Source: an uncultured bacterium
Lineage (GTDB): Bacteria; Cyanobacteriota; Vampirovibrionia; Gastranaerophilales; Gastranaerophilaceae
NCBI GenBank assembly: GCA_902780525.1
Contig: CACZFL010000006.1
Span: 96,650 to 160,649 of the forward strand
DNA length: 64,000 bases
Direction: 5' to 3'
How positions within the stretch are numbered: the first letter of the stretch is position 1; every line of letters starts with the position of its first letter. This document shows positions 1-64,000 of the stretch, in pieces. The notes beneath the pieces were generated by a model, which worked only from the letters and a program-made list of their open reading frames with translations, ran no database searches and was not told the origin of the DNA. The position numbers were made by a program, and so were the translations under genes.

Positions 1-53
1 TGTTCGGCTAAACTCATGTCTTTGATATCGCATTTTAATTGTGTCATAGTCAT
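1..53 (-). CDS. 5' end of a CDS leaving the window; N-terminus resembles adenosylhomocysteinase
   Basis: Minus-strand ATG at 53 (alternative 47) with GAAGG a few nt upstream. It reads MTMTQLKCDIKDMSLAE. The DIKDxSLAE stretch resembles the conserved AhcY N-terminus, but only 17 codons are visible. Confidence 0.3.
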   Translation of the reverse strand, partial: MTMTQLKCDIKDMSLAE

Positions 54-64
54 AATTTACCTTC

Positions 65-229
65 TTATTCCTTAAAATTCGCAACACTTACCTTTAATAT
101 TTTATCACTAACAAAAACAACAGCCCATCTTAGCGGATTAATGTTGAGTTTTGTTAACTCTTTTTCTATATATTCGGTCGTTGGCTGACCGTTATTTTTT
201 ATTTCGACTAACTCCGATACTACCTGCAT
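65..229 (-). CDS. possible small ORF (54 aa), hypothetical
   Basis: Below the 60-aa cutoff of the ORF track. Minus-strand ATG at 229 to TAA at 65, MQVVSELVEIKNNGQPTTEYIEKELTKLNINPLRWAVVFVSDKILKVSVANFKE. It fills the gap between two minus-strand genes but has no clear SD. Confidence 0.2.
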   Translation of the reverse strand: MQVVSELVEIKNNGQPTTEYIEKELTKLNINPLRWAVVFVSDKILKVSVANFKE

Positions 230-252
230 ATTTATAAGAATACCACAAACAT

Positions 253-1164
253 TTATTTTTTGTCAGATAAACTGTTAACAATATTTATATCTTTTTCAAA
301 CTCGCGACGAATATAATTTCTGACAGCTTTTGGGGATAAGTAGTGTTCATACAAAGCATTGAGTTCCTTAAAGGGATTTATTTTTCGGTAATTTTTTTCT
401 TTCAATGAGTCAAATACGTTAAACCAAAACAATTTTCGCAGCCCTTTTGTTATATTCCCCTGATATTCTTTGACTCTTTCGGGTGAACATTGATTATAGA
501 CATCTTCAAGGTTATCAACATGTAATCTCCCGACGTATGAAAAATTTTTAAATCTGTTAAATTTAAAAAGTGCTCTGAATTGTTTTGTGTCGTAATCCTC
601 TCCCAGTATATCGTTTATCCGCATTGAAACCAGGTTTGGTGCGTTGCCTAGCATCTCATTTTTTTTCAGAAGTTCTTCAGTTTTGTCAAGTGTTCGTCCG
701 TAGTAGGCATAATCTATTAGGACATATTTTTTATTTTTATTTTTGCTCAAATCACTTTTGCTTAAACCTTTCTGAACCAAAAATGATTTATAGGTGTCAA
801 GACTCTTTTTTGGTATATCATTAACTTCCCGCCTTCTTAAACCTGATAACGGAATTATTTTAGTATCAACTCCCATATACCCGAGTGTTTCTGCTATTGT
901 AGAAACCGAACGTCCGATTGCGATAAGAACATAATTATCTTTTCCGTACAGTTCATCAAGTTCATTTTTTACTTTTTCTGCCGCAAAGCAATTCATTTGT
1001 GCAAGCTCTTTTAATCTGGCAGGAGTTACTTTTCGTATGTACTTACGGGTTGCTCTATCGGTTTGAGCAACACTTTGAATCGTTATTTTACCGATTTTAT
1101 TTAATCTGTTATGACATTCGGATATTAAATTGGTATTTGATATTTTAGAAATTGCTGCGCTCAT
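253..1164 (-). CDS. hypothetical protein with degenerate phosphoribosyltransferase-like motifs
   Basis: 303-aa ORF. DNYVLIAIGRSVSTIAETLGYMG and KKYVLIDYAYYGRTLDKTEELL line up with the two core strands of type I PRTases (compare apt in this window: VDYVAGIESRGFIFGAALAYKLG and GDRVVVIDDLLATGGTAIAACNLI). The acidic PRPP motif is not conserved. Confidence 0.55.
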   Translation of the reverse strand: MSAAISKISNTNLISECHNRLNKIGKITIQSVAQTDRATRKYIRKVTPARLKELAQMNCFAAEKVKNELDELYGKDNYVLIAIGRSVSTIAETLGYMGVDTKIIPLSGLRRREVNDIPKKSLDTYKSFLVQKGLSKSDLSKNKNKKYVLIDYAYYGRTLDKTEELLKKNEMLGNAPNLVSMRINDILGEDYDTKQFRALFKFNRFKNFSYVGRLHVDNLEDVYNQCSPERVKEYQGNITKGLRKLFWFNVFDSLKEKNYRKINPFKELNALYEHYLSPKAVRNYIRREFEKDINIVNSLSDKK

Positions 1165-1204
1165 ATTTTTTCTAAAACGCGAACAGAATATTTTTTGCCA
1201 GTAA

Positions 1205-1801
1205 TCAAGAAAAAGAAAAATCCTGCGGTATTAGATTATGTACTTTTTTGTACATTTCCGTTCCCGGAGTATTGGCTTCCTCCTGCATTATTATATTTTG
1301 GAAGTAATCGAATTCTTCTCTTGAAAACTTAGAGTCCGGAAATTCTTTTTTTATACGTTCGGCGATTTTAACATATTCATCAAAATATGCACGGCTTTTT
1401 GGATTACGAATTTTGTTTGCTAATTGCTTTAGTTTTTCTGTATCTTTTTCATTGTTTAAATGTTTTCTGATGATAAGTTTAAATAAATCAATTTCTCCGC
1501 TGCCAAAAATCCTTGAACATTCGTTTATAAGAGTTTTTGCAATATTCCCGGATATTTTTATTTTTGAGCTGTGCTGATATTTTATATCAGGAAAACTATT
1601 ATTGCTGAATATAAAAATCCTGTTCCTGTTAATATCTACAACCGTTTCTTTATCAACATTAGATTCAAAAGTATCTTCAAAGAGCTGAATATATTTTTCA
1701 ACTCTTGTTTTATTGCCGCAGAATTCTTTATTTACTCTTTTTAGAACGTTTTTCCCGAGTTTTGCACGAAAAGAAATATCATTATTTATAGTTAAATCCA
1801 T
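1205..1801 (-). CDS. hypothetical protein (orphan)
   Basis: The track ORF extends to a TTG at 1810. The first ATG is at 1801 and gives MDLTINNDISFRAKLGK. No recognisable domain. It lies 40 nt downstream of glmS on the same strand. Confidence 0.6.
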   Translation of the reverse strand: MDLTINNDISFRAKLGKNVLKRVNKEFCGNKTRVEKYIQLFEDTFESNVDKETVVDINRNRIFIFSNNSFPDIKYQHSSKIKISGNIAKTLINECSRIFGSGEIDLFKLIIRKHLNNEKDTEKLKQLANKIRNPKSRAYFDEYVKIAERIKKEFPDSKFSREEFDYFQNIIMQEEANTPGTEMYKKVHNLIPQDFSFS

Positions 1802-1841
1802 AATGAACAAAAACTTGTAAATAATATTTTTGCTATGAACC

Positions 1842-3686
1842 CTATTCTACAGTTACAGATTTTGCCAAGTTTCTCGGCTGGTCAACGTCTTTTCCTAAGA
1901 ACTCTGCTATATAGTATGCAAGTAGTTGCAGAGGAACAATCGAGAGTGCCGGAGAAAGAAGTTCAGATATCTCAGGAACTCTTATTACATCCTCAAACAG
2001 TTCATCAAGCTTGTGATCATCTGAATCAGTTAACGCTATCATTCTTGCATTACGGGCTTTTGCTTCTTCGGCGTTAGATAAAATCTTTTCGTAAACTTTG
2101 CCTTTCATCAAGATTGCAAGAACAGGCATGGAATCGTCTAACATAGCGATAGGACCGTGTTTAAGTTCGCCTGCAGAATATCCGGTTGCATTAATATAAC
2201 TTATTTCTTTAAGTTTTAAAGCTCCTTCTAATGCAGTTGGGAAGTTTATACCACGTGCAACAAAAATGAAGTCTTTAAAAGAAGAGAATTTTCTTGCAAT
2301 TTTCTGTATATCATCTTTACTATTTAAAACTTTATCAATTTTCTGAGGAAGAAGAATAAGTTCGTGTTTTAAATCTAAGATTTCTTCTTTTGAAATAGAA
2401 CCTTTAACTTCTGCCATATAAATTGCAAGCAGGTAGAAAGATATTAGTTGCGCCATATATGATTTAGTAGCGGCAACGGATACTTCAATACCTGCGTTAA
2501 CAGGAACAAGGCTGTCAGCTTCACGAGCCATAGTTGAATCAGGTCTGTTCGTTACGATAAGAATATGTGAACCTTTTTTCTTGGCAAGTCTTATTGCTGT
2601 AATTGTATCAGCAGTTTCACCTGACTGAGAAACACCAATTACAAGAGTGTTTTTATCCGTAATTGTTTTTCTGTAAATATATTCGCTTGATGCTTCAACT
2701 TCAACGGGAATTCCGCAGAAATCTTCAATAATATATTTGCCTACCATTGCTGCGTGTAGAGAAGTTCCGCAGGCAACAATCTGTATTCTGTTTAAATCTT
2801 TTAATGTCGCTTTATCCAAAGTAACTTCGTCTAAAGAAATCGGCTCATCAATAGTTTTAAGTTTTCCTGAGAGAACGTTTCTTACAATATCAGGTTGTTC
2901 GTGAATTTCTTTAAGCATGAAGTGTTTGTAACCCATTTTGCTTAAAGCAACAGGTTCCCAGGGGAGTGTTTCTATCTTCAGTGGGATTTCATTTTTTTCA
3001 ACATCAATAACCTTGGCGCTTGTTGGTGTCAGAGTAACAATTTGGTTATCATCAAGATACATTGCTTTTTTAGTATATTGGATTAATGCCGGAATATCAG
3101 AAGCAACAAAGTTTTCACCTTCTCCAAAACCGATAACGAGCGGCGCATTTCTTCTTGTTGCAACGATGGTATCTTTAACATCCTGATGTATAACAGCAAG
3201 AGCATAAGCTCCTTCAATTTCTAATGTTGCAAGTCTTACAGCTTCTGTTAAGTCATGCGTTTGGGCATATTTTGATGCAACAAGGTGTGCAACGGTTTCA
3301 GTATCTGTCTGCGAACGGAATGTGCAGCCCTGAGCTTCAAGTTTTACTCTGAGTTCTTTATAGTTTTCTATAATACCGTTATGAACTATAGCAACGCGAC
3401 CGCAATTACAAGTGTGCGGGTGAGCGTTAGCAACAGATGGAACACCATGGGTTGCCCAACGGATATGTCCGATACCGATTGTGGATTTGGATATTTCAGA
3501 ATAATTTTTTTCAACAATATTTCTTAAGTTTTGAAGCTTGCCCTGAGCTTTAAATAACTGAACTTTTCCGTCAATATTCAAAGCAACACCTGATGAGTCA
3601 TACCCTCTGTATTCCAAGCTGGTTAAACCTTCCAGTAAAATATCAACAGCTGTTTTATTCCCAATATATCCAACGATTCCGCACAT
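1842..3686 (-). CDS. glmS: glutamine--fructose-6-phosphate aminotransferase (isomerizing)
   Basis: 614 aa. N-terminal MCGIVGY catalytic Cys2, two SIS domains, and the characteristic C-terminus LAKSVTVE. Confidence 0.97.
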   Translation of the reverse strand: MCGIVGYIGNKTAVDILLEGLTSLEYRGYDSSGVALNIDGKVQLFKAQGKLQNLRNIVEKNYSEISKSTIGIGHIRWATHGVPSVANAHPHTCNCGRVAIVHNGIIENYKELRVKLEAQGCTFRSQTDTETVAHLVASKYAQTHDLTEAVRLATLEIEGAYALAVIHQDVKDTIVATRRNAPLVIGFGEGENFVASDIPALIQYTKKAMYLDDNQIVTLTPTSAKVIDVEKNEIPLKIETLPWEPVALSKMGYKHFMLKEIHEQPDIVRNVLSGKLKTIDEPISLDEVTLDKATLKDLNRIQIVACGTSLHAAMVGKYIIEDFCGIPVEVEASSEYIYRKTITDKNTLVIGVSQSGETADTITAIRLAKKKGSHILIVTNRPDSTMAREADSLVPVNAGIEVSVAATKSYMAQLISFYLLAIYMAEVKGSISKEEILDLKHELILLPQKIDKVLNSKDDIQKIARKFSSFKDFIFVARGINFPTALEGALKLKEISYINATGYSAGELKHGPIAMLDDSMPVLAILMKGKVYEKILSNAEEAKARNARMIALTDSDDHKLDELFEDVIRVPEISELLSPALSIVPLQLLAYYIAEFLGKDVDQPRNLAKSVTVE

Positions 3687-3833
3687 AAATCTCTCCTACT
3701 CTAACTAGACTATTTTAACATAAATATTTGTATTTCAAATTAAGAATATATAAACATTTGTAAAATTTTTTATAAATTCAGTCAAAGATTAAGAAAAATA
3801 AATCTTTATATAAACAGGAAGGTATGTGTGTAA

Positions 3834-4247
3834 ATGATAAATGCCATTAATAATATAATGAGTTCGGCTCCATACGGATATACTAATTTTCGTTCAAACA
3901 ATGAATCGCTCAAAAGACTGGATTTTCAACCAAGATTGCGCCCCCAGCCTGTTATTGATTTTTTTGAAAAAAGCGGAATAAACGGTTCAGGAAATATAGC
4001 TTCAAAAACCGAAAAGCTTTTTCCTTATGCAGAAATAAAAAAATATGCACCGAGCAAACGTGAAACTGAGCGGAATAAAGTTATAGAAAAGGAAAAAGAA
4101 CATATAGCAAAAACAGTAACCAAACGAACAGAAGAAAGCAAAAGAAAATTGCGAGCAGCAGGAGTAAACGAACGTGAATTATATAAATATATAACCATTG
4201 ACGGTCATATTAACAGCGAGGGGCAGCGTATTATAAGGGGCAATTAA
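3834..4247 (+). CDS. hypothetical basic protein (orphan)
   Basis: 137-aa ORF with AGGAAGG SD-like sequence about 10 nt upstream. Lys/Arg/Glu-rich C-terminal half. No recognisable domain. Confidence 0.6.
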   Translation: MINAINNIMSSAPYGYTNFRSNNESLKRLDFQPRLRPQPVIDFFEKSGINGSGNIASKTEKLFPYAEIKKYAPSKRETERNKVIEKEKEHIAKTVTKRTEESKRKLRAAGVNERELYKYITIDGHINSEGQRIIRGN

Positions 4248-4310
4248 TGTAAATATAAATTGCAACTTCTAATATTGAGGATATAATAATAGAGTGAGGA
4301 AATTAAGAGT

Positions 4311-5303
4311 ATGATAGAATTTTTGTCTGAGCCGAGCTGGATAAATCCGCAAATAGATTTTTTGCTTTTTTTACAGAACCTAAGAATAGGACATTTTGAA
4401 TGTTTTGATAAGTTCTTTTTATCGGTAACAATTTTTGGTGAGTATTGGCTTCCGACATTAATTTGTGCGATTGTATATTGGTGTATAGATTTTAAAGCAG
4501 GAATGTATCTATTTTCGCTTGAAGGGATAAATGTTTTAATCTCTCATTTACTAAAAATGATAGCTTGTGTTTATCGTCCGTGGGTATTGAGTGACAAAAT
4601 CCATCCTTCTGAACTTGCAGTTCCTTTTGCAAAAGGATATTCATGTCCGAGCGGTCACTCGGCTATGAGTTCTTCGGTATTAGGCGGTGTTGCATATCTT
4701 CAAAGGAAAAAAGTTCCGGTTTGCCTGCTTTTTATCTGTCTTTTTTTACTGGTCGGTTTTTCCAGAATGTGGCTCGGTGTTCATACTCCTCAGGATGTTT
4801 TATCCGGATTTGCAATAGGATTAATCCTTATTTTTTCTGTTAACGGAATAATAAACTGGGCTGAGAAAAACATTAACAGGTATTTATATCTTGCAGTGAT
4901 TATCGATATCCTTTCCGTCTTAGCACTTGTATATGTTACTTATTTTAACTCTTACAGAATGGATTATGTGGATGGTCAGCTTCTTGTTGATCCGAAAAAG
5001 TCAATTTATCTGACTTTTGCAGTGTTTTCTTATGTACTTGGTTTAATAAACGGATGCTTTTTATGCAGAAGATTTTTTCCGTTTGATCCGAAGCAATCTT
5101 CTGTAAAATCCCGTATTGTGAGAGGGGTTATCGGCTGCATAGTAACTGTTATAATGTTAAAGTATATAGTCAACCACGTTATATTAGTGGGTGTAGATTT
5201 ATCAATAGCAGTCGCTTCGATGCTTTTTGCTGGCCTCTTGGTAACTCTGATTTATCCGATTATTTTTACAAAAATAGAAAAAATTATAGCAACCAAATCG
5301 TGA
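4311..5303 (+). CDS. PAP2-family membrane phosphatase
   Basis: The three PAP2 motifs are present: KMIACVYRP (Kx6RP), PSGH, and SRMWLGVHTPQD (SRx5Hx3D). Multiple hydrophobic helices. Confidence 0.85.
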   Translation: MIEFLSEPSWINPQIDFLLFLQNLRIGHFECFDKFFLSVTIFGEYWLPTLICAIVYWCIDFKAGMYLFSLEGINVLISHLLKMIACVYRPWVLSDKIHPSELAVPFAKGYSCPSGHSAMSSSVLGGVAYLQRKKVPVCLLFICLFLLVGFSRMWLGVHTPQDVLSGFAIGLILIFSVNGIINWAEKNINRYLYLAVIIDILSVLALVYVTYFNSYRMDYVDGQLLVDPKKSIYLTFAVFSYVLGLINGCFLCRRFFPFDPKQSSVKSRIVRGVIGCIVTVIMLKYIVNHVILVGVDLSIAVASMLFAGLLVTLIYPIIFTKIEKIIATKS

Positions 5304-5423
5304 CGCTCTGTCACTATTTATAGGCTTTTTCTCATATATAAGGTGGGTTGTCACGATTTTTTCTCCATGATATATTATTAATGTGTCTTAATATATTATA
5401 TTCTGGAATGTAGGAGAAAATAA

Positions 5424-5924
5424 ATGACTGAAACAACAAAAGAGAGTATTGATTTCAAGGTCATTGATGACATCTTGAAATCTTTTGAGTACAAAAAATC
5501 GTACTTAATCGCTATGTTGCAAAAGGTTCAGGAAGTTTTTCGTTACCTCCCCGAAGACGCTATGACTTATATAGGGGAACATGTTGAAGGACTTTCACCT
5601 GCAACCGTTTACGGTGTTGCAACATTCTATGCACAATTTTCATTAGAGCCTAAGGGTAAATATGAAATCAGAGTTTGTGACGGTACAGCTTGCCACGTTC
5701 GTGGTTCAATGCCTGTATTAAACGCTATCAGAAACAAACTTAAACTCAAAGAAGGACAGACTACTTGTGATAACGGTTTATTCTCGCTTGAGATAGTAAG
5801 CTGCTTAGGTGCATGCGGTCTTGCCCCTGTTTGCGTAATTAACGATAAAGTTTACCCGCAAATGACCTCTGATGCTATAAGCACAATTCTTGATACACTT
5901 ATGAAAGAGGAGGGCATTGCATAA
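5424..5924 (+). CDS. hydC: [FeFe] hydrogenase NuoE-like 2Fe-2S subunit
   Basis: 166 aa. Thioredoxin-like [2Fe-2S] pattern C..GTAC....C..LGACGLAP typical of NuoE/HndA. Its stop overlaps the start of the next gene. Confidence 0.9.
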   Translation: MTETTKESIDFKVIDDILKSFEYKKSYLIAMLQKVQEVFRYLPEDAMTYIGEHVEGLSPATVYGVATFYAQFSLEPKGKYEIRVCDGTACHVRGSMPVLNAIRNKLKLKEGQTTCDNGLFSLEIVSCLGACGLAPVCVINDKVYPQMTSDAISTILDTLMKEEGIA

Positions 5925-7777
5925 TGACTTTAAATATAGATATTATCGAAGAACAAAAGAAAGCCCAGGAACATATTAAAGAACAAGGACTTCGTGTTCT
6001 GGTTTGTGCAGGTACTGGCTGCGTAGCAAACGGCTCTCTTAAAGTTATTGAAAAATTCAGAGAGTTAGGCGCAAATGTTTCCACTCTTACTGATTATGAC
6101 AAAATGACCATTGTTCCGACCGGTTGCCACGGCTTCTGTGAACAGGGCGTTTTGGTTATTATTCCTGACAAGCACGTTACTTATGTAAAAGTACACGTTG
6201 AAGATGTAGAAGAAATTTTTGAAAGCCATATTAAAGGCGGTCAGCCTGTTGAAAGACTTTTATACAAAGACCCTAAAACAGGTGAAGCAGTTCACAGAAA
6301 CGACGATATTAACTTCTATGCTAAACAAACACGTACGGCTCTTAAAAACTGCGGTAAGATTAACGCTGAGTCAATCGATGAAGCTATCGCAGTAAGAGGA
6401 TACGAAGCTTTAGCTAAAGTTATTACAGAAAATAATCCTGACGCTGTTATTGATACAATTACAAAATCAGGCTTAAGAGGAAGAGGAGGCGGAGGCTTCC
6501 CAACCGGTATGAAATGGAAATTCACAGCTGCAAACAGAGGCGGAAAGTCTTACGTTGTTTGTAACGGTGATGAAGGTGACCCGGGTGCATTTATGGACCG
6601 TTCCGTTATGGAAGGAGACCCTCATAAACTGTTAGAAGGTATGGCAATTGCAGGTTTTGCAATCGGTGCAGACGAAGCTTATATTTATGTTCGTGCTGAA
6701 TATCCGCTTGCAATTAAACGTTTAAGAAAAGCTATTGCTGATGCTGAAGAAAGACACTACTTAGGTCAAAACATCTTAGGCAGTGACTTCTCATTCACAA
6801 TCCATATTAAAGAAGGTGCAGGTGCATTTGTTTGCGGTGAAGAAACAGCTCTTATCGCATCAATCGAAGGTGAAAGAGGTATGCCTCGTCCGAAACCGCC
6901 CTTCCCTGCTAACAAAGGTTTGTTTGGAAGACCTACTTTGATTAATAACGTAGAAACTCTTGCTAACGTACCTTTGATTATCTTAAACGGTGCTGAATGG
7001 TTCTCATCTATGGGTTGTGAAACATCTAAAGGTACAAAAACATTCGCTCTTACAGGTGAAGTAAATAACACTGGTCTTATCGAAGTTCCGATGGGTACAA
7101 CTTTACGACAAATCATTTTTGATATCGGCGGCGGTATCAGAGGCGGTAAGAAGTTCAAAGCCGTACAAATCGGCGGACCTTCTGGCGGCTGTTTAACAGA
7201 AGAACACCTTGATATCTCAATGGATTATGATTCTTTAATCAAAGCAGGTGCAATGGTTGGTTCAGGCGGTCTTGTTGTTATGGCGGAAGACACTTGTATG
7301 GTTGAAGTTGCAAGATTCTTCATGAACTTCACTAAGAACGAATCCTGCGGTAAGTGTGTTCCGTGCCGTGAAGGTACAAAGAACTTACTTAAAATCTTAG
7401 AAAAGATTGTTGCAGGCAAAGGTGAAATGGAAGACCTCGACAGACTGGAGCAGTTAGCTTTGACAGTTAAAGACGGTTCTCTCTGCGGTCTTGGTAAAAC
7501 CGCTCCAAACCCTGTTCTATCAACTTTAAAATACTTTAAAGATGAATATATTGCTCACATTCGCGACCACAAATGTCCGGCCGGCGTTTGTACCGCAATG
7601 AAGAAAATATCTATTGACCCTGAAAAATGTAAAGGTTGTACTAAGTGTGCAAGAACTTGTCCTGTTGGTGCAATTGAAGGAACGGTTAAAAATCCGCACA
7701 AGATTGACCAGTCTAAATGTATTAAGTGCGAAGCTTGTCTGAATGCTTGTCCGTTCAAGGCAATAGGTAAGGAATAG
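5924..7777 (+). CDS. hydB: [FeFe] hydrogenase NuoF-like flavoprotein subunit (FMN/NADH-binding, Fe-S)
   Basis: 617 aa. GRGGGGFPTGMKW FMN/NADH motif, ESCGKCVPCREG 4Fe-4S motif, and a C-terminal 2x[4Fe-4S] ferredoxin domain (CKGCTKCARTCP, CIKCEACLNACP). Confidence 0.93.
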   Translation: MTLNIDIIEEQKKAQEHIKEQGLRVLVCAGTGCVANGSLKVIEKFRELGANVSTLTDYDKMTIVPTGCHGFCEQGVLVIIPDKHVTYVKVHVEDVEEIFESHIKGGQPVERLLYKDPKTGEAVHRNDDINFYAKQTRTALKNCGKINAESIDEAIAVRGYEALAKVITENNPDAVIDTITKSGLRGRGGGGFPTGMKWKFTAANRGGKSYVVCNGDEGDPGAFMDRSVMEGDPHKLLEGMAIAGFAIGADEAYIYVRAEYPLAIKRLRKAIADAEERHYLGQNILGSDFSFTIHIKEGAGAFVCGEETALIASIEGERGMPRPKPPFPANKGLFGRPTLINNVETLANVPLIILNGAEWFSSMGCETSKGTKTFALTGEVNNTGLIEVPMGTTLRQIIFDIGGGIRGGKKFKAVQIGGPSGGCLTEEHLDISMDYDSLIKAGAMVGSGGLVVMAEDTCMVEVARFFMNFTKNESCGKCVPCREGTKNLLKILEKIVAGKGEMEDLDRLEQLALTVKDGSLCGLGKTAPNPVLSTLKYFKDEYIAHIRDHKCPAGVCTAMKKISIDPEKCKGCTKCARTCPVGAIEGTVKNPHKIDQSKCIKCEACLNACPFKAIGKE

Positions 7778-7789
7778 GGGGAAATAGAA

Positions 7790-9568
7790 ATGACAGACGA
7801 AAAGAAAACATTATTTATAGAAGGAAAAGAAGTCGAATTTTCTAATGAACCTAACCTTTTAGAAGTAATTAGAAAAGCAGGCATGAATGTTCCTACATTA
7901 TGTTACAGACCTGACTTAACATCATTTGGTGCTTGCAGAATGTGTGTTGTAGAAGTTGAGTATCCTAACGGAAGAAAAATGATTAACTCTTCTTGTACAA
8001 TGCCTCCTGAAGCAAACATCAAAGTTCATTTGAACACACAAAAAGTCAGAAATATCAGAAAAATGGTACTTGAACTTCTTCTTGCAAATCATGACAGAGA
8101 ATGTACAACTTGTGAAAAATCAGGTGCATGCGAACTTCAAAAATACGCTGAAGAGTACGGTATCAGACATGTAAAACAATACGCTCAGCGTGAAGTTATG
8201 GTTAAAAAAGATGCAAGCTCATGTGCATTAATCCGTGATAATAACAAATGTATCCTTTGCGGAGCTTGTGTAAGAGCTTGTGACGAACACCAAGGCTTAC
8301 AGGTTTTAGGTTTCGCTAACCGCGGAAGCAAAACGGTTGTTGAACCTATGGCAGGCAGAGACCTCGGAAGCAGTGAATGTATTAATTGCGGTCAGTGTGC
8401 GGCAGTATGTCCGACAGGCGCAATTACAATAAACGACGAGCAGCTCGATGGTGTTTGGAGAGCAATCAACAATCCTGAAAAGAAAGTTGTTGCTCAGTTT
8501 GCACCTTCTGTTCGTGTTGCAATAGGTGAAATGTTCGGTTTAGAACCAGGTGAAAACTCAACTAAGAAAATTAATGCGGCATTACGAAGAATCGGTTTTG
8601 ACCTTGTATTTGATACAAACTTCTCCGCAGACTTAACAATTATGGAAGAAGCTCACGAGTTCTTAGGCAGACTTCAAAACGGGGGTAAATTACCGTTATT
8701 TACTTCATGTTGTCCTGGTTGGGTAAGATTCTTGGAAATCCAGCACCCTGATATGCTTGGCCACTTATCAACTTGTAAATCACCTCAAGGTATGTTGGGT
8801 GCAATAATCAGAGAATACGTTCCGCAGTCTCACGAAGGATTTACTTCGGAAAACTTGGTAAGCGTTTCAATTATGCCTTGTACGGCTAAGAAGTACGAAG
8901 CAAAACGTGAACAGTTCAAAATGGCAGACGGCAGACAAGAAATTGACTACGTTCTTACAACTCAGGAACTTGGCAGAATGATTAAAGAAGCAGGTATTGA
9001 CTTTGCTGCTCTCGAAGGTGAAGAACCTGATTCTCCGTTTGGTAAATACACAGGTGCCGGTACAATCTTCGGTGTATCAGGCGGTGTTGCTGAAGCTGCT
9101 GCAAGAACTGCCTACGAAGTTGTAACAGGTGAAACTCTTCAAAATGTCGTTATTGACGATATGAGAGGAACAAAACGTGTTAAAACAGTCGAACTTGATC
9201 TTAAAGGAACTAAGATTAAAGTTAAAATCGTTAACACACTTCGTGAAGCAGAAAAATGCATCAGAGAAATCAAAGAAGGCAAAGCGGATTATCAGCTTCT
9301 TGAAGTTATGGCTTGTCCGGGCGGTTGTATCAACGGCGGCGGTCAGCCACAAAGCTGCAACGATTCTAATATCAAGGAACTTCGTGCTCAAGGCTTGTAC
9401 AAAGATGATGAAACAGGTGAATGGAGAAAATCACACGAAAACCCTGAAATCAAAGAATTGTACGCAACTCGCTTAGAAAAACCAAACTCTCATAAGGCAC
9501 ACGAACTCTTGCATACTACTTATGTGAACAAGAGAACAAACTGCTACATCTCAGTTGGTGAGGGGTAA
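7790..9568 (+). CDS. hydA: [FeFe] hydrogenase catalytic subunit
   Basis: 592 aa. N-terminal 2Fe-2S and 4Fe-4S domains. H-cluster signatures TSCCPGW, MPCTAKKYE and EVMACPGGCINGGGQP. Confidence 0.95.
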   Translation: MTDEKKTLFIEGKEVEFSNEPNLLEVIRKAGMNVPTLCYRPDLTSFGACRMCVVEVEYPNGRKMINSSCTMPPEANIKVHLNTQKVRNIRKMVLELLLANHDRECTTCEKSGACELQKYAEEYGIRHVKQYAQREVMVKKDASSCALIRDNNKCILCGACVRACDEHQGLQVLGFANRGSKTVVEPMAGRDLGSSECINCGQCAAVCPTGAITINDEQLDGVWRAINNPEKKVVAQFAPSVRVAIGEMFGLEPGENSTKKINAALRRIGFDLVFDTNFSADLTIMEEAHEFLGRLQNGGKLPLFTSCCPGWVRFLEIQHPDMLGHLSTCKSPQGMLGAIIREYVPQSHEGFTSENLVSVSIMPCTAKKYEAKREQFKMADGRQEIDYVLTTQELGRMIKEAGIDFAALEGEEPDSPFGKYTGAGTIFGVSGGVAEAAARTAYEVVTGETLQNVVIDDMRGTKRVKTVELDLKGTKIKVKIVNTLREAEKCIREIKEGKADYQLLEVMACPGGCINGGGQPQSCNDSNIKELRAQGLYKDDETGEWRKSHENPEIKELYATRLEKPNSHKAHELLHTTYVNKRTNCYISVGEG

Positions 9569-9630
9569 AGGGGTAAATATATCCCCAATTCCATTTTATA
9601 AGAATATAAGAGGTTTGGCGTGAAGATATT

Positions 9631-9663
9631 AAAAAAGCGGTCTGTCAAAACAGACCGCTTTTT
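9631..9663. terminator. bidirectional intrinsic terminator between hydA and infB
   Basis: A6 run, GCGGTCTG, 6-nt loop, CAGACCGC, T5 run. Perfect 8-bp GC-rich stem flanked by A and T runs. Confidence 0.8.
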
Positions 9664-9684
9664 ATATTAATTAATAATGTTACT

Positions 9685-12234
9685 TTATACCAACTCAGTC
9701 TTTTCTACTTCTTCCGTTGTAGTAAATTTAACTATATCACCTTCTGCAATGTCGTTAAATTTAACGAATGAAAGACCGCATTCAAATCCTTGAGCAACTT
9801 CTTTAACGTCATCTTTGAATCGTTTAAGCTGGTCGATTGCGCCCTTAAAGATTTCAACACCGTCACGGTAAATTGTTGCCGTATCATTTCTGTTAATCTT
9901 GCCTTCCGTAACATAACAGCCGGCAATCTTTTGTGTTTTACCGATTGTGAATATTTGTCTGATTTCAACCTGACCTGTCTGAACTTCCTTAACTTCAGGT
10001 GAAAGAAGTGAAATCATTGTGTGTTCAATATCTTCTAAGATTTGGTAAATGATATCGTATTTTTTGATTGTTACGCCTTCTCTCTCAGCGGCAGCTAAAG
10101 CATTTGAGTCTTCCTTAACAGTAAATCCTAAAATTAAAGCGTTAGATGCTGAAGCCAGCATAACATCTGCTTCTGAGATATCACCAACACCGACGTGAAT
10201 AATCTTTGTAACAATTTCTTTGGACTCAAATTGAGCAATAGCCTGCGATACAGCTTCAGCTGAACCGTGAGTGTTTGCTTTAATGATAAGATTGAGGTGC
10301 GGAACATCATCCTCTGCTGCACCGGCTTCTCTTCTCATATGAGCAGGAAGCATTGCTTCAAGACGTCTGTCACGTTCTTTTTCTTTTCTCTTGTCAACGA
10401 TAGCTTTCATTTCTTTTTCGTTTTGAACTACTTCAAAGTAGTCACCTGCATTCGGAACTTCGGTTAAACCTAAAATCTCAACAGGGGTTGAAGGCTCAGC
10501 CTTAACAATTCTTTCGCCTGAGTCGGAAAGCAGTGCTCGAACTCTTCCGCAAGCCGTACCTACAACTACGCAGTTACCTGCTCTTAAGGTACCGTTTTGT
10601 ACAAGAAGTGTTGCAACAGGACCTTTACCTTTATCTAAGTTTGCTTCAATAACAACACCTGAAGCGTTTGCTTTCGGGTTAGCTTTAAGGTCTTGAACTT
10701 CCGCAACAAGCAAGATGTATTCTAACAACTCATCAATACCGTCGCCCATGAGAGCAGAAACGTTAACGGTAATCGTTTCACCGCCCCATGCTTCCGGAAC
10801 AAGTCCGTGTTCGGTTAATTGCTGTAAAACTCTGTCTGGATTTGCACCCGGTTTATCGCACTTATTAACTGCAACAATAATAGGAACATCAGCGGCTTTT
10901 GCGTGGTTAATTGCTTCTATTGTCTGAGGCATTATGCCATCATCGGCCGCAACTACAAGGATTGCGATATCAGTTGCCTTAGCACCTCTGGCACGCATTT
11001 CCGTAAATGCTTCGTGACCCGGAGTATCAACAAATACAATTTTCTTTTCGTGCTTGTTGTCTAGGTAAACCGTGTAAGCACCGATTGACTGTGTGATACC
11101 GCCAACTTCGGTTGCGACAATTTTGTGTTTTGAAGCACGGATACTGTCTAATAAGGTTGTTTTACCATGGTCAACGTGACCCATAATTGAAACAACAGGA
11201 GCACGTTTTTTAAGAAGTTTTTTATCGACTTCCGTAAGAGCTTTTTGCTTTTGTTCCTTTTCCATTTCTTCTTCAATGAATGCATCAAAGTCTTCTTCAA
11301 GAACTTCAAGCTCGTATTCCGCACAAACTTTTTTGATTGTATCAACGTCAATCAGTTGGTTAACTGTTGCCATAATACCTTGGAACATCAGGAATTTAAC
11401 AATTTCAGCAGGAGTTTTTTGAATTTTGTCAGCAAGCTCCTGAATAGTCATAGCCTGATTTACTACAAGTGATTTTACTTCTTCAACGGCTTCTTCTTTG
11501 TGAGATTTCTTTTTATGTTTTTGAGCGGCTGCCTTTTCAAGAGAAATCATCTCTTGGTCTTCTTTTTTAGAGTTAAAATCTTTCTCTTTTTTCTTTCCGC
11601 CGTCATTACGTCTTTTTGAAGGACCGCCTTTTCCCTCATAAATTTCCTGAGGAATAATTCTGCGTTCTACGACTTTTTTGTCACCTGTTGGTCTGTTAAA
11701 AGGCTTTTTATCACCTTTTTCCTGCGGTCTGTTGTCTTTAGAAGTGGCATTTCTGTCACTATTTGTCGGAGCTTTGCGAACAATTTCTATACGTGACTGA
11801 TTTTTGTACTCAATTTTTGTTCTTTCTATTCTGACCTGAGGTATTTCGGCTTTTTTTATAACAGGTGCTTCTTTGACAGTTTCTTCTGAGCTTTTTTTGT
11901 CGGCTTTTTCGATTGTTTCTATCTTTGGATTTTTCTGAACTCTCTGAACTCTTTCTATTTGAGGTGGTGCGGATTTGGATGTTTTTTTTGTTTCTTCTGT
12001 GGATGGAGTTTCTTCTTGGGTGGCTTTGGATTTTTTTACAATAAATGCTTTTGGTTTTGCGTTAGTTTTTGGAGTTCCGTATCCCAGATGTTCTTTAAGT
12101 TTACGGATTTGAGCAGGTGTAACCGTATTTGAATGAGATTTAACGATTATGTCAATCTCAGCAAATTTTTCAATAATTTCTTTGCTTGTTTTCCCTAGTT
12201 CTTTTGCTAATTCACTAACTCTTAAACTGTCCAT
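9685..12234 (-). CDS. infB: translation initiation factor IF-2
   Basis: 849 aa. GTPase motifs GHVDHGKT, DTPGH and NKCD. Lys/Glu-rich N-terminal region and conserved C-terminal domains. Confidence 0.97.
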   Translation of the reverse strand: MDSLRVSELAKELGKTSKEIIEKFAEIDIIVKSHSNTVTPAQIRKLKEHLGYGTPKTNAKPKAFIVKKSKATQEETPSTEETKKTSKSAPPQIERVQRVQKNPKIETIEKADKKSSEETVKEAPVIKKAEIPQVRIERTKIEYKNQSRIEIVRKAPTNSDRNATSKDNRPQEKGDKKPFNRPTGDKKVVERRIIPQEIYEGKGGPSKRRNDGGKKKEKDFNSKKEDQEMISLEKAAAQKHKKKSHKEEAVEEVKSLVVNQAMTIQELADKIQKTPAEIVKFLMFQGIMATVNQLIDVDTIKKVCAEYELEVLEEDFDAFIEEEMEKEQKQKALTEVDKKLLKKRAPVVSIMGHVDHGKTTLLDSIRASKHKIVATEVGGITQSIGAYTVYLDNKHEKKIVFVDTPGHEAFTEMRARGAKATDIAILVVAADDGIMPQTIEAINHAKAADVPIIVAVNKCDKPGANPDRVLQQLTEHGLVPEAWGGETITVNVSALMGDGIDELLEYILLVAEVQDLKANPKANASGVVIEANLDKGKGPVATLLVQNGTLRAGNCVVVGTACGRVRALLSDSGERIVKAEPSTPVEILGLTEVPNAGDYFEVVQNEKEMKAIVDKRKEKERDRRLEAMLPAHMRREAGAAEDDVPHLNLIIKANTHGSAEAVSQAIAQFESKEIVTKIIHVGVGDISEADVMLASASNALILGFTVKEDSNALAAAEREGVTIKKYDIIYQILEDIEHTMISLLSPEVKEVQTGQVEIRQIFTIGKTQKIAGCYVTEGKINRNDTATIYRDGVEIFKGAIDQLKRFKDDVKEVAQGFECGLSFVKFNDIAEGDIVKFTTTEEVEKTELV

Positions 12235-12308
12235 CCAATAGTCCTTTCAAATCCTCGCGCGATAGATTTTTCTTTTTGCCCTTGTTTTATTCATATTAAT
12301 ACATTTAA

Positions 12309-12336
12309 ATTATAACAAAGACATACAAATCTGCAA
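12309..12336 (-). promoter_or_regulatory. sigma-70-type promoter candidate for infB
   Basis: Minus strand reads TTGCAG-N16-TATAAT with an extended TG (TGTTATAAT), about 65 nt upstream of the infB ATG. Confidence 0.45.
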
Positions 12337-12370
12337 AATTTTTAAGAATTTGAACAAGAAAAATCATTTT

Positions 12371-12613
12371 CTACGATAATTTCGTCAAATCAGACAGTAG
12401 CGATTTGTCAATGTTGGCTTTCAGATTCTTACCCAGTCTGTTTTTTCCAAAGGCTTTTTCTATACACTCCTTGTTTTTGCATATATAAGCGGATCGGCCA
12501 AAAGTTTTTGAATCAGGCTGAAGAATAATTTTTTCACTTGTTTTTGTTATTTTGATTAATTCGCTGCGCAGTTTTATCTCTCCGCAGGATATACATTTTC
12601 TTTTATGTTCCAA
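12371..12613 (-). CDS. ylxR: YlxR/RnpM (DUF448) family RNA-binding protein
   Basis: 80 aa. RKCISCGE..K..LIK.....GRSAYIC pattern and the typical position just upstream of infB. Confidence 0.8.
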   Translation of the reverse strand: MEHKRKCISCGEIKLRSELIKITKTSEKIILQPDSKTFGRSAYICKNKECIEKAFGKNRLGKNLKANIDKSLLSDLTKLS

Positions 12614-12615
12614 TG

Positions 12616-13023
12616 TTATTCCTTAAAAAGAGCTTCTATATCTTTTACTGTTTTTTTACTGTTTTTATAAAACATATCTTCATACTCTTCTTCCGATAAT
12701 CTTGGAAGCGGAGTTTCTTTTACAAGTGTGTTTTTGTGATTTATTGTTGCATCTTCAAGCGCATGAAAAGCCGTAAAATAACGGCGGTCGCTTGTTAATG
12801 GTTTTCCGTCAATACAAATTTGACACCAGTATCCTATTTTATTTAGCTTTGCAAATTTTCCCGGAAGATTTTTTATATATTCAAGCATTGTATAGAGTTT
12901 TGGTAAATCATCAGCATCTTTAAATTCCAACTCTTGTATAAATTGATTTACATCATGCTTGGAAAATTTTGCTTTAAAGTTTTGTTGTCTGTTTTGTATG
13001 TTATTGATTGGTAATATTTTCAT
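12616..13023 (-). CDS. hypothetical protein (orphan)
   Basis: 135-aa ORF packed between prfA and ylxR (gaps of 15 and 2 nt). AAGGG SD-like sequence overlaps the prfA stop region. N-terminus MKILPINNIQNRQQNFKAKFSK. Confidence 0.65.
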   Translation of the reverse strand: MKILPINNIQNRQQNFKAKFSKHDVNQFIQELEFKDADDLPKLYTMLEYIKNLPGKFAKLNKIGYWCQICIDGKPLTSDRRYFTAFHALEDATINHKNTLVKETPLPRLSEEEYEDMFYKNSKKTVKDIEALFKE

Positions 13024-13038
13024 TTCTGCATTTCCCTT

Positions 13039-14121
13039 TTAACCCACTTCTGCGAGTTTTTCCAGTTTAAGTTTTTGGTCATATTCAATAAGCAGATGAA
13101 TAAGTTCATCCAAATCCCCGTCGATAACAGTCCAAACGTTAAGGTTATGGTTAATTCTGTGATCGGTTAGACGTCCCTGCGGAAAGTTATATGTTCTGAT
13201 ACGTTCGCTTCTGTCACCTGTTCCGACCTGCGAACGACGAAGATCTGTGATTTCCTGCATTTGTTTTTGGACCTCCAAATCATACAGTTTAGAACGCAAA
13301 ATCTGCATTGCTCTTTCTTTGTTCTGTAATTGTGAACGCTCTTCCGTACAGAAAATCATTATACCTGTAGGCTTGTGAAAAAGTCTTGCAGCCGTTTCAA
13401 CTTTGTTAACGTTCTGACCGCCTGCACCACCACTTCGTGCCGTTGACATTTCAATATCTTCCGGTCTGATTTCAATTTCTACATCATCTACTTCCGGCAT
13501 AACTGCAACGGTTGCGGTCGAAGTGTGTACTCTGCCCTGAGATTCCGTCTCCGGAACTCTCTGAACTCTGTGAACGCCTGATTCATATTTAAGTTGTGAA
13601 TAAACCGCATCACCCTTTATTGAAATAATAATTTCAGAATATCCTCCGGCTTCACATTCAGTTTTTGATAATATTTGAGTTTGCCAGCCTTGTTTATCTG
13701 CGTATTTAAGATACATTCTTGCCAAATCGCCTGCAAAAATGTTTGCCTCATCACCACCAGCTCCGCCTCTGATTTCAAGCATAATGTCTTTGTCATCCAT
13801 CGGATCGCGGGGAAGAAGCAGAACTTTCATTCTTTCTTCGTATTCAGGAAGCTTTGCTTCGTTTTCTTCCATCTCAGCTTTCAAAAAAGCCTTCATTTCT
13901 TCATCTTTTTCTTCATGAATTAGTTGTTTTGCTTCTTCAATTGCATCTGTTGCTTTTTTCCAGGCGTAATAGAGTTCAACTGTTTCTTCCATTGATTTTC
14001 TTTGTTTTGATAAATCACGGAATTTATTGTAATCAGCTATAACATTCGGATCAGAAAGAGTTTGTCCGAGTTCAACATACCTTTTTTCAATCTGAACGAT
14101 TTTATCTAACATATCCTTCAT
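13039..14121 (-). CDS. prfA: peptide chain release factor 1
   Basis: 360 aa. GGQ motif ([15 protein letters not shown]), RF1-type tripeptide region (PET), and full-length resemblance to RF1. Confidence 0.95.
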
Positions 14122-14206
14122 AATAACAATTCCTTTTATAATCTAATCGATAATTTAAGTATAACAAAAACAGGGGTAAATATAAAAAGAAAAAATCCGA
14201 ATTGTG

Positions 14207-14227
14207 TTTGTAAAGTTTTGTAACAAA
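14207..14227 (+). promoter_or_regulatory. HLR1-like direct-repeat box
   Basis: TTTGTAAAGTTTTGTAACAAA. The reverse complement GTTACAAA-AC-TTTACAAA matches (G/T)TTACA(T/A)(T/A)-N2-(G/T)TTACA(T/A)(T/A). Confidence 0.55.
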
Positions 14228-14238
14228 TGCTAAAAGCG

Positions 14239-14277
14239 ATGAAATTACCTATTTTTTAAATACTTTATATATATAAG
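14239..14277 (+). promoter_or_regulatory. promoter candidate ATGAAA-N16-TACTTT followed by a conserved ATATATATAAG block
   Basis: The same layout recurs at 26941-26981 and on the minus strand at 39795-39835. It ends 28 nt upstream of the ATG at 14305. Confidence 0.5.
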
Positions 14278-14304
14278 ATGGTATTATAAGAAAGTAATTG
14301 AAAA

Positions 14305-15510
14305 ATGGTAGCAGTTAATCAAAATATATTTAGAAATGTCGGATGTACTGTACAAAGTATGTTTGATCCTAATACTTCAACAGAATCAAAAATACAAAGC
14401 GGTATAAACGGATTAACAAGCGTATTTTTTGCATTGGGTGGTGATGATGCCGAAGCAGAAGCAAATGCAGCCGTAAGAGAAAATGAAGAGATAAACAATA
14501 ATTTGAATGCTTCACTTCAAACACAGTCAGAAGCTAATAAAAATGCTATTCAGTCTATTATAGATCAAATTAATGAAAATCAGAAAAAAATTACAGAGAT
14601 TTTGGAACAGATAAACGGCTTAGAAGAAGAAAAAAATAAAATAAACAAAGAAGTTGAATTACATCAGGAAGAAATACAAAAACAAAAAGATACATATGAA
14701 AATGCAACAACCCCGGAAGAAAGACGAAAAGCTCTTGATGCAATAAGCAACGAAAATGCTGCGGTTCAGGAACTTTTAGGCAGAGTTCAAACTCTTAGCA
14801 ATCAACAAACTGAGCTGAATGAACAAACAGAAGAAGCAGAATCAGTAAATGCAGATTTGCAAGTACAAGCAGATGATACAAAAGCAGAAGGTGAGAGCAA
14901 AATACAAACTATACAGCAGCAAGCTGTCGCTAATAAAGCTCAGGTAACCGGAAAACTTGCAGCTCAAGAAACAAAATATGTAGCAAAAGCAGCTGAATAT
15001 ATGGCTAAAGCAATTGCATCAAAAACATCAGGATTTTTCTCCAGTGTATGTACATTTGGCTTGGGCGGTGTAGCAGGAGATATGGCAGCTGAAAAATATA
15101 TGCAGCTTTCACTAAATAATACTGCAGCCGCAGGAATAATCAGCAGTGGAGTTCCGCAAATATTATCTACAATAGGTAATGTTTTTGACGGTACAAATGT
15201 AAATTTAGGTTTTCTGACAAATACATCTTCTTATATTGGAAGTTTAACTTCCGCAGCAAACGGTGATGTAGAAGCATTTTTTGGAATTTCAAATTCACTT
15301 GGCAGTCAACTTGGTGACAGCTTGCAAAGCTGGACGGAAACTTCTGAAAATATTGATAATGCAATTGAAGTAGGTAATCAAGAAGAAACAAATGTAACAG
15401 GCAATGATAATAAAGATGACTCCAATGGCGATGTTACCGTAAGTAACGATAATAATGAAGAAAAGAAAAAATTTAATGCAGAGCCTGATTTTAATGTTCA
15501 AATGGTATAA
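14305..15510 (+). CDS. hypothetical coiled-coil protein with Gly/Ala-rich hydrophobic segments
   Basis: 401 aa. About 170 aa of Gln/Glu/Asn-rich heptad-like sequence, then GFFSSVCTFGLGGVAGDMAA and AAAGIISSGVPQILSTIG hydrophobic stretches, then an acidic Asn/Asp-rich tail. Confidence 0.7.
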   Translation: MVAVNQNIFRNVGCTVQSMFDPNTSTESKIQSGINGLTSVFFALGGDDAEAEANAAVRENEEINNNLNASLQTQSEANKNAIQSIIDQINENQKKITEILEQINGLEEEKNKINKEVELHQEEIQKQKDTYENATTPEERRKALDAISNENAAVQELLGRVQTLSNQQTELNEQTEEAESVNADLQVQADDTKAEGESKIQTIQQQAVANKAQVTGKLAAQETKYVAKAAEYMAKAIASKTSGFFSSVCTFGLGGVAGDMAAEKYMQLSLNNTAAAGIISSGVPQILSTIGNVFDGTNVNLGFLTNTSSYIGSLTSAANGDVEAFFGISNSLGSQLGDSLQSWTETSENIDNAIEVGNQEETNVTGNDNKDDSNGDVTVSNDNNEEKKKFNAEPDFNVQMV

Positions 15511-15539
15511 TAATCTTGAAAATTACCCAAAATCCTTAA

Positions 15540-15568
15540 TTGACAATGCTTTCCATTTATGATGTAAT
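15540..15568 (+). promoter_or_regulatory. sigma-70-type promoter candidate for adhE
   Basis: TTGACA-N17-TGTAAT, about 35 nt upstream of the ATG at 15604. Confidence 0.45.
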
Positions 15569-15603
15569 TGTATGGTTAGTGTTAAAATTGTAGGGGTAAT
15601 ATT

Positions 15604-18255
15604 ATGGCATCAAAAACAAAAAAGGTTGTTGAGTCTTTGGAGAAATCTTTGAAGGCTTCAGAAAGAGTTGAAACTCTTGAACAGTTAGAGGTTTTAATCT
15701 CTAAAGTAAAAAAAGCTCAAAAGATTTATGAAACTTATACTCAGGAGCAGGTTGATAAAATCTTTAAGGCAGCGGCGGCTGCAGCAAACAAAGCTCGTAT
15801 TCCGCTTGCAAAAATGGCTGTTAAAGAAACACAGATGGGTGTTCTTGAAGATAAGATTATTAAAAATCATCTGGCTTCCGAATACATTTATAACAAACAT
15901 AAAAACGCAAAAACTTGTGGAATTATAAGCGAAGATAAAGAAAACGGAATTAAGACAGTTGCAGAGCCTCTGGGTATTTTGGCAGGTATTATTCCTACCA
16001 CAAACCCGACATCAACTGCAATTTTTAAAGCTTTAATAGCATTAAAAACAAGAAACGCAATAATATTTTCACCTCACCCGAGAGCTACAAAATGTACTAT
16101 TGAAGCGGCAAGAATAGTTCTTGATGCGGCGGTAAAAGCCGGAGCTCCGGAAAATATTATAGGCTGGATTGATGTTCCTTCTATTGAACTTTCAAATACG
16201 CTCATGACTCACCCTGAAATTGATTGTATTATTGCAACGGGAGGGCCCGGCATGGTTAAAGCAGCTTATTCATCAGGTAATCCCGCTCTTGGAGTAGGCC
16301 CCGGTAATGTTTCCGCAGTAATTGACGAAACGGCAGATATTAAAATGGCAGTTTCTTCAATTCTTATGTCAAAGACTTTTGATAACGGTATGATTTGCGC
16401 TTCCGAACAATCAGTTGTTGTTGTTGAAGATGTATATGAAGAAGTTAAAAAAGAGTTTATATACAGAGGAGCTTATCTCGTATCAAAAGCAGAGCAAAAG
16501 AAAATGATAGACTTGCCGTTCATTGATCCTAAGAGAGGAACGGCTCACCCTTCAATTGTTGGTCAGCCTGCAAGGAGAATTGCAGATCTTTCAGGGTTTA
16601 AAGCTCCGGAGAATGCTAAAATACTTCTCTGCGAACGACCGAAAGTTGATTGGGACGATCCGTTTAGTCGTGAAAAATTATCGCCGATTTTAACAATGTA
16701 CAAAGCTAAAAATTACGAAGAAGCTTCTAAAATGGCTTACGAGCTTGTTTCAAAAGGCGGAGCAGGTCACTCAGCAGCTTTATATACTGATGCTAGAAAG
16801 CAGGACAGAATTAACGAATATGCTGAGATGATGCCAGCCTGTCGTATAATTATCAATTCACCGTCATCAATGGGCGGTATCGGTGATATCTTTAACTTTA
16901 AACTTGAACCTTCGTTATCACTTGGCTGCGGTTCGTGGGGAGGTAACGCTGTTTCCGGAAATATCGGAGTAGAACATTTATTAAATTATAAAACTGTTGC
17001 TGAAAGGAGAGAAAATATGTTGTGGTTCAAAGTTCCGCCGAAAGTTTACTTCAAGAGAGGAGCTTTAGACCTTGCTCTTAAAGTGCTCAAAGGTAAAAAG
17101 CGTGCGTTTATTGTAACTGATACATATCTCTTTAATTCAGGTGCGGTAGATAAGATTACAAAAGTTTTGCATGAAATTGACGTTGAATATCAAATCTTCT
17201 TTGATGTTAAACCTGATCCGACATTGTCAACAATTAATCAGGCAATGGCTCAGTTAAGACCGTTCCAGCCTGATTTAATTATTGCTCTTGGCGGCGGTTC
17301 TCCTATGGATGCAGCTAAAATTATGTGGCTCATGTACGAGCAGCCCGATGTAAACTTTGAGGACCTTTCTATGAGATTTATGGATATAAGAAAACGTATA
17401 TATCAGATTGATGACTTGGGTCAGAAAGCCACAATGGTTTGTATCCCGACTACATCAGGTACGGGAAGTGAAGTTACTCCGTTCTCAATTATTACAGATG
17501 ATGAAACTCACGTAAAGTATGCAATTGCAGACTATGCGCTTACTCCAAACATTGCTATTATTGATCCGAACTTTGTTGACGGAATGCCAAAAGGTTTAAC
17601 AGCAGCATCAGGTATTGATGCTCTCGTTCACGCAATAGAAGCATACGTTTCCTGTATGGCAACAAACTTTACTAACTCAAATGCGTTAGAGGCAACAAAG
17701 CTGATTTTCAGATATCTGGAAAGGAGTTATAAAAACGGTGCGAGCGACCCGCTTGCAAGAGAAAAAATGCATTATGCGGCAACGATAGCAGGTATGTCAT
17801 TTGCAAACTCATTCCTCGGACTTTGTCACTCTATGGCTCATAAACTAGGTGCTATGTATAACGTACCGCATGGTGTTGCAAATGCGCTTTTAATCAGGCA
17901 AGTTATAAAATATAACTCAACTGACGCCCCGAAAAAACAGGCAATTTTCCCACAATACAAATATCCGAATGCAAAAACAAAATACGGACAAATTGCCGAT
18001 GAACTCAGTTTGGGCGGAAAAAATGATGATGAAAAAGTTGAGTTGTTAATAAAGGCTGTTGATGAGTTAATGGATAAGATAGAACTTCCGAAATCCATAA
18101 AACAATTCGGTGTGGATAAGAAGAAATTTATGGATAATCTTGATGAGTTGGTTGAACTCGCATTTGATGACCAGTGTACAGGAGCAAACCCTGTTTATCC
18201 GCTCTTTGAAGATATCAAAAAAATATACATCGATGCTTATAACGGTGTTGTATAA
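15604..18255 (+). CDS. adhE: bifunctional acetaldehyde-CoA/alcohol dehydrogenase
   Basis: 883 aa. N-terminal aldehyde dehydrogenase domain (catalytic Cys in DNGMICASEQS) fused to a C-terminal iron-type ADH domain (GGGSPMDAAK, His-rich metal site). Confidence 0.97.
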   Translation: MASKTKKVVESLEKSLKASERVETLEQLEVLISKVKKAQKIYETYTQEQVDKIFKAAAAAANKARIPLAKMAVKETQMGVLEDKIIKNHLASEYIYNKHKNAKTCGIISEDKENGIKTVAEPLGILAGIIPTTNPTSTAIFKALIALKTRNAIIFSPHPRATKCTIEAARIVLDAAVKAGAPENIIGWIDVPSIELSNTLMTHPEIDCIIATGGPGMVKAAYSSGNPALGVGPGNVSAVIDETADIKMAVSSILMSKTFDNGMICASEQSVVVVEDVYEEVKKEFIYRGAYLVSKAEQKKMIDLPFIDPKRGTAHPSIVGQPARRIADLSGFKAPENAKILLCERPKVDWDDPFSREKLSPILTMYKAKNYEEASKMAYELVSKGGAGHSAALYTDARKQDRINEYAEMMPACRIIINSPSSMGGIGDIFNFKLEPSLSLGCGSWGGNAVSGNIGVEHLLNYKTVAERRENMLWFKVPPKVYFKRGALDLALKVLKGKKRAFIVTDTYLFNSGAVDKITKVLHEIDVEYQIFFDVKPDPTLSTINQAMAQLRPFQPDLIIALGGGSPMDAAKIMWLMYEQPDVNFEDLSMRFMDIRKRIYQIDDLGQKATMVCIPTTSGTGSEVTPFSIITDDETHVKYAIADYALTPNIAIIDPNFVDGMPKGLTAASGIDALVHAIEAYVSCMATNFTNSNALEATKLIFRYLERSYKNGASDPLAREKMHYAATIAGMSFANSFLGLCHSMAHKLGAMYNVPHGVANALLIRQVIKYNSTDAPKKQAIFPQYKYPNAKTKYGQIADELSLGGKNDDEKVELLIKAVDELMDKIELPKSIKQFGVDKKKFMDNLDELVELAFDDQCTGANPVYPLFEDIKKIYIDAYNGVV

Positions 18256-18270
18256 AACGTTAAAAGATTA

Positions 18271-18305
18271 TGCGGGCGGAACTTAAATATTCCGCCCGCA
18301 TTTTT
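18271..18305 (+). terminator. intrinsic terminator after adhE
   Basis: TGCGGGCGGA, 10-nt loop, TCCGCCCGCA, followed by T5. Confidence 0.85.
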
Positions 18306-18345
18306 GTTAAGTTGGTTTATTGGTTTATATTTTTAGTTTGTATTT

Positions 18346-20514
18346 TTACATCCCTTCAAAATTACCGCCGAGAACTCTTAATGCTTTTTGTTCGGCTCTG
18401 TCTGCTCTGCTTAGTGCTTCCTGAATTCCTGAGTTATCCCAGGTTTTTGAGATGTTTGCACCAAGTTGTGACGGAATATAAGAACGTGTATTTGGATTTG
18501 TTTCCGTATTAGTTTTTATTGTTGAGTTTTGGGAAGGAATATATCTGTAATTATCTTTTGAGCCTTTAGCGATTTCTGATTTTATAGTGTTGTTTTGCGC
18601 AGGAATATATGAATAATTATCAGTTATTGTTTCTTCAGATGTTATATTTTCGCCGTTATTCTGCGGTGCACCATGGTGAGATATTGCATTGTTTTGCTGC
18701 TGCGCAGGTGTCTTCTGTCCTTTATTTACATTATTATTTATTGCTGCTGTCGCAATTTTTTTTCTTTGAGCTTCATACAGTCTGTCAGTTAAATCGTCCT
18801 TAAGGAATTTCTTTTCTTCTTTCTTGGCGTCTTTGATTTCTTCTTCCTTCATTGAGTCGTAAGAGTCACCAAATACTAATTTTATACCCTTATTCAGGAT
18901 TGTATCAAGAACTCCCATTGTTAAGCCCAGGAATAAAATAAATCTTAATGGCACGCCGAACATATTGCGCGGTAAATTACGAAGCTGATTAAATTTAGTT
19001 GTAATAAAGTTACCGGTGTTGTATGCATCAACTTTACCCAAATCCGGAGTAATCCAGCCGGCAATATTTCTTACAGCTTTTGTGTACCATTTTTGGTTTT
19101 TAACTTTGCTGTGCTCTTTTATAAAATCATTTACCAGCTTACGTCTTTCTTTCCAAGTACTGTAATCTTTGATTTTACCTTCTTTGTTATCTTTATTTAA
19201 TTCATTTACTTTATCTCTGATTTTTTGAATTGTATGTTCGTCCATTCCTGCATATTTGGCGCCGCAGATATGGTGCATAATCTGGAGTGCAAACGGGAAT
19301 GTAAATACCCAGGAAATATGATTTACAAGGTTGCTTACTCCGGTTCCGACTTTTTGGTTCGGTTCAGCTTTATGTACATTTATAGCGGTTTCAACAAAAG
19401 CCGGTGCGATAAATAAAAGAACGCCGAGTTTCCCGCCGCCGAAGGTCAGTCCTCTGTGTACCATTTGCATAAATCGGGACATAAATCTTCCTGTTGCCGT
19501 TTTTGCTCCTTCTTTGGTTAAACTGAATAATCTGTTAAAAACATTATCGCAGCTGATTACACGTTTAGTTGGTTCTGTAAGAATACCGATATTAAGTCCG
19601 AATGGCTTAAATTCACCCATTCCGACCCGAACTTTACCGCCTGCTTTTTTGCATGCTTCCTGTACTTCATTTATAATTGTTGTATTTCCGACTGTGTCTT
19701 TGTGTACTGATTTCAGCCAGGCAACATCTTTATTTCCGAATACTTTTAAAATCTCTTTTTTTGTTCTTGCAACACCTCCGTCAGCTGAAGAAATTATTGT
19801 TTTAATCTCTTCTTCTTTTAAACCCAAACGTCTCAGCTGAATATAGCTTGATGCCTTTTCTTCAGAATTAACAACATCTGCCAGGGTTTTTAACAATTTC
19901 CGTTCTTCTTTATCAAGAGCCAGTTTGTTTAGTTTTGCAAAACCTTTTTCATCTTCCAAATGAAGTTCTTTTGTTATAAGGTTAAAATCGTGCAAAATCC
20001 TTTGTCTTTGAGGCAGCATTTCTGATTTAACAATTTCCCATTCGGGCATAGTAGGAGTTTTCCAGATTGCTCTTAAAACGGAATTTTTCTGAATAATATT
20101 TCCACCCTTTTTGCCGCCTTTTTTAAACAGTCCTAAAAGTGACTGCATTGGTTTTGACTGAATAAAAGCTGATTGTTCAATTCTGTCGCCAAAATTGGTA
20201 ACTTTTTTAAGTAAGCTTTTATTATATTCTCCTCCGCAGGAAGAAGTGTACTTATCAAGAAGAAAACCGCATCCGAACCACGTAAGTATAGAAGCAAACG
20301 GGTGTTCTATTAACGGTCCGAAAAATCCTTTTATACCCATTGAATACATTGGATTTTCTTCCAGAATTTCTTTAAATCCTTTTTTTTTATTAGGTTCATA
20401 ATAATCAGGAATACGGATAGCTTGAGGCTGCGGTCTTATCTGAGGTGCAGCCGTTCTGGGAGGCATTCCGTAACCGTTATTTCTGTTATCAAAATTTTGA
20501 ATATTCTGAGTCAC
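18346..20514 (-). CDS. large hypothetical membrane protein with C-terminal YIPxQ repeats
   Basis: 722 aa with an apparent GTG start. Pro-rich N-terminus, several hydrophobic helices, and three C-terminal repeats (NYSYIPAQNNTIKS, NYRYIPSQNSTIKT, TRSYIPSQLGANISK). Confidence 0.75.
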   Translation of the reverse strand: MTQNIQNFDNRNNGYGMPPRTAAPQIRPQPQAIRIPDYYEPNKKKGFKEILEENPMYSMGIKGFFGPLIEHPFASILTWFGCGFLLDKYTSSCGGEYNKSLLKKVTNFGDRIEQSAFIQSKPMQSLLGLFKKGGKKGGNIIQKNSVLRAIWKTPTMPEWEIVKSEMLPQRQRILHDFNLITKELHLEDEKGFAKLNKLALDKEERKLLKTLADVVNSEEKASSYIQLRRLGLKEEEIKTIISSADGGVARTKKEILKVFGNKDVAWLKSVHKDTVGNTTIINEVQEACKKAGGKVRVGMGEFKPFGLNIGILTEPTKRVISCDNVFNRLFSLTKEGAKTATGRFMSRFMQMVHRGLTFGGGKLGVLLFIAPAFVETAINVHKAEPNQKVGTGVSNLVNHISWVFTFPFALQIMHHICGAKYAGMDEHTIQKIRDKVNELNKDNKEGKIKDYSTWKERRKLVNDFIKEHSKVKNQKWYTKAVRNIAGWITPDLGKVDAYNTGNFITTKFNQLRNLPRNMFGVPLRFILFLGLTMGVLDTILNKGIKLVFGDSYDSMKEEEIKDAKKEEKKFLKDDLTDRLYEAQRKKIATAAINNNVNKGQKTPAQQQNNAISHHGAPQNNGENITSEETITDNYSYIPAQNNTIKSEIAKGSKDNYRYIPSQNSTIKTNTETNPNTRSYIPSQLGANISKTWDNSGIQEALSRADRAEQKALRVLGGNFEGM

Positions 20515-20699
20515 GATACAATAAACCTTTATAAACCTAACTAATATATTAAAGTTTTCTTCTCACTTAGAATTGCCATGAAACCATGGTTTTGGATAAA
20601 CTTTTGTAAAAAAACTTAACATAGTTTGTATTGTAAAATATGTTTATTCTGATTGCCCTAAAAACATTTTTATAATATTATGTAATTAAGAGGTGTTAT

Positions 20700-20813
20700 A
20701 TGGAATTTTTCAGAGAACATAAAAAACTTATTATCGGGATTATAACAATATCATTTATAGTATGGACGGTCGGTCTTGGCTTACTGATGTTAATGGCACC
20801 GGTTGGTAATTAA
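20700..20813 (+). CDS. small membrane peptide (37 aa), hypothetical
   Basis: Not in the track (under 60 aa). TAAGAGGTG SD 4-5 nt upstream of the ATG. MEFFREHKKLIIGIITISFIVWTVGLGLLMLMAPVGN has a basic N-terminus and one TM helix. Its stop lies 3 nt before the M23 peptidase ORF. Confidence 0.45.
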   Translation: MEFFREHKKLIIGIITISFIVWTVGLGLLMLMAPVGN

Positions 20814-20816
20814 TCT

Positions 20817-21947
20817 TTGGGGGTCATTTTGAATATAAGAACGGTATTAAATTTAATTATATGTTTATGCTTTATTCTTAATACTGCAGTACAAAATCCT
20901 GTTCAGGCTTCCGATATTGAAAAAGAAAAGAAGGATATTCAGAAAAAGATTAAGCACGTAAAGTGGCTTGAAAATGTTGAGCAGAATAAGCTTTATAAGA
21001 ATCAGCAAAAACTTGAAAATGCAAAAAATACCTTAAACGAATCAAAAACTCAGATTACTACTGCTGAAAAAGAACTTTATAGTATGCAGTATCAGCTTAA
21101 TGCAGCTACTTATGAATACAACTCGCTTAACCACGTTCTGGAGGGCAGAATAAGAAAAGTATTCAAAACTCAGCGCAAAGCTTTCTTTGAACTTTTGATA
21201 ACGGCTGAAGATATAAATATGCTTGTTGACAGAATTTATTTTCAAAAGCTGATACTCAAAGAAGACTATGACAGAATGTCTGTTGCAAGACAAAAAGCCC
21301 GTGAGATTGCTCTTATGAAGTACAACATAGAGGCAAAAAAACGTAACTACGAGCGTTCAATAGCTCTTATGAATACTCAAAAGGCATACATTCAAAGAGC
21401 AATTGCCAGAAATGAAAGCATGATAAATAAGCTTAAAACTGACAGAATAGCTTATGAACGTGCAGAAAGAGAACTCAGTAATCAGTCAAAAAGTATTCAG
21501 CATTATATAAGCAGAAATGCAAAAGACAACAATGCAAATGTTGTAGCATCAGGCTTTATGAAACCTATTCAGGGACGTATAACTTCACCTTTTGGCTGGA
21601 GAATACATCCTATATTTAACAGCAGGACTTTCCATTCAGGTGTTGATATAGGTGGTCCGAATTACGGTGCAATAAAAGCTTCTAACTCAGGTAAAGTTAT
21701 ATATACCGGTTGGTATGGCGGTTACGGAAAGGTTGTAATCATAGAACACGGTATAGTAGGCGGAAAGCCTGTTTCAACACTGTACGCACACATGAGTAGT
21801 GTAAAAGCTGTTAACGGTCAGAACGTTAAAAAAGGTGATGTAATCGGATATGAAGGTACAACCGGATACAGCACGGGACCTCACTGTCACTTTGAAGTCC
21901 GCGAAAACGGTAAACCAAGTAACCCGAACGGTTATGTACAATTATAA
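20817..21947 (+). CDS. M23-family metallopeptidase with N-terminal coiled coil (EnvC-like)
   Basis: 376 aa. Signal/anchor sequence, long coiled coil, and a C-terminal LytM domain with HSGVDI and HCHFE motifs. The start codon is uncertain (TTG at 20817 or 20829). Confidence 0.9.
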   Translation: MGVILNIRTVLNLIICLCFILNTAVQNPVQASDIEKEKKDIQKKIKHVKWLENVEQNKLYKNQQKLENAKNTLNESKTQITTAEKELYSMQYQLNAATYEYNSLNHVLEGRIRKVFKTQRKAFFELLITAEDINMLVDRIYFQKLILKEDYDRMSVARQKAREIALMKYNIEAKKRNYERSIALMNTQKAYIQRAIARNESMINKLKTDRIAYERAERELSNQSKSIQHYISRNAKDNNANVVASGFMKPIQGRITSPFGWRIHPIFNSRTFHSGVDIGGPNYGAIKASNSGKVIYTGWYGGYGKVVIIEHGIVGGKPVSTLYAHMSSVKAVNGQNVKKGDVIGYEGTTGYSTGPHCHFEVRENGKPSNPNGYVQL

Positions 21948-21971
21948 AAAATTAATTTACAGGTAAATAAA

Positions 21972-24185
21972 TTGAAAAATAAAATTCTAACAGCATTAAC
22001 ATTAATAACATTTACGTTTAACGTAGCGTATGCAGATCCGTATTTCAATGAAAAATCATATTATACGGGAGAAACATACTTTACTTCTCCTGCGTACATA
22101 GAAAAGACAGATGTACAGAACTCAGACGAACCTTTGCATTATGAAGATGGTTCGAGAAACAACGAAGCCAAGAATGGAACTATACCTCCCGTCAGAAGGA
22201 TTCGTGAGGCAATACAGAAAAAGAGTGCTGAAAATCAAGCGAAAAGAACGGAGTTGGCTCCTGTAATGCCCGATAATAGCATTTATAACTCTGATACCGA
22301 AACCTCAGATTTTGCTTCAAAAGAACAAAAAGAAGAATTTGATGAAAATATGATGCCGGACGGATTTGAAGCCGATGAACAATCAGTTGAAGATAACAAA
22401 AAAGCAAAACATTTTTTCAAAAACAAAGCAGATAAAAACAAAGCAAAAGCATCTGAAGAAAATACAGAAAATATTATTTTAGATTGTGACAATATGGACT
22501 ATGATACAGAAAATTATTGTCTGTATGCAACAGGTAATGTAAATGTTAAGTTTGTAAAACAGGAAACAACGGTTAAAGCCGATAAAATTACTTATGACAG
22601 AATGAACAATACTATCAAGGCTGAGGGTAATGTTGTTATAATTAAAAACGGACAAAATATATACGGTGATTACATATTTGTAGATATGAATGAAGAAAAT
22701 GCTTTGATTGAAAATCCTATTACGAGTGATGCAGTAATAGAAATCAAAGCAAAAAAAGGTTATGTATATGGTGATAAAATTGTTCAGGAAGAAGGAAGCA
22801 TTGATGTAGAACACTCTTTCCCAATAAAATTCCGTCCGTCAGGCGGCGGGCCTCAAATTTTATCCAAGATGATTGTTCCAAAGGAACAGACTCTTGCAAA
22901 TGATATGGAACAAGGGTTAATTAAAGTTAAGGCAAAAGAGCTGACAATTAAACAAAAAGGCGATCTCGAAGTTATTGCCATAAAGCACGCTGATGTAAAA
23001 AAAGGAAAATATACGCTTCTTAAGATCCCCGCAATCAAAATATATACAAACAAGAACCATGATTATGCGGAAACAAACTTTTGGGAATTAGGTTCTTACA
23101 GAGATTTGGGTACATACATAGGTCCGGGTTTTGTGTTTGAATTACCAAAAGGCAGTGTATTAAAAGCAATACCAATACTGAACTATGACCACAGAATCGG
23201 TGTTGGTGCTATAGGTCGTTTTAGCAGCGGTACAAACCAAACACAAGCTGCTTATGGTACTGCAGACAGCAGGATTCTTGTCAGAGGTATTCAAAAACTG
23301 GATGACCATCTGTTCTTGGAATATGCAATGAACGATTATATGGATGACTGGTTTCTCGGCAGACGCAGACCCAAATACGGTGTAACACTAAGGTATGAAA
23401 ATGATTATTCGAGCAACGGCTTTTTGTTAAAAGATCGTTTATCTATATATAAACATAAGTTAGATTTTGGTTATTACCAAGATATGGACAGAGATAAGCA
23501 TTACCGTAAGTTGCATTCATCAAATATCGGTACAACAAGATTAAGATATATGGGGCAGGCAACTCAAAATCTCTATAAATATAGAAATATAGAAAAGCAA
23601 ACAGCTTTTGACTTTAATATTGTGGGTGCTATAGCTGCATCTGTATATGGTACCGGAGATACTCAGGTAATCGGAAGAATTGGTCCAAACATTCATACAC
23701 AATACAGGAGATGGATGCAGGATATTGGATACTATCAGTCTGTATATAGTGATAATACACCGTTGCCTGTTTACGATGCATACAGATATGGTAAAGGTAA
23801 CTTCTATTTGAGAGAATACTTCAGAATAAATAAATATCTTACTTTATCTTGGTTTTCATCTATGAATTTCACAAACGATTCACCAAGTAACGATATTTTC
23901 CAAGAAAATGCGTTCTGGATATCAATAGGTCCTGATGACGTCAAATTTAATATAGGTTACGATGTTATCCGTCAAAATACATTCTTTACGGTTGAGATGA
24001 TGACAGATGCCAAGGGAACTCATATTGATTATGATAAATTAGTTATAAAACGTGATAAGAAGCCTTCTGAAGAGGCAAAAGAATCCGGCACTACAAAAAA
24101 ATCTAATTTCAAAAATTCAGAGAAAGCACCGGTTCTTCAACATGCTGTCGTCGAAGAAATCAAAGTGGAGGAAGATGTTCTCTAG
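21972..24185 (+). CDS. OstA/LptD-like outer-membrane protein
   Basis: 737 aa with a TTG start. Signal peptide. OstA-like N-terminal beta-jellyroll segment (YATGNVNVKF..TVKADKITYDRMNNTIKAEGNVVIIKNGQNIYGDYIFVDM), followed by an aromatic-rich region compatible with a beta-barrel. Confidence 0.55.
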   Translation: MKNKILTALTLITFTFNVAYADPYFNEKSYYTGETYFTSPAYIEKTDVQNSDEPLHYEDGSRNNEAKNGTIPPVRRIREAIQKKSAENQAKRTELAPVMPDNSIYNSDTETSDFASKEQKEEFDENMMPDGFEADEQSVEDNKKAKHFFKNKADKNKAKASEENTENIILDCDNMDYDTENYCLYATGNVNVKFVKQETTVKADKITYDRMNNTIKAEGNVVIIKNGQNIYGDYIFVDMNEENALIENPITSDAVIEIKAKKGYVYGDKIVQEEGSIDVEHSFPIKFRPSGGGPQILSKMIVPKEQTLANDMEQGLIKVKAKELTIKQKGDLEVIAIKHADVKKGKYTLLKIPAIKIYTNKNHDYAETNFWELGSYRDLGTYIGPGFVFELPKGSVLKAIPILNYDHRIGVGAIGRFSSGTNQTQAAYGTADSRILVRGIQKLDDHLFLEYAMNDYMDDWFLGRRRPKYGVTLRYENDYSSNGFLLKDRLSIYKHKLDFGYYQDMDRDKHYRKLHSSNIGTTRLRYMGQATQNLYKYRNIEKQTAFDFNIVGAIAASVYGTGDTQVIGRIGPNIHTQYRRWMQDIGYYQSVYSDNTPLPVYDAYRYGKGNFYLREYFRINKYLTLSWFSSMNFTNDSPSNDIFQENAFWISIGPDDVKFNIGYDVIRQNTFFTVEMMTDAKGTHIDYDKLVIKRDKKPSEEAKESGTTKKSNFKNSEKAPVLQHAVVEEIKVEEDVL

Positions 24186-24801
24186 AGAATTTTTAACTGA
24201 AGAAATAGTAAAGTGCGGAAAATTATGCGGAGAAAAAGATTTTACTCCGGGATATTCAGGGAATATTTCCGCTAGGTATGAAGAAGGTATGCTTATTACT
24301 GTTTCAGGTTCAGCCAATGGTTATTTGCAAAAAGAAGATGTGGTTTATACAAATTTTTACGGTGAACCTTTAGAGGAAGGCAAAAAACCTTCCAGCGAGA
24401 AGTTTTTGCACATAGAAATATACAAAAAACGCCCTGACATAAACTATATAATACATGTTCATGCTCCGTTTTTGAGCAGTTTTGCATCGGCAGGAAAAGA
24501 TTTAATGAAACCTATTATGGCAGAAAATGTTTTCTATTTTGGCGGCATTCCGCTTGCAAAGTATGCGCTTCCTTCAAGTATGGAACTTGTAAAAAACACA
24601 GTTAAATACTTTAATAAATACGATGCAGTTCTAATGGCAAACCACGGTTTTGTTATCGGTTCAAAAACAATGAGAGATGCATACTTAAAACTTGAGCTGG
24701 CAGAATCATATGCTCAGGTTGTTTTAAATACAGAAATACTGGGTGGTGCAAAAAAGTTAAGCGGAAAACAGGCAAAAGAAATCCTAAAATTAAGAAATTG
24801 A
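24175..24801 (+). CDS. class II aldolase/adducin-family protein
   Basis: The track ORF starts at 24052, but GGAGGAAG plus ATG at 24175 is the plausible start and overlaps the upstream stop by 11 nt. PGYSGNISAR, HVHAP and ANHG motifs are typical of FucA/MtnB-like enzymes. Confidence 0.8.
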   Translation: MFSREFLTEEIVKCGKLCGEKDFTPGYSGNISARYEEGMLITVSGSANGYLQKEDVVYTNFYGEPLEEGKKPSSEKFLHIEIYKKRPDINYIIHVHAPFLSSFASAGKDLMKPIMAENVFYFGGIPLAKYALPSSMELVKNTVKYFNKYDAVLMANHGFVIGSKTMRDAYLKLELAESYAQVVLNTEILGGAKKLSGKQAKEILKLRN

Positions 24802-24810
24802 TAAAATTTA

Positions 24811-24839
24811 TTGTGTATTCATGCCTGTTTTGGTATAAT
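24811..24839 (+). promoter_or_regulatory. sigma-70-type promoter candidate (extended -10)
   Basis: TTGTGT-N17-TATAAT preceded by TGG (TGnTATAAT), 20 nt upstream of the ATG at 24860. Confidence 0.45.
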
Positions 24840-24859
24840 ATTTCAGTATTGGTTGAGAT

Positions 24860-26269
24860 ATGAGAGAAAGATTACTTTTATTTTTTATATTATTTGGTTT
24901 GGGAGTATTTTTGTACATATTCCAGAATCATGTTGACACAACAAAAGGGTTTGTGATTCTTTGTGCGTGTATGATAGTGTATGGGCTATACTCAATTGCT
25001 GCCACAAAATACCAAATGCGTAAGCAAAAGAAATATCCTCCGGTTATCAATGAAGATTATAAGCCTTTTGTTTCTGTAATGATACCTGCTCATAATGAAG
25101 AAGGTGTTATAGCTAATACCGTAGAAAATATTTTAAATATTGATTATCCGAACTTAGAAGTAATCGTAATAGATGACAGAAGCACTGATAACACAGCTTC
25201 AGTAATTAAAAATCTTGCAGATAAGTATGAAAAAGTTGTTGCAATGGTTCGAAACTCAGATGCATTCCCGGGAAAATCAGCCGTTTTAAACGATGCATTA
25301 AAAGTTGCTCACGGTGATGCTATTCTGGTTTTTGATGCTGATGCAACTGTTGAACCGGATTTTTTAAAAAAGCTGTTGCCGAAACTTGAACCTGCAGATG
25401 TAGGTGCCGTTCAGGCAAGGAAAATAATAAGAAATAAAGACGTAAATATTTTAACCAGATGCCAAAATAATGAATATACAATGGATACACAGCTTCAGGT
25501 CGGCAGGGATGCCGTAAAAGGAGCTGTTGAACTCAGAGGAAACGGTGAACTTATTAAAAGAGCAGCTCTTGAAGATATCGGCGGCTGGAATAATGAAACG
25601 ATTACTGACGATTTGGATATGTCTACAAGACTTCATATAAAAGGATGGGACGTTCGTTTTTGCCCTGAGGCATGTGTTTATGAAGAAGGAATAGTGTTTT
25701 TACTTCCTTTATTCAGACAACGCAGAAGATGGCTTGAAGGTACAATCAGAAGATATCTTGAATACTCCTGGCAGGCAATGTGTTCAAAGAAAATGTCCTT
25801 GCGTGCACAGTTTGACATGGCAATGTATATTACGGAATTTATAATGCCCATGTGGTTTATGATGGAGGTTACATTCAGGGTAATAAAATTGTTTACGGAC
25901 AAAATTGATCCGTTTAGTCTGCATAATACTCTTTGGTCATCTCTAATCGTTTCTGCTGTTGTAGGAGCCGGTTTTTATATGACTATCAGATACAGTCTCA
26001 GAAAATTTGATAATTTACCAAGGAAAGAAGCTTTCTTTCAGGCAATGGAAACAACAATCTATTTTCTGATAATTTGGTTTCCAATGGAAATATTTATTTG
26101 CGCAAAAATCTTATTCTGCAAAAAAGATATGAACTGGGGTAAAACAGCTCACGGTTTGGTTCTGGAAGAAAAGAAAAAGATAAAAGAAAGAATAACAAAA
26201 GAATTACAAAGCTTGCAGTCTAAAATTCAGGAAGTTCAGACAAAATTGCAAGATGTATTAAAGATTTAA
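24860..26269 (+). CDS. processive family-2 glycosyltransferase (membrane-embedded)
   Basis: 469 aa. VMIPAHNEE, DDRSTDNT, FDADA, TDDLD and QRRRW motifs, flanked by TM helices. Confidence 0.85.
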   Translation: MRERLLLFFILFGLGVFLYIFQNHVDTTKGFVILCACMIVYGLYSIAATKYQMRKQKKYPPVINEDYKPFVSVMIPAHNEEGVIANTVENILNIDYPNLEVIVIDDRSTDNTASVIKNLADKYEKVVAMVRNSDAFPGKSAVLNDALKVAHGDAILVFDADATVEPDFLKKLLPKLEPADVGAVQARKIIRNKDVNILTRCQNNEYTMDTQLQVGRDAVKGAVELRGNGELIKRAALEDIGGWNNETITDDLDMSTRLHIKGWDVRFCPEACVYEEGIVFLLPLFRQRRRWLEGTIRRYLEYSWQAMCSKKMSLRAQFDMAMYITEFIMPMWFMMEVTFRVIKLFTDKIDPFSLHNTLWSSLIVSAVVGAGFYMTIRYSLRKFDNLPRKEAFFQAMETTIYFLIIWFPMEIFICAKILFCKKDMNWGKTAHGLVLEEKKKIKERITKELQSLQSKIQEVQTKLQDVLKI

Positions 26270-26298
26270 TCACATGAAAACAGAAAGGTAACGAAAAA

Positions 26299-26850
26299 AT
26301 GACAACATTGGCTGAAAATTATAACTATGTAAAAGAACACATAAGAATTGTTCCTGATTTTCCAAAGAAAGGAATAATGTTTTTAGACATAACAACTGCC
26401 TTAAAAGATGCAAAAGCGATGCAGATGATGGTTGATTTTTTATATGAAAAATTTAAGTCTGAAAACGTTGATTATGTTGCAGGTATTGAGTCAAGAGGTT
26501 TTATATTTGGTGCAGCACTCGCATATAAACTGGGGTGCGGATTTGTGACAATTAGAAAGCCTAATAAGCTACCTGCAAAAACAATAAAAGAGGATTATAC
26601 CCTTGAATACGGTACAAACACAATTGAAATACACGAAGATGCAATTAAGTCCGGTGACAGAGTTGTAGTAATAGATGATCTTCTTGCAACAGGAGGAACG
26701 GCAATTGCAGCCTGCAACCTTATTAAACGTGTTGGTGCAGAAGTTGTTTCAACAGCATTTATAATTGAACTTGACCCGTTAAAAGGCAGAGAAAAGATTG
26801 AGTCACAAGGGTATAAAGTAATATCCATGCTGAACTATGATTTAGATTAA
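26299..26850 (+). CDS. apt: adenine phosphoribosyltransferase
   Basis: 183 aa. Typical Apt length and the PRPP motif VVVIDDLLATGGT. Confidence 0.93.
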   Translation: MTTLAENYNYVKEHIRIVPDFPKKGIMFLDITTALKDAKAMQMMVDFLYEKFKSENVDYVAGIESRGFIFGAALAYKLGCGFVTIRKPNKLPAKTIKEDYTLEYGTNTIEIHEDAIKSGDRVVVIDDLLATGGTAIAACNLIKRVGAEVVSTAFIIELDPLKGREKIESQGYKVISMLNYDLD

Positions 26851-26883
26851 AATCAAAATTATTTATTTTCAAAACAACAAAAA

Positions 26884-26906
26884 AGTGTCTTATAAAGGCA
26901 CTTTTT
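26884..26906 (+). terminator. intrinsic terminator after apt
   Basis: AGTGTCT, 5-nt loop, AGGCACT (one G-U pair), followed by T5. Confidence 0.6.
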
Positions 26907-26908
26907 GT

Positions 26909-26929
26909 TTTGTAAATTTTTGTAACAAA
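26909..26929 (+). promoter_or_regulatory. HLR1-like direct-repeat box
   Basis: TTTGTAAATTTTTGTAACAAA. Reverse complement is GTTACAAA-AA-TTTACAAA. Confidence 0.55.
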
Positions 26930-26974
26930 ATTAAAGAGTTTTGAAATTTTAGAGATTAAATATACTTTATATAT

Positions 26975-27098
26975 ATGTAAGACATAAACAAAGAAACATA
27001 ACACAACCTTTCATACAACCTACACACTAACCTTCTACACATGAGGAATTATTAAAAAAAGATTCCAAAACCTAATCACAGAGATTAGGTTTTTTTTT
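26975..27098 (+). ncRNA. candidate small RNA (CA-rich, about 120 nt), no ORF
   Basis: TTGAAA (26941)-N16-TACTTT (26963) promoter module, about 90 nt of G-poor C/A-rich sequence, then a strong terminator AACCTAATC-ACAGA-GATTAGGTT plus T8 (27069-27098). The longest ORF is 4 codons. The 5' end is estimated only. Confidence 0.45.
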
Positions 27099-27182
27099 GC
27101 TCAATCTAAAGTGCTTATAAATGCTTTACTACTGGTATAATTTGTAGTAATATTAGTATAGTGGAGAAAGAGTGCGTAAATT

Positions 27183-28019
27183 ATGGGTTATAAAATATTA
27201 TCAAAAACAGAATTATGTCCTAACCAGTATGAAATAACTGTTGACGCCCCTTATGTTGTGCGTAATGCACGTGCAGGGCAGTTTATTATTTTCAGAGCTG
27301 AAGAAAACGGAGAAAGAGTCCCGCTTACGATAGCTGATGTTGATAAAGAAACAGGTGCTCTTACTCTTGTATTTATGGCTGTCGGATATTCAACAAAAAA
27401 ACTTGCAGAGCTGAATGTCGGCGACGAGCTTGTTGATATAGTAGGTCCTCTGGGACAACCGACACATATCAAAAAATACGGTACGGTTGTTTGCCTTGCA
27501 GGCGGGTACGGTGCTGCTCCGTGTTATTTGATTGCCAAAGCATTCAAAGAAGCCGGCAACAAAGTTTATATGATAATGGGAGCAAGGAATAAAGATTTGA
27601 TTTTCTGGCAGGATAAGATGAAAAATGCCTGCACGGAATTGTTTATAACGACAGATGACGGAACTTTGGGTGAAAAAGGTTTTGTAACTCAGGTTCTTGA
27701 AAGAATTATTAACAATGAAAAAGTAGATTATGCAATAGCGGTTGGTCCTATGCCGATGATGAGAGCCGTTGCAAATCTTACAAAGGATAAAGGAATATAC
27801 ACTGAAGCAAGCATGAATCCGATTATGGTTGACGGAACAGGTATGTGTGGAGCTTGCCGTGTTACCGTTGGCGGAAAAACAAAATTTGCCTGTGTTGACG
27901 GTCCTGATTTTAATGCTCATGAAATTGATTTTGATGAGGTTATAAACCGAACCAAAATATACAAAGATCAGGAGCGCAAACGTGATGAGAATTGTAATTT
28001 GCTGAAAACAGCTAAGTAA
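27183..28019 (+). CDS. PyrK/NfnA/SudB-like FAD and 2Fe-2S oxidoreductase subunit
   Basis: 278 aa. Ferredoxin-reductase-type FAD/NAD fold and a C-terminal cluster motif GMCGACRV....KFACVDGP. Confidence 0.8.
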   Translation: MGYKILSKTELCPNQYEITVDAPYVVRNARAGQFIIFRAEENGERVPLTIADVDKETGALTLVFMAVGYSTKKLAELNVGDELVDIVGPLGQPTHIKKYGTVVCLAGGYGAAPCYLIAKAFKEAGNKVYMIMGARNKDLIFWQDKMKNACTELFITTDDGTLGEKGFVTQVLERIINNEKVDYAIAVGPMPMMRAVANLTKDKGIYTEASMNPIMVDGTGMCGACRVTVGGKTKFACVDGPDFNAHEIDFDEVINRTKIYKDQERKRDENCNLLKTAK

Positions 28020-28035
28020 TAAGGAGATATAACAG

Positions 28036-28227
28036 ATGGCATCAGATGAAAAAGCAATACCTTTATGTCCGCTTATGAGTGTGGGCTCTCAGGTTGAAAT
28101 TGTATGTATGCAGGAAAACTGTGCTTGGTATTTAAAAAATTATAAAATTTGTTCGGTATATATGATGGCTCATAACTCAATGCTGGACGTTCAGGCAAAG
28201 CAAAAAGCAAAACAGGCTCAAAATTAA
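28036..28227 (+). CDS. small Cys-containing hypothetical protein
   Basis: 63 aa. AAGGAG SD 9 nt upstream. Starts 16 nt after the preceding gene and is followed by a terminator. Confidence 0.5.
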   Translation: MASDEKAIPLCPLMSVGSQVEIVCMQENCAWYLKNYKICSVYMMAHNSMLDVQAKQKAKQAQN

Positions 28228-28235
28228 TTTTATAA

Positions 28236-28261
28236 AAGCCGGCTTATTGTACCGGCTTTTT
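28236..28261 (+). terminator. intrinsic terminator
   Basis: AAGCCGG, 9-nt loop, CCGGCTT, T run. Confidence 0.65.
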
Positions 28262-28301
28262 AAATGTTTACAGAAAATGTATTGTCGATAGAGGAGAATA
28301 A

Positions 28302-29579
28302 ATGAAAAATACTGTTGTCATTGGTGCTCAGTGGGGAGATGAAGGTAAAGCAAAAATTACTGATTTGCTGGCACAAAAAGCTGATTTAATAATAAGATAT
28401 CAGGGCGGATGCAACGCCGGTCATACTGTTGTAACAGGCGGACAGACATATAAATTTCACCTCATTCCATCAGGTATTTTGTATGATAAGACCATTTGTT
28501 TTATAGGTGCGGGAACTGTTATTCATCCCGAATCTTTTGAAAAAGAGTATAACGAACTCAAGGCTCAGGGGGTTGATTTTAAGAATCTGAAAATATCTCC
28601 GCTTGCGTCAATTACTATGCCGTATCATATAGAGATTGACGGATATAGTGAAAATACTGCAGGCAAAGGTAAAATTGGTACAACAAAAAGAGGTATTGGG
28701 CCGACTTACACAGATAAAATGCAAAGAATAGGGCTTAAAATCCAGGATTTATATTCTTATGAAGCATTGAGTGAAAAACTTGATATAATACTACCGATAA
28801 AGAATAAGCAGCTTGAAAAAGTGTACGGAATGGAACCATATACAAAAGATTGCATAATATCTTTGTGCGAAAAATATGCAGAGTTATTTAAACCGTACGT
28901 TGCTTTTGACTGGCAGGATTTATTAAACAGATATAAAGACAGAACAATTCTGTTTGAAGGTGCTCAGGGAGTTATGCTGGATGTTGATTATGGAACGTAC
29001 CCATTCGTAACAAGCTCTAACCCGATAGGCGGTGGTGCTGCAACAGGGAGCGGTTATGGTCCGTGTATGATACAGGAAGTTGTAGGTGTTTCAAAAGCTT
29101 ATGTAACACGTGTAGGCGAGGGCCCGTTTGTTACCGAACTTACTGACGAAACAGGGAAAAAGATTCAGGATATCGGACACGAGTTTGGTGTAACGACAGG
29201 CAGACCGAGAAGATGCGGCTGGTTTGATGCGGTTATAATGAAATACGCTGTTCTTGTAGGCGGTATTACAAATGTTGCTCTGACAAAAATCGATGTATTC
29301 GATACTTTCGATGAAATAAATGTTTGTACCGCATACAAAGATTGCAGAAATGACAAAGTTTACACTTCATATCCTACGGATGTGTTTATCCATAAGTATT
29401 TAGAACCTATTTATGAAACACTTCCGGGTTGGAAAACATCTCTGAGCGATATAAGAAAGTATGAAGATTTGCCTGAAAATGCAAAGAAATATATCGCAAG
29501 AGTAGAAGATCTTATTGGTGCTCCGATTGGTATAATATCAGTCGGACCTGACAGAGAACAGACAATATTTATAGATTAA
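28302..29579 (+). CDS. purA: adenylosuccinate synthetase
   Basis: 425 aa. GAQWGDEGKAK P-loop, GTTKRGIGP, and full-length resemblance to PurA. Confidence 0.97.
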   Translation: MKNTVVIGAQWGDEGKAKITDLLAQKADLIIRYQGGCNAGHTVVTGGQTYKFHLIPSGILYDKTICFIGAGTVIHPESFEKEYNELKAQGVDFKNLKISPLASITMPYHIEIDGYSENTAGKGKIGTTKRGIGPTYTDKMQRIGLKIQDLYSYEALSEKLDIILPIKNKQLEKVYGMEPYTKDCIISLCEKYAELFKPYVAFDWQDLLNRYKDRTILFEGAQGVMLDVDYGTYPFVTSSNPIGGGAATGSGYGPCMIQEVVGVSKAYVTRVGEGPFVTELTDETGKKIQDIGHEFGVTTGRPRRCGWFDAVIMKYAVLVGGITNVALTKIDVFDTFDEINVCTAYKDCRNDKVYTSYPTDVFIHKYLEPIYETLPGWKTSLSDIRKYEDLPENAKKYIARVEDLIGAPIGIISVGPDREQTIFID

Positions 29580-29590
29580 TGATTTTCATT

Positions 29591-29631
29591 AAAAAGCGGG
29601 CGGTTTAATAAATCAAACCGCCCGCTTTTTT
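29591..29631. terminator. bidirectional intrinsic terminator
   Basis: A5, GCGGGCGGTTT, 8-nt loop, AAACCGCCCGC, T6. Lies between convergent purA and the sugar transferase gene. Confidence 0.85.
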
Positions 29632-29638
29632 GTTAAAT

Positions 29639-30979
29639 CTATTTACCGCTGTAAGTTTTGCCTATAATAGCTTTCCCTACAAACTCAATAAAGATTGCAA
29701 TTTCCCACAAAAGATTTTGGTGTTTAATGAAGTACAAATCATATCCTACTCTTTGTTCCGGAGCTGGGTCGTTAATTTTTAGCTGCTGCCAGCCGCACCA
29801 GCCCGGACGAACCCAGTTTCTGCATTCCCAGAACGGTATGCTTTCTTTGTTCTCGTAATAGACTTCTTCCCTTACAGGGCGCGGACCTACTATACTCATA
29901 TCACCACGGAGAACGTTTATCATTTGTGGAATTTCGTCCAGATGGAATTTTCTTAAAATTTTACCAAACGGCATCATACGTAAATCATCTGTTGTTATTT
30001 CGTTTACATCATCATCAAAATCGTCTGCTATTTTATCTTGATACATTATTCTGAACTTAATCATCTTAAACGGTTTTCCGAATTTACCGATTCTTGTCTG
30101 TGTGAAGAATATCGGACCTAAATCGGAAAGCTTAATACCTATTGCTGCAATAATTGATATAGGTAACGTTATTAACAATATTGCGATTGAAGCAAAAATA
30201 TCACAAATCCTTTTAAGGTATGCATATAATAAAGCTCTTTTTCTTACACAATCGTAAAAAAGCCAGTTTACAGACATCTTTGAAACAAGAAATTTATGAG
30301 TTATTTTTTCATAAAATCTGTACATTCTCCAGACTTTTACACCTAAAGGAATACCCTTTACCAAATCTGTTAAAATATCCGAATCCATACGGGATTTAAC
30401 AGCTACGATAACGAGTTTTACGTTGTTATCTTTTATAACGGCTTCTGAGTCACAGGTTAGACCGAGAATATTTATTGATGAATCTTCGTCTTCAATATTA
30501 TTCATATTATCATCAAGGAAGCCTACAACATTAAGTTTAAGCTCAGGTCTTTGCTTAATCTCTTCGGCAATAAGTTTGCCGTCCTGACCTGCACCAACGA
30601 TTAAAACATTTTTTGTACGTTTTATGTATCTGGTGAATACTGTGTAACACATTCTTGTTAACATCATTATTAAGCAGATTACAATGGAGTTGAATATTAT
30701 AATCATATATAACAACTGGTCTGCACCTGTCAGAAACATTATAACCGACATTATTGCTCCGGAAACGGCTATCCCTTCAAACAGTGAGTAATAATCTTTA
30801 AATGTCGAAAAATTTTGTTTGTATATTTTCTTGGATATTACACAAGACAGAGTCAATGCCAATATAAATATAACAATCAATGCCAATTTCATAGTGCTGA
30901 TTTCAAAAGCGGAAAACATTGTGTAGTAAACAGCAGAAATAATAATGGCATCTAAAATTCCAAAAATGTAATTATTCAT
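29639..30979 (-). CDS. polyprenyl-phosphate glycosyl-1-phosphate transferase (bacterial sugar transferase family)
   Basis: 446 aa. N-terminal TM helices, a Rossmann-like linker, and a C-terminal domain with GPIFFTQTRIGKFGKPFKMIKFR and DEIPQMINVLRGDMSIVGPRP. Confidence 0.9.
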   Translation of the reverse strand: MNNYIFGILDAIIISAVYYTMFSAFEISTMKLALIVIFILALTLSCVISKKIYKQNFSTFKDYYSLFEGIAVSGAIMSVIMFLTGADQLLYMIIIFNSIVICLIMMLTRMCYTVFTRYIKRTKNVLIVGAGQDGKLIAEEIKQRPELKLNVVGFLDDNMNNIEDEDSSINILGLTCDSEAVIKDNNVKLVIVAVKSRMDSDILTDLVKGIPLGVKVWRMYRFYEKITHKFLVSKMSVNWLFYDCVRKRALLYAYLKRICDIFASIAILLITLPISIIAAIGIKLSDLGPIFFTQTRIGKFGKPFKMIKFRIMYQDKIADDFDDDVNEITTDDLRMMPFGKILRKFHLDEIPQMINVLRGDMSIVGPRPVREEVYYENKESIPFWECRNWVRPGWCGWQQLKINDPAPEQRVGYDLYFIKHQNLLWEIAIFIEFVGKAIIGKTYSGK

Positions 30980-31134
30980 TATTCAGGCTCCTGATAAAAC
31001 AAAGTTCAACCTTGTTAATTATACCACATTACGAGGAGTTTTGCATAAAAAATTTGATTCCGATTCCAAAATAAATTTACAATCTGTTTAAAAGAATTTA
31101 TAATAAAAACATATAATGGAGTTTAGGAGCAAAT

Positions 31135-32367
31135 ATGAATAATTTTGCAGATTTTTCAAAAGTAAAGATGGATGAAAATAATCCCAAATGGGAAAAAGCT
31201 ATATCTCGTGAGCAAGAATTATATAAAAGAGAAGGAGATCTTCGCACACCTTTTGAACGTGATGTTATGAGAATTATGCATTCAAAGGGATACAGAAGAC
31301 TTAAGCATAAAACCCAGGTATTCTTTGCTCCGCAGAATGACCACGTTTGTACAAGGATGGAACACGTACAGCTTGTTGCATCTGTTGCCGAAACAATTGC
31401 AAAATTTTTAAATCTGAATGACGCTCTGGTAAGAGCAATAGCACTAGGACACGATATCGGACATGCACCATTTGGGCACCATGGTGAAACGGTATTGCAG
31501 GAACTGGCAGAGGCAAATAATTTGCATTCTTTTTGGCACGAAAATAACAGTTTGAGGTTTATTGATAAAATAGAAACTTTGACGGACTATAACGGCAATC
31601 AGCAGAATATGAATCTTACTTATGCTGTTCGTGACGGTATAGTTTGTCATTGCGGTGAAGTTGATGAAAGATTTGTTAAACCCAGAGAAGATGCCTGTGA
31701 TTTATATTCAATACAAAAAGGCGGAAAATGCGGTGCAATGACTTATGAAGGCTGTGTCGTAAAAATTTCCGATAAAATAGGTTATATCGGACGTGATATA
31801 GAAGATGGCGTGTCATACGGGATTCTCGGGAAAGAACAAAAAGAAGAATTACTCAAGGTTGTGAGAACTGTCTATCCGGATATAAAAATTAATGAACTTA
31901 ATACTTCGTCATTTACACATTCACTGGTACTCAATCTTTGTTCCAACTCTTCGGTTGAAGACGGACTTTGTTTTTCTGAAGATTGTTTTCAGGTTCTGAA
32001 ACTTGTAAAACAGTTTAATTACAAATACATTTGTAACCATCCAAGAATAGAGAAGTTTAAACGATATGCAACGCTTATCATAGAAACGTTGTTTGAGCAG
32101 TTGGTAGAATATTTGAATGTTAATAATGTCAGAGATGTTATTGCCAAAGAAAAAATCCTGTATCCTAAACTTTATACCACATTTGAAGGCTGGCTGATTA
32201 AATATTCGGATTACAACCTGAAAGAAAAAGAAAACAGATGCTGTAAAAACAAACTTATCTATCATCTTGATGATGAGCAGGAATACAAAAACTGCGTACT
32301 TGATTTTATCTCAGGTATGAGCGATACGTTTGCAATTGATACGTTTAATGAAGTAATTACATTCTGA
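31135..32367 (+). CDS. dGTPase-like HD-domain triphosphohydrolase
   Basis: 410 aa. RTPFERDVMRIMHSKGYRRLKHKTQVF, and an HD motif in ALGHDIGHAPFGH. Confidence 0.85.
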   Translation: MNNFADFSKVKMDENNPKWEKAISREQELYKREGDLRTPFERDVMRIMHSKGYRRLKHKTQVFFAPQNDHVCTRMEHVQLVASVAETIAKFLNLNDALVRAIALGHDIGHAPFGHHGETVLQELAEANNLHSFWHENNSLRFIDKIETLTDYNGNQQNMNLTYAVRDGIVCHCGEVDERFVKPREDACDLYSIQKGGKCGAMTYEGCVVKISDKIGYIGRDIEDGVSYGILGKEQKEELLKVVRTVYPDIKINELNTSSFTHSLVLNLCSNSSVEDGLCFSEDCFQVLKLVKQFNYKYICNHPRIEKFKRYATLIIETLFEQLVEYLNVNNVRDVIAKEKILYPKLYTTFEGWLIKYSDYNLKEKENRCCKNKLIYHLDDEQEYKNCVLDFISGMSDTFAIDTFNEVITF

Positions 32368-32399
32368 TACCATTCATTGAGGTTTTACATATAAAAAAA

Positions 32400-32427
32400 G
32401 AAGACCATTATGGTCTTCTTTTTTTTT
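32400..32427 (+). terminator. intrinsic terminator after the dGTPase-like gene; part of repeat copy 1
   Basis: GAAGACCA-TTA-TGGTCTTC followed by T9 and preceded by A7. Confidence 0.8.
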
Positions 32428-32441
32428 CTTTATGGTACCCC

Positions 32442-32607
32442 TGTCTTGGATTTGCTCCACGCTCGAATAGTCTCGTTTTTAAACCTTACGGTTTAGTAAA
32501 CTCGATATTCTCGCTATCCGAACTAACTCGTCTAAATTGTTACTGCTCGTGTCGTTCGTCCGCAAATCCGCCAAGCAAATAATTGTTCGTTGAGTGCAAA
32601 AATAAAT
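32442..32607. other. unassigned non-coding segment between two copies of a terminator plus tRNA-3'-end repeat
   Basis: No ORF. Long-range pairing CTTGGATTTGC (32446-32456) with GCAAAT-CCG-CCAAG (about 32562-32575). An inner hairpin AAACC-TTAC-GGTTT. Six CTCG tetramers within 110 nt. Confidence 0.3.
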
Positions 32608-32633
32608 AAAAAAAGAAGACCACTAAGGTCTTC
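32608..32633 (-). terminator. intrinsic terminator after tRNA-Glu; part of repeat copy 2
   Basis: Minus strand reads GAAGACC-TTAGT-GGTCTTC followed by T7. Confidence 0.8.
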
Positions 32634-32646
32634 CTTTTTTTATTTA

Positions 32647-32722
32647 TGGTACCCCCAAGCGAATTCGAATCGCTGTCTACACCGTGAAAGGGTGTTGTCC
32701 TAGGCCTCTAGACGATGGGGGC
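32647..32722 (-). tRNA. tRNA-Glu (anticodon UUC), CCA encoded
   Basis: Minus strand GCCCCCATCGTCTAGAGGCCTAGGACAACACCCTTTCACGGTGTAGACAGCGATTCGAATTCGCTTGGGGGTACCA folds into a cloverleaf. The anticodon loop CTTTCAC gives TTC. T-loop is TTCGAAT. G1-U72 pair and A73 discriminator. Confidence 0.95.
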
Positions 32723-32738
32723 TTAACTGACAATACCT

Positions 32739-32766
32739 ATCATAACAAATCAATTTTTATTGTCAA
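32739..32766 (-). promoter_or_regulatory. sigma-70-type promoter candidate for tRNA-Glu
   Basis: Minus strand reads TTGACA-N16-TATGAT, ending about 16 nt upstream of the tRNA 5' end. Confidence 0.5.
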
Positions 32767-32862
32767 GCAACATTAATGCCTAATCTTACCTTTTTAAATA
32801 GTATTTGAAATGATACCGTATTAGTTTTAAAATAAAATTAATAAATAAGGATTAAGAAAATT

Positions 32863-33615
32863 ATGATTAACAGAAAATCTCGTGAAGAAATTAAACGTAT
32901 GCGCCATGCAGGGCATATAGTTGCACTTGTTCATAAAAAAATGAGAGAAGTTGTTGAACCCGGTATCTCAACTCTGGAACTTGATAATATTGCAATGCAG
33001 GTGATAAAAGAAAATAAAGCGATTCCGACATTTCTCGGATATAATGGTTTTCCTGCAAGCATCTGTACATCTATAAACGAAAAAGTCGTACACGGAATCC
33101 CAAGTGAAAAAGAAATACTTAAAGAAGGCGACATAATTGCAATAGATGTTGGTGCAACATATGGCGGTATGGTTGGTGACAGTGCCTGGTCTTATGCCGT
33201 TGGTAAAATCTCTGAAGAAAAACAAAAACTTATGAAAGCAACAGAAGAAGCACTTTTCGCAGGTATATCAAAAATGCGTCCGGGAAATGTTCTTGATGAC
33301 ATATCCGGTGCAGTAGAAGATGTTGCTATATCTTACGGCATGGGAATAGTCCGTAATTACGGCGGACACGGTGTCGGACACCAGATGCACGAAGACCCGT
33401 TCTTGTTTAATTACAGAGTAGGTGATAAAACCCCGATAAAACAGGGGTACGTAATTGCAATTGAACCAATGCTAAACCTCGGCTGCGATGATGTTTTTAC
33501 AGAAGAAGATAACTGGGGTGTGGTAACAAAAGACAGAATGCCCTCTGCTCACTTTGAGCACACAGTCCTTGCAACAGACGACGAACCAATTTTAATGACT
33601 ACTTTAATGGAATAA
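32863..33615 (+). CDS. map: type I methionine aminopeptidase
   Basis: 250 aa. Metal ligands in the conserved contexts D..A.D, GHG.G, EP and the EHT region. Confidence 0.96.
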   Translation: MINRKSREEIKRMRHAGHIVALVHKKMREVVEPGISTLELDNIAMQVIKENKAIPTFLGYNGFPASICTSINEKVVHGIPSEKEILKEGDIIAIDVGATYGGMVGDSAWSYAVGKISEEKQKLMKATEEALFAGISKMRPGNVLDDISGAVEDVAISYGMGIVRNYGGHGVGHQMHEDPFLFNYRVGDKTPIKQGYVIAIEPMLNLGCDDVFTEEDNWGVVTKDRMPSAHFEHTVLATDDEPILMTTLME

Positions 33616-33634
33616 GGTAAAGGTGTAAATATAA

Positions 33635-33670
33635 TAAAAAATAGGCACATTTTCTTGTGCCTGCTTTTTT
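33635..33670. terminator. bidirectional intrinsic terminator
   Basis: A run, AGGCACA, 6-nt loop, TGTGCCT, GC, T6. Lies between the convergent genes map and 33686-34234. Confidence 0.7.
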
Positions 33671-33685
33671 AATATATTAATTTTA

Positions 33686-34234
33686 TTAAAATAAATTACT
33701 AAAGAAATTTACTACTTTTTCACCAAATTTTTCTAAATCGCTTTTTGTATTTTCATGCAATTCTTTTTGTTCCTGAGCTTTTTTGTCTGCATTCTTTTGT
33801 TGTATTCTTTTGCTAACCTCTGCTTCCTGCCTGTCTACTTCTTTTTGAGAAGCTGCAAATTCCTCTTCGCTCATATATGGCACAATAGCTGTTTTATTTG
33901 CAAGTGCTTTAAACGGGTTCCCTCCATTTAATGCTTCTATAGATTTAGAAGAAGCTCCGTTATTTTTGTATTTTGCTGCTAATTCAGTTGTATTATTATA
34001 TATAAAATTATGGTTTTTCTGTATTGTAACAGTATTTGCTGAAGATTGTTTTATATTACTAAAATCAAAATTATACCCTGTTTCTTTTTTTACCAATGAT
34101 TTAAAAAGCTCAATCTCTTTGCCATCAATCATACCATTGTTGTTGCCGCCGTTTTTGGTATCTTGGTCAACTTTTTGTGCATAAGCTCTTAAATTACCTG
34201 TAAACATAGAATGTGTGTAACCAATTTCTGTCAT
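33686..34234 (-). CDS. hypothetical protein (orphan) with an EF-hand-like loop
   Basis: 182 aa. AAGGAG SD upstream. GGNNNGMIDGKE approximates a 12-residue Ca-binding loop. Lys/Glu/Gln-rich C-terminal half. Confidence 0.65.
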   Translation of the reverse strand: MTEIGYTHSMFTGNLRAYAQKVDQDTKNGGNNNGMIDGKEIELFKSLVKKETGYNFDFSNIKQSSANTVTIQKNHNFIYNNTTELAAKYKNNGASSKSIEALNGGNPFKALANKTAIVPYMSEEEFAASQKEVDRQEAEVSKRIQQKNADKKAQEQKELHENTKSDLEKFGEKVVNFFSNLF

Positions 34235-34271
34235 TAGTATTTCTCCTTATAAATATCCTCTATGTATATAT

Positions 34272-34319
34272 AAAGTATTTCACGAAGAAATAATTGACAT
34301 GTTTGTAAAGAAATGTAAC
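34272..34319 (-). promoter_or_regulatory. promoter module (TACTTT -10-like with ATATATA block) plus HLR1-like box
   Basis: Minus strand reads GTTACATT-TC-TTTACAAA (34319-34302), then ATGTCA-N17-TACTTTATATATAC (34300-34264). Confidence 0.45.
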
Positions 34320-34333
34320 AACGCTTTAAAAAA

Positions 34334-36175
34334 TTAGAGTCCCAATGACGGAGCAATAGAGATAAATGTTCTGACTAAATCTGCATCCCATTGTGAACCA
34401 GCCCCTTCTTCCAATATAGATACGGCTTTTTCAATACTCATGCCTTTTCTGTATGGACGATCGCTTGTGAGTGCGTGATAAGTATCTGCAATAGCGACAA
34501 TCTTTGCAGCAAGCGGAATATCTCCGTTTGAAAGACCTTCCGGATAACCTTTTCCGTCAATTCTTTCATGGTGGTATTTTACAATCGGGATTAAATCACG
34601 TAGCGAAGTGTTTGGCATAAGAACTTTTTCGGCACCAATGGTTGGGTGTTGTTTCATAATAACCCATTCTTCATCAGAAAGCGGGCCCTCTTTTTGAAGA
34701 ACGGTTTCTGGGATACCGATTTTTCCTACATCGTGAAGCAGTGCACCTAATCTTATGCGCTCAATTTCTGTTTCCGGCAGATTAATAGCTCTTGCAAGAG
34801 CTTCAGAGTACCTGGAAACACAAGTCGAGTGGTCTTTTGTATATGGGTCTTTCGCATCAATTGCGCCTGCAAGTGAAGATGCGATTTCAAATATTCTGTT
34901 ACTTGGTATTGTTTCGTGGTCAAAATTAAATTTAGCTAAAAGCTCTTCTTCAAAGTTGACACCCAGCTGTGCGTGACGTTTACCGAGAACTTCTGCATAG
35001 GACTTGAGTGCTACATCATCCCAGAAGTTGAAGTCTGCAGAACTTATGATTGCGGACATACCGTCTTTGTATCCTCTTGCTTTAGAAATATACATTGCCT
35101 GTTCCGCAAGAATAAGTAATTTCTCTTTGTTATCTGCACATTTAGGATAAGAAGAAATACCAACTGATACCTTAACAGGTCCGACGTTATCAATATAGAA
35201 ACATGAAAGTGCATATGTCAGATATTCTGCAACGTATTTTGCCTGTTCTACGTTTGTGTTCGGAAGTATTATAGCGAGTTCGTCACCGCCGTATCTTGCA
35301 GCAATATCATTTTCTCTGACATTTTTACGAATACTTTCAGCAACAAGTTTTATTACTTCATCACCTTTTGCGTGTCCCAAATCTCTGTTAATTTTAGTAA
35401 TATTGCAGATGTCGAGCATTATTACCGATAAATTCTGTTTGGATGTTTCTGCCCTTGAAAGCTCATCTGATAAGAGTTCCTGGAAACATCTGTGGTTATA
35501 TAAAAGAGTTAAGTTATCCGTATTAACGTATTTGTCGCTTGTTTCTACCAGCTCCATGTTGTGTGTAACAAGAGCAACGCAATTTGCAATCATTGTATAA
35601 AGTCCGACATTTTGCCTTGCGTAATTGTCGGCAAAAATCATTACCCCTATACATTTATTAACTGATAGTAACGGTAATATAACAATAGGATTATTTTTAA
35701 AGTATGCAAGTTTTAAGAAAGATACATCATCTACAAAAAGCGGCTGCTGAGTGTTAAAAACCTGAATAATAGGGTTATCTTCGTCTTTCATGAAAACTTT
35801 TGTAGTATAGAAATTTCCGAGTTTATCCTGAAGTCTTAAATTTATGCAATTTGATTTTTCTCTGTAAACACCAACCGCACAGAATCCGGAATCTATGTTT
35901 TGAAGGATTATTCCATAAACTTTTGAATAAAAATCATATAAATTTTGAACAGGATACAGATTGTTCAATTCTTCAAGAACGAGTTTGTAATCCAGAGTCT
36001 TTCCTTTTTCTGTTGCAAAAGTTTTTGACCGTGGATTTGTAAGCGAATTTGACTTGTTTCCGTTGATTAATGAGTTAATTTTAGAAACAAGCTTCTTTGC
36101 CGATATAGGTGAAGTTACACCGGTTGTTGTTTCTGTATTGCTGTTGATGTTTGATATAATCTTTTCTTTATTCAC
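34334..36175 (-). CDS. GGDEF diguanylate-cyclase domain plus HD-GYP phosphodiesterase domain protein with N-terminal sensor (GAF-like) region
   Basis: 613 aa with an apparent GTG start. RYGGDELAIILP (GGDEL variant of GGDEF). The C-terminal HD-GYP signature is HDVGKIGIP....HHERIDGKGYP. Confidence 0.85.
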   Translation of the reverse strand: MNKEKIISNINSNTETTTGVTSPISAKKLVSKINSLINGNKSNSLTNPRSKTFATEKGKTLDYKLVLEELNNLYPVQNLYDFYSKVYGIILQNIDSGFCAVGVYREKSNCINLRLQDKLGNFYTTKVFMKDEDNPIIQVFNTQQPLFVDDVSFLKLAYFKNNPIVILPLLSVNKCIGVMIFADNYARQNVGLYTMIANCVALVTHNMELVETSDKYVNTDNLTLLYNHRCFQELLSDELSRAETSKQNLSVIMLDICNITKINRDLGHAKGDEVIKLVAESIRKNVRENDIAARYGGDELAIILPNTNVEQAKYVAEYLTYALSCFYIDNVGPVKVSVGISSYPKCADNKEKLLILAEQAMYISKARGYKDGMSAIISSADFNFWDDVALKSYAEVLGKRHAQLGVNFEEELLAKFNFDHETIPSNRIFEIASSLAGAIDAKDPYTKDHSTCVSRYSEALARAINLPETEIERIRLGALLHDVGKIGIPETVLQKEGPLSDEEWVIMKQHPTIGAEKVLMPNTSLRDLIPIVKYHHERIDGKGYPEGLSNGDIPLAAKIVAIADTYHALTSDRPYRKGMSIEKAVSILEEGAGSQWDADLVRTFISIAPSLGL

Positions 36176-36233
36176 AAACTACACCTTCATATACTATGTA
36201 TAAAAACAGTACAATTTTTAAAATTGTCTTTTT

Positions 36234-36252
36234 GTTACAAAAAATTTACAAA
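36234..36252 (-). promoter_or_regulatory. HLR1-like box with 3-nt spacer
   Basis: GTTACAAA-AAA-TTTACAAA on the plus strand, 59 nt upstream of the GGDEF/HD-GYP gene start. Confidence 0.4.
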
Positions 36253-36409
36253 TCTAATTTTCTTCTAAGTACCCCTATTAATTACATGCTAACATTTTTT
36301 AAGGTTTTTTCCACCCTGAAACTCTTATAATTTTACAAATGTTTATAATTTGTGTAATATGTACACCAATTATTTTAATAAATCTACTCTTTTTTATCCC
36401 TGTTATCGG

Positions 36410-38299
36410 CTATTTCCCTAACATTACCATAAGAACGGATATATCAGCAGGTTTTACTCCGCCTATTCTGGAAGCCTGTGCAAGATTTGTCGGTCTGATT
36501 TTTTCTAATTTTTCCTTTGTTTCGGTTGATATGTGTTTAATCTGTGAGTAATCAATATTTGCAGGGATTCTGTATTTCTCAAGCTTTTCGCTCGTTTCAA
36601 CCTGAGCCAGCTGACGTTTAATGTATCCGTCATATTTAACGAGCACTTCAACCTCATCAGTTATGTCCTGTGACAGATTTAAAGTTCTTGTTTCTTCATC
36701 AACTTCTTTAAAGATATCATATGTGATATTTGGTCGTTTTAAAAGTTCTGCAAGTCTTATACCGTTTTCTATATGTTCTCCGCATCTTGCCAGAACTTCA
36801 TTTACTACTTCTGTTGCAGGTAGTTTAGTTTCCTGAAGCCTTGCAATTTCCCGTTTAATACTTTCCTGTTTATCCAGAAATCTTTGATACTGAGTATCGT
36901 CTATCAAGCCGATTTTATGTCCGAGTTCTGTTAATCTTTCATCAGCGTTATCCTGTCTTAAAAGAAGTCTGTATTCAGAACGCGAAGTCAACATTCTGTA
37001 TGGTTCCTGAATATCTTTTGTGACCAAATCATCAATAAGAGTTCCTGTATAAGAAGATGCTCTTGAAAGTTCAAGAGGCTCAGAACCGTTTATATAATTA
37101 ACTGAGTTAATACCCGCAATCAAACCTTGTGCGGCAGCTTCTTCGTATCCGCTTGTCCCGTTAATTTGACCTGCAAAGAATAAACCTTTTATGTCTTTTG
37201 ACATCAGAGAGTGTAAAGTCTGAACGGCAGGAACATAATCATATTCAACGGCGTAAGCAGGTTTTATAATATGAGCTTTTTCTAACCCCGGAAGTGAGCG
37301 GAGCATTTCCACCTGAACACATGCCGGCAAGCTTGTTGAAAAGCCTTGGATATAAACTTCATAAGTATTTAATCCTTCAGGTTCAATAAAAATATGATGG
37401 GAAGGATTTGATGCAAAACGCACAATTTTATCTTCAATAGACGGACAATATCTTGGTCCTACGCCATGGATTAATCCCTGATACATTGGTGATTTGTCAA
37501 GATTTGCTCTGATAATTGCGTGTGTTTCCTCGTTTGTTCTTGTTAAATAACAGGGATATTGCTGTCTGACGGGGCGATTTGGCTTAAACGAATAAAAACT
37601 CAGCTTGTCATCTCCGGGCTGAACTGTCATTTTAGAATAATCAATCGTTCTTTTATCAACTCTCGCCGGAGTTCCTGTTTTAAGTTTTTTTGTAACTATT
37701 CCGTGCTCACGCAAAGACTGAGATAAACCTATTGCAGCACGTTCTCCGAGTCTGCCGCCGTCATAACTGTTTAGTCCTACCCATAGCTTGCCTTCTAATG
37801 AAGTTCCAGTCGTAAGAATAATAGCTCTGCAAGAATAGTCCAAACCATACTCGTCTATTGCTCCTGTTATTTGCCCCTCTTTAACTTTAATATCAGTTAT
37901 ACAGGTTTGTTTTACCCAGATATTATCGGTACTTTCTATTATGTTCCGCATATAACGGGTGTATTCTTTTTTATCTGACTGAGCCCTTAAAGCTCTGACT
38001 GCAGGTCCTTTTGATGAGTTAAGCGTCTTCATTTGAAGATAAGTAGCGTCTGCAACTTCTCCCATAACTCCGCCCAAGGCATCTATTTCTCTTACCAAAG
38101 TAGATTTTGCAGGACCTCCAATTGCAGGATTACAAGGCTGAAGAGCTATATTATCAACGTTAAGGGTACACAATAGAACATTACACCCCCGGCGTGCAGC
38201 AGATATTGCTGCTTCGCATCCCGCATGCCCTGCACCTACAACAATTACATCAAATTTGTTATTTATATAATCCAGACTAGTCATAAAAACATTATACAA
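36410..38299 (-). CDS. mnmG: tRNA uridine-5-carboxymethylaminomethyl(34) synthesis enzyme MnmG (GidA)
   Basis: 629 aa. N-terminal FAD motif VIVVGAGHAGCEAA and full-length resemblance to GidA. Confidence 0.97.
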   Translation of the reverse strand: MYNVFMTSLDYINNKFDVIVVGAGHAGCEAAISAARRGCNVLLCTLNVDNIALQPCNPAIGGPAKSTLVREIDALGGVMGEVADATYLQMKTLNSSKGPAVRALRAQSDKKEYTRYMRNIIESTDNIWVKQTCITDIKVKEGQITGAIDEYGLDYSCRAIILTTGTSLEGKLWVGLNSYDGGRLGERAAIGLSQSLREHGIVTKKLKTGTPARVDKRTIDYSKMTVQPGDDKLSFYSFKPNRPVRQQYPCYLTRTNEETHAIIRANLDKSPMYQGLIHGVGPRYCPSIEDKIVRFASNPSHHIFIEPEGLNTYEVYIQGFSTSLPACVQVEMLRSLPGLEKAHIIKPAYAVEYDYVPAVQTLHSLMSKDIKGLFFAGQINGTSGYEEAAAQGLIAGINSVNYINGSEPLELSRASSYTGTLIDDLVTKDIQEPYRMLTSRSEYRLLLRQDNADERLTELGHKIGLIDDTQYQRFLDKQESIKREIARLQETKLPATEVVNEVLARCGEHIENGIRLAELLKRPNITYDIFKEVDEETRTLNLSQDITDEVEVLVKYDGYIKRQLAQVETSEKLEKYRIPANIDYSQIKHISTETKEKLEKIRPTNLAQASRIGGVKPADISVLMVMLGK

Positions 38300-38331
38300 C
38301 GGACAAAATTTTTATTTGCCCTTTTGCTCAT

Positions 38332-39351
38332 TTACTCTTCGTCGTCATCTTTTTCCATTGCACGGCGAAGAATATTGTCATCAATTTTTTTCTTGGAATA
38401 CTTTTTCTTTGATGCTTCCATAAGTTTTTCACTGGGGCGTTTTTTTGATTTCTTTTTTTGGGTAGGAAGTTCCTGTTTCGGAAGTCCGTTATTCAGTTCT
38501 TTATACCACATTGACCAGAGAATTGAACGAAGGGGTAATGTATATTGGATTAAAATCTGTGCGAATATTGTCTGAATGGTAAACAATGCCATATCCGAAT
38601 GTTTGATTGAAGTAAGCCCGTACATTGAAAAATCAAGTTCCGGAAGCAAATTGACAAAAGGCATAATCGCATTAGAAAAAGCTATATTTACTCCTGTTGC
38701 ATCAAAACCCTTAATGACAATTTGCGGAATAGCAATATATGTCAGTGTGCCAACGAGAGCGAAAAGCATAAATGTATCTCTAAAATGGCCCTTTACAAGC
38801 ATTAAACTCCTTTTAACGCAACCAAAAGGTGAAAGCTCCGGCTCAAATGTAAATATCTGAAATATCAAAACAAAATATATTGCAAATATTGCACAAATTA
38901 TCCACATAAGAGGACAAATTGCGATAAGTGAAAAAATCCCAAATAAAAGCCATAAACCGATGAATGAGAATGCTCTTCTTTTAATTAGTTCAGTATGAGC
39001 TTCAAAATCATATACTTTTCCTGAACGGAGCATATTTTCTAACATTGAGTTTACTGAACCATATGCTACAAGATATTCCCAAAACGCTTTGCAGAATATT
39101 GCCATTCCCGGAAGTATTACTAAAACAGATATTGTAATCAGTATTCCTAAATCATTTAACTGCGGATACTTGTCAATAAGTTTCGGCATATTAACCGTAT
39201 AAAGATATGTAGTAAAAAATGCAATGATTAGCCCTGCTATTTGTCCTAATACAGGAAATGTCATGTATTTTAAAAATTTATCAAAATTGGAAAAATATAA
39301 ACCTACGGATTCAGTAAAAATTCCCAAAGCGTTTTTTTGTTTTTTTGTCAT
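38332..39351 (-). CDS. polytopic membrane protein with Lys-rich C-terminal tail, function unknown
   Basis: 339 aa. At least six hydrophobic helices and a highly charged C-terminus (KKKSKKRPSEK...KKKYSKKK). Confidence 0.7.
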   Translation of the reverse strand: MTKKQKNALGIFTESVGLYFSNFDKFLKYMTFPVLGQIAGLIIAFFTTYLYTVNMPKLIDKYPQLNDLGILITISVLVILPGMAIFCKAFWEYLVAYGSVNSMLENMLRSGKVYDFEAHTELIKRRAFSFIGLWLLFGIFSLIAICPLMWIICAIFAIYFVLIFQIFTFEPELSPFGCVKRSLMLVKGHFRDTFMLFALVGTLTYIAIPQIVIKGFDATGVNIAFSNAIMPFVNLLPELDFSMYGLTSIKHSDMALFTIQTIFAQILIQYTLPLRSILWSMWYKELNNGLPKQELPTQKKKSKKRPSEKLMEASKKKYSKKKIDDNILRRAMEKDDDEE

Positions 39352-39390
39352 AAATTAAATCTCCCAAAATAATTTTATCATAATTTATGC

Positions 39391-39417
39391 AAAAAAAAGC
39401 CCGATTTTAAATCAGGC
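39391..39417 (-). terminator. intrinsic terminator after the 56-aa ORF
   Basis: Minus strand reads GCCTGAT-TTAAA-ATCGGGC followed by T8. The stem needs a U-G pair that exists only in the minus-strand RNA. Confidence 0.7.
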
Positions 39418-39487
39418 GCTAATAGATAAGTAAGTTTTGGGGAATTAAATTAGTTAAGTAAGATTAAGATTGGTATTATTTAAAAAC

Positions 39488-39658
39488 TTATTTTTTGACT
39501 CGTGAGATAAAAGTTACTCTCGACTTCATATCAATTGCGAATAATCGCATTTCGTCAACCAGAATATGTGACTGATCACCGTTGTCACCATCGATGAAAA
39601 ATTCTTTTGAGATTTGTGTTGCCATAGCATTAATGTTGTACGTGTTTAAAACTGCCAT
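39488..39658 (-). CDS. small ORF (56 aa), hypothetical
   Basis: Not in the track. GTGAGGT SD 5 nt upstream of the ATG at 39658. MAVLNTYNINAMATQISKEFFIDGDNGDQSHILVDEMRLFAIDMKSRVTFISRVKK. It has its own promoter module and terminator. Confidence 0.5.
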   Translation of the reverse strand: MAVLNTYNINAMATQISKEFFIDGDNGDQSHILVDEMRLFAIDMKSRVTFISRVKK

Positions 39659-39794
39659 AATACCTCACTTTACTCTCGGCTTGCCGCCAAAAGTGTTTTT
39701 CTTACTTGTATTTAATTGTTCATTGAAAAACTGACGGGTTGTATTGCCCGTTGTTTTTTGTTTGATTTTTACTCTCTTAAGTTTTTAATTTCGA

Positions 39795-39867
39795 CTTACA
39801 TATATATAAAGTATATATAACTTTTTGAATTTCAAACCTCTCTTGTTTTGTTACAAATCTTAACAAT
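39795..39867 (-). promoter_or_regulatory. HLR1-like box plus TTGAAA-N16-TACTTT-ATATATATGTAAG promoter module
   Basis: Plus strand has GTTACAAA-TC-TTAACAAT at 39850-39867. The minus strand has TTGAAA (39835-39830), TACTTT (39813-39808), then ATATATATGTAAG. Confidence 0.5.
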
Positions 39868-39932
39868 ACCTGCCTTTGATATTGCTGTTTATAGAGGGCA
39901 AAAGCCCAGTAAAATCAGGGGTTTTCAAAATA

Positions 39933-39951
39933 ATTGTAAAGAATTGTAAAT
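39933..39951 (+). promoter_or_regulatory. HLR1-like direct-repeat box
   Basis: ATTGTAAAGAATTGTAAAT. Reverse complement is TTTACAAT-TC-TTTACAAT. Confidence 0.5.
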
Positions 39952-39967
39952 AATATTCAAAAAATCC

Positions 39968-39994
39968 TAAAGTTTTCAGAATTTGTGCCGATAT
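39968..39994 (+). promoter_or_regulatory. sigma-28 (FliA/SigD)-type promoter candidate
   Basis: TAAA-N15-GCCGATAT matches the TAAA-N15-GCCGATAA consensus. It ends 28 nt upstream of the ATG at 40023. Confidence 0.5.
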
Positions 39995-40022
39995 ACATTA
40001 TATATATAAGCAGAGGTGTGTC

Positions 40023-40490
40023 ATGTCTAACTTCACTGTAAACGGAGTATATTCTTATACAAGTGCGAATATCTACTCTTATCTGGGTAGATTACCGACC
40101 AACAATGCTGCTTTAAAAGAAGCATTCAGGGAATTTGGTATTGCTCCTACAGGAAAAGAATCTGACTTAAAAAGACTTGAAAATGCGATGTACCGTGAGT
40201 ATTCAGAGCAGGTAAGAGAGCAAATCGATAACCAAAACTCTGAAAAAAATAATGTACCGTGGGCAGGAATACTTGCGCAGATAGGTATTCAGCCAACAGG
40301 TGATTATGACACGGATTATCAGGCATTTAACAATGCAATTCAGCTTCTGAGTCAGAGTGCAATTGATGGTCAGGCTATGGCATACTTTGCAGGACTGAGA
40401 AGCGAAGCACAAAGTGCTTTTGCTTCTTATTCTCCGTCGGATCAACAGGTACAAACTTTCTTCGATTATAAAGTTCAACATCTTTCATAA
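40023..40490 (+). CDS. hypothetical protein with two GIxPTG repeats (HeH/SAP-like)
   Basis: 155 aa. AGAGGTG SD. Internal repeat FGIAPTGKESDLKRLENAM / IGIQPTGDYDTDYQAFNNAI. Confidence 0.65.
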   Translation: MSNFTVNGVYSYTSANIYSYLGRLPTNNAALKEAFREFGIAPTGKESDLKRLENAMYREYSEQVREQIDNQNSEKNNVPWAGILAQIGIQPTGDYDTDYQAFNNAIQLLSQSAIDGQAMAYFAGLRSEAQSAFASYSPSDQQVQTFFDYKVQHLS

Positions 40491-40520
40491 AATAATTTGA
40501 AAGTGTTGTTAAAATTTGGG

Positions 40521-40545
40521 TGCCGCTATAGAGGTTATAGCGGCA
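40521..40545. terminator. hairpin between convergent genes (weak terminator)
   Basis: TGCCGCTATA-GAGGT-TATAGCGGCA is a perfect 10-bp stem, but it has poor U tracts on both strands. Confidence 0.4.
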
Positions 40546-40570
40546 TCACTGCGTTATTATATAATTTTAT

Positions 40571-42310
40571 TTACAGGGAATGAACAGCTGAGACAACAAT
40601 TTCTGCGGCATCTTCCGGTGTAATGTTGCTGAGCTCTTCACTATCCCTTTGTTTAAACTCAACCAAACCATCTGCAATACCTTTTCCGACGGTTATTCTA
40701 AACGGAAAACCTATTAAATCGGCATCTTTAAATTTAACACCGGCTCTTTCGTCTCTGTCGTCAAGAACTGCTTCAACGCCGTGTTTGTTGAGTGTTTTAT
40801 AAATATCTTCAGCAACTCTCATTTGTTGTTCGTCCTTTATATTAACAGGAATAACAACTGCATGGTAAGGAGCAATAGCTAGCGGCCAGATAATACCATG
40901 GTCATCGTGGTGTGCTTCAACAGCTGCCGCTGCAGTTCTTGTAACGCCGATACCATAACAACCCATTACGTATGGCTGAGTTTTTCCGTTCTGGTCAAGG
41001 AACACTGCATTCATTGGTTTAGAATACTTAGTTCCAAGCTGGAAAATGTTACCAACTTCAATACCTCTTGTAACTTTCAGAGGTTTTCCGCAAACAGGAC
41101 AAATATCTCCGGCTTCAACCAGTCGAATATCAGTAATTATTTCAGGTAAATCAACTTCAACTCCCCAATTGTAACCTACTCCGTGAACATCCTTTTTGTT
41201 TATGCCAATAACGAAGTTTTTCATATTTTTTACGGTTTCATCAGCAACAACTTTGATTTTGTATCCGTTGTATTCCTTCAAACCCTGAGGACCAATAAAC
41301 CCTTTCTCGCTATCGAATCCATTTACCCCCATCATTTCTTCGATTTCGCCTGCGGTTGCGATTCTGATATCAGTACCACCTACTGCATTCATAAGTTTTG
41401 TTTCTTCAACTGCTCTGTCAGCTCTTATCAAAGCTAAAACAGGGGCTTTATCAACGATATAAACTAATGTTTTTACAATAACCGTTGCAGGAATATTCAA
41501 AAACTCTGTAAGTTCTTCTATGGAATGAGTATTCGGAGTATCAACAATTTTTGCTTCTTTCCAGTCGCCTTCGATTTTAGCCTCAGGAAGCTTTGATACT
41601 GCGTGATTTGAGTTTGCCGCATAATCACATTCACAGTAGAATACATCATTTTCGCCTGAGTCCTGATCTGTAATTACCATAAATTCGTGGCTTACGCTTC
41701 CACCTATTGCACCTGAATCTGACTGAACTGCTTTTGTTTCAAGTCCGCAGCGTTTAAAGATTTTTGTATATGCACTCCACATATTCTTATATTCTTTTTC
41801 GAGTCCTTCCTGATCAACATCAAAAGAATAAGCGTCTTTCATAATGAACTCACGGCCTCTTAACAAACCAAAACGAGGGCGTCTTTCATCACGGAATTTA
41901 GACTGGATTTGGTATAAATTAACAGGTAATTGTTTGTATGATTTTAGTCCGTCACGTGCAATAGCTGTAATAATTTCTTCGTGCGTTGGTCCAAGGCACA
42001 TTTCTCTTCCGTGTCTGTCTTTCAGTCTCATGAGTTCACCACCGTATGCACCCCATCTTCCTGATTCTTCCCAAAGTTCTTTTGGCTGAACAAAAGGCAT
42101 AAGAAGTTCCTGTGCACCTGCTTTATCCATTTCTTCACGGATAATATTTTCAACTTTTCTGATTACTCTCCACATAAGAGGCAAATAGTTATATACACCC
42201 ATTGCAAGTTTTCTTATATATCCTGCTCTTACAAGAAGTTTATGCGAAATAACTTCTGCATCAGAAGGGTACTCTCTTAAAGTCTGTACAAACAATTTTG
42301 ACATTTTCAT
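40571..42310 (-). CDS. proS: proline--tRNA ligase (bacterial type with editing domain)
   Basis: 579 aa. Class II motifs, an INS editing insertion and a C-terminal anticodon-binding domain. Full-length resemblance to ProS. Confidence 0.96.
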   Translation of the reverse strand: MKMSKLFVQTLREYPSDAEVISHKLLVRAGYIRKLAMGVYNYLPLMWRVIRKVENIIREEMDKAGAQELLMPFVQPKELWEESGRWGAYGGELMRLKDRHGREMCLGPTHEEIITAIARDGLKSYKQLPVNLYQIQSKFRDERRPRFGLLRGREFIMKDAYSFDVDQEGLEKEYKNMWSAYTKIFKRCGLETKAVQSDSGAIGGSVSHEFMVITDQDSGENDVFYCECDYAANSNHAVSKLPEAKIEGDWKEAKIVDTPNTHSIEELTEFLNIPATVIVKTLVYIVDKAPVLALIRADRAVEETKLMNAVGGTDIRIATAGEIEEMMGVNGFDSEKGFIGPQGLKEYNGYKIKVVADETVKNMKNFVIGINKKDVHGVGYNWGVEVDLPEIITDIRLVEAGDICPVCGKPLKVTRGIEVGNIFQLGTKYSKPMNAVFLDQNGKTQPYVMGCYGIGVTRTAAAAVEAHHDDHGIIWPLAIAPYHAVVIPVNIKDEQQMRVAEDIYKTLNKHGVEAVLDDRDERAGVKFKDADLIGFPFRITVGKGIADGLVEFKQRDSEELSNITPEDAAEIVVSAVHSL

Positions 42311-42418
42311 AATTTATATTCCCTCTAAAATTACCGTTTATGATAGTACAATGTCTATTCTAACACAAAGCAAAAAAAGAAATTTGTTTTTGTTATATAT
42401 TCCTTTTAAAATATTCTT

Positions 42419-43468
42419 ATGAAAACATTATTTGATTGTAAAGATGAGATACACTCATGTTCCAAATGCGGATTATGTCAGTCGGTTTGCCCGATTTATA
42501 AAATTACCGGTAATGACTGTACCGTTTCCCGTGGTCATTTTATAATGCTTCGGGGGTTGATAAAAGGCGAACTCAAAATGTCAAAAACAATAAACCGTTA
42601 TCTGGATTTGTGTCTTAAATGCGGAGCATGTTCGGATTTTTGTCCGAGTGGCATAGATGTTGTTGATATTGTTGCACTTGCAAAGGCTGAATATTTCAAA
42701 CTTCATCCGGCAGAAAAATTTAAGTCCTCTGTTATGAATATGATGATAAAAAGTCTTAAATTTTTGAAAATTTTTCATTTATTTACCCCAAAAAGCAAGT
42801 CTTTTGAAAAAAAAGTTATATACTTTGGCGGCTGCGGTGCAAAAGTTGAAGGGGTTTCAAATATAATAAAAATCTTTAATTCGGTAAATATTGAAGTTAT
42901 TGTTCCTGATTTTGACTGTTGCGGTTTTCCGTTCTTTGTAAAAGGTGATATGGAAAGCTTTAATAAATATATGGAAAGTTTTTATTCTGTTCTCGAACAG
43001 TACGGGGATTACGACATTGTTGTAAACTGCGCGACCTGTGAAAAAACTCTTGAATCTTATCCAAAATGGCACGAGGGTAAAGAGGTCAGAATCAGAAATG
43101 TTTTTGAATATTTAAGAGAGAATAATCTTTCATTAGAACTTACAAAGCCGAAAAAAGTAACTTATCATAAACCCTGTAATCTGAAAAATTTTGATAACGT
43201 TAAATATTTTCTGGAAAATACAAAAAATCTTGAGTATGTTGAAATGAAGGATTTTGATACCTGTTGCGGACTTGAGGGAGTTGGGAATCTGAAAGAACGA
43301 AAAACAATGTCAAAGCTTTTCAGTGCAAAGCATAAAAATATCAAAGATACAGGTGCAAAAATTGTTTTGACATCTTGTCTTGCATGTAAAATTACTCTCG
43401 GTCTGTTTTCCTGGGGCAAATATAAAGTTCAGGATTTTATTGAGTTTCTTGCCAAGAATGTTAAGTAA
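42419..43468 (+). CDS. (Fe-S)-binding protein with two CCG domains (GlcF/HdrD/LutA-like)
   Basis: 349 aa. CSKCGLCQSVCP and CLKCGACSDFCP ferredoxin motifs, followed by two Cys-rich CCG-type domains (FDCCGFP, FDTCCG). Confidence 0.75.
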   Translation: MKTLFDCKDEIHSCSKCGLCQSVCPIYKITGNDCTVSRGHFIMLRGLIKGELKMSKTINRYLDLCLKCGACSDFCPSGIDVVDIVALAKAEYFKLHPAEKFKSSVMNMMIKSLKFLKIFHLFTPKSKSFEKKVIYFGGCGAKVEGVSNIIKIFNSVNIEVIVPDFDCCGFPFFVKGDMESFNKYMESFYSVLEQYGDYDIVVNCATCEKTLESYPKWHEGKEVRIRNVFEYLRENNLSLELTKPKKVTYHKPCNLKNFDNVKYFLENTKNLEYVEMKDFDTCCGLEGVGNLKERKTMSKLFSAKHKNIKDTGAKIVLTSCLACKITLGLFSWGKYKVQDFIEFLAKNVK

Positions 43469-44384
43469 ACTTAATCCCCTGCCGGGAATTCCTTCGCAAA
43501 AATTCTCTGTCTATTCGGTTTAGCGTATCCAGTTTTCTTCCAATCCAGCGGGGCGCAACGAGTTCTGTTCTGAGTCCATTTCCTGCAAGGCGGTGAATAG
43601 TTGTTTTGGGAGGTAAATATTCCAAGAAATCGCAAACGGTTGAAACATATTCATCTTCACTCATAAAATCAATTTCACCGTTTTTATAGAGTTCAGCCAG
43701 TTTTGTGCCCTCTAATGCGCAGAGCATATGAATCTTTACCCCGTCAGGCTCAAGTTTAGCTATCGTTTTTGCTGTTTCCATCATCTCGTCATAAGATTCA
43801 AAAAGGTTAAGAATAACGTGCAGGCAGACGTTTATTCCTTTTTCTTTTGTTTTTGTATAAGCATCTAAAAAGCATTTGTAATCGTGTCCGCGGTTAATTT
43901 TTTTAAGCGTTTTATCGTGAACTGACTGCAAGCCGTACTCAACCCATGTGTAATAATCGGGGGTAAATGAGCTTATGAGATTTAATTTATCCCCGTTAAT
44001 ACAGTCAGGTCGTGTGCCGATAGAAATACCCACGATATCATCTCTGCAAAGAGAAGCTGTGTATATTTTTTCAAGCTCTTCAACAGGCTTATAAGTATTA
44101 GAAAAAGCCTGAAAATAAGACATAAATTTTTGTGCCTTGAATCGGTTTTTTAAGGTTTCAGCACCTGTATTAACCTGCTCTTCTATGCTCAGGCGGTTTG
44201 AATGAGCCTGAGAAAAACTTCCGCCGTCGTCACAAAAAATACAACCGTCTTTTGAGATCGTTCCGTCACGATTAGGACAGGAAAAACCTGCATCAAGAGT
44301 GATTTTATAAACCTTTGCACCGAACTTAAGTTTAAGATGTTCGCTAAATTGATTGTATCTTTTATCAGTTCCGTTAAATTCCAT
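43461..44384 (-). CDS. TIGR01212-family radical SAM protein
   Basis: 307 aa. GFSCPNRDGTISKDGCIFCD cluster motif and the family-typical length and layout. Confidence 0.8.
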   Translation of the reverse strand: MEFNGTDKRYNQFSEHLKLKFGAKVYKITLDAGFSCPNRDGTISKDGCIFCDDGGSFSQAHSNRLSIEEQVNTGAETLKNRFKAQKFMSYFQAFSNTYKPVEELEKIYTASLCRDDIVGISIGTRPDCINGDKLNLISSFTPDYYTWVEYGLQSVHDKTLKKINRGHDYKCFLDAYTKTKEKGINVCLHVILNLFESYDEMMETAKTIAKLEPDGVKIHMLCALEGTKLAELYKNGEIDFMSEDEYVSTVCDFLEYLPPKTTIHRLAGNGLRTELVAPRWIGRKLDTLNRIDREFLRRNSRQGIKFT

Positions 44385-44388
44385 GATT

Positions 44389-45672
44389 TTATTTATTTAA
44401 CTGTTTCTTTACCCAGCCTTCAAGAACTCTGAGTGGTGCTCTTGTTATCGCTAAAGCCCATGCCGGCAAATCTTTTGTAATAACACTCAAAGCTCCTACG
44501 TTTGCGCCTTCTTCGACCTTAACGGGAGCAACAAGAACAGAATTTGAGCCGATTTTTACATTATCTTCAATTATTGTCTTGCTTTTTTCTTTTGTTAAAG
44601 GGTTGTAATTTGCCGTAATTGTGCCTGCTCCGATATTTACGTTAGAGCCTATTTCAGCATCACCAATGTAAGTAAGGTGGCAGGCGTTTGTGTGAGATTT
44701 GATGTGAGCTTTTTTAACTTCAACAAAATTACCTATTTTTACATTGTCATCTAAAATTACTCCGCCTCTCAGGTGCGCAAACGGACCTATTTTACAATTC
44801 TTTCCTATTTTATTAGCTCCTTCAATATAAGTTGAGGGGTAAATAACAGTATCCGGTTCAATCTCTGTTTCAGGGCTAATCCATGTTGATTCAGGGTCAA
44901 TTATTGTAACTCCGTTTGTAAGATGTTTATTAATAACTCTTCTGTTCAAAAACTTTGTTGCTTCTGCAAGGTTAGCTTTTGAGTTAATACCGTAAATCTC
45001 TTCGTTGTTCTTTAAAGTGTAAGCGTTTACGCTGAGTCCCTGCTCATTTCCCCATTTGATAATGTCAGTTAAGTAATATTCGCCTTGTGCATTGTTTGTT
45101 TTTAGTTGAGAGAAAGCAGGTTTAACTTTTTTCCAGTCGAGGCAATAGATTCCTGCATTTATTTCATTTACTCCCTTTTGTTCCGGAGTTGCGTCTTTTT
45201 CTTCAACAATACCTTCTACATGGCCGTTTGAATTTCTTATAATTCTCCCATAGTTTGTCGGGTTATCAAAAATTGCACTCATTACGGTTAAATCAGATTT
45301 ATTGTTTTTATGGTATTCAACAAATTCTTTCAAAGTTTCGGCAGTTATAAGAGGAGTGTCACCGCAAAGAATAACAACTTCACCGTCAAAGTCCTGAAGG
45401 TATGGTAGAACCATGCTTACTGCGTGTCCTGTTCCCAGCTGAGGTGACTGGAGGACTGTTCTTGCGTTTGAATAATTTTCTTTTATATATTCTTCAACTC
45501 TTTCAGCCTGATGACCCACAATAACAAAGTTTTCATCAGCCAAACCCGTTCCGTTAACAGCTTCTATAACATACCCTACCAAAGTTTTATCAAAAATTGT
45601 ATGCAGAACCTTTGGAGTTTCCGATTTCATTCTTGTACCTTTGCCTGCGGCCAAAATAACTGATTTTAACAT
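44389..45672 (-). CDS. glmU: bifunctional UDP-N-acetylglucosamine pyrophosphorylase / glucosamine-1-phosphate N-acetyltransferase
   Basis: 427 aa. LAAGKGTRMKS nucleotidyltransferase motif and a C-terminal left-handed beta-helix with hexapeptide repeats. Confidence 0.88.
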   Translation of the reverse strand: MLKSVILAAGKGTRMKSETPKVLHTIFDKTLVGYVIEAVNGTGLADENFVIVGHQAERVEEYIKENYSNARTVLQSPQLGTGHAVSMVLPYLQDFDGEVVILCGDTPLITAETLKEFVEYHKNNKSDLTVMSAIFDNPTNYGRIIRNSNGHVEGIVEEKDATPEQKGVNEINAGIYCLDWKKVKPAFSQLKTNNAQGEYYLTDIIKWGNEQGLSVNAYTLKNNEEIYGINSKANLAEATKFLNRRVINKHLTNGVTIIDPESTWISPETEIEPDTVIYPSTYIEGANKIGKNCKIGPFAHLRGGVILDDNVKIGNFVEVKKAHIKSHTNACHLTYIGDAEIGSNVNIGAGTITANYNPLTKEKSKTIIEDNVKIGSNSVLVAPVKVEEGANVGALSVITKDLPAWALAITRAPLRVLEGWVKKQLNK

Positions 45673-45754
45673 AACGATTTCCCTCTTAATCTATTTACCC
45701 AATAATTATATCATAGTATAATTAACTTGTTATTTAAAGAAAAAAGAGGGCAAA

Positions 45755-46603
45755 ATGTATAAACTCGGAATTATCGGATATCCTTTAGGACATTCAGTAT
45801 CAGCAGTAATCCAGAAAGCAGGGCTTGAAAGTATTGGCGAACAAGTTCAGTACGATGTTATGGAAACACCTGCAGAAGATTTGGTTGACAGAATCAAATA
45901 TATTAAAACAAACGGATATCAAGGGTTTAACGTTACAATCCCTCTCAAAGTTCCGATGTCATTGTTTCTAACGGATATAGACGATTACGCAAATGTAGCG
46001 GGCTGTGTTAACACCGTAAAAGTGGTTGGTGAAGCAAAAGAACTTTTTGGTTACAACACTGATATATATGGATTTAAAAAAGCCATTCCGTCTGATATTG
46101 ATCTTAACGGAAAAACAGCAGGTATTCTTGGAACAGGTGGTGCCGCAAGAGCAGCGGTTGTAGGACTTGCAGAAAAGGGAATAAAGAATATTGATTTTTA
46201 TACACGAAACATAATCAACTCTCATCAGACAGTTGCATATGTTCGTGCGCAATTCCCGAAAATTACTTTTAACGTATATCAAATACAAAACATGAGAAGC
46301 CTTGCAGATACGGATATTTTGGTTAATGCCACTCCTATCGGAATGAAAGGTTATATAGCAGACCAGATGGCACTTGAACTTAAGGACTTTGATACACTTA
46401 AACCGACAGCTCCTGTTTACGATATTGTGTATAATCCGATAAAAACAGTTCTTATCAAAGAGGCTGAAAAAAGAGGTTTCAGGACAATCAGCGGACTTGA
46501 CATGCTGATTTATCAAGCAGAAAGAGCAATAGAAATCTGGACAGGAAAAACTCCGGATACAAAACTGATGAAAATTGCTGCCCTGGAAGAGTTACACGGA
46601 TAA
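45755..46603 (+). CDS. aroE: shikimate dehydrogenase
   Basis: 282 aa. GYPLGHSVS, NVTIPLK, NTD and GTGGAARA motifs. Confidence 0.9.
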   Translation: MYKLGIIGYPLGHSVSAVIQKAGLESIGEQVQYDVMETPAEDLVDRIKYIKTNGYQGFNVTIPLKVPMSLFLTDIDDYANVAGCVNTVKVVGEAKELFGYNTDIYGFKKAIPSDIDLNGKTAGILGTGGAARAAVVGLAEKGIKNIDFYTRNIINSHQTVAYVRAQFPKITFNVYQIQNMRSLADTDILVNATPIGMKGYIADQMALELKDFDTLKPTAPVYDIVYNPIKTVLIKEAEKRGFRTISGLDMLIYQAERAIEIWTGKTPDTKLMKIAALEELHG

Positions 46604-46613
46604 ATCGATTTTT

Positions 46614-46631
46614 ATTGTAACAAAATGTTAA
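46614..46631 (+). promoter_or_regulatory. HLR1-like box (one mismatch)
   Basis: ATTGTAACAAAATGTTAA. Reverse complement is TTAACATT-TT-GTTACAAT. About 100 nt upstream of speD. Confidence 0.35.
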
Positions 46632-46733
46632 CTTCTCATATAAAAAGTGTAAAAAATACAAATTTTTTGTTTTTTATAGTAAGATATAAAATGTTAAAAA
46701 AATAATTGATGGAAAATTTATCCATCGGTAGAA

Positions 46734-47210
46734 ATGGAGGCACATGAATTGACAATTGTATCATCATCACTCAGAGAGCTTGAGACTCATTCTAATTTAG
46801 ACACTGTTAATTTAGGTCAACACGTTCTTGCAGAATTTTTTGAATGTGATTCTAATATATTAAATAATATAGATAAAGTAGAAAAGTATATGATAGATGC
46901 AGCTTTAGAGTGTGGTGCGACAATCGTTCAAAAATGTTTCCATATGTTTAACCCCTATGGTGTATCAGGTGTGGTAATTATATCGGAAAGCCACTTGGCT
47001 ATTCATACCTGGCCGGAACTCGGTTACGCAGCAGTTGATTTGTTCACCTGCGGTACAAAATGCGACCCGAAGGTTGCTTATGAGTTCCTTAAAAAAGTAT
47101 TTAACTCAAAGAAAGCTTCTTTTACAGAACTTAAACGCGGTATTATCGACCGTGAAACTCTGAAACTTTCAGAACAACCGTTTGAGGTTGCAGAACAATT
47201 TGAAGAATAG
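46734..47210 (+). CDS. speD: S-adenosylmethionine decarboxylase proenzyme (pyruvoyl, SpeD/SpeH type)
   Basis: 158 aa. VSGVVIISESHLAIHTWPE self-processing site and the TCG motif. The N-terminus is about 25 aa longer than I recall for Bacillus SpeD. Confidence 0.88.
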   Translation: MEAHELTIVSSSLRELETHSNLDTVNLGQHVLAEFFECDSNILNNIDKVEKYMIDAALECGATIVQKCFHMFNPYGVSGVVIISESHLAIHTWPELGYAAVDLFTCGTKCDPKVAYEFLKKVFNSKKASFTELKRGIIDRETLKLSEQPFEVAEQFEE

Positions 47211-47229
47211 AATATAAACGGCATAAATT

Positions 47230-48246
47230 ATGAAAACAGCACAGGTCAACGGGGATAAAATTGTTATAAATGAGGTTGACGATATCAGATTAGAGGGTCG
47301 TAAAGGCTCAATAGTAAAAGTGTTGGGTTGTGGGCTCTGCGGTTCTGATATTGTTAAATTCAGAGAAAAAATTGTTGGCGACGGTGCCGTATTGGGACAT
47401 GAAATAGTTGCCGTCATTGATGAAATTGACTCTGATACTCCTTTTAAAAAAGGTGATAAAATCGTAACTTCACACCATATTCCATGCGGTGAATGTGTTT
47501 ACTGTAAACACGGAAATGTATCAATGTGCGAACATTTTAAATCAACAAATATTCGCCCCGGAGGTTTTAGTGAGAAGGTTTTTGTATCAGAGGAGCATCT
47601 TAAAAACGTTGCGCATCTTGTTCCTAAAGAAATGACAGATGAAGAAATATCATTCTATGAACCGTTGGGATGCTGTGTCAGGGCAATTAAGAGATGTAAT
47701 TTAATCGAAGGTGACAAAGTTCTTGTAATCGGTTTGGGTTCAATCGGACTTCTTATGGGTGAAGGAATAAAGGCTATGGGTTACAAGGTATTTGGCTGCG
47801 ATCTTATTGAAGAAAGAATTGCTCTCGGAAACAAACTTGGAATAGAATCTTATAACTCTTTAAATCTTGATGAGTTTGATAAAATTATTCAGGAAAAAAG
47901 CGGGGGTAAATCTGGGGGTATTGATGCCGTATTTATGACCTCAGGTGCAGATAAAGCATTAGATGTTGCATTAAAAGTTGTAAGAAAAGGCGGAAAAATT
48001 CTTGTATTTTCAAGCACGCCAAGGAATACCGGATATCCCAATAACGAAGTTTATTACAAAGAATTGACAGTTTTGGGCAGTTACTCGCCTTCACCTAAGG
48101 ATTTAAAGGATTCTTTTGATTTATTGACTTCACATAAAGTAAATGTAAAACATCTTACAACAGTTTATCCTCTGGAAAGTATTCAACAAGCTTTTGAAGA
48201 CACTGTTGCAAACAAAATTCTGAAAGCATATATTAAAATATCATAA
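47230..48246 (+). CDS. zinc-dependent medium-chain dehydrogenase/reductase
   Basis: 338 aa. GCGLCGSD, GHE, structural-zinc Cys cluster CGECVYCKHGNVSMC, and the Rossmann motif GLGSIG. Confidence 0.85.
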   Translation: MKTAQVNGDKIVINEVDDIRLEGRKGSIVKVLGCGLCGSDIVKFREKIVGDGAVLGHEIVAVIDEIDSDTPFKKGDKIVTSHHIPCGECVYCKHGNVSMCEHFKSTNIRPGGFSEKVFVSEEHLKNVAHLVPKEMTDEEISFYEPLGCCVRAIKRCNLIEGDKVLVIGLGSIGLLMGEGIKAMGYKVFGCDLIEERIALGNKLGIESYNSLNLDEFDKIIQEKSGGKSGGIDAVFMTSGADKALDVALKVVRKGGKILVFSSTPRNTGYPNNEVYYKELTVLGSYSPSPKDLKDSFDLLTSHKVNVKHLTTVYPLESIQQAFEDTVANKILKAYIKIS

Positions 48247-48249
48247 CGC

Positions 48250-48277
48250 TTGACATCAAAGTATGAGCATGTAATAT
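48250..48277 (+). promoter_or_regulatory. sigma-70-type promoter candidate for tRNA-Gly
   Basis: TTGACA-N16-TAATAT, ending 12 nt upstream of the tRNA 5' end. Confidence 0.55.
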
Positions 48278-48289
48278 AGTACTATACCC

Positions 48290-48364
48290 GCGGGGGTAAT
48301 TCAGTGGTAGAATGCCTCCTTGCCAAGGAGGATGTCGCGAGTTCGAGCCTCGTCTCCCGCTCCA
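48290..48364 (+). tRNA. tRNA-Gly (anticodon GCC), CCA encoded
   Basis: GCGGGGGTAATTCAGTGGTAGAATGCCTCCTTGCCAAGGAGGATGTCGCGAGTTCGAGCCTCGTCTCCCGCTCCA folds into a cloverleaf with anticodon loop TTGCCAA. Confidence 0.95.
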
Positions 48365-48400
48365 TTTAAAAATAATAAAGAGATTCATAAATTTAAAACT

Positions 48401-48423
48401 AAGCCAAAAAGCTTGGTTTTTTT
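48401..48423 (+). terminator. weak intrinsic terminator after tRNA-Gly
   Basis: A short AAGC/GCTT (or CCAA/TTGG) stem followed by T7. Confidence 0.35.
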
Positions 48424-48487
48424 ATTAGGGGGTAAATGGATAAAGGGGTAAAGTGGTAAATATTGGAGTCTAAACTCCGGAGAAGGT

Positions 48488-48832
48488 ATGTCAAATCAAT
48501 CAATTGGTCAAAATGGTGAAGAAATCGCAAAAAATTATCTTGAAAAGACGGGATATAAAATATTGGAAACGAATAAACGTTTTTCAAACCTCTGCGAAAT
48601 AGACATTATTGCGCTTGATAAAAAAACGCTTGTTTTTGTCGAAGTCAAAACCCGTAAAACAGATGTGTGCGGTCACCCTCTCGAAGCGATAACAAAGAAC
48701 AAATATAATCACATAAAGCAGGGTATATACCTTTATTTACAGGAAAATCAGCAATACAAAAAATACCGTATTGATGCAATATCAGTCTTGCTAAAACCCG
48801 AATTGAAAATTGAGCATATTAAAAATGTATAA
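48488..48832 (+). CDS. yraN: YraN-family (UPF0102) endonuclease-like protein
   Basis: 114 aa. GEEIAKNYLEKTGYKIL....EIDIIA....LVFVEVKTR pattern. Confidence 0.88.
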   Translation: MSNQSIGQNGEEIAKNYLEKTGYKILETNKRFSNLCEIDIIALDKKTLVFVEVKTRKTDVCGHPLEAITKNKYNHIKQGIYLYLQENQQYKKYRIDAISVLLKPELKIEHIKNV

Positions 48833-48920
48833 AATACCGTTACAAACCTTAATGAATAAGGCAATTTTTAAGTAGTTAAATACTTTATATCTATATATCA
48901 GAAAAACATAAGGAATTATT

Positions 48921-50105
48921 ATGATTAATTTTGACGGCATTTATTCAAATAGAATGACTCAGAATGTGTTTCAGTCCGCTAAAGGTTCTGAAAATGATGA
49001 CAAAAAAGATTTGCAAACCAGTCCGGCAGAAGAGTTATCTAATACAAATGATGTTACTCCGGCAGAAACCTCTAAACCGTATGAAAATATGGGATTAAGA
49101 CTTTCGGGAACACGAAGTGAAGCTACGGCAAAAAGAGAAGTCAGTCCCGAGTTTCAGGAAGCTATTGATTTTTACAATAACAGTATGACCTCGTCCCAGC
49201 GTCATTCTGTTACCAATCAGGCAGAAAATAATATCATAGCTGCATTAAGTAAAATGGAGCAGGATATAAATATGGCATACATTGAATGTGCGGCATATAA
49301 AGACCCTAATATTATGGTAGTCGTTCACTCTCCGTACAGGCATTATATTTACCCGCGCTGGCATGACAGACTTTTAAACTTTGATATTGATGCTCTCAGA
49401 AAACAAACAACAGAAGATATGGATTCCCTGAATGACATAAGGGATAAAATGGAATACATAATGGAAGCGGCAAACGGAGATCCGGAACACTATACTCCTC
49501 CGAAAAAAGAATATGATGTTGATAAGATTGCCGAAGAATACCTGCAAATGAGTTATGAAGATTTTGCAGCAAAATATCCGACAGAGCTTGAAAAATGCAA
49601 ATATGTTACTCTTGCTGATGTAGGAAATATGACTGAAACAGAGGCTTATGTGTACGGAAGAGCAAAAGCCTATGCTGCGGCAATGCTTGATATAACAACA
49701 AATGATGCCCACAATACTCACTGGGATATTCAGGAACGTAAATTGTATGAGGCTCTTGCAGCAAGTGATGCTATATTTGCGTTATCAGAGTTTGAGTATG
49801 ACGGAATTACTCCTGAAGGGCTTGCAAGTATAGAAAGTCCAATTGCATACAATGCTTTTGAAACGGCATTAATAGAAAAATATCAACCTCTGAAGCCGGA
49901 AGAACCAACAACCCCTGATGTTCCGCCACCGGATGATAATAACGATAATCCTGATGACGGAAATGATGATACCGAAACATCAATACAGAATACCGAAACT
50001 TCAAATGTGCAGCAAAAACCTGTAAAACGTGTTGTTAACGGTGCTGTTTTAATTTTTAATCCTGACGGAACGGTATATAATGTGTACGGACAAAGAATTA
50101 AATAG
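48921..50105 (+). CDS. hypothetical protein (orphan) with acidic Pro/Asp/Asn-rich C-terminal linker
   Basis: 394 aa. TAAGGAAT SD-like sequence. No recognisable domain. PEEPTTPDVPPPDDNNDNPDDGNDD linker before the last 40 aa. Confidence 0.7.
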   Translation: MINFDGIYSNRMTQNVFQSAKGSENDDKKDLQTSPAEELSNTNDVTPAETSKPYENMGLRLSGTRSEATAKREVSPEFQEAIDFYNNSMTSSQRHSVTNQAENNIIAALSKMEQDINMAYIECAAYKDPNIMVVVHSPYRHYIYPRWHDRLLNFDIDALRKQTTEDMDSLNDIRDKMEYIMEAANGDPEHYTPPKKEYDVDKIAEEYLQMSYEDFAAKYPTELEKCKYVTLADVGNMTETEAYVYGRAKAYAAAMLDITTNDAHNTHWDIQERKLYEALAASDAIFALSEFEYDGITPEGLASIESPIAYNAFETALIEKYQPLKPEEPTTPDVPPPDDNNDNPDDGNDDTETSIQNTETSNVQQKPVKRVVNGAVLIFNPDGTVYNVYGQRIK

Positions 50106-50124
50106 GTTTTACAGTAAAGAAAAA

Positions 50125-50157
50125 GGCGGTTTTTCAGAATGAAAAACCGCTTTTTTT
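50125..50157 (+). terminator. intrinsic terminator
   Basis: GGCGGTTTTTC-AGAA-TGAAAAACCGC followed by T7. Confidence 0.8.
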
Positions 50158-50208
50158 CATAGCAAATATTTTTTTTAGGAGGTTTTATATAAGAAAAGGC
50201 AGGTAAAA

Positions 50209-50565
50209 ATGAATAATATAACACCCATATCTTCTGTATCATTTAGCGGACTCGCAGTTTACGGCACAGTTTCCGGTAAAAACGTGAAAAAACTTGGCGA
50301 CTTTGCTTCCAGAGTCGAAAATATAAATTTTATAAATGACCTTGAAAAATATTTTGAAGTTGATGCTGTTTTGGATAACGAGATTACCAAAATGAGTTTT
50401 GTACATAAAAAATTCGGAGATTTATCAGGAAGATTCGGATGCAGCTCATATCCTCTTGAAAATGTTTTCAGAGATGTAACTGAAGTTATCAAAGATATCA
50501 AATCAGCCATAAAAAGAGCAGAAAAAAACAGCGATAAATGTGCTGTTGAAAAACGAGGCTGCTAA
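50209..50565 (+). CDS. hypothetical protein (orphan)
   Basis: 118 aa. AGGCAGG SD-like sequence upstream. N-terminus MNNITPISSVSFSGL. Confidence 0.6.
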   Translation: MNNITPISSVSFSGLAVYGTVSGKNVKKLGDFASRVENINFINDLEKYFEVDAVLDNEITKMSFVHKKFGDLSGRFGCSSYPLENVFRDVTEVIKDIKSAIKRAEKNSDKCAVEKRGC

Positions 50566-50621
50566 TTATTTCTATTAAATTTGTTTATGATATTATTAAA
50601 TAAAGAAGTGAGGATATTATT

Positions 50622-52070
50622 ATGACAGATTTAAGAGATAAATACGAAGTCGTTATAGGGCTTGAGGTTCACGCTCAGTTAAAGACAAAATCAAAGATTT
50701 TTGCACCTGATTCAACAGAATTTGGAAGCGAGCAGAACTCTCACACCAGCGCAATTACTTTGGGTATGCCCGGTGTTTTGCCTGTTTTAAATAAAGAATG
50801 TGTTAATATGGGTATTTTGTTAGGTCTTGCACTTAACTGTGAAATTCCTAACAGATGTAAATTTGACAGAAAACAATATTTTTACCCTGATCTTCCGAAA
50901 GGATACCAAATCTCTCAATATGATGAGCCGATTTGTGTAAACGGCTGGCTGAATGTTAAGGGTAAGAGAATCGGTATTACACGTGCGCACTTGGAAGAAG
51001 ATGCAGGTAAACTTGTTCACGTAGGTGCCGCAGGTATTAACGGCGCCACTTATTCTCTTGTTGACTTAAACAGAGCCGGCACTCCGCTTCTTGAAATCGT
51101 GTCAGAACCTGATATGCGCTCAAGTGAAGAAGCACGAAACTATATGGAAGAACTCAGAAACATTGTTCGTTATCTTGGTGTTTGCGATGGTAACCTTGAA
51201 GAAGGTTCAATGAGATGCGACGCTAATATTTCTATTATGCCAAAAGGTTCTGATAAATTTGGAACAAGAGCAGAAATCAAGAACGTAAACAGTTTCTCTG
51301 CACTTCAAAGAGCTATTGAATACGAAATCGACAGACAAATTGAAATCGTTGAAGAAGGCGGCGAAGTTGTTCAGGAAACTCGCCTTTGGGATGACAACCT
51401 AAAAGAAACACGCTCAATGAGAGGCAAAGAAGATGCTCACGATTACAGATATTTCCCTGAACCTGATTTGATGCCATTAGAAATATCAAGAGAATGGGTT
51501 GAAGATATCAGAAAAACAATGCCGGAGCTTCCTGAACAGAAAAGACAAAGATATATGGGTTTGGGTCTGAGCGAATACGATGCAAGTGTTATTGTCGAGC
51601 AAATGGCATCGGCTTTATTCTTTGATAAAGTTCTTGAACTTGGTGCAAATCCTAAGACTGCAGTTAACTTTATGATGGGTGAAATCGCAGCATACTTAAA
51701 AGAAAACAAAGTTGAAATAGATGAAACAAAATTGACTCCTGAAAACTTGGCTGAGTTAATTGCATTAATCGAAAAAGGAACAATATCTAATAACATTGGT
51801 AAACAAATTCTTGTTGAAGAGATGATAGTTAATGGTGAAAAAGCATCTGCTATCGTTGAGAAGAAAGGTTTGAGCCAAATCTCAGACGAAGGTGCAATTA
51901 AAGAGATTGTTGAAAAAGTTGTTAGCGCTCACCCGGCTGAGATTGAATCCTACAAAAACGGTAAAACAAACCTTCTTGGTTTCTTCGTCGGTCAGGTTAT
52001 GAAGGAAACAAAAGGCAGAGCTAACCCGAAAACAGTTAATGAACTGGTTAGAAAAATTCTGGAAGGCTAG
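50622..52070 (+). CDS. gatB: Asp-tRNA(Asn)/Glu-tRNA(Gln) amidotransferase subunit B
   Basis: 482 aa. N-terminal YEVVIGLEVHAQL and full-length resemblance including the C-terminal YqeY-like domain. Confidence 0.96.
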   Translation: MTDLRDKYEVVIGLEVHAQLKTKSKIFAPDSTEFGSEQNSHTSAITLGMPGVLPVLNKECVNMGILLGLALNCEIPNRCKFDRKQYFYPDLPKGYQISQYDEPICVNGWLNVKGKRIGITRAHLEEDAGKLVHVGAAGINGATYSLVDLNRAGTPLLEIVSEPDMRSSEEARNYMEELRNIVRYLGVCDGNLEEGSMRCDANISIMPKGSDKFGTRAEIKNVNSFSALQRAIEYEIDRQIEIVEEGGEVVQETRLWDDNLKETRSMRGKEDAHDYRYFPEPDLMPLEISREWVEDIRKTMPELPEQKRQRYMGLGLSEYDASVIVEQMASALFFDKVLELGANPKTAVNFMMGEIAAYLKENKVEIDETKLTPENLAELIALIEKGTISNNIGKQILVEEMIVNGEKASAIVEKKGLSQISDEGAIKEIVEKVVSAHPAEIESYKNGKTNLLGFFVGQVMKETKGRANPKTVNELVRKILEG

Positions 52071-52086
52071 AGCTAAATATATAATT

Positions 52087-52115
52087 AAAAATCGGGTTGA
52101 TAAAACCCGATTTTT
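52087..52115. terminator. bidirectional intrinsic terminator between gatB and tsaC
   Basis: A4, ATCGGGTT, 5-nt loop, AACCCGAT, T5. Confidence 0.75.
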
Positions 52116-52692
52116 ATACTATTTCAATCTCGCCCTGACGGTAAATAACAGGCATACCCTCTTTGAAACCTGCAACGGTTGAGGCTCTCCCTTGTGCTTC
52201 GTGTCTGCAGCTTTCAATGACTAAATCAACTTTGTCGCCAATATATTTAACTGCTTCTTCGTAAGTTAATGCAGGCGGTTCGCCTGATATATTTGCACTT
52301 GTTGTAGCTAATACGTGACCGTCAATATTTTTGCATATATTTGAGAAGGTTTCATTATCAGGAACTCTTATCCCAACAGTTGAAAGGTTTGAAGTCATAT
52401 AATCGGGTGTGTTTTCAGATTTTTCAAGTACAAGTGTTAATGCTCCGGGAAAATATTTTTTGATTAATCTTTGAGCTTCTTTTTCTATTGGCTGGCATAC
52501 GTAATCAAAAAGCGGGTAAATATCATAACTCATAAGTATAAGCGGTTTTTTTGCTTCTCTGTGTTTTATGTCATATATTTTTTTTACTGCTTTTTCACTG
52601 TTTGGAAGACAGCCCAGCCCCCAAACCGTATCTGTTACAAAAGCAATTACACCGTCATTTTTAAGTATTTCGTTTATTTTTGAATAATCCAT
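52114..52692 (-). CDS. tsaC: L-threonylcarbamoyladenylate synthase (YrdC/TsaC type)
   Basis: 192 aa. TDTVWGLGC, KKPLILM, VGIRVP and TSANISGEP motifs. Confidence 0.9.
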   Translation of the reverse strand: MDYSKINEILKNDGVIAFVTDTVWGLGCLPNSEKAVKKIYDIKHREAKKPLILMSYDIYPLFDYVCQPIEKEAQRLIKKYFPGALTLVLEKSENTPDYMTSNLSTVGIRVPDNETFSNICKNIDGHVLATTSANISGEPPALTYEEAVKYIGDKVDLVIESCRHEAQGRASTVAGFKEGMPVIYRQGEIEIV

Positions 52693-52765
52693 AAATTTAT
52701 ATTACATCCTTTTCCTATTTACCCCTTTATATTATAATACATATGTAAAATATAGGAGATAAAAT

Positions 52766-53026
52766 ATGGTTCAACAGTTTAATAACATCCCTCCGCAAGG
52801 TCCTCAAAAAACAAGACAGGCAGTAATCCTTTTCTTAAAAGGTTCAGCTGCTCCTGTTGTTATGTATTTTGATAATCCTCAGGCGGTATATGCAGAACTT
52901 AAACAACTTATGAAAAGTCCGACTCCGGTTCTGGTTGAAAAAGAACCGATTGGACCTATTAAGAAACTTTGCTTTATTTCAACTCAGATTGCAGGTTTAG
53001 TACTTCAAGAAGAACCATATGTTTAA
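52766..53026 (+). CDS. small hypothetical protein
   Basis: 86 aa. TAGGAG SD. Lies immediately upstream of yceD-rpmF. Confidence 0.55.
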   Translation: MVQQFNNIPPQGPQKTRQAVILFLKGSAAPVVMYFDNPQAVYAELKQLMKSPTPVLVEKEPIGPIKKLCFISTQIAGLVLQEEPYV

Positions 53027-53040
53027 GTAGAAAGTTAAAA

Positions 53041-53535
53041 ATGGAAAACGAAAAGTACAGGTTAAGCATAGCTGATATTGAAGATGAAGAAATTTTAGAG
53101 TTCGATTTTGATGACGATATCAAAGAACTTGAAGATTGTCATGTTTCTGCAGAGCTGGATTTTTACTCTATGGGAGATTTTATTGAGGCAAAAGGACATG
53201 TTGAAGGAAAAGTTACACTTGAATGTGACAGATGCTTGAATAAATTTGTTCAGGATTTGGACTTTGATATAGATGAAACTTTTGCAAAAAAATCTTTGCT
53301 TGATGAATACGGACAAGAGGTAGAACTCTCTAACGGTCAGTTTGTAACTGATTTAGACGGTGCAGAAGAAATTGATGTTTATGACCTTTTGTATCAATCT
53401 GTAATATTAGCTTTACCAAACAAAAAGGTTTGTGGTATAAATTGTAATGAGGGATTATTTGTATCAACTGATGAAATAAAAACTCACGACACCAGAATGG
53501 ATGTTTTCAAAAATATCCAAATAAAGGGAAAGTAA
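53041..53535 (+). CDS. yceD: YceD/DUF177 family protein
   Basis: The track ORF starts at 52969. The ATG at 53041 (MENEKYRL) avoids overlap with the upstream ORF. CDRCL motif, a C-terminal Cys motif, and the classic position upstream of rpmF. Confidence 0.8.
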   Translation: MENEKYRLSIADIEDEEILEFDFDDDIKELEDCHVSAELDFYSMGDFIEAKGHVEGKVTLECDRCLNKFVQDLDFDIDETFAKKSLLDEYGQEVELSNGQFVTDLDGAEEIDVYDLLYQSVILALPNKKVCGINCNEGLFVSTDEIKTHDTRMDVFKNIQIKGK

Positions 53536-53578
53536 TTAACCCGATAATATAAGTAGTAAAAAGAAAGGTATAAGGAAA

Positions 53579-53926
53579 ATGGCAGTACCAAAGAAAAGAA
53601 CAGGGCACAGTGCTCAGGGAAAAAGAAGATCAAATTGGAAGGCTACAAAGCCAACTTTAACAAAATGTCCTAACTGCGGACAGCCGGTTTTGGCTCACAC
53701 AGTTTGTACAGCTTGCGGAACATACAAAGGAAAACCAGTAAGACTTAAAGATCAGACTGCAGCTGCTGCGGCAGAAGTTAAAGAAACAAAGAAACCCAGA
53801 AAATCAACAAAGAAAGCTAAAGCTGAAGCTCCTGAAAAAGAAGCTCCAAAAGCTGAAGAAGCAGTTGTAGAAGAAGCAAAAGCTGAAGAAGTTAAAGAAG
53901 AAACTTCTGAAGAAAAAGCAGAATAA
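53579..53926 (+). CDS. rpmF: 50S ribosomal protein L32 with a long Lys/Ala/Glu-rich C-terminal extension
   Basis: MAVPKKRTGHSAQGKRRSNWK...CPNCGQ...CTACGTYKG is a canonical zinc-ribbon L32 core (about 57 aa). It is followed by about 58 extra residues. Confidence 0.93.
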   Translation: MAVPKKRTGHSAQGKRRSNWKATKPTLTKCPNCGQPVLAHTVCTACGTYKGKPVRLKDQTAAAAAEVKETKKPRKSTKKAKAEAPEKEAPKAEEAVVEEAKAEEVKEETSEEKAE

Positions 53927-53930
53927 TTAA

Positions 53931-53996
53931 TTGTGAATCGTAAATAGTGAGCCGTGAATCGTAGTTATAAACCGATTCACGTTTCACGACTCACGC
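53931..53996. repeat. cluster of direct and inverted CGTGA(A/G)TCG repeats
   Basis: GTGAATCG (53933), GTGAGCCG (53947) and CGTGAATCG (53953) are forward copies. CGATTCACG (53973) and CGACTCACG (53987) are inverted copies. There is no U tract. Confidence 0.6.
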
Positions 53997-54021
53997 ATAA
54001 CGAAAAAGGGGATAGAGTTTA

Positions 54022-55077
54022 ATGACAAGAATAGCTATAGATGCAATGGGAGGAGATCACGCACCTTTTGAAATAGTAGCAGGTGCTGTTTGGGCTGCTG
54101 CAGAATACGGTGTGGCTCTTGAGTTAGTCGGCAAACAAGACCAGATAGAAGAATGTCTTGACAGAATTCAGGAACAAGGATTCTTATCGCCATGCGGAAA
54201 AGCAGGCAGAAGCAGAAGAATAAGAGTTGATGTAAAATCTTTGGACATAAAGATTACTCACGCATCTGAAATTATAGAAATGGGTGAGGCTCCGGGTCAG
54301 GCGATTCGTAAAAAGAAAAATTCTTCCATTGTGCTTACTGTTAACTCAGTTGCAACAGGAAGCTCCGAAGCCCTTGTTGCCGCAGGTTCAACAGGTGCAG
54401 CTATGGCTGCCAGTTTGTTTGGCTTGGGAAGAATTCCGGGAATCGACAGACCTGCTATTGCGGTAACCCTTCCTACTATGAAAAAGCCCGTTGTTGTAAT
54501 CGATGGCGGTGCAAACTCAAATTGTACACCCCAAATGTTAAGACAATTTGCAATTATGGGAAGAATTTTTGCAAAGAACGTATTGGATATTGATAATCCG
54601 AAAACAGGTGTTGTAAATATCGGTGAGGAAGCTGGCAAAGGTAATGAGCTTGCTCAGAACGTTTACACAATGCTTGAAGAAGAAAAAGAAAAATTTAATT
54701 TCATTGGTAATATTGAAGGCAGAGAACTATTCTTAAACCACTGTGACGTTGTTGTTTGCGACGGCTTTGTAGGTAACGTTGTACTTAAGGTTACAGAAGG
54801 CACAGCTTCAATGTTATTCAAGATGATTAAGAGCGAATTTAAAGCAGACTTCTTGGGTATGATTATTGGTTGGTTAGCAAAACCGTTCTTAAGAAGAATT
54901 TATGAAAAAATTAATTATGAAGAATTTGGCGGCATGCTTCTTTTGGGTGTTAAAGGTATTACAGTTATATCCCACGGCAGAAGTAAAGCATACGCAATCA
55001 AAAATGCAGTTCGTGTAGCTAAGGAAGCTGTTGAAACCCAGGTTAACCAAAAAATTGCCGAAAGTATTGAGGGGTAA
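54022..55077 (+). CDS. plsX: phosphate acyltransferase PlsX
   Basis: 351 aa. IAIDAMGGDHAP N-terminus and full-length resemblance to PlsX. Confidence 0.96.
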   Translation: MTRIAIDAMGGDHAPFEIVAGAVWAAAEYGVALELVGKQDQIEECLDRIQEQGFLSPCGKAGRSRRIRVDVKSLDIKITHASEIIEMGEAPGQAIRKKKNSSIVLTVNSVATGSSEALVAAGSTGAAMAASLFGLGRIPGIDRPAIAVTLPTMKKPVVVIDGGANSNCTPQMLRQFAIMGRIFAKNVLDIDNPKTGVVNIGEEAGKGNELAQNVYTMLEEEKEKFNFIGNIEGRELFLNHCDVVVCDGFVGNVVLKVTEGTASMLFKMIKSEFKADFLGMIIGWLAKPFLRRIYEKINYEEFGGMLLLGVKGITVISHGRSKAYAIKNAVRVAKEAVETQVNQKIAESIEG

Positions 55078-55106
55078 ATATTAACATAACCTAAGAATAA
55101 TTTATA

Positions 55107-55143
55107 AAAGAAAGAAGTCTGACAATATTAGACTTCTTTCTTT
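55107..55143 (+). terminator. perfect 14-bp hairpin between plsX and fabH (terminator or attenuator candidate)
   Basis: AAAGAAAGAAGTCT, 9-nt loop, AGACTTCTTTCTTT. The 3' arm is U-rich and is followed by TATGTTAT. An extended -10 TGTTATAAT (55145-55153) follows directly. Confidence 0.45.
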
Positions 55144-55183
55144 ATGTTATAATTAAGAAAAAGATTTTAAGAGGGAAGTATTA

Positions 55184-56197
55184 ATGGGGAATAATTTTAT
55201 ACCGTTAAAAATAGCAGGAATAGGATATTCGGTACCAAAAACGGTAATTACAAATGACGATTTAACAAAATTATATGATACATCTGATGAATGGATTTAT
55301 TCAAGAACAGGTATTAAAGAACGCAGAGTTGTTACAGGAAATGAAACAGCTATTGATTTAGGTTTTGATGCAGCAAAACATGCTGTTGAAAAATCAGGAA
55401 TTGATGTAAATGATATTGACTGTATAATCTCGGCAGCTTCCGTTCCGCCTCAATTGTATCCTACATTAGCTTGTACATTACAGACAAAACTCGGAATAAC
55501 AAAAACTATTCCGGCTTTTGATATGACAGCAGCATGCTCAGGTTTAATTTATGCATTGCAGGTTGCAAGAGGAATGATAGGAACAGGTATTTACAAAAAC
55601 ATTCTTATAGTTGCAGCCGACAATAACTCAAGAATTACAAACTGGGAAGACAGAGGAACATCAATTTTATTTGGTGACGGCGCAGGAGCAATGGTTGTAA
55701 CTGCTTCAGAAGACGGGATTGATGATATTTTATCATTAAATATCAGTGCAGATGGTTCAATAGGACAAATGATTTATACAAACATGCCTGCTCATAACTG
55801 CCCGCTTGTTGAACAGGCTGATACAGTCGGTGACGGTTTAATTCACATGAACGGAAAAGAAGTTTATAAATTTGCTGTTACTACAGTTCCTTCTTACGTT
55901 GTTGATTGTATATCAAAATCAGGCATGACCGCTGATGAAATTGATTATCTTATACCTCATCAGGCTAATCAGAGAATTATTGAGTCTATCCAAAACAGAC
56001 TAAAATATTCTGATGATAAAGTTATTTCAAATATCAAATATTACGGAAATACCTCTGCTGCATCTATTCCGATAGCACTTGTTGAAGGTGTTGAACAAGG
56101 TAAAATAAAACTTCCGTCAACTGCGGTTCTTTGCGGATTTGGTGCAGGCATGACCTGGGGTGCAGCTGTTGTAAGACTTCGTGAAGGTGTTTGTTAA
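55184..56197 (+). CDS. fabH: 3-oxoacyl-ACP synthase III
   Basis: 337 aa. Active-site Cys in DMTAACSG, and His/Asn in the PHQAN and GNTSAAS contexts. Confidence 0.95.
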   Translation: MGNNFIPLKIAGIGYSVPKTVITNDDLTKLYDTSDEWIYSRTGIKERRVVTGNETAIDLGFDAAKHAVEKSGIDVNDIDCIISAASVPPQLYPTLACTLQTKLGITKTIPAFDMTAACSGLIYALQVARGMIGTGIYKNILIVAADNNSRITNWEDRGTSILFGDGAGAMVVTASEDGIDDILSLNISADGSIGQMIYTNMPAHNCPLVEQADTVGDGLIHMNGKEVYKFAVTTVPSYVVDCISKSGMTADEIDYLIPHQANQRIIESIQNRLKYSDDKVISNIKYYGNTSAASIPIALVEGVEQGKIKLPSTAVLCGFGAGMTWGAAVVRLREGVC

Positions 56198-56212
56198 AAA
56201 AGAGGTACTGAC

Positions 56213-56458
56213 ATGCCTATAAGAAATAGAGTAGCATTGTTTGGCGCAGGAAGAATAGGCAGGATGCTGTATGCTGGTGCAGCTGCTTTAAGTGTTGCAG
56301 AAACAAAACAGAAAGAATCTGTTTTTGATTCAGATATGTTGTTAAAAATTCTTGAACCTGCAGACTATACTTCACTTGTAAAAGCATATAGAAACGTACA
56401 AAGAAGATATTATCCCGAAAAAGATTTATTGATTAAAAAAGAAAAAGGAGAATTATAA
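56213..56458 (+). CDS. small hypothetical protein inside the fab cluster
   Basis: 81 aa. AAGAGGT SD 7 nt upstream. The N-terminal FGAGRIG resembles a Rossmann GxGxxG turn, but the protein is far too short for a dehydrogenase. Confidence 0.5.
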   Translation: MPIRNRVALFGAGRIGRMLYAGAAALSVAETKQKESVFDSDMLLKILEPADYTSLVKAYRNVQRRYYPEKDLLIKKEKGEL

Positions 56459-56459
56459 T

Positions 56460-57404
56460 ATGAAGAAAATCGCATTCTTGTTCCCGGGACAGGGTTCACA
56501 ATCAGTCGGTATGGGAAAAGATATTTATGAAAATTACGAAGCTGCAAGAAATATATATGATACTGCAGATAAAACATTGGGTAAAAGCGTAACAAAACTT
56601 TGTTTTGAAGGTCCGGAAGAAGATTTAAAACAGACCGTTAATACTCAACCATGTATTGTTACAACATCAATAGCTTTAATGGAAGCGCTTAGGACTGAGT
56701 TGAATATTTGCCCCGATTATACAGCAGGACATTCTTTGGGTGAATATAGTGCAATGTTTACAGCGGGTGTAATGAGTTTAGAAACAACTCTTAGACTTAT
56801 CCAAAAAAGAGCAGACCTTATGGGAACAACCAAGGGTGGAAGCATGGCTGCAGTTCTTAACGCAAGTGAAGATGTTTTGAAGGCAGGTTTGGAAGAAGGC
56901 TCTAAGGTTGGTTACGTTGATGTTGCCAACTACAACTCTCCTGCCCAGGTAGTAATAACAGGAGATGAAAGTGCAGTTAAAGCTGCAGGCGATTATATTC
57001 TTGCAAACGGTGCAAGAAGAGTTGTTCCGCTTCCTGTTTCCGGAGCATTCCATTCTAAGTTTATGCAGGAGGCAGGTGCAATTTTTGGTGAATATATAGA
57101 AGATGCTGATTTGAACGATTCTTCAATACCTGTTATTACAAATGTTGACGCAGAGCTTACAACAAGCGCAGAAGACTTTAGAGCAAAAATGCCAAAGCAA
57201 ATTTATTCTTCCGTTTACTGGACTCAAACTGTTCAGAAAATGGTTGAAGAAGGCGTTGATACATTTATTGAAATCGGGCCGGGAAAGGTTCTCGCAGGGC
57301 TAAATAAGAAAATTGCTCCGGAAGCAAGTGTTTATAACGTGTTCGATAAAGAATCTTTAGAAAGTACCATTGCTGCTTTAAAAGAACAAATGATTGAAGC
57401 ATAA
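56460..57404 (+). CDS. fabD: ACP S-malonyltransferase
   Basis: 314 aa. FPGQGSQ, GHSLGEYSA and the AFHS region. Confidence 0.96.
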   Translation: MKKIAFLFPGQGSQSVGMGKDIYENYEAARNIYDTADKTLGKSVTKLCFEGPEEDLKQTVNTQPCIVTTSIALMEALRTELNICPDYTAGHSLGEYSAMFTAGVMSLETTLRLIQKRADLMGTTKGGSMAAVLNASEDVLKAGLEEGSKVGYVDVANYNSPAQVVITGDESAVKAAGDYILANGARRVVPLPVSGAFHSKFMQEAGAIFGEYIEDADLNDSSIPVITNVDAELTTSAEDFRAKMPKQIYSSVYWTQTVQKMVEEGVDTFIEIGPGKVLAGLNKKIAPEASVYNVFDKESLESTIAALKEQMIEA

Positions 57405-57432
57405 GGGTAAAATATAAAGGGGTAATATCAGA

Positions 57433-57927
57433 TTGAAAATAAAATTATCCTTAATATCATTGGTATTGATACTTTGTGTGACTTCGGTTTTTGCTGTTAC
57501 ACGAAATAGTTATACGCATTACGGCAAACATATTATGCCGACGTACTTTGACCCGTACTTTATTGATGATTTGGAACACTGTGCTCCAAACTGGTATGTT
57601 GACTGGACAGGAACATACAAATATATAATTGAAGGAAAAGATGATAAAGGAATATGCAAGTACAAAACCCAGTATAATCAATGGTTGTCGAGAAAAGTAA
57701 ACGAATGGCAGGATTATAAAACTTGCGAGTTTGATGAGGCAAAACTCAAAGAACTTTCAAATGCTTTAAGAGAACATTCCGGACAGATTAAATCATACAG
57801 AATGGGGTACATGTACCAAACAACCGGAACAAAAGTTGAATATCTTGTGTATTCTTATGAATACTACGGGGCATGCAAATTTGTCTGGACAGGAAAAAGA
57901 AGAACAAAAATAGACAATTACCCCTAG
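57433..57927 (+). CDS. secreted hypothetical protein inside the fab cluster
   Basis: 164 aa with a TTG start and AAGGGG SD-like sequence 9 nt upstream. Signal peptide MKIKLSLISLVLILCVTSVFA. Aromatic- and Cys-containing mature part. Confidence 0.6.
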   Translation: MKIKLSLISLVLILCVTSVFAVTRNSYTHYGKHIMPTYFDPYFIDDLEHCAPNWYVDWTGTYKYIIEGKDDKGICKYKTQYNQWLSRKVNEWQDYKTCEFDEAKLKELSNALREHSGQIKSYRMGYMYQTTGTKVEYLVYSYEYYGACKFVWTGKRRTKIDNYP

Positions 57928-58044
57928 GGGTGAATATATAAATATTATTTGCCCATCCATAGTTTTATGGTAAAATTAGGGTGTTGGGATAGAGAAATGT
58001 AGATAGGGGATTCCCCTCAATAATAAGAATAAGGAGAAAGATTA

Positions 58045-58776
58045 ATGAGTGAAAGAAAAATTGCTTTGATTACAGGCGGTTCAAGAGGCATTGGCTTCAG
58101 CTGTGCAAAAGAACTTGCAGCTTCAGGATGTGATATCATTATTAACGATATTTGTGACCCTGAAAAAGCTCAGTCGGCTATTGACGAAATCAAAGCTATC
58201 GGAGTAAATGCATGGTTTTATCAATTTGATGTATCAAACGATGAACAGGTTCAGGCTGCTGTTGAAAAAATGATAGCTGAGCATGGCAAAATTGACATCC
58301 TTTTGAACAATGCCGGTATTACAAAAGATTGTTTGTTTGTAAGAATGGATGCTGAACAATGGGAAAGAGTTATCAAGATTAACCTCGGTTCTGCTTACTA
58401 TGTTACTCACGCAGTAATTAAGCACATGATGAAGGCTCGTCAGGGTTCAATTATCAACATGTCTTCTGTTGTAGGTCTTCACGGTAACGCAGGTCAGGCA
58501 AACTATTCTGCTTCAAAAGCAGGTCTTATCGGTTTGACAAAAACTCTTGCAAAAGAATTCGGTTCAAGAAACATTAGAGTAAACGCTGTATGCCCTGGCT
58601 TTATCCAAACGGCCATGACTGCTGATTTGGGTAACACAGACGAATACATGAAGTTAATTCCGATGAGAAGACTCGGAACTCCTGAAGATATTGCTAAAGT
58701 TGTTAAATTCTTAGCTCTTGATACAGACTATGTAACAGGTCAGGCTATCGAAGTATCAGGCGGATTGATTATTTAA
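58045..58776 (+). CDS. fabG: 3-oxoacyl-ACP reductase
   Basis: 243 aa. TGGSRGIG, NNAG, and the Y...K catalytic motif (YSASKAG). Confidence 0.95.
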   Translation: MSERKIALITGGSRGIGFSCAKELAASGCDIIINDICDPEKAQSAIDEIKAIGVNAWFYQFDVSNDEQVQAAVEKMIAEHGKIDILLNNAGITKDCLFVRMDAEQWERVIKINLGSAYYVTHAVIKHMMKARQGSIINMSSVVGLHGNAGQANYSASKAGLIGLTKTLAKEFGSRNIRVNAVCPGFIQTAMTADLGNTDEYMKLIPMRRLGTPEDIAKVVKFLALDTDYVTGQAIEVSGGLII

Positions 58777-58874
58777 CGAACTGTAACAATTTTGTTACTT
58801 TATTGCAAAATATTCTTTAACAAGTATAATTTAAGTTGAAAAGTGTATTACACATAAATAAGAGGATAAAAAAG

Positions 58875-59105
58875 ATGAGTACATTAGACAAAGTAAAAAA
58901 AGTTGTAGTAGATCAATTAAGCTGTGATGAATCATTAGTTACTCCTGAAGCTAGCTTTACTGCTGATTTAGGTGCTGATTCTTTAGATACAGTTGAATTA
59001 GTTATGGCTTTCGAAGAAGAATTCGGTTGTGAAATTCCTGATGAAGAAGCTGAAAAAATTCAAACTGTTCAAGATGCAGTTAACTACATCGAAGCTCACT
59101 CATAA
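58875..59105 (+). CDS. acpP: acyl carrier protein
   Basis: The track ORF begins at a TTG at 58836. AAGAGGA plus ATG at 58875 gives a 76-aa ACP with the phosphopantetheine site [14 protein letters not shown]. Confidence 0.95.
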
Positions 59106-59129
59106 TTGATATTGCGAGTATAAAGTTTT

Positions 59130-59171
59130 AAAGCGGGTGGAGGTGCAACACTTTCACTCGCTTTCATTTTT
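59130..59171 (+). terminator. strand-specific hairpin plus U tract after acpP (terminator or attenuator)
   Basis: AAAGCGGGTGGAGGTG-CAA-CACTTTCACTCGCTTT forms a 16-bp stem that needs three G-U pairs, so it folds only as plus-strand RNA. It is followed by CATTTTT. Confidence 0.6.
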
Positions 59172-59186
59172 AAGAGGTATAAATAG

Positions 59187-60440
59187 ATGACAAAAAGAAG
59201 AGTAGTTATTACAGGCATGGGTGCAGTTACTCCATGCGGTATAGGTTTAAAAAACTTTTGGAATTCAATGATAAATGGTAAAAGCGGTGTTTCAACATTT
59301 GAAGCAATCCCGACAGAAGGTCATGCTGTTACCATTGCGGCTGAAATCAAAGCAAAAGATTTCAATCCTGAAGATTATATTGAACCAAAAGAAGCTAAAA
59401 GAATGGATAGGTTCACTCAGTTTGCAATAGTTGCAGCTGATGAAGCTATTGCTGATTCAGGTATAGATGAAGCAAATATTGACCCATATAGAATCGGTGT
59501 TATTGTTAGTTCGGCAGCAGGCGGTTTTAAAACTTTTGAGCAAAATCACCTGAAAATGATGAACTTTGGTCCTACAAAAGGTTCTCCATTTACTGTTCCT
59601 ATGCTGATTGTTGACATTGCTTCAGGCAGAATCTCTATCAGACACGGATATAAAGGCCTGAACAAAGTTGTATGTTCAGCGTGTGCAACTGGTACACACT
59701 CTGTAGGTGATGCTTTCAGAAGCATTCAGTATGGTGATGCTGATGTTGTGGTAGCAGGCGGTTGTGAAGCTACTATTACAACGCTGGGTGTCGGTGCATT
59801 TACTGCATGCCGTGCTTTATCAAAGAGAAATGATGAACCTGAAAAAGCATCAAGACCTTATGACAAAGACCGTGACGGTTTTGTAATGGGTGAGGGCGCA
59901 GGCGTTCTTGTTCTTGAAGAATATGAGCACGCTAAAGCCAGAGGTGCTAAAATTTATGCAGAAGTAGTAGGATATGGTCAATCAGCAGATGCTCACGATA
60001 TCGTTGCTCCTGACCCGGAAGGAAAAGGTGCATTAAAATCAATGGAATTTGCTCTGAACGATGCAGGTCTTAAACCGGAAGAAATTGATTATATCAATCC
60101 TCACGGAACAAGTACTGGTTTGGGGGATATAGCAGAATCTCAGGCAATTGCTCAAATCTTTGGCGATAAAGAACAAAATCCTAATCTGTTAGTTAGCTCA
60201 ACTAAGAGTATGCATGGTCACATGCTTGGTGCAACAGGTGCTGTTGAAGCTATTGTTTGTGCAAAGGTTATTGAAGAAGGCATTGTTCCTCCTACAATTA
60301 ACCTTGATAATCAGGATGAACATGTTGCTAATCTTGATTATGTTCCGCATAAAGCAAGAAAAGCAGAAGTTAAAGCAGCGCTTTCAAATTCCTTTGGATT
60401 TGGCGGACATAACGCAACATTGATATTCAAGGCAGTATAA
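59187..60440 (+). CDS. fabF: 3-oxoacyl-ACP synthase II
   Basis: 417 aa. Active-site Cys (SACATG), His-His (HGTST, HMLGATG) and the C-terminal GFGGHNATL. Confidence 0.96.
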   Translation: MTKRRVVITGMGAVTPCGIGLKNFWNSMINGKSGVSTFEAIPTEGHAVTIAAEIKAKDFNPEDYIEPKEAKRMDRFTQFAIVAADEAIADSGIDEANIDPYRIGVIVSSAAGGFKTFEQNHLKMMNFGPTKGSPFTVPMLIVDIASGRISIRHGYKGLNKVVCSACATGTHSVGDAFRSIQYGDADVVVAGGCEATITTLGVGAFTACRALSKRNDEPEKASRPYDKDRDGFVMGEGAGVLVLEEYEHAKARGAKIYAEVVGYGQSADAHDIVAPDPEGKGALKSMEFALNDAGLKPEEIDYINPHGTSTGLGDIAESQAIAQIFGDKEQNPNLLVSSTKSMHGHMLGATGAVEAIVCAKVIEEGIVPPTINLDNQDEHVANLDYVPHKARKAEVKAALSNSFGFGGHNATLIFKAV

Positions 60441-60457
60441 AATTAATACTATAATAA

Positions 60458-60491
60458 AGAGGCGGTTTGCAAAACAAACCGCCTCTTTTTA
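60458..60491 (+). terminator. intrinsic terminator after fabF
   Basis: AGAGGCGGTTTG-CAAAA-CAAACCGCCTCT followed by T5. Confidence 0.85.
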
Positions 60492-60571
60492 AATTGTTTT
60501 TATAATATACACATACACATATCTAGCGATATATTTATTATATGTGATAAAACATGTTTGTCAATTCAAAT

Positions 60572-60600
60572 TATACAAAAGGATGTATTAAGGTTATAAT
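60572..60600 (+). promoter_or_regulatory. promoter candidate placing the TSS at or next to the uvrB ATG
   Basis: TATACA-N17-TATAAT. Only 6 nt (AATTGT) separate the -10 from the ATG at 60607, and there is no SD. Confidence 0.4.
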
Positions 60601-60606
60601 AATTGT

Positions 60607-62589
60607 ATGGAAAAAAAGTTTGAGATATGTTCCAAATATAAACCTGCAGGCGACCAGCCAAAGGCAATAGAGCAGCTTGTTGAAGGGGTAAACAGGGGTG
60701 ATGATACGCAAACTCTTTTAGGTATTACAGGCTCAGGGAAAACGTTTACCATTGCCAATGTTATTGAGCGTGTACAAAAACCTACGCTTATTATAGCGCA
60801 CAACAAAACTCTTGCAGCACAGCTTTATAATGAGTTTAAAGAACTTTTTCCGAATAATGCGGTTGAATATTTTATCTCATACTATGACTATTATCAGCCT
60901 GAAGCGTATATTCCAAGAACGGATACTTACATAGAAAAATCGGCAAGCATTAATGACGAAATAGACCGTTTAAGGCATAATACTACCAGAAGTCTTTATG
61001 AAAGAAATGACGTAATTATTGTTGCATCCGTCAGTTGTATTTACGGTTTGGGACTTCCTGAAAGTTATTTTAAAGGCACTATTAAAATCTCAGTCGGCGA
61101 TCAGTTAGAGCGAAACGACTTAATTAAACACCTTGTTATGACTCGTTATACAAGAAATGATCTGGAGCTTGAGCGCTCAACATTCAGAGCCAGAGGTGAC
61201 ATTTTAGAGATAATGCCTGCTTATGAAAAGATTGTTACACGTATTTACTTCTTCGGTGATGAAATTGAAAAAATAGTAAGAATAGATCATCTTACAGGCG
61301 AAATTCTTGAAGCTCCTGAATCTGTTTACATTTATCCCGCAGTTCACTACATAGCGTATGATGAAAACGAAGAAGAAACGCTTGATATGATTAGAACAGA
61401 GCTTCGTAACAGGGTGAATGAACTCGAAGCTGAGAATAAAATACTTGAATCCCAAAGACTCCAGCAGAGAGTTAAGTATGATATGGAAATGATAAAAGAG
61501 ATGGGTTACTGTTCAGGGATTGAAAACTATTCAAGAATAATTGAACGCAGACCCGTCGGTTCAGCTCCTGCAACGCTATTGGATTATTTCAGGGGTGAAT
61601 TCCTTACCGTAATTGATGAATCCCACGTAACACTTCCGCAATTAAACGGAATGTATCATGGTGATGCTTCAAGAAAACAGGTTTTAGTTGATTTCGGGTT
61701 TAGACTTCCTTGTGCAAAGGATAACAGACCGCTTAAATGGGATGAGTTTTTCTCAAAAGTAGGTCAAAAAATTTATATCTCGGCTACTCCAGGAGATTTT
61801 GAAAAAGAAACTTCTTCACAGCTTGTTGAACAAATTATCCGTCCGACCGGACTAGTTGACCCGAAAATATCTGTTCGTCCGATTGAAACTCAAATATCAG
61901 ACCTGAAACAAGAAATCGCAAAACGTGCAAAGAAAGATGAACGTGTACTTATTACAACGCTTACAAAACGTATGGCGGAAGATTTGTGTGATTTCTTCCT
62001 TCAAGAGGGTATTCGTGTGAGATATCTGCACAGTGGAATAAAATCAATTGAACGTGTTGAAATTTTGCGTGATTTGAGATTAGGTGAGTTTGACGTTCTA
62101 ATTGGTGTAAACCTTTTAAGAGAAGGTTTAGACATACCTGAAGTTTCGCTAGTTGCAATTATGGACGCTGATAAAGAAGGATTTTTGCGTTCCGATACAA
62201 GCTTAATCCAGACTATCGGGCGTGCCGCACGTAATGCTTGCGGTGAAGTTATTATGTACGCAGATAAGATAACTGATTCTATGCAAAGAGCCATAGATGA
62301 AACAAACCGCCGTCGAGAAATACAGCTTGAACACAATAAAAAATACGGCATCATTCCGCAAACGATTAAGAAACCAATCGAAAATAATCTGCTCTCACTT
62401 GTTGCAAGCTATCGTGATTTTGAAGATATAGTTGCCGAAGAAATGGTTGATCTTGGTATTGATAAAAAAGATTTGCCTAAACTTATTTCAAAACTGGAAA
62501 AAGATATGCATAAAGCAGCCAAGATTCTTGATTTTGAACGAGCTGCAGAAATCCGCGACCAGCTCAAAAAACTACGAGAAATGGTCTAG
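60607..62589 (+). CDS. uvrB: excinuclease ABC subunit B
   Basis: 660 aa. F.L.S.Y.P.GDQP.AI N-terminus, GITGSGKT Walker A, helicase motifs, and the C-terminal UVR domain ([11 protein letters not shown]). Confidence 0.97.
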
Positions 62590-62610
62590 GGGGGGTAAAT
62601 GTTATTAATC

Positions 62611-62686
62611 GGTTGAACCCCCAAGGAGTTCGGTGTGAGGACAAATGTATTTGGCTGGTTGAACACTCAAGTAGTTTTGCGTGATG
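62611..62686. repeat. two imperfect 30-nt direct repeats in a convergent intergenic region
   Basis: GGTTGAACCCCCAAGGAGTTCGGTGTGAGG (62611) versus GGTTGAACACTCAAGTAGTTTTGCGTGATG (62657). About 23 of 30 positions are identical. Confidence 0.5.
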
Positions 62687-62698
62687 GTGAATATACCC

Positions 62699-63673
62699 CT
62701 ACATTTTGATTAATATCTTAATCGTATCTTTTGCCTTGTTTGCTTCAAACGCTTCAAGAGCTTCATCTATTGAATAAATTTTTGAGATAAACGGTTTAAA
62801 ATCGATTCTGTTGTTTTCAAGGAGTCTTAGAGCCGGCGGGAATTGACCGCAGCGAGAACCGAGGACTGTAATCTCATTAATAACAATAGGAGCTAGATTT
62901 AGTTCTTTTCCTGTTGCAACAGTGCTCTTCAAAACAAGAACTCCTCTCGGTTTAGTTAGTGCCATAGAGGTTTCGAAACCTCCTGCCGTACCTGTTGCTT
63001 CAACTACAACGTCATAGACATTTTCGATTTTTAAATCCTGTAAAAGTTTTGTTTTTACCCCTTGAGCTTCAGCAATATCCAATTTATTTTGGTGTTTGCC
63101 CACTAAAGTAACATCAAGGTTTTGTGCGTGAAGTGTAAGAGCTGTAGTTAAACCTAGTTTTCCGTCACCTAAAACAAGAACTTTTTTCATCGGTTCAATA
63201 TGCAGTTGTTCTGATATTTCGCAAGCTGCAGCAAGCGGTTCAACAAAAACAGCCTGTTCGTCAGGAACATTAGAAGGAACTTCAAAAAGAACATTAACCG
63301 GCATTGTCATATATTCTGCAAAGCAGCCATCCTTATTAACAATACCGAGAGTATGTCTTGCCGGACAATGACGGTAATTTTTTTGAGCGCACCATTCACA
63401 AGAGGGGTCGTCACAACCGTAACTTATCTCAGCAACAACACGCTTTCCAATCCATTTTTTATCATCAGGTTTATCTGAGTTTACATCTTCAACTACTCCG
63501 ACAAATTCGTGTCCGAGGATTCCAACATAACCCATATATCCTTTAGTAATCTCATAATCAGTATTACAAATACCGGCAAGGGTTACTTTTATAAGTGCTT
63601 CACCTTTTTGTGGCTCAGGCTTTTTATAGTTTTTATCAAGTTTAAGTTCATTATCAAAAACAATTGCTTTCAT
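62699..63673 (-). CDS. zinc-dependent medium-chain dehydrogenase/reductase
   Basis: 324 aa. GICNTDYE, GHEFVG, structural-zinc Cys cluster (CDDPSCEWCAQKNYRHC), and the Rossmann motif GDGKLG. Confidence 0.85.
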   Translation of the reverse strand: MKAIVFDNELKLDKNYKKPEPQKGEALIKVTLAGICNTDYEITKGYMGYVGILGHEFVGVVEDVNSDKPDDKKWIGKRVVAEISYGCDDPSCEWCAQKNYRHCPARHTLGIVNKDGCFAEYMTMPVNVLFEVPSNVPDEQAVFVEPLAAACEISEQLHIEPMKKVLVLGDGKLGLTTALTLHAQNLDVTLVGKHQNKLDIAEAQGVKTKLLQDLKIENVYDVVVEATGTAGGFETSMALTKPRGVLVLKSTVATGKELNLAPIVINEITVLGSRCGQFPPALRLLENNRIDFKPFISKIYSIDEALEAFEANKAKDTIKILIKM

Positions 63674-64000
63674 TCTCTCAGCTCCTTTTTATATCCCTGT
63701 TCTTAGTTTATCCGAAACAAAAATGTGTTTCAAATTTTAATTAAAATATAATTGGTTCAAACTCGCTGTGCTATTGTGTTTTGGTACGTTATGTTGTGCT
63801 AAAACCCTTGTCTTTATTGGTCCCTGGGTTTAGATGTAAACAAATTGTTACAATTCGCAGGTGAAAATTTAAAATGTTGTAGTATGTATTTGTACCTGAT
63901 TTTGAAGCAATGTAAAAACAGCGCAGGATAAATCATTCAAGGGTACGGGGCATATTATGCCTGAAATTATATGTATCACAAATCAGATGTAACCTTGTCT

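Follow-up and report, generated by a model that had tools for sequence, protein, structure and literature searches.

The window analysed here, a stretch of 64 kb, comes from Gastranaerophilales, an order of non-photosynthetic Melainabacteria within the Cyanobacteriota/Melainabacteria clade. Besides housekeeping genes it carries those for AdhE and a trimeric FeFe hydrogenase, and neither photosynthesis genes nor a response regulator were found within its 64 kb; the hydrogenase and AdhE agree with the first-pass annotation, which had described the window as fermentative and devoid of photosynthesis genes. Just to the right of the window, L130:1-9650 contains a run of small genes without annotation and an SU10-type portal protein; this block is probably a prophage. 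The Gastranaerophilales are uncultured, and to our knowledge nothing is known of their transcription regulation. The subject of this study is a short tandem repeat in the intergenic spacers that fits the HLR1 element of cyanobacteria (5'-KTTACAWW-N2-KTTACAWW-3'), which the response regulator RpaB reads on either strand, activating from positions -66 to -45 and repressing from -38 to +23. Published Synechocystis HLR1 sites such as TAACAAAACTTTATAA and TTACAATCGTTTACAA are near-identical to the boxes of the window.

Exact matches to the consensus KTTACAWWNNKTTACAWW (KTTACAWW-N2-KTTACAWW) lie at 14207-14224, 26909-26926, 34302-34319 and 39933-39950, all on the minus strand, and boxes with one mismatch lie at 39850-39867 (+) and 46614-46631 (-). 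The box at 36234-36252 has a 3-nt spacer, and that at 48839-48856 departs from HLR1 at three positions. These are the seven HLR1-type sites and the half-quality copy listed in the first-pass annotation; our rescan recovered every one of them at its reported position and added two one-mismatch boxes, at 3747-3764 and 36332-36349, to give totals of four exact matches and eight with at most one mismatch. At most sites the HLR1 repeat lies on the strand opposite to transcription, an orientation that had earlier been marked 'rc' without discussion.

The boxes are far from randomly distributed. Intergenic DNA makes up 9.6% of the window and holds all four exact matches, all eight with at most one mismatch and 18 of the 22 with at most two; shuffling of the whole window gave no exact match in 100 trials. 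When the spacers alone were scanned, the cumulative counts for zero, at most one and at most two mismatches were 4, 8 and 17, against expectations of 0.007, 0.12 and 2.3 from 300 dinucleotide-preserving shuffles of the same spacers, in none of which the observed counts were reached. The boxes are thus a non-random direct repeat that has a 10-bp period, agrees with HLR1 and is conserved, and none of the three outcomes that the first-pass annotation had named as refuting it was observed.

At five sites the boxes are not free-standing, but form the upstream part of a larger conserved cassette with fixed distances: box, N15, TGAAATT or GCAATT, N13, ATACTTTATATATA and then a pyrimidine-purine step. 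The second element, ATACTTTATATATA, is common to six sites in the window (four exact copies and two with one mismatch), and no further copy was found elsewhere in the window's intergenic DNA. Sites A (14207), B (26909) and D (39850) share a base-identical layout of TTTGTAAnnnTTTGTAAC, N15, TGAAATT, N13, ATACTTTATATATA and T(G/A)TAAG. The 15 nt between TGTAAC and TGAAATT accord with the earlier statement that the box stands some 10-15 bp upstream of a -35-like hexamer, in an activator-like position. Sites C (34302) and F (48839) carry the core with GT(T/A)AC in the same place, their repeat reads along transcription, and their -35-like element is G(T/G)CAATT.

At site A, on the plus strand, the box (14207-14224; TTTGTAAAGTTTTGTAAC in the direction of transcription, with the HLR1 consensus on the opposite strand) occupies cassette coordinates -12 to 5, and the core promoter at 14240-14279 consists of TGAAATT (14240-14246), N13, ATACTTTATATATA (14260-14273) and TAAGAT; the full-cassette position weight matrix (PWM) scores 62 bits. 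The predicted start at about 14275 precedes an orphan gene at 14305-15510 (401 aa, with no Pfam domain). The complete plus-strand cassette of site B (26909-26981; 72 bits) has its box at 26909-26926, TGAAATT at 26942-26948 and ATACTTTATATATA at 26962-26975, followed by TGTAAG. Site D, a complete cassette on the minus strand (39795-39867), has the top score in the window at 73 bits, with its box at 39867 to 39850 (ATTGTTAAGATTTGTAAC), TGAAATT at 39834 to 39828 and ATACTTTATATATA at 39814 to 39801, again followed by TGTAAG. Site C, on the minus strand (34259-34319; 11.5 bits), combines a forward HLR1 box running from 34319 to 34302 (GTTACATTTCTTTACAAA) with GTCAATT at 34298 to 34292 and ATACTTTATATATA at 34278 to 34265, upstream of an orphan gene at 34234 to 33686 (182 aa). 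Site F, a plus-strand cassette of the GCAATT class (48839-48899; 22 bits with a core-only PWM), has a degenerate forward box at 48839-48856, GGCAATT at 48860-48866 and ATACTTTATATCTA at 48880-48893, upstream of an orphan gene at 48921-50105 (394 aa).

The remaining boxes have other surroundings. Site E (39933-40012, +) is a hybrid in which the box at 39933-39950 is followed by a sigma-28-like TAAA-N15-GCCGATAT (39968-39994), to which the cassette's 3' half, ATACATTATATATATAAG, is fused at 39993-40010; the gap is 42 nt instead of the usual 35, so that the box lies 7 nt further out, and the target is an orphan gene at 40023-40490 (155 aa). The box at 36234-36252 (-), which reads TTTGTAAATTTTTTGTAAC in the gene direction, lies upstream of a GGDEF + HD-GYP gene (36175 to 34334), where the core resembles the cassette only in degenerate form and the full PWM gives -17. 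The box at 46614-46631 reads TGTAAC-N4-TGTTAA (one mismatch) in the direction of the plus-strand gene speD (46734-47210), about 100 nt upstream of it, and the full-cassette PWM finds no canonical core there. Over the whole window this matrix places D, B and A at 62-73 bits, gives positive scores to C and F, and scores everything else at or below zero; since it does not support the boxes at 36234 and 46614, we assign these to other promoter contexts.

The orphan proteins downstream of the cassettes (401, 182, 155 and 394 aa) have no Pfam match at the curated cut-off, in line with the earlier remark that no function could be recognised for the downstream genes. As the five window orphans are not similar to one another, paralogy is rejected as the source of the promoter likeness: the promoters did not come to resemble each other through gene duplication. 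Four other orphans of the window (253-1164, 3834-4247, 12616-13023 and 50209-50565) have similar N-termini (MSAAISKISN, MINAINNI, MKILPINNI and MNNITPISS), possibly a common targeting or secretion signal. In the 10 kb added on each side of the window, neither a further cassette nor a regulator was found.

A scan of one genome per species with the pattern TGTWAC-N35-ATACTTTATATATA located the cassette in at least 120 places, and with metagenomes included it occurs in at least 240 places overall, of which those with a name are nearly all Gastranaerophilales. Among the 80 matches listed, 51 are titled Gastranaerophilales, Gastranaerophilaceae, Melainabacteria, 'Cyanobacteria bacterium' or Ca. Limenecus, 26 are gut or rumen metagenome-assembled genomes (MAGs) without a lineage name, and three stand under other names, probably through mis-binning. 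Perfect cassettes lie on MAG contigs titled Gammaproteobacteria, Clostridium sp. and Muribaculaceae (L013, L021 and L036), which probably stem from Gastranaerophilales and were mis-binned.

With the T of TGTAAC as coordinate 0, the distal half-site T(G/a)TWAA begins at -10 and the proximal TGTAAC at 0, and together they form the reverse complement of HLR1 from -12 to 5; the -35-like element occupies 21-27 and tAT-ATACTTTATATATA 38-54. At the unselected positions of 120 sites conservation is block-wise, with unconserved spacers between the blocks: T-10, T-8, A-6 and A-5; A6 and A7; T21, G22, A/C23, A24, A25, T26 and T27; and T38 and A39. Position 55, inside T(G/A)TAAG, is a pyrimidine and position 56 a purine in 100% of these sites. 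Selection for TGTWAC could bias the apparent conservation of the box, and the scan was therefore repeated on metagenomes without it. The pattern TGAAATT-N13-ATACTTTATATATA alone returned 112 unique sites, of which 36 have a perfect HLR1 match, 22 have one mismatch and 28 have two; these 86 (77%) all lie at exactly -12 to 5 on the strand opposite to transcription, with no competing offset or orientation. Across 146 cassettes the half-sites begin at -10 and 0, again with a 10-bp period, and the core is TGAAATT in 95 (65%) and GCAATT in 28 (19%), some repeats of the latter class being oriented forward. The TGTAAG at coordinates 55-60 (26976-26981 in the window) itself resembles a box half-site, and TGTWAV is found there in 60 of the 146 cassettes; it might be a second, start-proximal contact of the same protein.

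Box and cassette are kept together in front of orthologues of the site A gene (L020, L043, L050 and L089) and of the site C gene (L095:4612-5175), and at eight loci homologous to the small RNA (sRNA) of site B; the boxes are conserved in the orthologous promoters of more than 100 related species. An origin of the sites as copies of a mobile or repetitive element, or by chance in AT-rich spacers, draws what credit it has from the close similarity of the copies and the AT-richness of the intergenic DNA. The shuffled spacers yield 0.007 exact matches against the four observed, the segments between the blocks are unconserved and flanking repeats are absent, each copy faces a gene or an sRNA at a fixed short distance, and orthologous genes retain the cassette across species. 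We regard this origin as effectively refuted by the shuffles, the unconserved spacers and the conservation among orthologues, and its residual probability as negligible.

Two observations identify the cassette as a promoter. At the loci of the genome scan the start codons of open reading frames of at least 30 aa mostly fall 20-40 nt past the core, and the remaining cassettes are followed by terminator hairpins about 75-140 nt downstream; start codons or intrinsic terminators at such distances therefore mark it as a site of transcription initiation. The Y55/R56 pair, the leader lengths and the 5' limits of sRNA conservation together place the start near coordinate 56, and the purine at 56 is the probable first nucleotide. 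Measured from it, the box would lie at about -68 to -51, and that of the forward class at about -56 to -38, positions that appear compatible with the activating window of RpaB.

The core itself is unusual. A sigma-70 consensus scan (TTGACA-N16-18-TATAAT) detects no promoter at site B, which would be expected of a core that depends on an activator; the best sigma-70-like fit, TTGAAA-N16-TACTTT, is weak, and the TATACT at 40-45 has no -35 partner. Near-invariance over 14-20 bp is odd for a plain -10 element and may mean that a dedicated sigma factor or a second protein is involved. Sigma-28 (TAAA-N15-GCCGATAA) was considered and rejected, as the standard cassette lacks both elements; they occur at 15-nt spacing only in the hybrid site E (39968-39994) and at a flagellin gene outside the window. 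This gene lies just to the left of the window and is preceded by a canonical TAAA-N15-ACCGATAA, not by a cassette (L127 ~13680-13715, -). It indicates a flagellated organism with the canonical FliA consensus, and hence that the cassette is not a sigma-28 promoter. The looser pattern TAAA-N14-16-CCGATAW occurs three times in the window against 0.25 expected, at 20731-20757 (-), 39968-39994 (+) and 53522-53547 (+), in front of a 722-aa orphan, the 155-aa orphan of site E and the gene for L32.

The box also occurs apart from the cassette. In 1.70 Mb of DNA from the lineage, 26 of the 124 exact HLR1 matches lie outside any cassette. In three species a nadD-like gene with a CTP_transf_like domain (L061:3474-4061, L228:10142-10729 and L238:3610-4197) is preceded by an exact forward box, 12 nt and an extended -10 element (TGnTAnnAT), and here the box behaves as an independent protein-binding module. 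This extended -10 ends 7 nt before the ATG, which makes the mRNA nearly leaderless, and the box could possibly occupy a repressing or class II position.

These findings bear on the proposal that no activator is involved and that RNA polymerase with a dedicated alternative sigma factor reads the whole 75-bp cassette, the box serving as an UP-like or extended upstream element. Such a factor would account for the extreme conservation of a non-consensus core, for the rigid geometry and for the failure of the sigma-70 scan to recognise the cassette. It accounts poorly for a box that is found in both orientations and in two registers relative to the core, that has an invariant G and C, unlike UP elements, and that also accompanies a sigma-28-type core at site E and an ordinary extended -10 at nadD in three species; nor can the factor be sigma-28, whose usual consensus is seen at the flagellin gene. 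The combination of one box with three types of core (cassette, site E and nadD) argues for a separate DNA-binding protein over direct reading by a single sigma factor, and we consider the latter quite improbable.

The regulon downstream of the cassette consists of sRNAs and lineage-specific orphan proteins. Site B drives a transcript at 26977-27098 (+) that contains the invariant core ACACACUAACCUU and ends in an intrinsic terminator (27067-27093) with a T run behind it. It belongs to a family of nine members, the others being at L008, L072, L085, L098, L108, L109, L115 and L125; these RNAs, of about 105-140 nt, combine single-stranded ACACACUAACCUU, an GAGGAAUU/AAUUCC hairpin and a terminator whose pairing is kept by compensatory changes. 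Site D drives a short sRNA candidate of about 74 nt (39799 to 39726, -), with a terminator hairpin at 39751 to 39734 and a T run; it shares its spacer with the orphan gene 40023-40490, from which it diverges. Neither window transcript contains an open reading frame. A second sRNA family, with no copy in the window, occurs at about 20 loci (for example L024, L032, L087, L093, L100, L107 and L116) and consists of CAUUAAAUAAACACGAGAGAUAUUAAG ... UUCCUAUUCCUACCUUCCUAA and a terminator; its CU-rich stretch looks like an anti-Shine-Dalgarno seed. An Rfam 15 scan at gathering score assigned the cassette sRNAs to no known RNA family and returned only two tRNAs in the window, and both families appear to be new.

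Of the 67 cassette-driven proteins scanned, which come from many species, a single one has a credible Pfam domain, in a reading frame that begins about 100 nt past the core; a PHROGs search of the cassette-driven proteins gave scattered coiled-coil-type matches and nothing coherent. The most common reading frame behind the cassette, left out of this set of 67 and absent from the window, encodes a family of 53-56 aa (MAVANLKKIDDKLK...VT(V/T)N...QMNFIAMANKQALHLI; L016, L018, L026, L028, L033 and some 27 further loci).

The question of which protein binds the box centres on the OmpR/PhoB family, of which tandem direct repeats with a 10-bp period are a hallmark. The GTTACA core is also the half-site of E. 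coli OmpR, where it is read by a recognition helix of the ISRLR type; such a helix is present in RpaB, whose recognition helix is DTRVVDVHISRLR, and absent in RpaA. Three papers report homologues of RpaB, RpaA and NblS in Melainabacteria, and according to the supplement of the 2013 paper every gut melainabacterial genome has a single RpaB, two RpaA and a single NblS. Our literature search found no paper tying HLR1 to melainabacterial targets.

No RpaB was found in about 1.7 Mb of related loci, where the single OmpR-type regulator is RpaA-like, and protein searches for a Gastranaerophilales RpaB returned only cyanobacterial and plastid proteins. An RpaB query 93% identical to real RpaBs retrieved cyanobacteria only, and an exhaustive search of representatives with Gloeobacter RpaB yielded AT-rich candidates. 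Two of these (P0452 and P0352) are plastid by gene context (rbcLS, psaF, ycf4 and rpoB) and a third (P0121) proved to be a paralogue from cyanobacteria; L031 and L039 have response regulators of the NarL type. That all AT-rich RpaB-like candidates followed up are plastid Ycf27 or cyanobacterial paralogues suggests that the RpaB of this lineage is less conserved than Ycf27.

An OmpR-type regulator is encoded directly upstream of a cassette on one metagenome contig (L176:958-1680, -). Its recognition helix, ETIRVHIRHLR, is that of S. elongatus RpaA, to which it is 50% identical without gaps; its identity to Gloeobacter RpaB is 37%, and it scores 206 bits against the NCBIfam RpaB cut-off of 330. 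This RpaA-like protein is probably an RpaA homologue, seen directly in the lineage. RpaA binds TAAA-N7-TTAA, a head-to-tail tandem repeat immediately before the -35 element, and from there recruits RNA polymerase (PMC12916501); Piechura 2017 gives no motif for it. Binding of the box by one of the lineage's two RpaA-like regulators, with the same architecture and mode of recruitment, therefore deserves consideration: the gut genomes have two RpaA homologues, the protein with this helix lies on a cassette-bearing contig, a tandem head-to-tail repeat upstream of -35 from which polymerase is recruited is what RpaA is known to use, and read along transcription the box contains TAAA-N6-TAAC. However, the repeat has the 10-bp period of HLR1 rather than one of 11 bp; its conserved GTTACA/TGTAAC is the HLR1 core and the half-site of the helix type that RpaA lacks; and the box stands 15 bp off the -35-like element, which the RpaA repeat at PkaiBC abuts. 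The period, the core and this distance make RpaB the better fit, and we hold an RpaA-like binder to be improbable.

A third candidate is an unrelated or lineage-specific factor that recognises a GTTACA repeat and whose site resembles HLR1 by convergence. The motif is short and AT-rich, the RpaB of the lineage is absent from the sequences retrieved by our searches, and there is no functional overlap with the cyanobacterial RpaB regulon. Convergence would nevertheless have had to reproduce an 18-position consensus with its spacing in the sister lineage of its only known users, perfectly in 32% and to within two mismatches in 77% of the box-free set, and with the 10-bp tandem repeats typical of OmpR/PhoB regulators in a lineage whose few published members of that family are RpaA- and RpaB-like. 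We consider such an origin unlikely, while giving it some weight.

We propose that the boxes are binding sites for an activator, placed as the upstream module in a conserved, phase-locked promoter some 75 bp long that is specific to Gastranaerophilales, a reading to which we assign a probability of roughly 0.55. A head-to-tail dimer of an OmpR/PhoB-family response regulator, most probably the reported RpaB homologue of the lineage and presumably under an NblS-like kinase, would occupy both half-sites at about -68 to -51 from the start. It would recruit RNA polymerase, probably through the alpha C-terminal domain in a class I-like manner, to a core that departs too much from the sigma-70 consensus for efficient firing on its own; we infer activation rather than repression. 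Two features fit RpaB less well: the HLR1 repeat of the main class reads against transcription, and its centre, predicted at about -59.5, would lie nearly one helical turn upstream of the -51 peak of Synechocystis. An HLR1/RpaB-like activator site is likely on the present evidence: the sequence, its period and position, the phylogenetic setting and the published work on the regulator agree with it. From the first-pass annotation's picture of an HLR1/RpaB-like regulon re-used for lineage-specific proteins, the box, its spacing and its position stand, and RpaB is retained as the probable binder; 're-use' is one possible polarity, and the ancestral role could equally have been non-photosynthetic.

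We know the output of NblS-RpaB, through HLR1, only as a master switch of photosynthesis and light acclimation. That this output predates photosynthesis, or has been fully rewired, and here drives, from a rigid promoter, a large regulon composed nearly entirely of lineage-specific orphan proteins and of sRNAs with CU-rich stretches like an anti-Shine-Dalgarno is a tentative idea, which we rate at somewhat less than even odds. If it is true, the cassette is a ready-made readout of NblS-RpaB sensing in a fermentative gut bacterium. If RpaB binds, the question raised in 2013 as to the role of RpaA, RpaB and NblS in the absence of photosynthesis becomes directly testable, and the answer would bear on whether cyanobacteria and plastids took over their light-redox regulator from an older circuit for stress or redox. 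The cassette defines by sequence a lineage-wide regulon of at least 240 sites, among them two sRNA families not reported before and dozens of families of orphan proteins, within which co-regulated genes of unknown function can be grouped. It is also a practical marker of the lineage that flags MAG contigs filed under other names.

The architecture can be compared with three known systems. Proteobacterial OmpR (at ompF and ompC) and PhoB (at pho boxes) act by class I activation from tandem repeats about one helical turn apart, upstream of a weak -35 element. The cassette shares the tandem repeats upstream of a weak -35, and the OmpR half-site contains GTTACA; it belongs to another phylum and has a single dimer site where those promoters have three adjacent sites, and the pho box differs further in its 11-bp period and in replacing the -35 element. 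The RpaA complex at PkaiBC (Nat Struct Mol Biol 2026, PMC12916501) is relevant in that an RpaA-like protein is present in the lineage, but the RpaA repeat, TAAA-N7-TTAA, has an 11-bp period and abuts the -35, whereas the cassette has a period of 10 bp, a TGTAAC core and 15 bp to its -35-like element. With the HLR1/RpaB regulon of Synechocystis 6803 and S. elongatus 7942 the differences lie in the targets, which for the cassette are orphan proteins and new sRNAs and not photosynthesis genes, in the locking of the box to a near-invariant core that has not been described in cyanobacteria, and in the predicted centre near -59.5 instead of the -51 peak. The two systems share two imperfect octamers, (G/T)TTACA(T/A)(T/A), set 2 nt apart, the use of either strand, an upstream position, which is predicted for the cassette and gives activation in cyanobacteria (-66 to -45), sRNAs among the targets (PsrR1 in Synechocystis), and an NblS kinase and its regulator reported in the same wider clade.

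Follow-up and report, generated by a model that had tools for sequence, protein, structure and literature searches.

A conserved promoter-to-terminator unit for a predicted small non-coding RNA in Gastranaerophilales (Melainabacteria)

The interval 26909-27098 of the window, by which we mean the whole 64,000-nucleotide stretch of DNA that was analysed, reads as an independent promoter-to-terminator unit for a small non-coding RNA (sRNA) and holds no conserved open reading frame. The unit belongs to an sRNA family of the Gastranaerophilales (Melainabacteria) that has not been described before, and the RNA is of a kind that is already known. The gene has a conserved anatomy, is independent of its neighbours, occurs in multiple copies and shares a common promoter, and it would be transcribed as an RNA of about 120 nt. 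A stand-alone sRNA gene without an ORF had been proposed here by a first-pass annotation, and the proposal is borne out by a conserved promoter and terminator, by unrelated genomic contexts that include convergent genes, by the presence of more than one copy and by the loss of the only sense start codon in some members; all of the sequence features that it had read in 26909-27098 were found where it had placed them. A literature search returned no regulatory RNA described for Melainabacteria (Vampirovibrionia), the uncultured gut and rumen relatives of cyanobacteria. The features of the locus are as follows.

26299-26850, apt, the upstream neighbour of the sRNA unit (Pribosyltran match)
26880-26906, + strand, terminator hairpin of apt, a 12-pair stem followed by a T-rich tail; the upstream boundary, outside the sRNA unit
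26909-26926, + strand, HLR1-type direct repeat TTTGTAAA-TT-TTTGTAAC, a perfect consensus match
26941-26948, + strand, -35-like element TTGAAATT (family consensus G[A/C]AATT), at a fixed 14 nt from the ATACTTTATATATAT block in all variants
26962-26977, + strand, -10/discriminator block ATACTTTATATATATG, with TACTTT or TTTATA as the -10; a block found upstream of every family member
26977-27098, + strand, predicted sRNA transcript of ~120 nt (5' end +/- 5 nt), from a promoter-to-terminator unit conserved in ~100 loci
26978-26999, + strand, variable 5' segment, differing in length and sequence among species and paralogues
27000-27050, + strand, near-invariant, unpaired C/A-rich core AACACAACCTTTCATACAACCTACACACTAACCTTCTACACATGAGGAATT, the proposed seed region
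27041-27055, + strand, mini-ORF ATG AGG AAT TAT TAA (MRNY; ATGAGGAATTATTAA), judged non-coding
27045-27066, + strand, hairpin 1, a GGAAUU / (G/A)AUUCC stem with a variable A-rich loop, from the fold and the alignment
27067-27098, + strand, intrinsic terminator AAAACCTAATC-ACAGA-GATTAGGTTTT and then a T run, from terminator detection
27099-27182, + strand, spacer and leader of the PyrK/NfnA-like gene, partly conserved in loci L004, L007 and L011
27126-27132 and 27144-27150, inverted repeat TTACTAC / GTAGTAA flanking TGGTATAAT (27133-27141) in the PyrK/NfnA-like leader
27183-28019, gene for a PyrK/NfnA-like flavoprotein of 278 aa, the downstream neighbour of the unit, followed by a 63-aa ORF (orf63) and then purA

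The window has a G+C content of ~35%, and a rumen metagenome contig (L001) is 100% identical to it across the interval. Genome collections give as its nearest relatives MAGs that carry the name Candidatus Gastranaerophilales or rumen 'RUG' bins, and the window is accordingly assigned to a rumen member of the non-photosynthetic Melainabacteria. Three loci of related species (L004, L007 and L011) were retrieved through their Apt proteins, which are 85-95% identical, and thus independently of the sRNA sequence. Homology with the relatives starts only past the apt terminator, at 26908. In all three loci the 51-nt block ACACAACC...GGAATTA is 100% identical and the promoter blocks are also common, while the surrounding intergenic DNA cannot be aligned and the terminator stem changes with compensation. 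The first-pass annotation had called for homology searches in related genomes, with attention to the AACCT units, and such searches recovered the unit widely. Rumen and human-gut metagenome samples were scanned with a 20-mer taken from the 51-nt block, and all except one of the 99 stretches returned were the sRNA unit, which is now seen in ~100 metagenome and genome loci from the two habitats. In nearly every one of 56 distinct RNA sequences the stretches flanking the 20-mer are unchanged, and the core with its AACCT units is near-invariant throughout. Species whose cores are identical agree at only 51-65% of the synonymous third positions in the neighbouring pyrK-like gene; every position of the core is thus under selection, and under a stronger one than the protein gene.

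A profile search by nhmmer (--max), which covered 1.3 Mb of local sequence, retrieved only members already caught by the 20-mer, and found no second copy of the sRNA within the window. A core 24-mer gave zero matches to viral contigs, and a phage origin was rejected on that ground. The covariance-model search that had been suggested was carried out as well: a scan of the window against Rfam 15, with its cyanobacterial sRNAs, leaders and riboswitches, returned two tRNAs only, nothing overlapped 26975-27100 even at E <= 10, and for a human-gut member (L092) no hit came near its threshold, the best being Phe_leader with 24.5 bits where 55 are required. As no family reaches its gathering threshold for the window or for L092, membership of a known Rfam family was rejected.

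The predicted RNA opens with the variable segment and continues into the core, in which three AACCT(T/A) units start at 27005, 27017 and 27029, with an exact spacing of 12 nt, and recur in the 51-nt core of the relatives. When the family members were folded one by one the mean unpaired probability of the core was 0.89. A nearly G-free stretch of about 90 nt had been described here; the region is indeed poor in G, but it spans 65 nt with two G residues (26978-27042), and the G-free run inside it measures 49 nt. A run of this length is unremarkable, being the third-longest in the window and reached by 31% of shuffles, so composition and consensus matching alone are insufficient for claiming an sRNA. 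The unit rises above chance because promoter, core, hairpin and terminator are conserved together in ~100 loci. The core is followed by hairpin 1, the stem of which is invariant in sequence, with no covariation, and the loop variable, and by the terminator, which reads AACCTAATC-ACAGA-GATTAGGTT plus T9 at 27067-27098; the small hairpin and strong terminator that had been noted are thus both present. Folding of 26975-27100 gave -17.3 kcal/mol (z = -3.9). RNAalifold on a MAFFT alignment recovered hairpin 1 only, since indels misalign the terminators, and per-sequence folding was used instead; by this means all 56 distinct members were seen to hold a hairpin of 7-13 pairs followed by a T run, formed by 47 different hairpin sequences. 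The sole sense ORF of the sRNA is MRNY at 27041-27055, the longest, as had been stated, at four codons. Its ATG has become ACG in L088, L158 and L166, and the stop shifts so that most variants read MRN*, which led us to judge it non-coding.

The promoter bears the same marks of conservation. An HLR1-like box had been called at 26909-26926, and the likeness is literal: the segment reads TTTGTAAATTTTTGTAAC, a perfect match to WWTGTAAMNNWWTGTAAM, with two 8-nt direct repeats 2 nt apart in reverse orientation. In cyanobacteria the HLR1 consensus is made of (G/T)TTACA(T/A)(T/A) direct repeats with a 2-nt gap and is bound by RpaB (PMC6525291), and we infer that 26909-26926 is a putative site for an RpaB-like regulator of the OmpR family. 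The hexamers TTGAAA (26941-26946) and TACTTT (26963-26968) follow with the claimed 16-nt spacer, and the promoter is conserved at fixed spacing in the family; a sigma-70 consensus scan of the window did not flag this promoter. The start of transcription is predicted at ~26975-26980. All variants have one fixed layout, [WWTGTAAM-N2-WWTGTAAM], ~N13, G[A/C]AATT, N14, ATACTTTATATATAT. When 52 distinct sRNA promoters were compared with 1040 shuffled sequences, the box was perfect in 24 and had no more than two mismatches, at a fixed offset, in 49, versus 11 of the shuffled set.

It had also been proposed that the sRNA shares its promoter architecture with a set of orphan protein genes, and this was found to be so, with flagellin as a further member of the set. 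HLR1-type boxes number eight in the window against 0.69 expected, an enrichment of ~12-fold, and precede orphan ORFs, a GGDEF/HD-GYP gene and the sRNA, and the -10/discriminator block ATACTTTATATATATG occurs seven times (<=3 mismatches) against 1.7 expected. In six of seven relatives the flagellin promoter has the box as well, equally far from a TCTATAAT -10. RpaB boxes centred between -66 and -45 are activating and those between -38 and +23 repressing (PMC6525291); with a start at 26975-26980 the predicted centre of the sRNA box, at about -58 to -62, would fall in the activating class. Melainabacteria are reported to keep homologues of RpaA, RpaB and NblS (PMC3787301), and no response regulator gene was found within the window. 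The sRNA promoter, G[A/C]AATT-N14-TACTTT with an upstream box, is not of the sigma-28 type TAAA-N15-GCCGATAA, and the FliA or RpoN promoter or UTR processing that marks sigma-28/sigma-54 flagellar sRNAs was not found for this free-standing gene.

A long, unpaired, invariant and G-free region followed by a small hairpin and a terminator is the build of an sRNA that pairs through several seeds. The most likely reading, which we hold to be slightly more probable than not, is that of a trans-acting, multi-seed sRNA that pairs with purine-rich or GU-rich ribosome-binding regions. Its sigma-70-like promoter would be switched on by a regulator of the OmpR type, probably a retained RpaB homologue acting on the HLR1-type repeat centred some 58-62 nt upstream of the start, and, as the same HLR1 box stands before flagellin and several orphan genes, it would belong to the HLR1 regulon together with them. 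The 51-nt unstructured, G-free core would act in trans, with the three AACCU units and CUACACAUGAGG as seeds, and pairing of these with GAAAGGUU-type Shine-Dalgarno (SD) regions may block or modulate ribosome binding. Against this reading, the invariance over all 51 nt exceeds what a single seed needs.

Base pairing and its targets are predicted from complementarity within the window and ~1.3 Mb of fetched loci. Within the rumen clade the flagellin mRNA would be the leading candidate, to which as a target we give roughly one chance in three, below the anti-SD model as such. In nine of 13 distinct flagellin genes the SD position reads GAAAGGUU or GAAAGGTT, and GAAAGGUU(A/G) forms 8-10 contiguous Watson-Crick pairs with core unit 1 and 7-8 with unit 3, while AAAGGTT occurs in only four of 554 other translation initiation regions. 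Flagellin genes divergent from the sRNA read GAAAGGTTA(GGGA)ATG (leader form GAAAGGUUAGGGA-AUG), so that AACCUUUC(AU) and (C)UAACCUU find their complement in GAAAGGTTA, where the SD lies. The motif is absent from the flagellins of L170, in which the sRNA is ~4 kb away, and of L196, in which it is the divergent neighbour, as well as from the human-gut flagellins of L131, L141 and L198, although human-gut species keep the core just as invariant. By duplex energy the flagellin initiation regions rank 29th to 143rd of 565. The flagellin leader also holds two UUAGGGA motifs, possible CsrA-type AGGGA sites, and these or the gene's own SD would offer an alternative reason for the conservation of that leader.

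The suggestion that the AACCT units form an anti-SD seed finds circumstantial support in flagellin and in a few genes that carry an HLR1 box. When 559 translation initiation regions were scored against the core, the predicted duplex energies were the same as in a shuffled-core null, core-complementary 10-12-mers were not enriched in the sequence searched, and the longest-match counts resembled those of a composition-matched control. The HLR1-box genes did have slightly lower duplex energies than other genes (Mann-Whitney p = 0.012, n = 18), and some of them carry 7-9-nt matches to the core; matches of 7+7 or 9 nt in the SD region were found for the window ORF at 3834-4247, an HLR1-box gene that ranks 4th of 565 by duplex energy, for a 147-aa ORF (L085/L119) and for a 239-aa ORF (L170). 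The best duplex in the window was formed with the adhE initiation region (-33.3 kcal/mol, in four colinear blocks), and four other Gastranaerophilales adhE leaders gave -8 to -22 kcal/mol; adhE was rejected as a target, the duplex being not conserved in these four species and due to chance or species-specific. The pyrK-like gene was likewise rejected as a conserved target, its initiation regions falling at percentiles 2-28 with inconsistent pairing.

A first alternative is an RNA that does not pair with mRNA at all. Such an RNA would be a sponge or platform, its 12-nt AACCU units and perhaps the GGA hairpin sequestering an oligomeric RNA-binding protein, for which a KH, RRM or CsrA-like regulator or Rho could be considered; we think this unlikely. 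Rho sites favour C-rich, G-poor, unstructured RNA. The exact 12-nt period of the units, the G-free and unpaired core region, an invariance that goes beyond the need of one seed and predicted mRNA targets that show no global enrichment are all consistent with titration of a protein. Nevertheless, the spacers are as invariant as the AACCU units, which argues somewhat against it, as known sponges such as CsrB/RsmZ and CrcZ keep their motifs and not their spacers. Three units and one GGA are few, the complementarity to flagellin SD regions would go unexplained, and no candidate protein is linked to the unit in any of six contexts. CrcZ/CrcY and CsrB/RsmZ titrate translational regulators by means of repeated short motifs, 5-20 in number, in unstructured or loop regions; the Melainabacteria sRNA differs in its single GGA and three AACCU with invariant spacers, and in that its A-rich 5' part is not conserved. 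The many GGA motifs of CsrB/RsmZ lie mostly in hairpin loops, and the sole GGA of this sRNA lies in the stem of hairpin 1.

The gene neighbourhoods bear on whether the unit acts in cis. At least six unrelated gene contexts were recorded. At ~45 loci the unit lies directly upstream of the operon pyrK-like gene-orf63-purA and on the same strand, with ~60-90 nt from terminator to ATG. Elsewhere it is found between an E3 lipoamide dehydrogenase gene and a convergent 276-aa gene (c3), or it is transcribed away from flagellin and meets a convergent gene (c4) downstream, flagellin being its divergent neighbour in L096/L100, L099, L157, L174, L191/L192 and L196/L197. The contig OLGD01000017.1 holds two copies (L095 and L160) in two contexts, which have the core in common and differ in their 5' parts. 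Several contigs end within the element, two of them from the window's own species, as is expected of a repeat.

A cis-acting leader or attenuator of the pyrK-like operon, whose terminator would set the read-through from the HLR1-box promoter, is in our judgement very unlikely as a general account. The ~45 co-oriented loci just upstream of the operon speak for it, as does the finding that among Apt-anchored loci the unit is present only where the pyrK-like gene comes after apt. The pyrK-like initiation regions are also among the best 2-28%, and in L007 and L011 the -10-like TGGTATAAT of the spacer has not been kept, so that some read-through from the sRNA promoter into the operon may occur in that context. 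Yet an identical unit faces a convergent downstream gene beside E3 and beside flagellin or stands near unrelated genes, and just one of the two copies on OLGD01000017.1 is upstream of the operon; a leader that acts in cis alone is ruled out by the multiple contexts and the two-copy contig. The core, being unpaired, offers no alternative antiterminator helix, and no riboswitch, T-box, PyrR or leader model scored above threshold. In the loci examined, the unit was thus neither always upstream and co-oriented nor equipped with an antiterminator fold.

A sponge or partner of a G/U-rich small RNA has an even slimmer chance. The example in hand is a 58-nt ORF-less unit in L145 that starts with GUAAGGUUAGAUAAGGUUGUAG; it is driven by the same promoter block and ends in a terminator of its own, and its two AAGGUU blocks are exactly complementary to CUAACCUU and ACAACCUU. 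Against this, a unit of the L145 type was seen once in 1.3 Mb of local sequence, and neither it nor the ORF-less unit of L090 had further copies there. Finally, it is scarcely credible that the element is no RNA gene, being instead a small protein (MRNY in sense, or in antisense an ORF that begins with MCRRLVCRLYER) or a DNA repeat or mobile element: an ATG-initiated antisense frame does cross the core and the element is multi-copy, with several contigs breaking in it, but all three codon positions are invariant where neighbouring genes are saturated at third positions, which led us to reject both coding readings, the antisense frame lacks an SD, diverges directly past the core and loses its ATG in the ACG variants, and a co-oriented promoter and terminator are always present while terminal inverted repeats and target duplications are absent.

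Returning to the base-pairing sRNA as the preferred reading, several known RNAs resemble it in design. The closest in lineage is PsrR1 (SyR1) of cyanobacteria, which is likewise stand-alone and terminator-ended and has an HLR1 repeat in its promoter. PsrR1 forms part of a regulon in which protein genes are also controlled by RBS pairing, giving a feed-forward loop (PMC6525291). There is no sequence or covariance-model similarity between the two. The HLR1 of PsrR1 overlaps the -35/-10 region and is repressive, whereas the box of the Melainabacteria sRNA, at about -60 from the predicted start, would fall in the activating class; the present sRNA belongs to non-photosynthetic hosts, where flagellin and orphan genes, and not photosystem genes, are co-regulated with it. 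Among the C-rich anti-SD sRNAs of Firmicutes, RoxS/RsaE and others pair repeated unpaired C-rich motifs with the G-rich SDs of several mRNAs. Their motifs are CCCC in loops, in contrast to AACCU(U/A) along an extended linear stretch free of G; they share no homology with the Melainabacteria sRNA, whose conserved part, at 51 nt, is by far the longer. The enterobacterial hub sRNAs Spot 42 and GcvB have long, near-invariant single-stranded regions with several seeds, and are Hfq-dependent and proteobacterial. The G/U-rich R1 of GcvB, which pairs with C/A-rich enhancers, is the mirror image of the C/A-rich core, and neither RNA is related to it in sequence.

sRNAs that are co-expressed with flagellar genes and feed back on flagellin or other flagellar mRNAs have been described in E. 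coli (FliX, MotR, FlgO and UhpU) and in C. jejuni (CJnc230/CJnc170) (PMC10578931, PMC11187230). They are sigma-28- or sigma-54-dependent and mostly derived from UTRs, unlike the free-standing gene with an HLR1-box, sigma-70-like promoter described here, for which flagellin targeting is a prediction. Flagellin expression bears on the host interaction of Melainabacteria. Should the base-pairing model hold, this lineage, whose Hfq is non-canonical, would offer a compact case of an anti-SD sRNA with several seeds.

In photosynthetic cyanobacteria the NblS/RpaB-HLR1 circuit governs light and redox acclimation. It may be that the circuit was retained in the non-photosynthetic Melainabacteria for a motility and cell-surface regulon that includes a dedicated, near-invariant anti-SD hub sRNA, which would feed back on flagellin and other regulon mRNAs; this we offer as a tentative and rather doubtful proposal. 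As part of that same doubtful proposal, the retained regulon would comprise flagellin, a GGDEF/HD-GYP protein and many orphan proteins. Were it true, the proposal would answer what RpaB and NblS do in Melainabacteria, and a feed-forward design like that of RpaB-PsrR1 would predate photosynthesis or be independent of it. The HLR1 box on the sRNA and on flagellin in any case gives a concrete candidate regulon for the RpaB and NblS homologues, the role of which has been unexplained since 2013 (PMC3787301). The sRNA family is abundant in rumen and human-gut metagenomes, where the 20-mer probe detects it easily.

Besides the box ahead of the predicted ~120-nt small RNA, seven further sites in the window match the consensus of HLR1, a direct repeat that is a putative RpaB-type site, with no more than one mismatch, so that all eight stand against 0.69 expected. 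The further boxes lie at:
3747-3764
14207-14224
34302-34319
36332-36349
39850-39867
39933-39950
46614-46631

The majority of the ORFs downstream of these seven boxes have no Pfam match, and a speD-like gene and a GGDEF/HD-GYP gene also have a box upstream. The genes behind the HLR1 boxes of the window look like a candidate RpaB-type regulon. The ORFs (mostly without a Pfam match) and the GGDEF/HD-GYP gene are:
3834-4247, ORF
14305-15510, ORF
33686-34234, ORF
39488-39658, ORF
40023-40490, ORF
34334-36175, GGDEF/HD-GYP gene

A sigma-28-like promoter, TAAAGTTT-N11-GCCGATAT, was seen at ~39968-39995 (+), immediately 5' of the orphan ORF 40023-40490, and the homologue of this ORF in the related locus L005 has the same arrangement. 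On the other strand, at 39799-39725 (-), a promoter of the small RNA type is followed by ~75 nt closing with the hairpin ACGGG-N8-CCCGT and T5; this unit precedes a 56-aa ORF and could represent either another small RNA or an attenuator.

In the related loci L188, L191, L194, L196, L199 and L186 the flagellin promoters combine an HLR1 box with TCTATAAT. The flagellin leaders of the same loci are long and conserved, about 150-260 nt upstream of the ATG, and carry UUAGGGA twice at a spacing of ~45 nt, the second copy adjoining the AUG. This pair of motifs is reminiscent of Bacillus hag, with its arrangement of two CsrA sites.

Two more promoter-to-terminator units without an ORF carry the promoter block of the small RNA, each with one occurrence in the local data. 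The RNA of L145 (8166-8109, -) starts with GUAAGGUUAGAUAAGGUUGUAG and has two AAGGUU blocks complementary to the AACCUU units of the small RNA, and that of L090 (3509-3589, +) is C/U-rich, UCCCUUCCUAAC. Many metagenomic contigs (L002, L003, L090, L101, L110, L120, L138, L153) start or stop within the core of the small RNA, L002 at window ~27046 and L003 at ~27038, which is consistent with assembly breaks at an identical multi-copy repeat.

Closely 5' of the downstream pyrK-like gene, a TTACTAC/GTAGTAA inverted repeat (27126-27150, +) flanks the extended -10-like TGGTATAAT; in relatives the repeat is kept in part and the -10-like element is not kept. Between the pyrK-like gene and purA lies a Cys-rich 63-aa ORF (28036-28227, +), which has no Pfam match and shows 94-100% identity in all loci with this gene order.

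In L184, from a relative in the human gut, the adhE leader has a Rex-type inverted repeat, TTGTGATAAATTTCACAA, ahead of the gene (~1935-1955), and this repeat is absent from the adhE leader of the window. At 5424-9568 (+), NuoE-like and NuoF-like genes precede a [FeFe]-hydrogenase large-subunit gene; an electron-bifurcating hydrogenase is encoded by such a set, which agrees with the fermentative lifestyle.

Follow-up and report, generated by a model that had tools for sequence, protein, structure and literature searches.

Does a small gene in a gut relative of the cyanobacteria control its own expression through a terminator-like hairpin in its long 5' leader, or does an RNA-level function reside in another part of the transcript? 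The gene lies within the 64,000-nt stretch that was analysed here (the window; contig CACZFL010000006.1 of assembly GCA_902780525.1, positions 96,650 to 160,649). The first-pass annotation had described the minus-strand interval 39391-39867 as an autonomous unit with an HLR1-like box, a promoter, a leader of about 140 nt, a 56-aa ORF and a terminator of its own. It had further proposed that premature termination in the leader amounts to riboregulation and that the peptide resembles flagellar export substrates. When the sequence was reread, all listed features were present at their minus-strand coordinates. The autonomous unit, the gene and the regulon promoter with its HLR1-like box withstood the comparison with related genomes, while the attenuator and the flagellar export N-terminus did not. 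On balance, we favor reading the interval as a single monocistronic gene that belongs to a clade-specific regulon, in the genome of a bovine-gut member of the Gastranaerophilales (non-photosynthetic Melainabacteria); the gene would encode a 56-aa protein behind a lineage-specific leader and carry RNA-level constraint in its 3' UTR. To our knowledge, gene regulation is almost uncharted in the Melainabacteria, a group of uncultured cyanobacterial relatives from gut and rumen.

The upstream end of the unit is marked by a putative activator box, the direct repeat TGTTAAG-ATT-TGTAACA (39849-39867, minus strand), at approximately -65 to -48 from the inferred start. Positions 39867-39850 read ATTGTTAAGATTTGTAAC on the minus strand; on the other strand the box is HLR1-like, as its reverse complement, GTTACAAA-TC-TTAACAAT, holds two direct repeats of the type (G/T)TTACA(T/A)(T/A) 2 nt apart and matches 15 of the 16 positions of the cyanobacterial HLR1 consensus. 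Before the homologous gene, the box was kept as TGT[TA]AAG-N3-TGTAACAA in nearly all loci, other genera included. The core promoter TTGAAA-N16-TACTTT follows (39808-39835, minus strand; TTGAAA at 39835-39830, TACTTT at 39813-39808), with TGAAAT and the spacing retained in all alignable loci. An 18-nt block, ACTTTATATATATGTAAG (39795-39812, minus strand), covers the -10 region together with the inferred start of transcription (approximately 39799-39803). The window holds two exact copies of this block, against 0.1 expected, and the second copy drives a small RNA at 26964. Among the related loci with an available promoter region, the block was invariant or carried at most one or two substitutions, the exception being unit L055 of genus g35, in which it is replaced. 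The whole promoter module occurs 17 times in the genome and the reversed control 0 times, and its conservation across units bears out the proposed use of a regulon promoter. From this rigid promoter, transcription would begin at approximately 39800 with the invariant initial transcribed sequence AUGUAAG. The box is presumably bound by a putative activator of the OmpR/RpaB type; homologues of RpaB and NblS are encoded by Melainabacteria (PMC3787301).

At the downstream end, scanning and folding located an intrinsic terminator, GCGCCUGAUU-UAA-AAUCGGGC followed by U8 (39391-39419, minus strand). The G+C-containing stem-loop, GCCTGATTTAAAATCGGGC plus T8 at 39417-39391, has an 8-bp stem and a 3-nt loop on the minus strand. 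RNAalifold returned zero pairs for the 3' UTR alignment, the terminator included, and no consensus structure upstream of it; even the terminator was missed because of gaps in the loop. After this result, the helix was counted against a structure that we specified ourselves, and over 40 loci it was paired in 95.8% of cells, with 19-53% for slid controls. Compensatory changes were found in three of the eight pairs, giving a score that 0 of 500 shuffles reached. The annotated minus-strand terminator is thus confirmed by a helix with compensatory changes, and the covariation between loci shows it to be the site of intrinsic termination at which the transcript would end. In a scan of the region, four terminator-like sites were found in 1.6 kb, against 0.6 expected. 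Promoter and terminator were kept in nearly all units examined, which agrees with an autonomous promoter-to-terminator unit. In an RNA library, only the small gene (39448-39623) and the divergent neighbour are covered by short contigs, which leave bare the leader, the terminator and those ends of the flanking genes that fall inside the examined stretch. The contigs over the small gene are a weak hint of expression; in RNA run X18, no contig fell on the stretch.

The ORF between these two ends (39488-39658, minus strand) had been listed by the first-pass annotation as a gene that a 60-aa cutoff misses, and its presence in relatives and its mode of evolution corroborate this. It was found in 36 of 36 and 20 of 20 genomes of the genus (56 in all) with 0 internal stops, and the genus comparison gave a dN/dS of approximately 0.085-0.09, with a dN of 0.0075 and a dS of 0.72 between L001 and L002. 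Leucine, serine and arginine codons are free to vary along the entire ORF, and indels comprise whole codons and fall in the loop. Comparative sequence data thus show the ORF to be a conserved gene under purifying selection. The Shine-Dalgarno sequence GTGAGGT (39662-39668, minus strand) was read from the sequence upstream of the ATG at 39658, and GAGG(T/C) stands 4-9 nt upstream of the ATG in nearly all homologous loci. The mRNA would hence be translated from a normal ribosome-binding site into a 56-aa cytoplasmic protein.

Diverged homologues of 51-57 aa, which share the promoter, the size and the 3' module, were present in at least five further genera of the Gastranaerophilales family (g36, g43, g51, g24 and g35). 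The family has no name; its 794 protein clusters are all annotated as hypothetical, with a Pfam domain in none. The most conserved parts of the protein are YNINAMATQIS and D(K/R)S..L..EM..FA. An AF2 model predicts, with low confidence (pLDDT 67.5), a soluble helix-loop-helix protein with two helices at residues 9-19 and 30-55. Searches of Pfam, NCBIfam, PHROGs and PDB sequences with the single protein and with profiles gave nothing usable, and the ESM Atlas held no usable match. The best Pfam match, HEAT_Ints3_C, reached E = 0.0015 in 3 of 18 members and was treated as chance. Foldseek, queried with the low-confidence model, found nothing below E 6.8 in the PDB. Resemblances to EF-hands and to NblA, noticed by eye, were set aside on account of ill-fitting motif spacing and the lack of a profile match. 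Most likely, the 56-aa protein acts by binding a larger partner.

A flagellar role had been suggested by the peptide N-terminus and by a sigma-28-type promoter of the divergent neighbour. The promoter, TAAA-N15-GCCGATAT at 39968-39994 on the plus strand, is indeed present and was kept in 26 related loci. According to this reading, the peptide would either be exported by the flagellar type III system or act as a FlgM-like regulator, coupled to the sigma-28-driven neighbour. The genome is flagellated, with 11 flagellin-N matches over the Pfam cut-off, the 155-aa neighbour with its conserved promoter adjoins the unit in those 26 loci of the genus, and the N-terminus MAVLNTYNINAMATQ loosely recalls, by eye, MAITVNTNVSSMIVQ of the genome's own flagellins. 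However, the profile comparison of the family with that flagellin (hhalign) gave a probability of 0.06%, and no FlgM or other Pfam match was obtained, so that the sequence relation to flagellin N-termini or FlgM fell away. Co-occurrence with the flagellar apparatus was likewise missing. The unit is present in g43 (5 of 5 genomes) and in g24, where flagellin was found in 0 of 5 and 0 of 14 genomes, and it was not found in the flagellated genera g33, g37, g39, g40 and g45. Moreover, at least ten copies within the genus lack the neighbour, as does every copy in other genera. The distribution of the unit had thus already weakened a flagellar role, which we consider very improbable. A complex prediction for the 56-aa protein and the 155-aa neighbour scored 0.00; run without controls, it weighs neither way on binding.

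With regards to the leader, the flagged hairpin is real in the sense that a terminator scan detected it. ACGGG/CCCGU plus U5 occupies 39726-39751 on the minus strand (stem 39751-39734, CAG, T5 at 39730-39726), within a leader of approximately 142 nt (39659-39800, minus strand). The first-pass annotation took the leader for a riboregulator in which this hairpin terminates transcription early, as an attenuator or riboswitch, and thereby gates the peptide. This would be compatible with a leader that as a whole folds better than its shuffles (z-score -2.9) and with the many species that retain long leaders with a recurrent hairpin-CUUAAGUAA module, absent elsewhere in their genomes. However, none of 40 related loci showed similarity to the hairpin segment, which is unique to the genome; it is missing even from the closest relative, L002 (98% protein identity). 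A terminator-like hairpin of any kind occurred in only 2 of 29 long leaders, and at least eight species have leaders of 29-42 nt, which leave no room for an attenuator. Neither a leader terminator nor an alternative structure was therefore kept among relatives, and Rfam 15 at permissive thresholds gave 0 matches over 38000-41500. The hairpin itself consists of a 5-bp stem around an 8-nt loop, with U5 following after 3 nt. On the minus strand it folds at -9.8 kcal/mol (T5), on the plus strand more stably, at -15.5 kcal/mol (then T6GT3); therefore, it is not specifically a minus-strand attenuator. We regard gating by premature termination as unlikely.

The strength of the hairpin on the plus strand could also be taken to mean that it terminates an antisense RNA covering the small ORF, in the manner of a type I toxin-antitoxin system, and a promoter-like plus-strand site at 39345-39373 has 10 of 12 matches. 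However, the protein is hydrophilic and has no membrane helix, unlike type I toxins, and the hairpin is not conserved. Promoter-like sites occur in the region at chance level (9 vs 7.2 expected), and there is no plus-strand conservation besides the complement of the 3' UTR. Such an arrangement is extremely unlikely.

The leader is hypervariable between species, ranging from 29 to 236 nt over 36 distinct loci, and forms the least conserved part of the unit; leaders of other genes with the same promoter in the genome measure approximately 26-32 nt. Comparison of the loci shows that the long leader with its terminator-like hairpin arose by lineage-specific expansion from a short ancestral leader (~30 nt) and is not a conserved attenuator. 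Nor is the leader a mobile or repeated element; it is single copy in the genome. The only leader-internal word common to most relatives is AAGTAAGA (39700-39707, minus strand), which is complementary to UCUUACUU of the 3' UTR. In relatives, this word belongs to a module composed of a hairpin and GGCTTAAGTAA(A/G)AAC, with the hairpin ending at the motif in 14 of 21 instances. The full word GGCTTAAGTAA was found in relatives only in the leader of the small gene, and with three copies in the source genome it was rejected as a genome-wide repeat. In addition, a 9-bp hairpin (39672-39694, minus strand; -12.5 kcal/mol, z = -3.7) lies just upstream of the ribosome-binding site, and L002 has, by eye, a homologous hairpin with changed bases. 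Since many species have long leaders with the hairpin module, a function of the leader apart from the flagged hairpin is possible.

The evidence for an RNA-level function sits in the 3' UTR, whose conservation was not among the points of the first-pass annotation. A 60-nt core, ATAATACCAATCTTAATCTTACTTAACTAATTTAATTCCCCAAAACTTACTTATCTATTA (39420-39479, minus strand), contains no guanine and comprises two CUUACUUA words and AAUUCCCC; this C/U/A-rich stretch with its two CUUACUUA words and UUCCCC directly precedes the terminator. The core is ultraconserved, being identical at 60 of 60 positions to that of L003-L005, whereas the four-fold degenerate sites of the same species are only 53-65% identical; the pooled identities are 75% for the core and 40% for the four-fold sites. 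G makes up 0.9% of the 3' UTR core and, in the genome, about half of a G+C content of 35%. The core is single copy in the genome and has no match in Rfam. A covariance model of the 3' UTR and terminator found a single match in each genome, in every case directly downstream of the small ORF, and recovered units that the protein profile had missed. The last part of the ORF shows free variation at synonymous sites, so there is no conserved internal promoter. The comparison with four-fold sites shows a conservation far beyond neutral expectation, and it concerns a single-stranded potential seed region adjoining a terminator, as in base-pairing small RNAs. The core is probably a single-stranded regulatory RNA module. 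Functional bacterial 3' UTRs are a recognized class (PMC7821165), and the module could serve as a base-pairing seed region or as a protein-binding platform that would steer the fate of its own mRNA in cis or, after processing, act in trans. A Rho utilization (rut) site was also considered and rejected: the composition fits, but the RNA-binding domain of Rho was not found in this 98.6%-complete genome, while 9 of 14 control genomes had it.

For an action in cis, pairing of the 3' UTR with the leader of the same transcript comes to mind. CUUACUU would pair with AAGUAAG of the leader, and AUAAUACC with GGUAUUAU of the Shine-Dalgarno spacer, blocking the ribosome-binding site or controlling decay. 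There is precedent in icaR of S. aureus, where a UCCCC motif of the 3' UTR pairs with the Shine-Dalgarno sequence (PMC3868564). In the window, the duplex between leader and 3' UTR reached -23.8 kcal/mol, against -12.8 ± 3.1 for shuffles, and 0 of 200 shuffles attained this value. In the leader, the word with the highest conservation, (U)UAAGUAAG(A), is exactly complementary to the word conserved best in the 3' UTR, GGTATTAT/ATAATACC pairs over 8 bp, and apparent co-changes occur in L010 (GGTATTAA/TTAATACC) and L019 (GGTATTT/AAATACC). However, over 36 loci the duplex energy was no better than that of dinucleotide shuffles (mean z = -0.3), and in an AT-rich RNA such as this, chance alone often yields matches of 7-8 nt. 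Pairing between the Shine-Dalgarno spacer and ATACC was at most 6 bp, or the motif was missing, in more than half of the loci, and with few co-changes and many failures this pairing was rejected. Short-leader species without the UAAGUAAG word still retain the 3' UTR, and UUCCCC is not complementary to the GAGG Shine-Dalgarno sequence of its own gene. Regulation by such cis pairing thus appears doubtful.

As for an action in trans, 162 11-mers complementary to the 3' UTR were counted in the genome, ~50 of them from the antisense strand of the locus itself, against 103 in the control. Beyond the locus itself, there was no excess of long complementary sites (at least 11 nt) in its own genome; therefore, no trans target is indicated. 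Hfq was not found in the genome. If the 3' UTR is a regulatory module, the transcript becomes a candidate dual-function RNA. Here, we can only propose tentatively that the G-free 3' domain, with its two CUUACUUA words and UUCCCC held by a sequence-conserved terminator, would regulate by base pairing independently of Hfq, whether released or still part of the transcript; among its possible targets are the 5' GUAAGA leader common to the regulon's transcripts and the UAAGUAAG modules of its own leader.

Irrespective of this proposal, the unit is a clean and compact test object, as it combines a rigid, activator-dependent promoter, a strongly selected small protein without known relatives and an RNA element more conserved than the silent sites of the protein. 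The putative RpaB-like regulon drives at least one small protein besides a small RNA, and the search for riboregulation shifts from the leader to the 3' UTR, with the covariance model as a means to find family members that protein searches miss. Apart from a candidate small RNA, we know of no riboregulators described in this phylum. Should the 3' domain be regulatory, it would constitute a new dual-function RNA in a phylum without known Hfq or Rho. If the dual-function reading is true, Melainabacteria would gain their first described riboregulatory circuit, one linked to an RpaB-like regulon outliving photosynthesis.

For comparison with known systems, the promoter is best set beside those controlled by RpaB. 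In cyanobacteria, the HLR1 consensus, (G/T)TTACA(T/A)(T/A)-N2-repeat, marks RpaB-controlled promoters, including those of hli, psbA and PsrR1. The direct repeat at approximately -65 to -48 of our unit lies at the activating position in cyanobacteria, and small proteins and a small RNA are found in both regulons. However, the host considered here has no photosynthesis, the binding of its RpaB homologue is putative, and the core promoter (TGAAAT-N16-TACTTT plus the invariant ATATATGTAAG) is unlike the cyanobacterial ones. NblA, a cyanobacterial adaptor of 59 aa with a helix-loop-helix fold and with expression responsive to NblS stress signalling, is likewise a two-helix protein of ~56-60 aa, and the likeness is one of size, fold class and regulon only. 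The 56-aa protein is not a member of the NblA family; its sequence matches neither Pfam NblA nor any PDB chain, and its host has no phycobilisomes.

The icaR mRNA of S. aureus (PMC3868564) is likewise the product of a monocistronic gene of regulator size with a conserved C-rich motif in its 3' UTR, and in the window the duplex of leader and 3' UTR is far better than chance. Here, however, UUCCCC is not complementary to the unit's own Shine-Dalgarno sequence, and the pairing is unsupported across the family. Dual-function RNAs that combine a small protein with a C-rich base-pairing domain include RNAIII/hld of S. aureus, SR1/SR1P of B. subtilis and SgrS/SgrT of E. coli. Our candidate differs in that its protein exceeds most such peptides in size and is itself strongly selected, in a genome in which Hfq was not found. 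Like these RNAs, the unit is a short autonomous transcript that encodes a small protein and, next to its terminator, has a G-poor stretch that is conserved and unpaired and includes a UCCC-type word; conservation of the RNA part of the transcript equals or exceeds that of the protein part.

Read directly from the minus strand of positions 39200-40200, the unit consists of a direct-repeat box ATTGTTAAGATTTGTAAC (39867-39850), a core promoter TTGAAA-N16-TACTTT (39835-39808), a leader of approximately 142 nt up to the ATG, a Shine-Dalgarno sequence (SD) GTGAGGT (39668-39662), a 56-aa ORF identified by ORF search (39658-39488), a 60-nt 3' UTR core ATAATACCAATCTTAATCTTACTTAACTAATTTAATTCCCCAAAACTTACTTATCTATTA (39479-39420), and a terminator with T8 from the terminator scan (39417-39391). 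Within the leader lies a hairpin, ACGGG/CCCGU, followed by CAG and T5 (39751-39726). Terminator-like sites are enriched in the 1.6 kb around the unit (4 vs 0.6 expected). All elements described in the first-pass annotation, including the leader of about 140 nt and its hairpin, are thus present where it had placed them; the observation is confirmed, and its interpretation is partly supported.

The comparative data show that the 56-aa ORF is a real gene, as had been proposed, and that it is under purifying selection. A translated search recovered it in 36/36 congeneric genomes with 67-98% identity and no internal stops, and a profile search did so in 20/20 additional ones. Pairwise dN/dS is approximately 0.085, and the comparison with the closest relative gives a dN of 0.0075 and a dS of 0.72. 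In the genus alignment, the protein is invariant over YNINAMATQIS and DEMRLFA-D-K-RVTFISR, and indels are whole codons confined to an acidic loop. Since synonymous codons are free to vary at every conserved residue, the constraint is at the amino-acid rather than the nucleotide level. Two near-identical copies of the whole unit occur on different contigs of three genomes of the genus (G008, C3 and C5, L016/L017; G009, C7 and C15, L019/L020; G013, C47 and C59, L027/L028), all without the 155-aa neighbour discussed below, which may reflect either a recent duplication event or a duplicate created in assembly.

Outside the genus, the family is represented by weaker homologues of 51-57 aa in the genera g36 (7/7), g43 (5/5) and g51; still more diverged units, in g24 and g35, had escaped the protein profile and came to light with a covariance model built on the 3' end. 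Residues M1, D28, S30, L33, M37 and A41 are invariant across the genus and the homologues in other genera. AlphaFold2 predicts, at modest confidence (pLDDT 67.5), a two-helix hairpin with helices at 9-19 and 30-55. No match to the protein was found in Pfam, NCBIfam, PHROGs, PDB sequences, Foldseek or the ESM Atlas. When 1.84 billion representative proteins were searched exhaustively with an HMM, 14 family members were returned; a broader profile gave 794 clusters at 90% identity, all short, all called hypothetical and none with a Pfam domain. Three database proteins, P0008 (208 aa), P0011 (85 aa) and P0013 (269 aa), carry the C-terminal half of the small protein fused to unrelated sequence, or five VDEMRLISQW-like repeats, and are probably assembly or gene-calling chimeras.

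The upstream design, TGT(T/A)AAG-N3-TGTAACAA, approximately 12 nt, TGAAAT, N16 and ACTTTATATATATGTAAG, is found in nearly every homologous locus, other genera included. The genome holds 17 copies of this promoter module vs 0 for a reversed control, one of which drives a candidate small RNA at 26964. On the opposite strand, the box agrees with 15/16 positions of the HLR1 consensus, which is cyanobacterial, and, with the inferred transcription start 5-9 nt past TACTTT, its position would be about -65 to -48. Homologues of RpaB and NblS are reported as kept in Melainabacteria (PMC3787301). The unit, a gene for a small protein in a clade-specific regulon, is of ordinary appearance but uncharacterised. 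In the g35 unit (L055; G146:C9:71281-72485, positions 530-905), the box, TGAAAT, the 56-aa ORF and a CCUGAUU terminator are kept, but AAAATTGTTTATAGAGGAG takes the place of the ACTTTATATATATGTAAG block, and a CA-rich 3' UTR follows the ORF. A second promoter class in the window's genome (C2:37, C4:35151, C5:31511, C5:72910, C11:34169, C17:56201 and C21:7196) has the same invariant ATACTTTATATATATGTAAG block, but AAAAAGGCAATTT where TGAAAT stands; some copies (C2, C17, C5:72910 and C21) carry the upstream repeat in reversed form (TTTACA..CTTAACAA).

The divergent neighbour, an orphan gene for 155 aa (40023-40490, plus strand; region with promoter 39920-40490), has its own promoter, a box TGTAAAG-AAT-TGTAAAT with a sigma-28-type TAAA-N15-GCCGATAT, then ACATTATATAT. 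The sigma-28-type promoter noticed earlier is present, and the whole arrangement, box and TAAA-N15-GCCGATAT included, is conserved in 26 related loci; across 21 of them, protein identity is 61-88%. At least 10 copies of the unit in the genus, and every copy in other genera, lack this neighbour. With regard to the suggested likeness of the small protein's N-terminus to flagellar export substrates, the evidence argues against it: g43 and g24 carry the unit although searches for flagellin there came up empty (0/5 and 0/14), several flagellated genera gave no match to the unit, and a profile comparison of the family with the genome's own flagellin was null. In the genome itself, 11 flagellin-N matches exceed the Pfam cut-off; two short open frames of 97 and 95 aa (G000:C8:71083-71310 and C8:74403-74642) with the flagellin N-terminal domain only sit among full-length flagellin paralogues.

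The locus is nearly complete in four DNA runs of one bovine-gut study, and the search of sequencing runs assigns the genome to Gastranaerophilales of the bovine gut, which are Melainabacteria without photosynthesis. Two short contigs of metatranscriptome X7 (at least 99% identity) cover 39448-39623 and 40077-40449, i.e., the 56-aa gene and its neighbour, and leave the flanking-gene ends within the compared stretch uncovered; in another run, a relative's contig spans 39415-39578. These contigs are a weak hint of transcription and are silent on transcript ends.

The leader had been read as riboregulatory through a premature terminator, and this reading fails on comparison. From GTAAG to ATG, leaders range from 29 to 236 nt among 36 distinct loci. 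Leaders of about 26-42 nt, with the SD AAGAGAGG, occur in at least 8 species and in same-genome genes with this promoter, so the long leader seems to have expanded from a short ancestral form. The window's leader resembles related loci only in its first ~38 nt and last ~55 nt; its hairpin-bearing middle part resembles none of them. The hairpin is absent from the closest relative despite 98% protein identity. An A-run and a U-run border it, and its plus-strand fold is the more stable one (-15.5 vs -9.8 kcal/mol on the minus strand). Under the scan tool's same loose terminator definition, only 2/29 long leaders contain a terminator-like hairpin, and Rfam gave no match. Given this variability, the hairpin without homologue, the 2/29 count and the Rfam result, a conserved attenuator or riboswitch is not supported. 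The hairpin is a species-specific feature without comparative support, and premature termination at it might still occur in this one species. In many relatives, the leader carries one or two copies of a module in which a hairpin is immediately followed by GGCUUAAGUAA(A/G)AAC (L010, L011, L013, L016, L019, L022-L024, L027, L032 and L036; leaders upstream of position 1501, gene orientation). Stem sequences differ, and the hairpin ends at the motif in 14/21 instances. The word is restricted to this gene's leader (5 matches, in 3 of five related genomes searched), and the module may be a cleavage or binding site. Of it, the window's leader retains only AAGUAAGA (39707-39700), plus a 9-bp hairpin before the SD.

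Rather than the leader hairpin, the ultraconserved 3' UTR is the real lead, and the unit combines an orphan small-protein family with an undescribed RNA element. The stretch between stop codon and terminator contains no guanine. Its core shows no difference (60/60) from that of L003, L004 and L005, loci with just 53-65% identity to the window at four-fold degenerate sites; over the genus, pooled identity is 75% vs 40% at four-fold sites, and of the 2230 bases aligned, 0.9% are G. Because the adjoining ORF is saturated at silent sites, recent transfer fails to account for this conservation. The word TTAATTCCC(C) is nearly invariant, other genera included, and a CUUA repeat varies in copy number (at least 7 in L030). 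The genome contains the element just once, and structure prediction gave no consensus fold within it. The terminator behind it is conserved in sequence (GCGCCUGAUU...AAUCAGGC) and kept by compensatory changes: 95.8% of cells in the helix are paired, 3/8 pairs change on both sides, and 0/500 shuffles reached the helix score. When the window was searched with the 3' UTR/terminator model, the best non-self match, not significant at E = 0.42, was the terminator of the candidate small RNA in the regulon (27070-27105, plus strand; ACCUAAUC...GAUUAGG and U9), and the two RNAs may share a terminator type. The CA-rich 3' UTR of the g35 unit has ACACACTAAC in common with this small RNA.

Neither a Rho RNA-binding domain nor an Hfq domain was found in the 98.6%-complete genome, and the lack of a detectable Rho argues against a rut site. 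CsrA is present (C10:64847-65002), but it needs GGA, and the 3' UTR RNA has no G. Pairing of the 3' UTR with its own leader is suggested by the conserved leader word UAAGUAAG, exactly complementary to CUUACUUA, by a predicted duplex in the window of -23.8 vs -12.8 +/- 3.1 kcal/mol for shuffles, and by a few co-changes in the pairing of SD-spacer and AUACC. However, the mean z of the duplex over 36 loci is only -0.3 vs shuffles, and the SD-spacer/AUACC pairing fails in most loci, which makes such cis 5'-3' pairing improbable. With the unit's own locus left out, the genome shows no excess of sites of at least 11 nt complementary to the core. Since neither leader pairing across the family nor trans targets across the genome are supported, any function is deduced only from conservation and layout. 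On these grounds, the transcript might possibly be a trans-acting dual-function RNA working through its 3' UTR, a tentative proposal ahead of cis pairing; the remainder, the largest share of the probability, falls to an element for protein binding or stability. Lacking G, unpaired and rich in C, U and A, with a UCCC-type word right upstream of the terminator, the 3' UTR has the layout of seed regions, as in Gram-positive small RNAs, RNAIII and the icaR 3' UTR (PMC3868564, PMC7821165).
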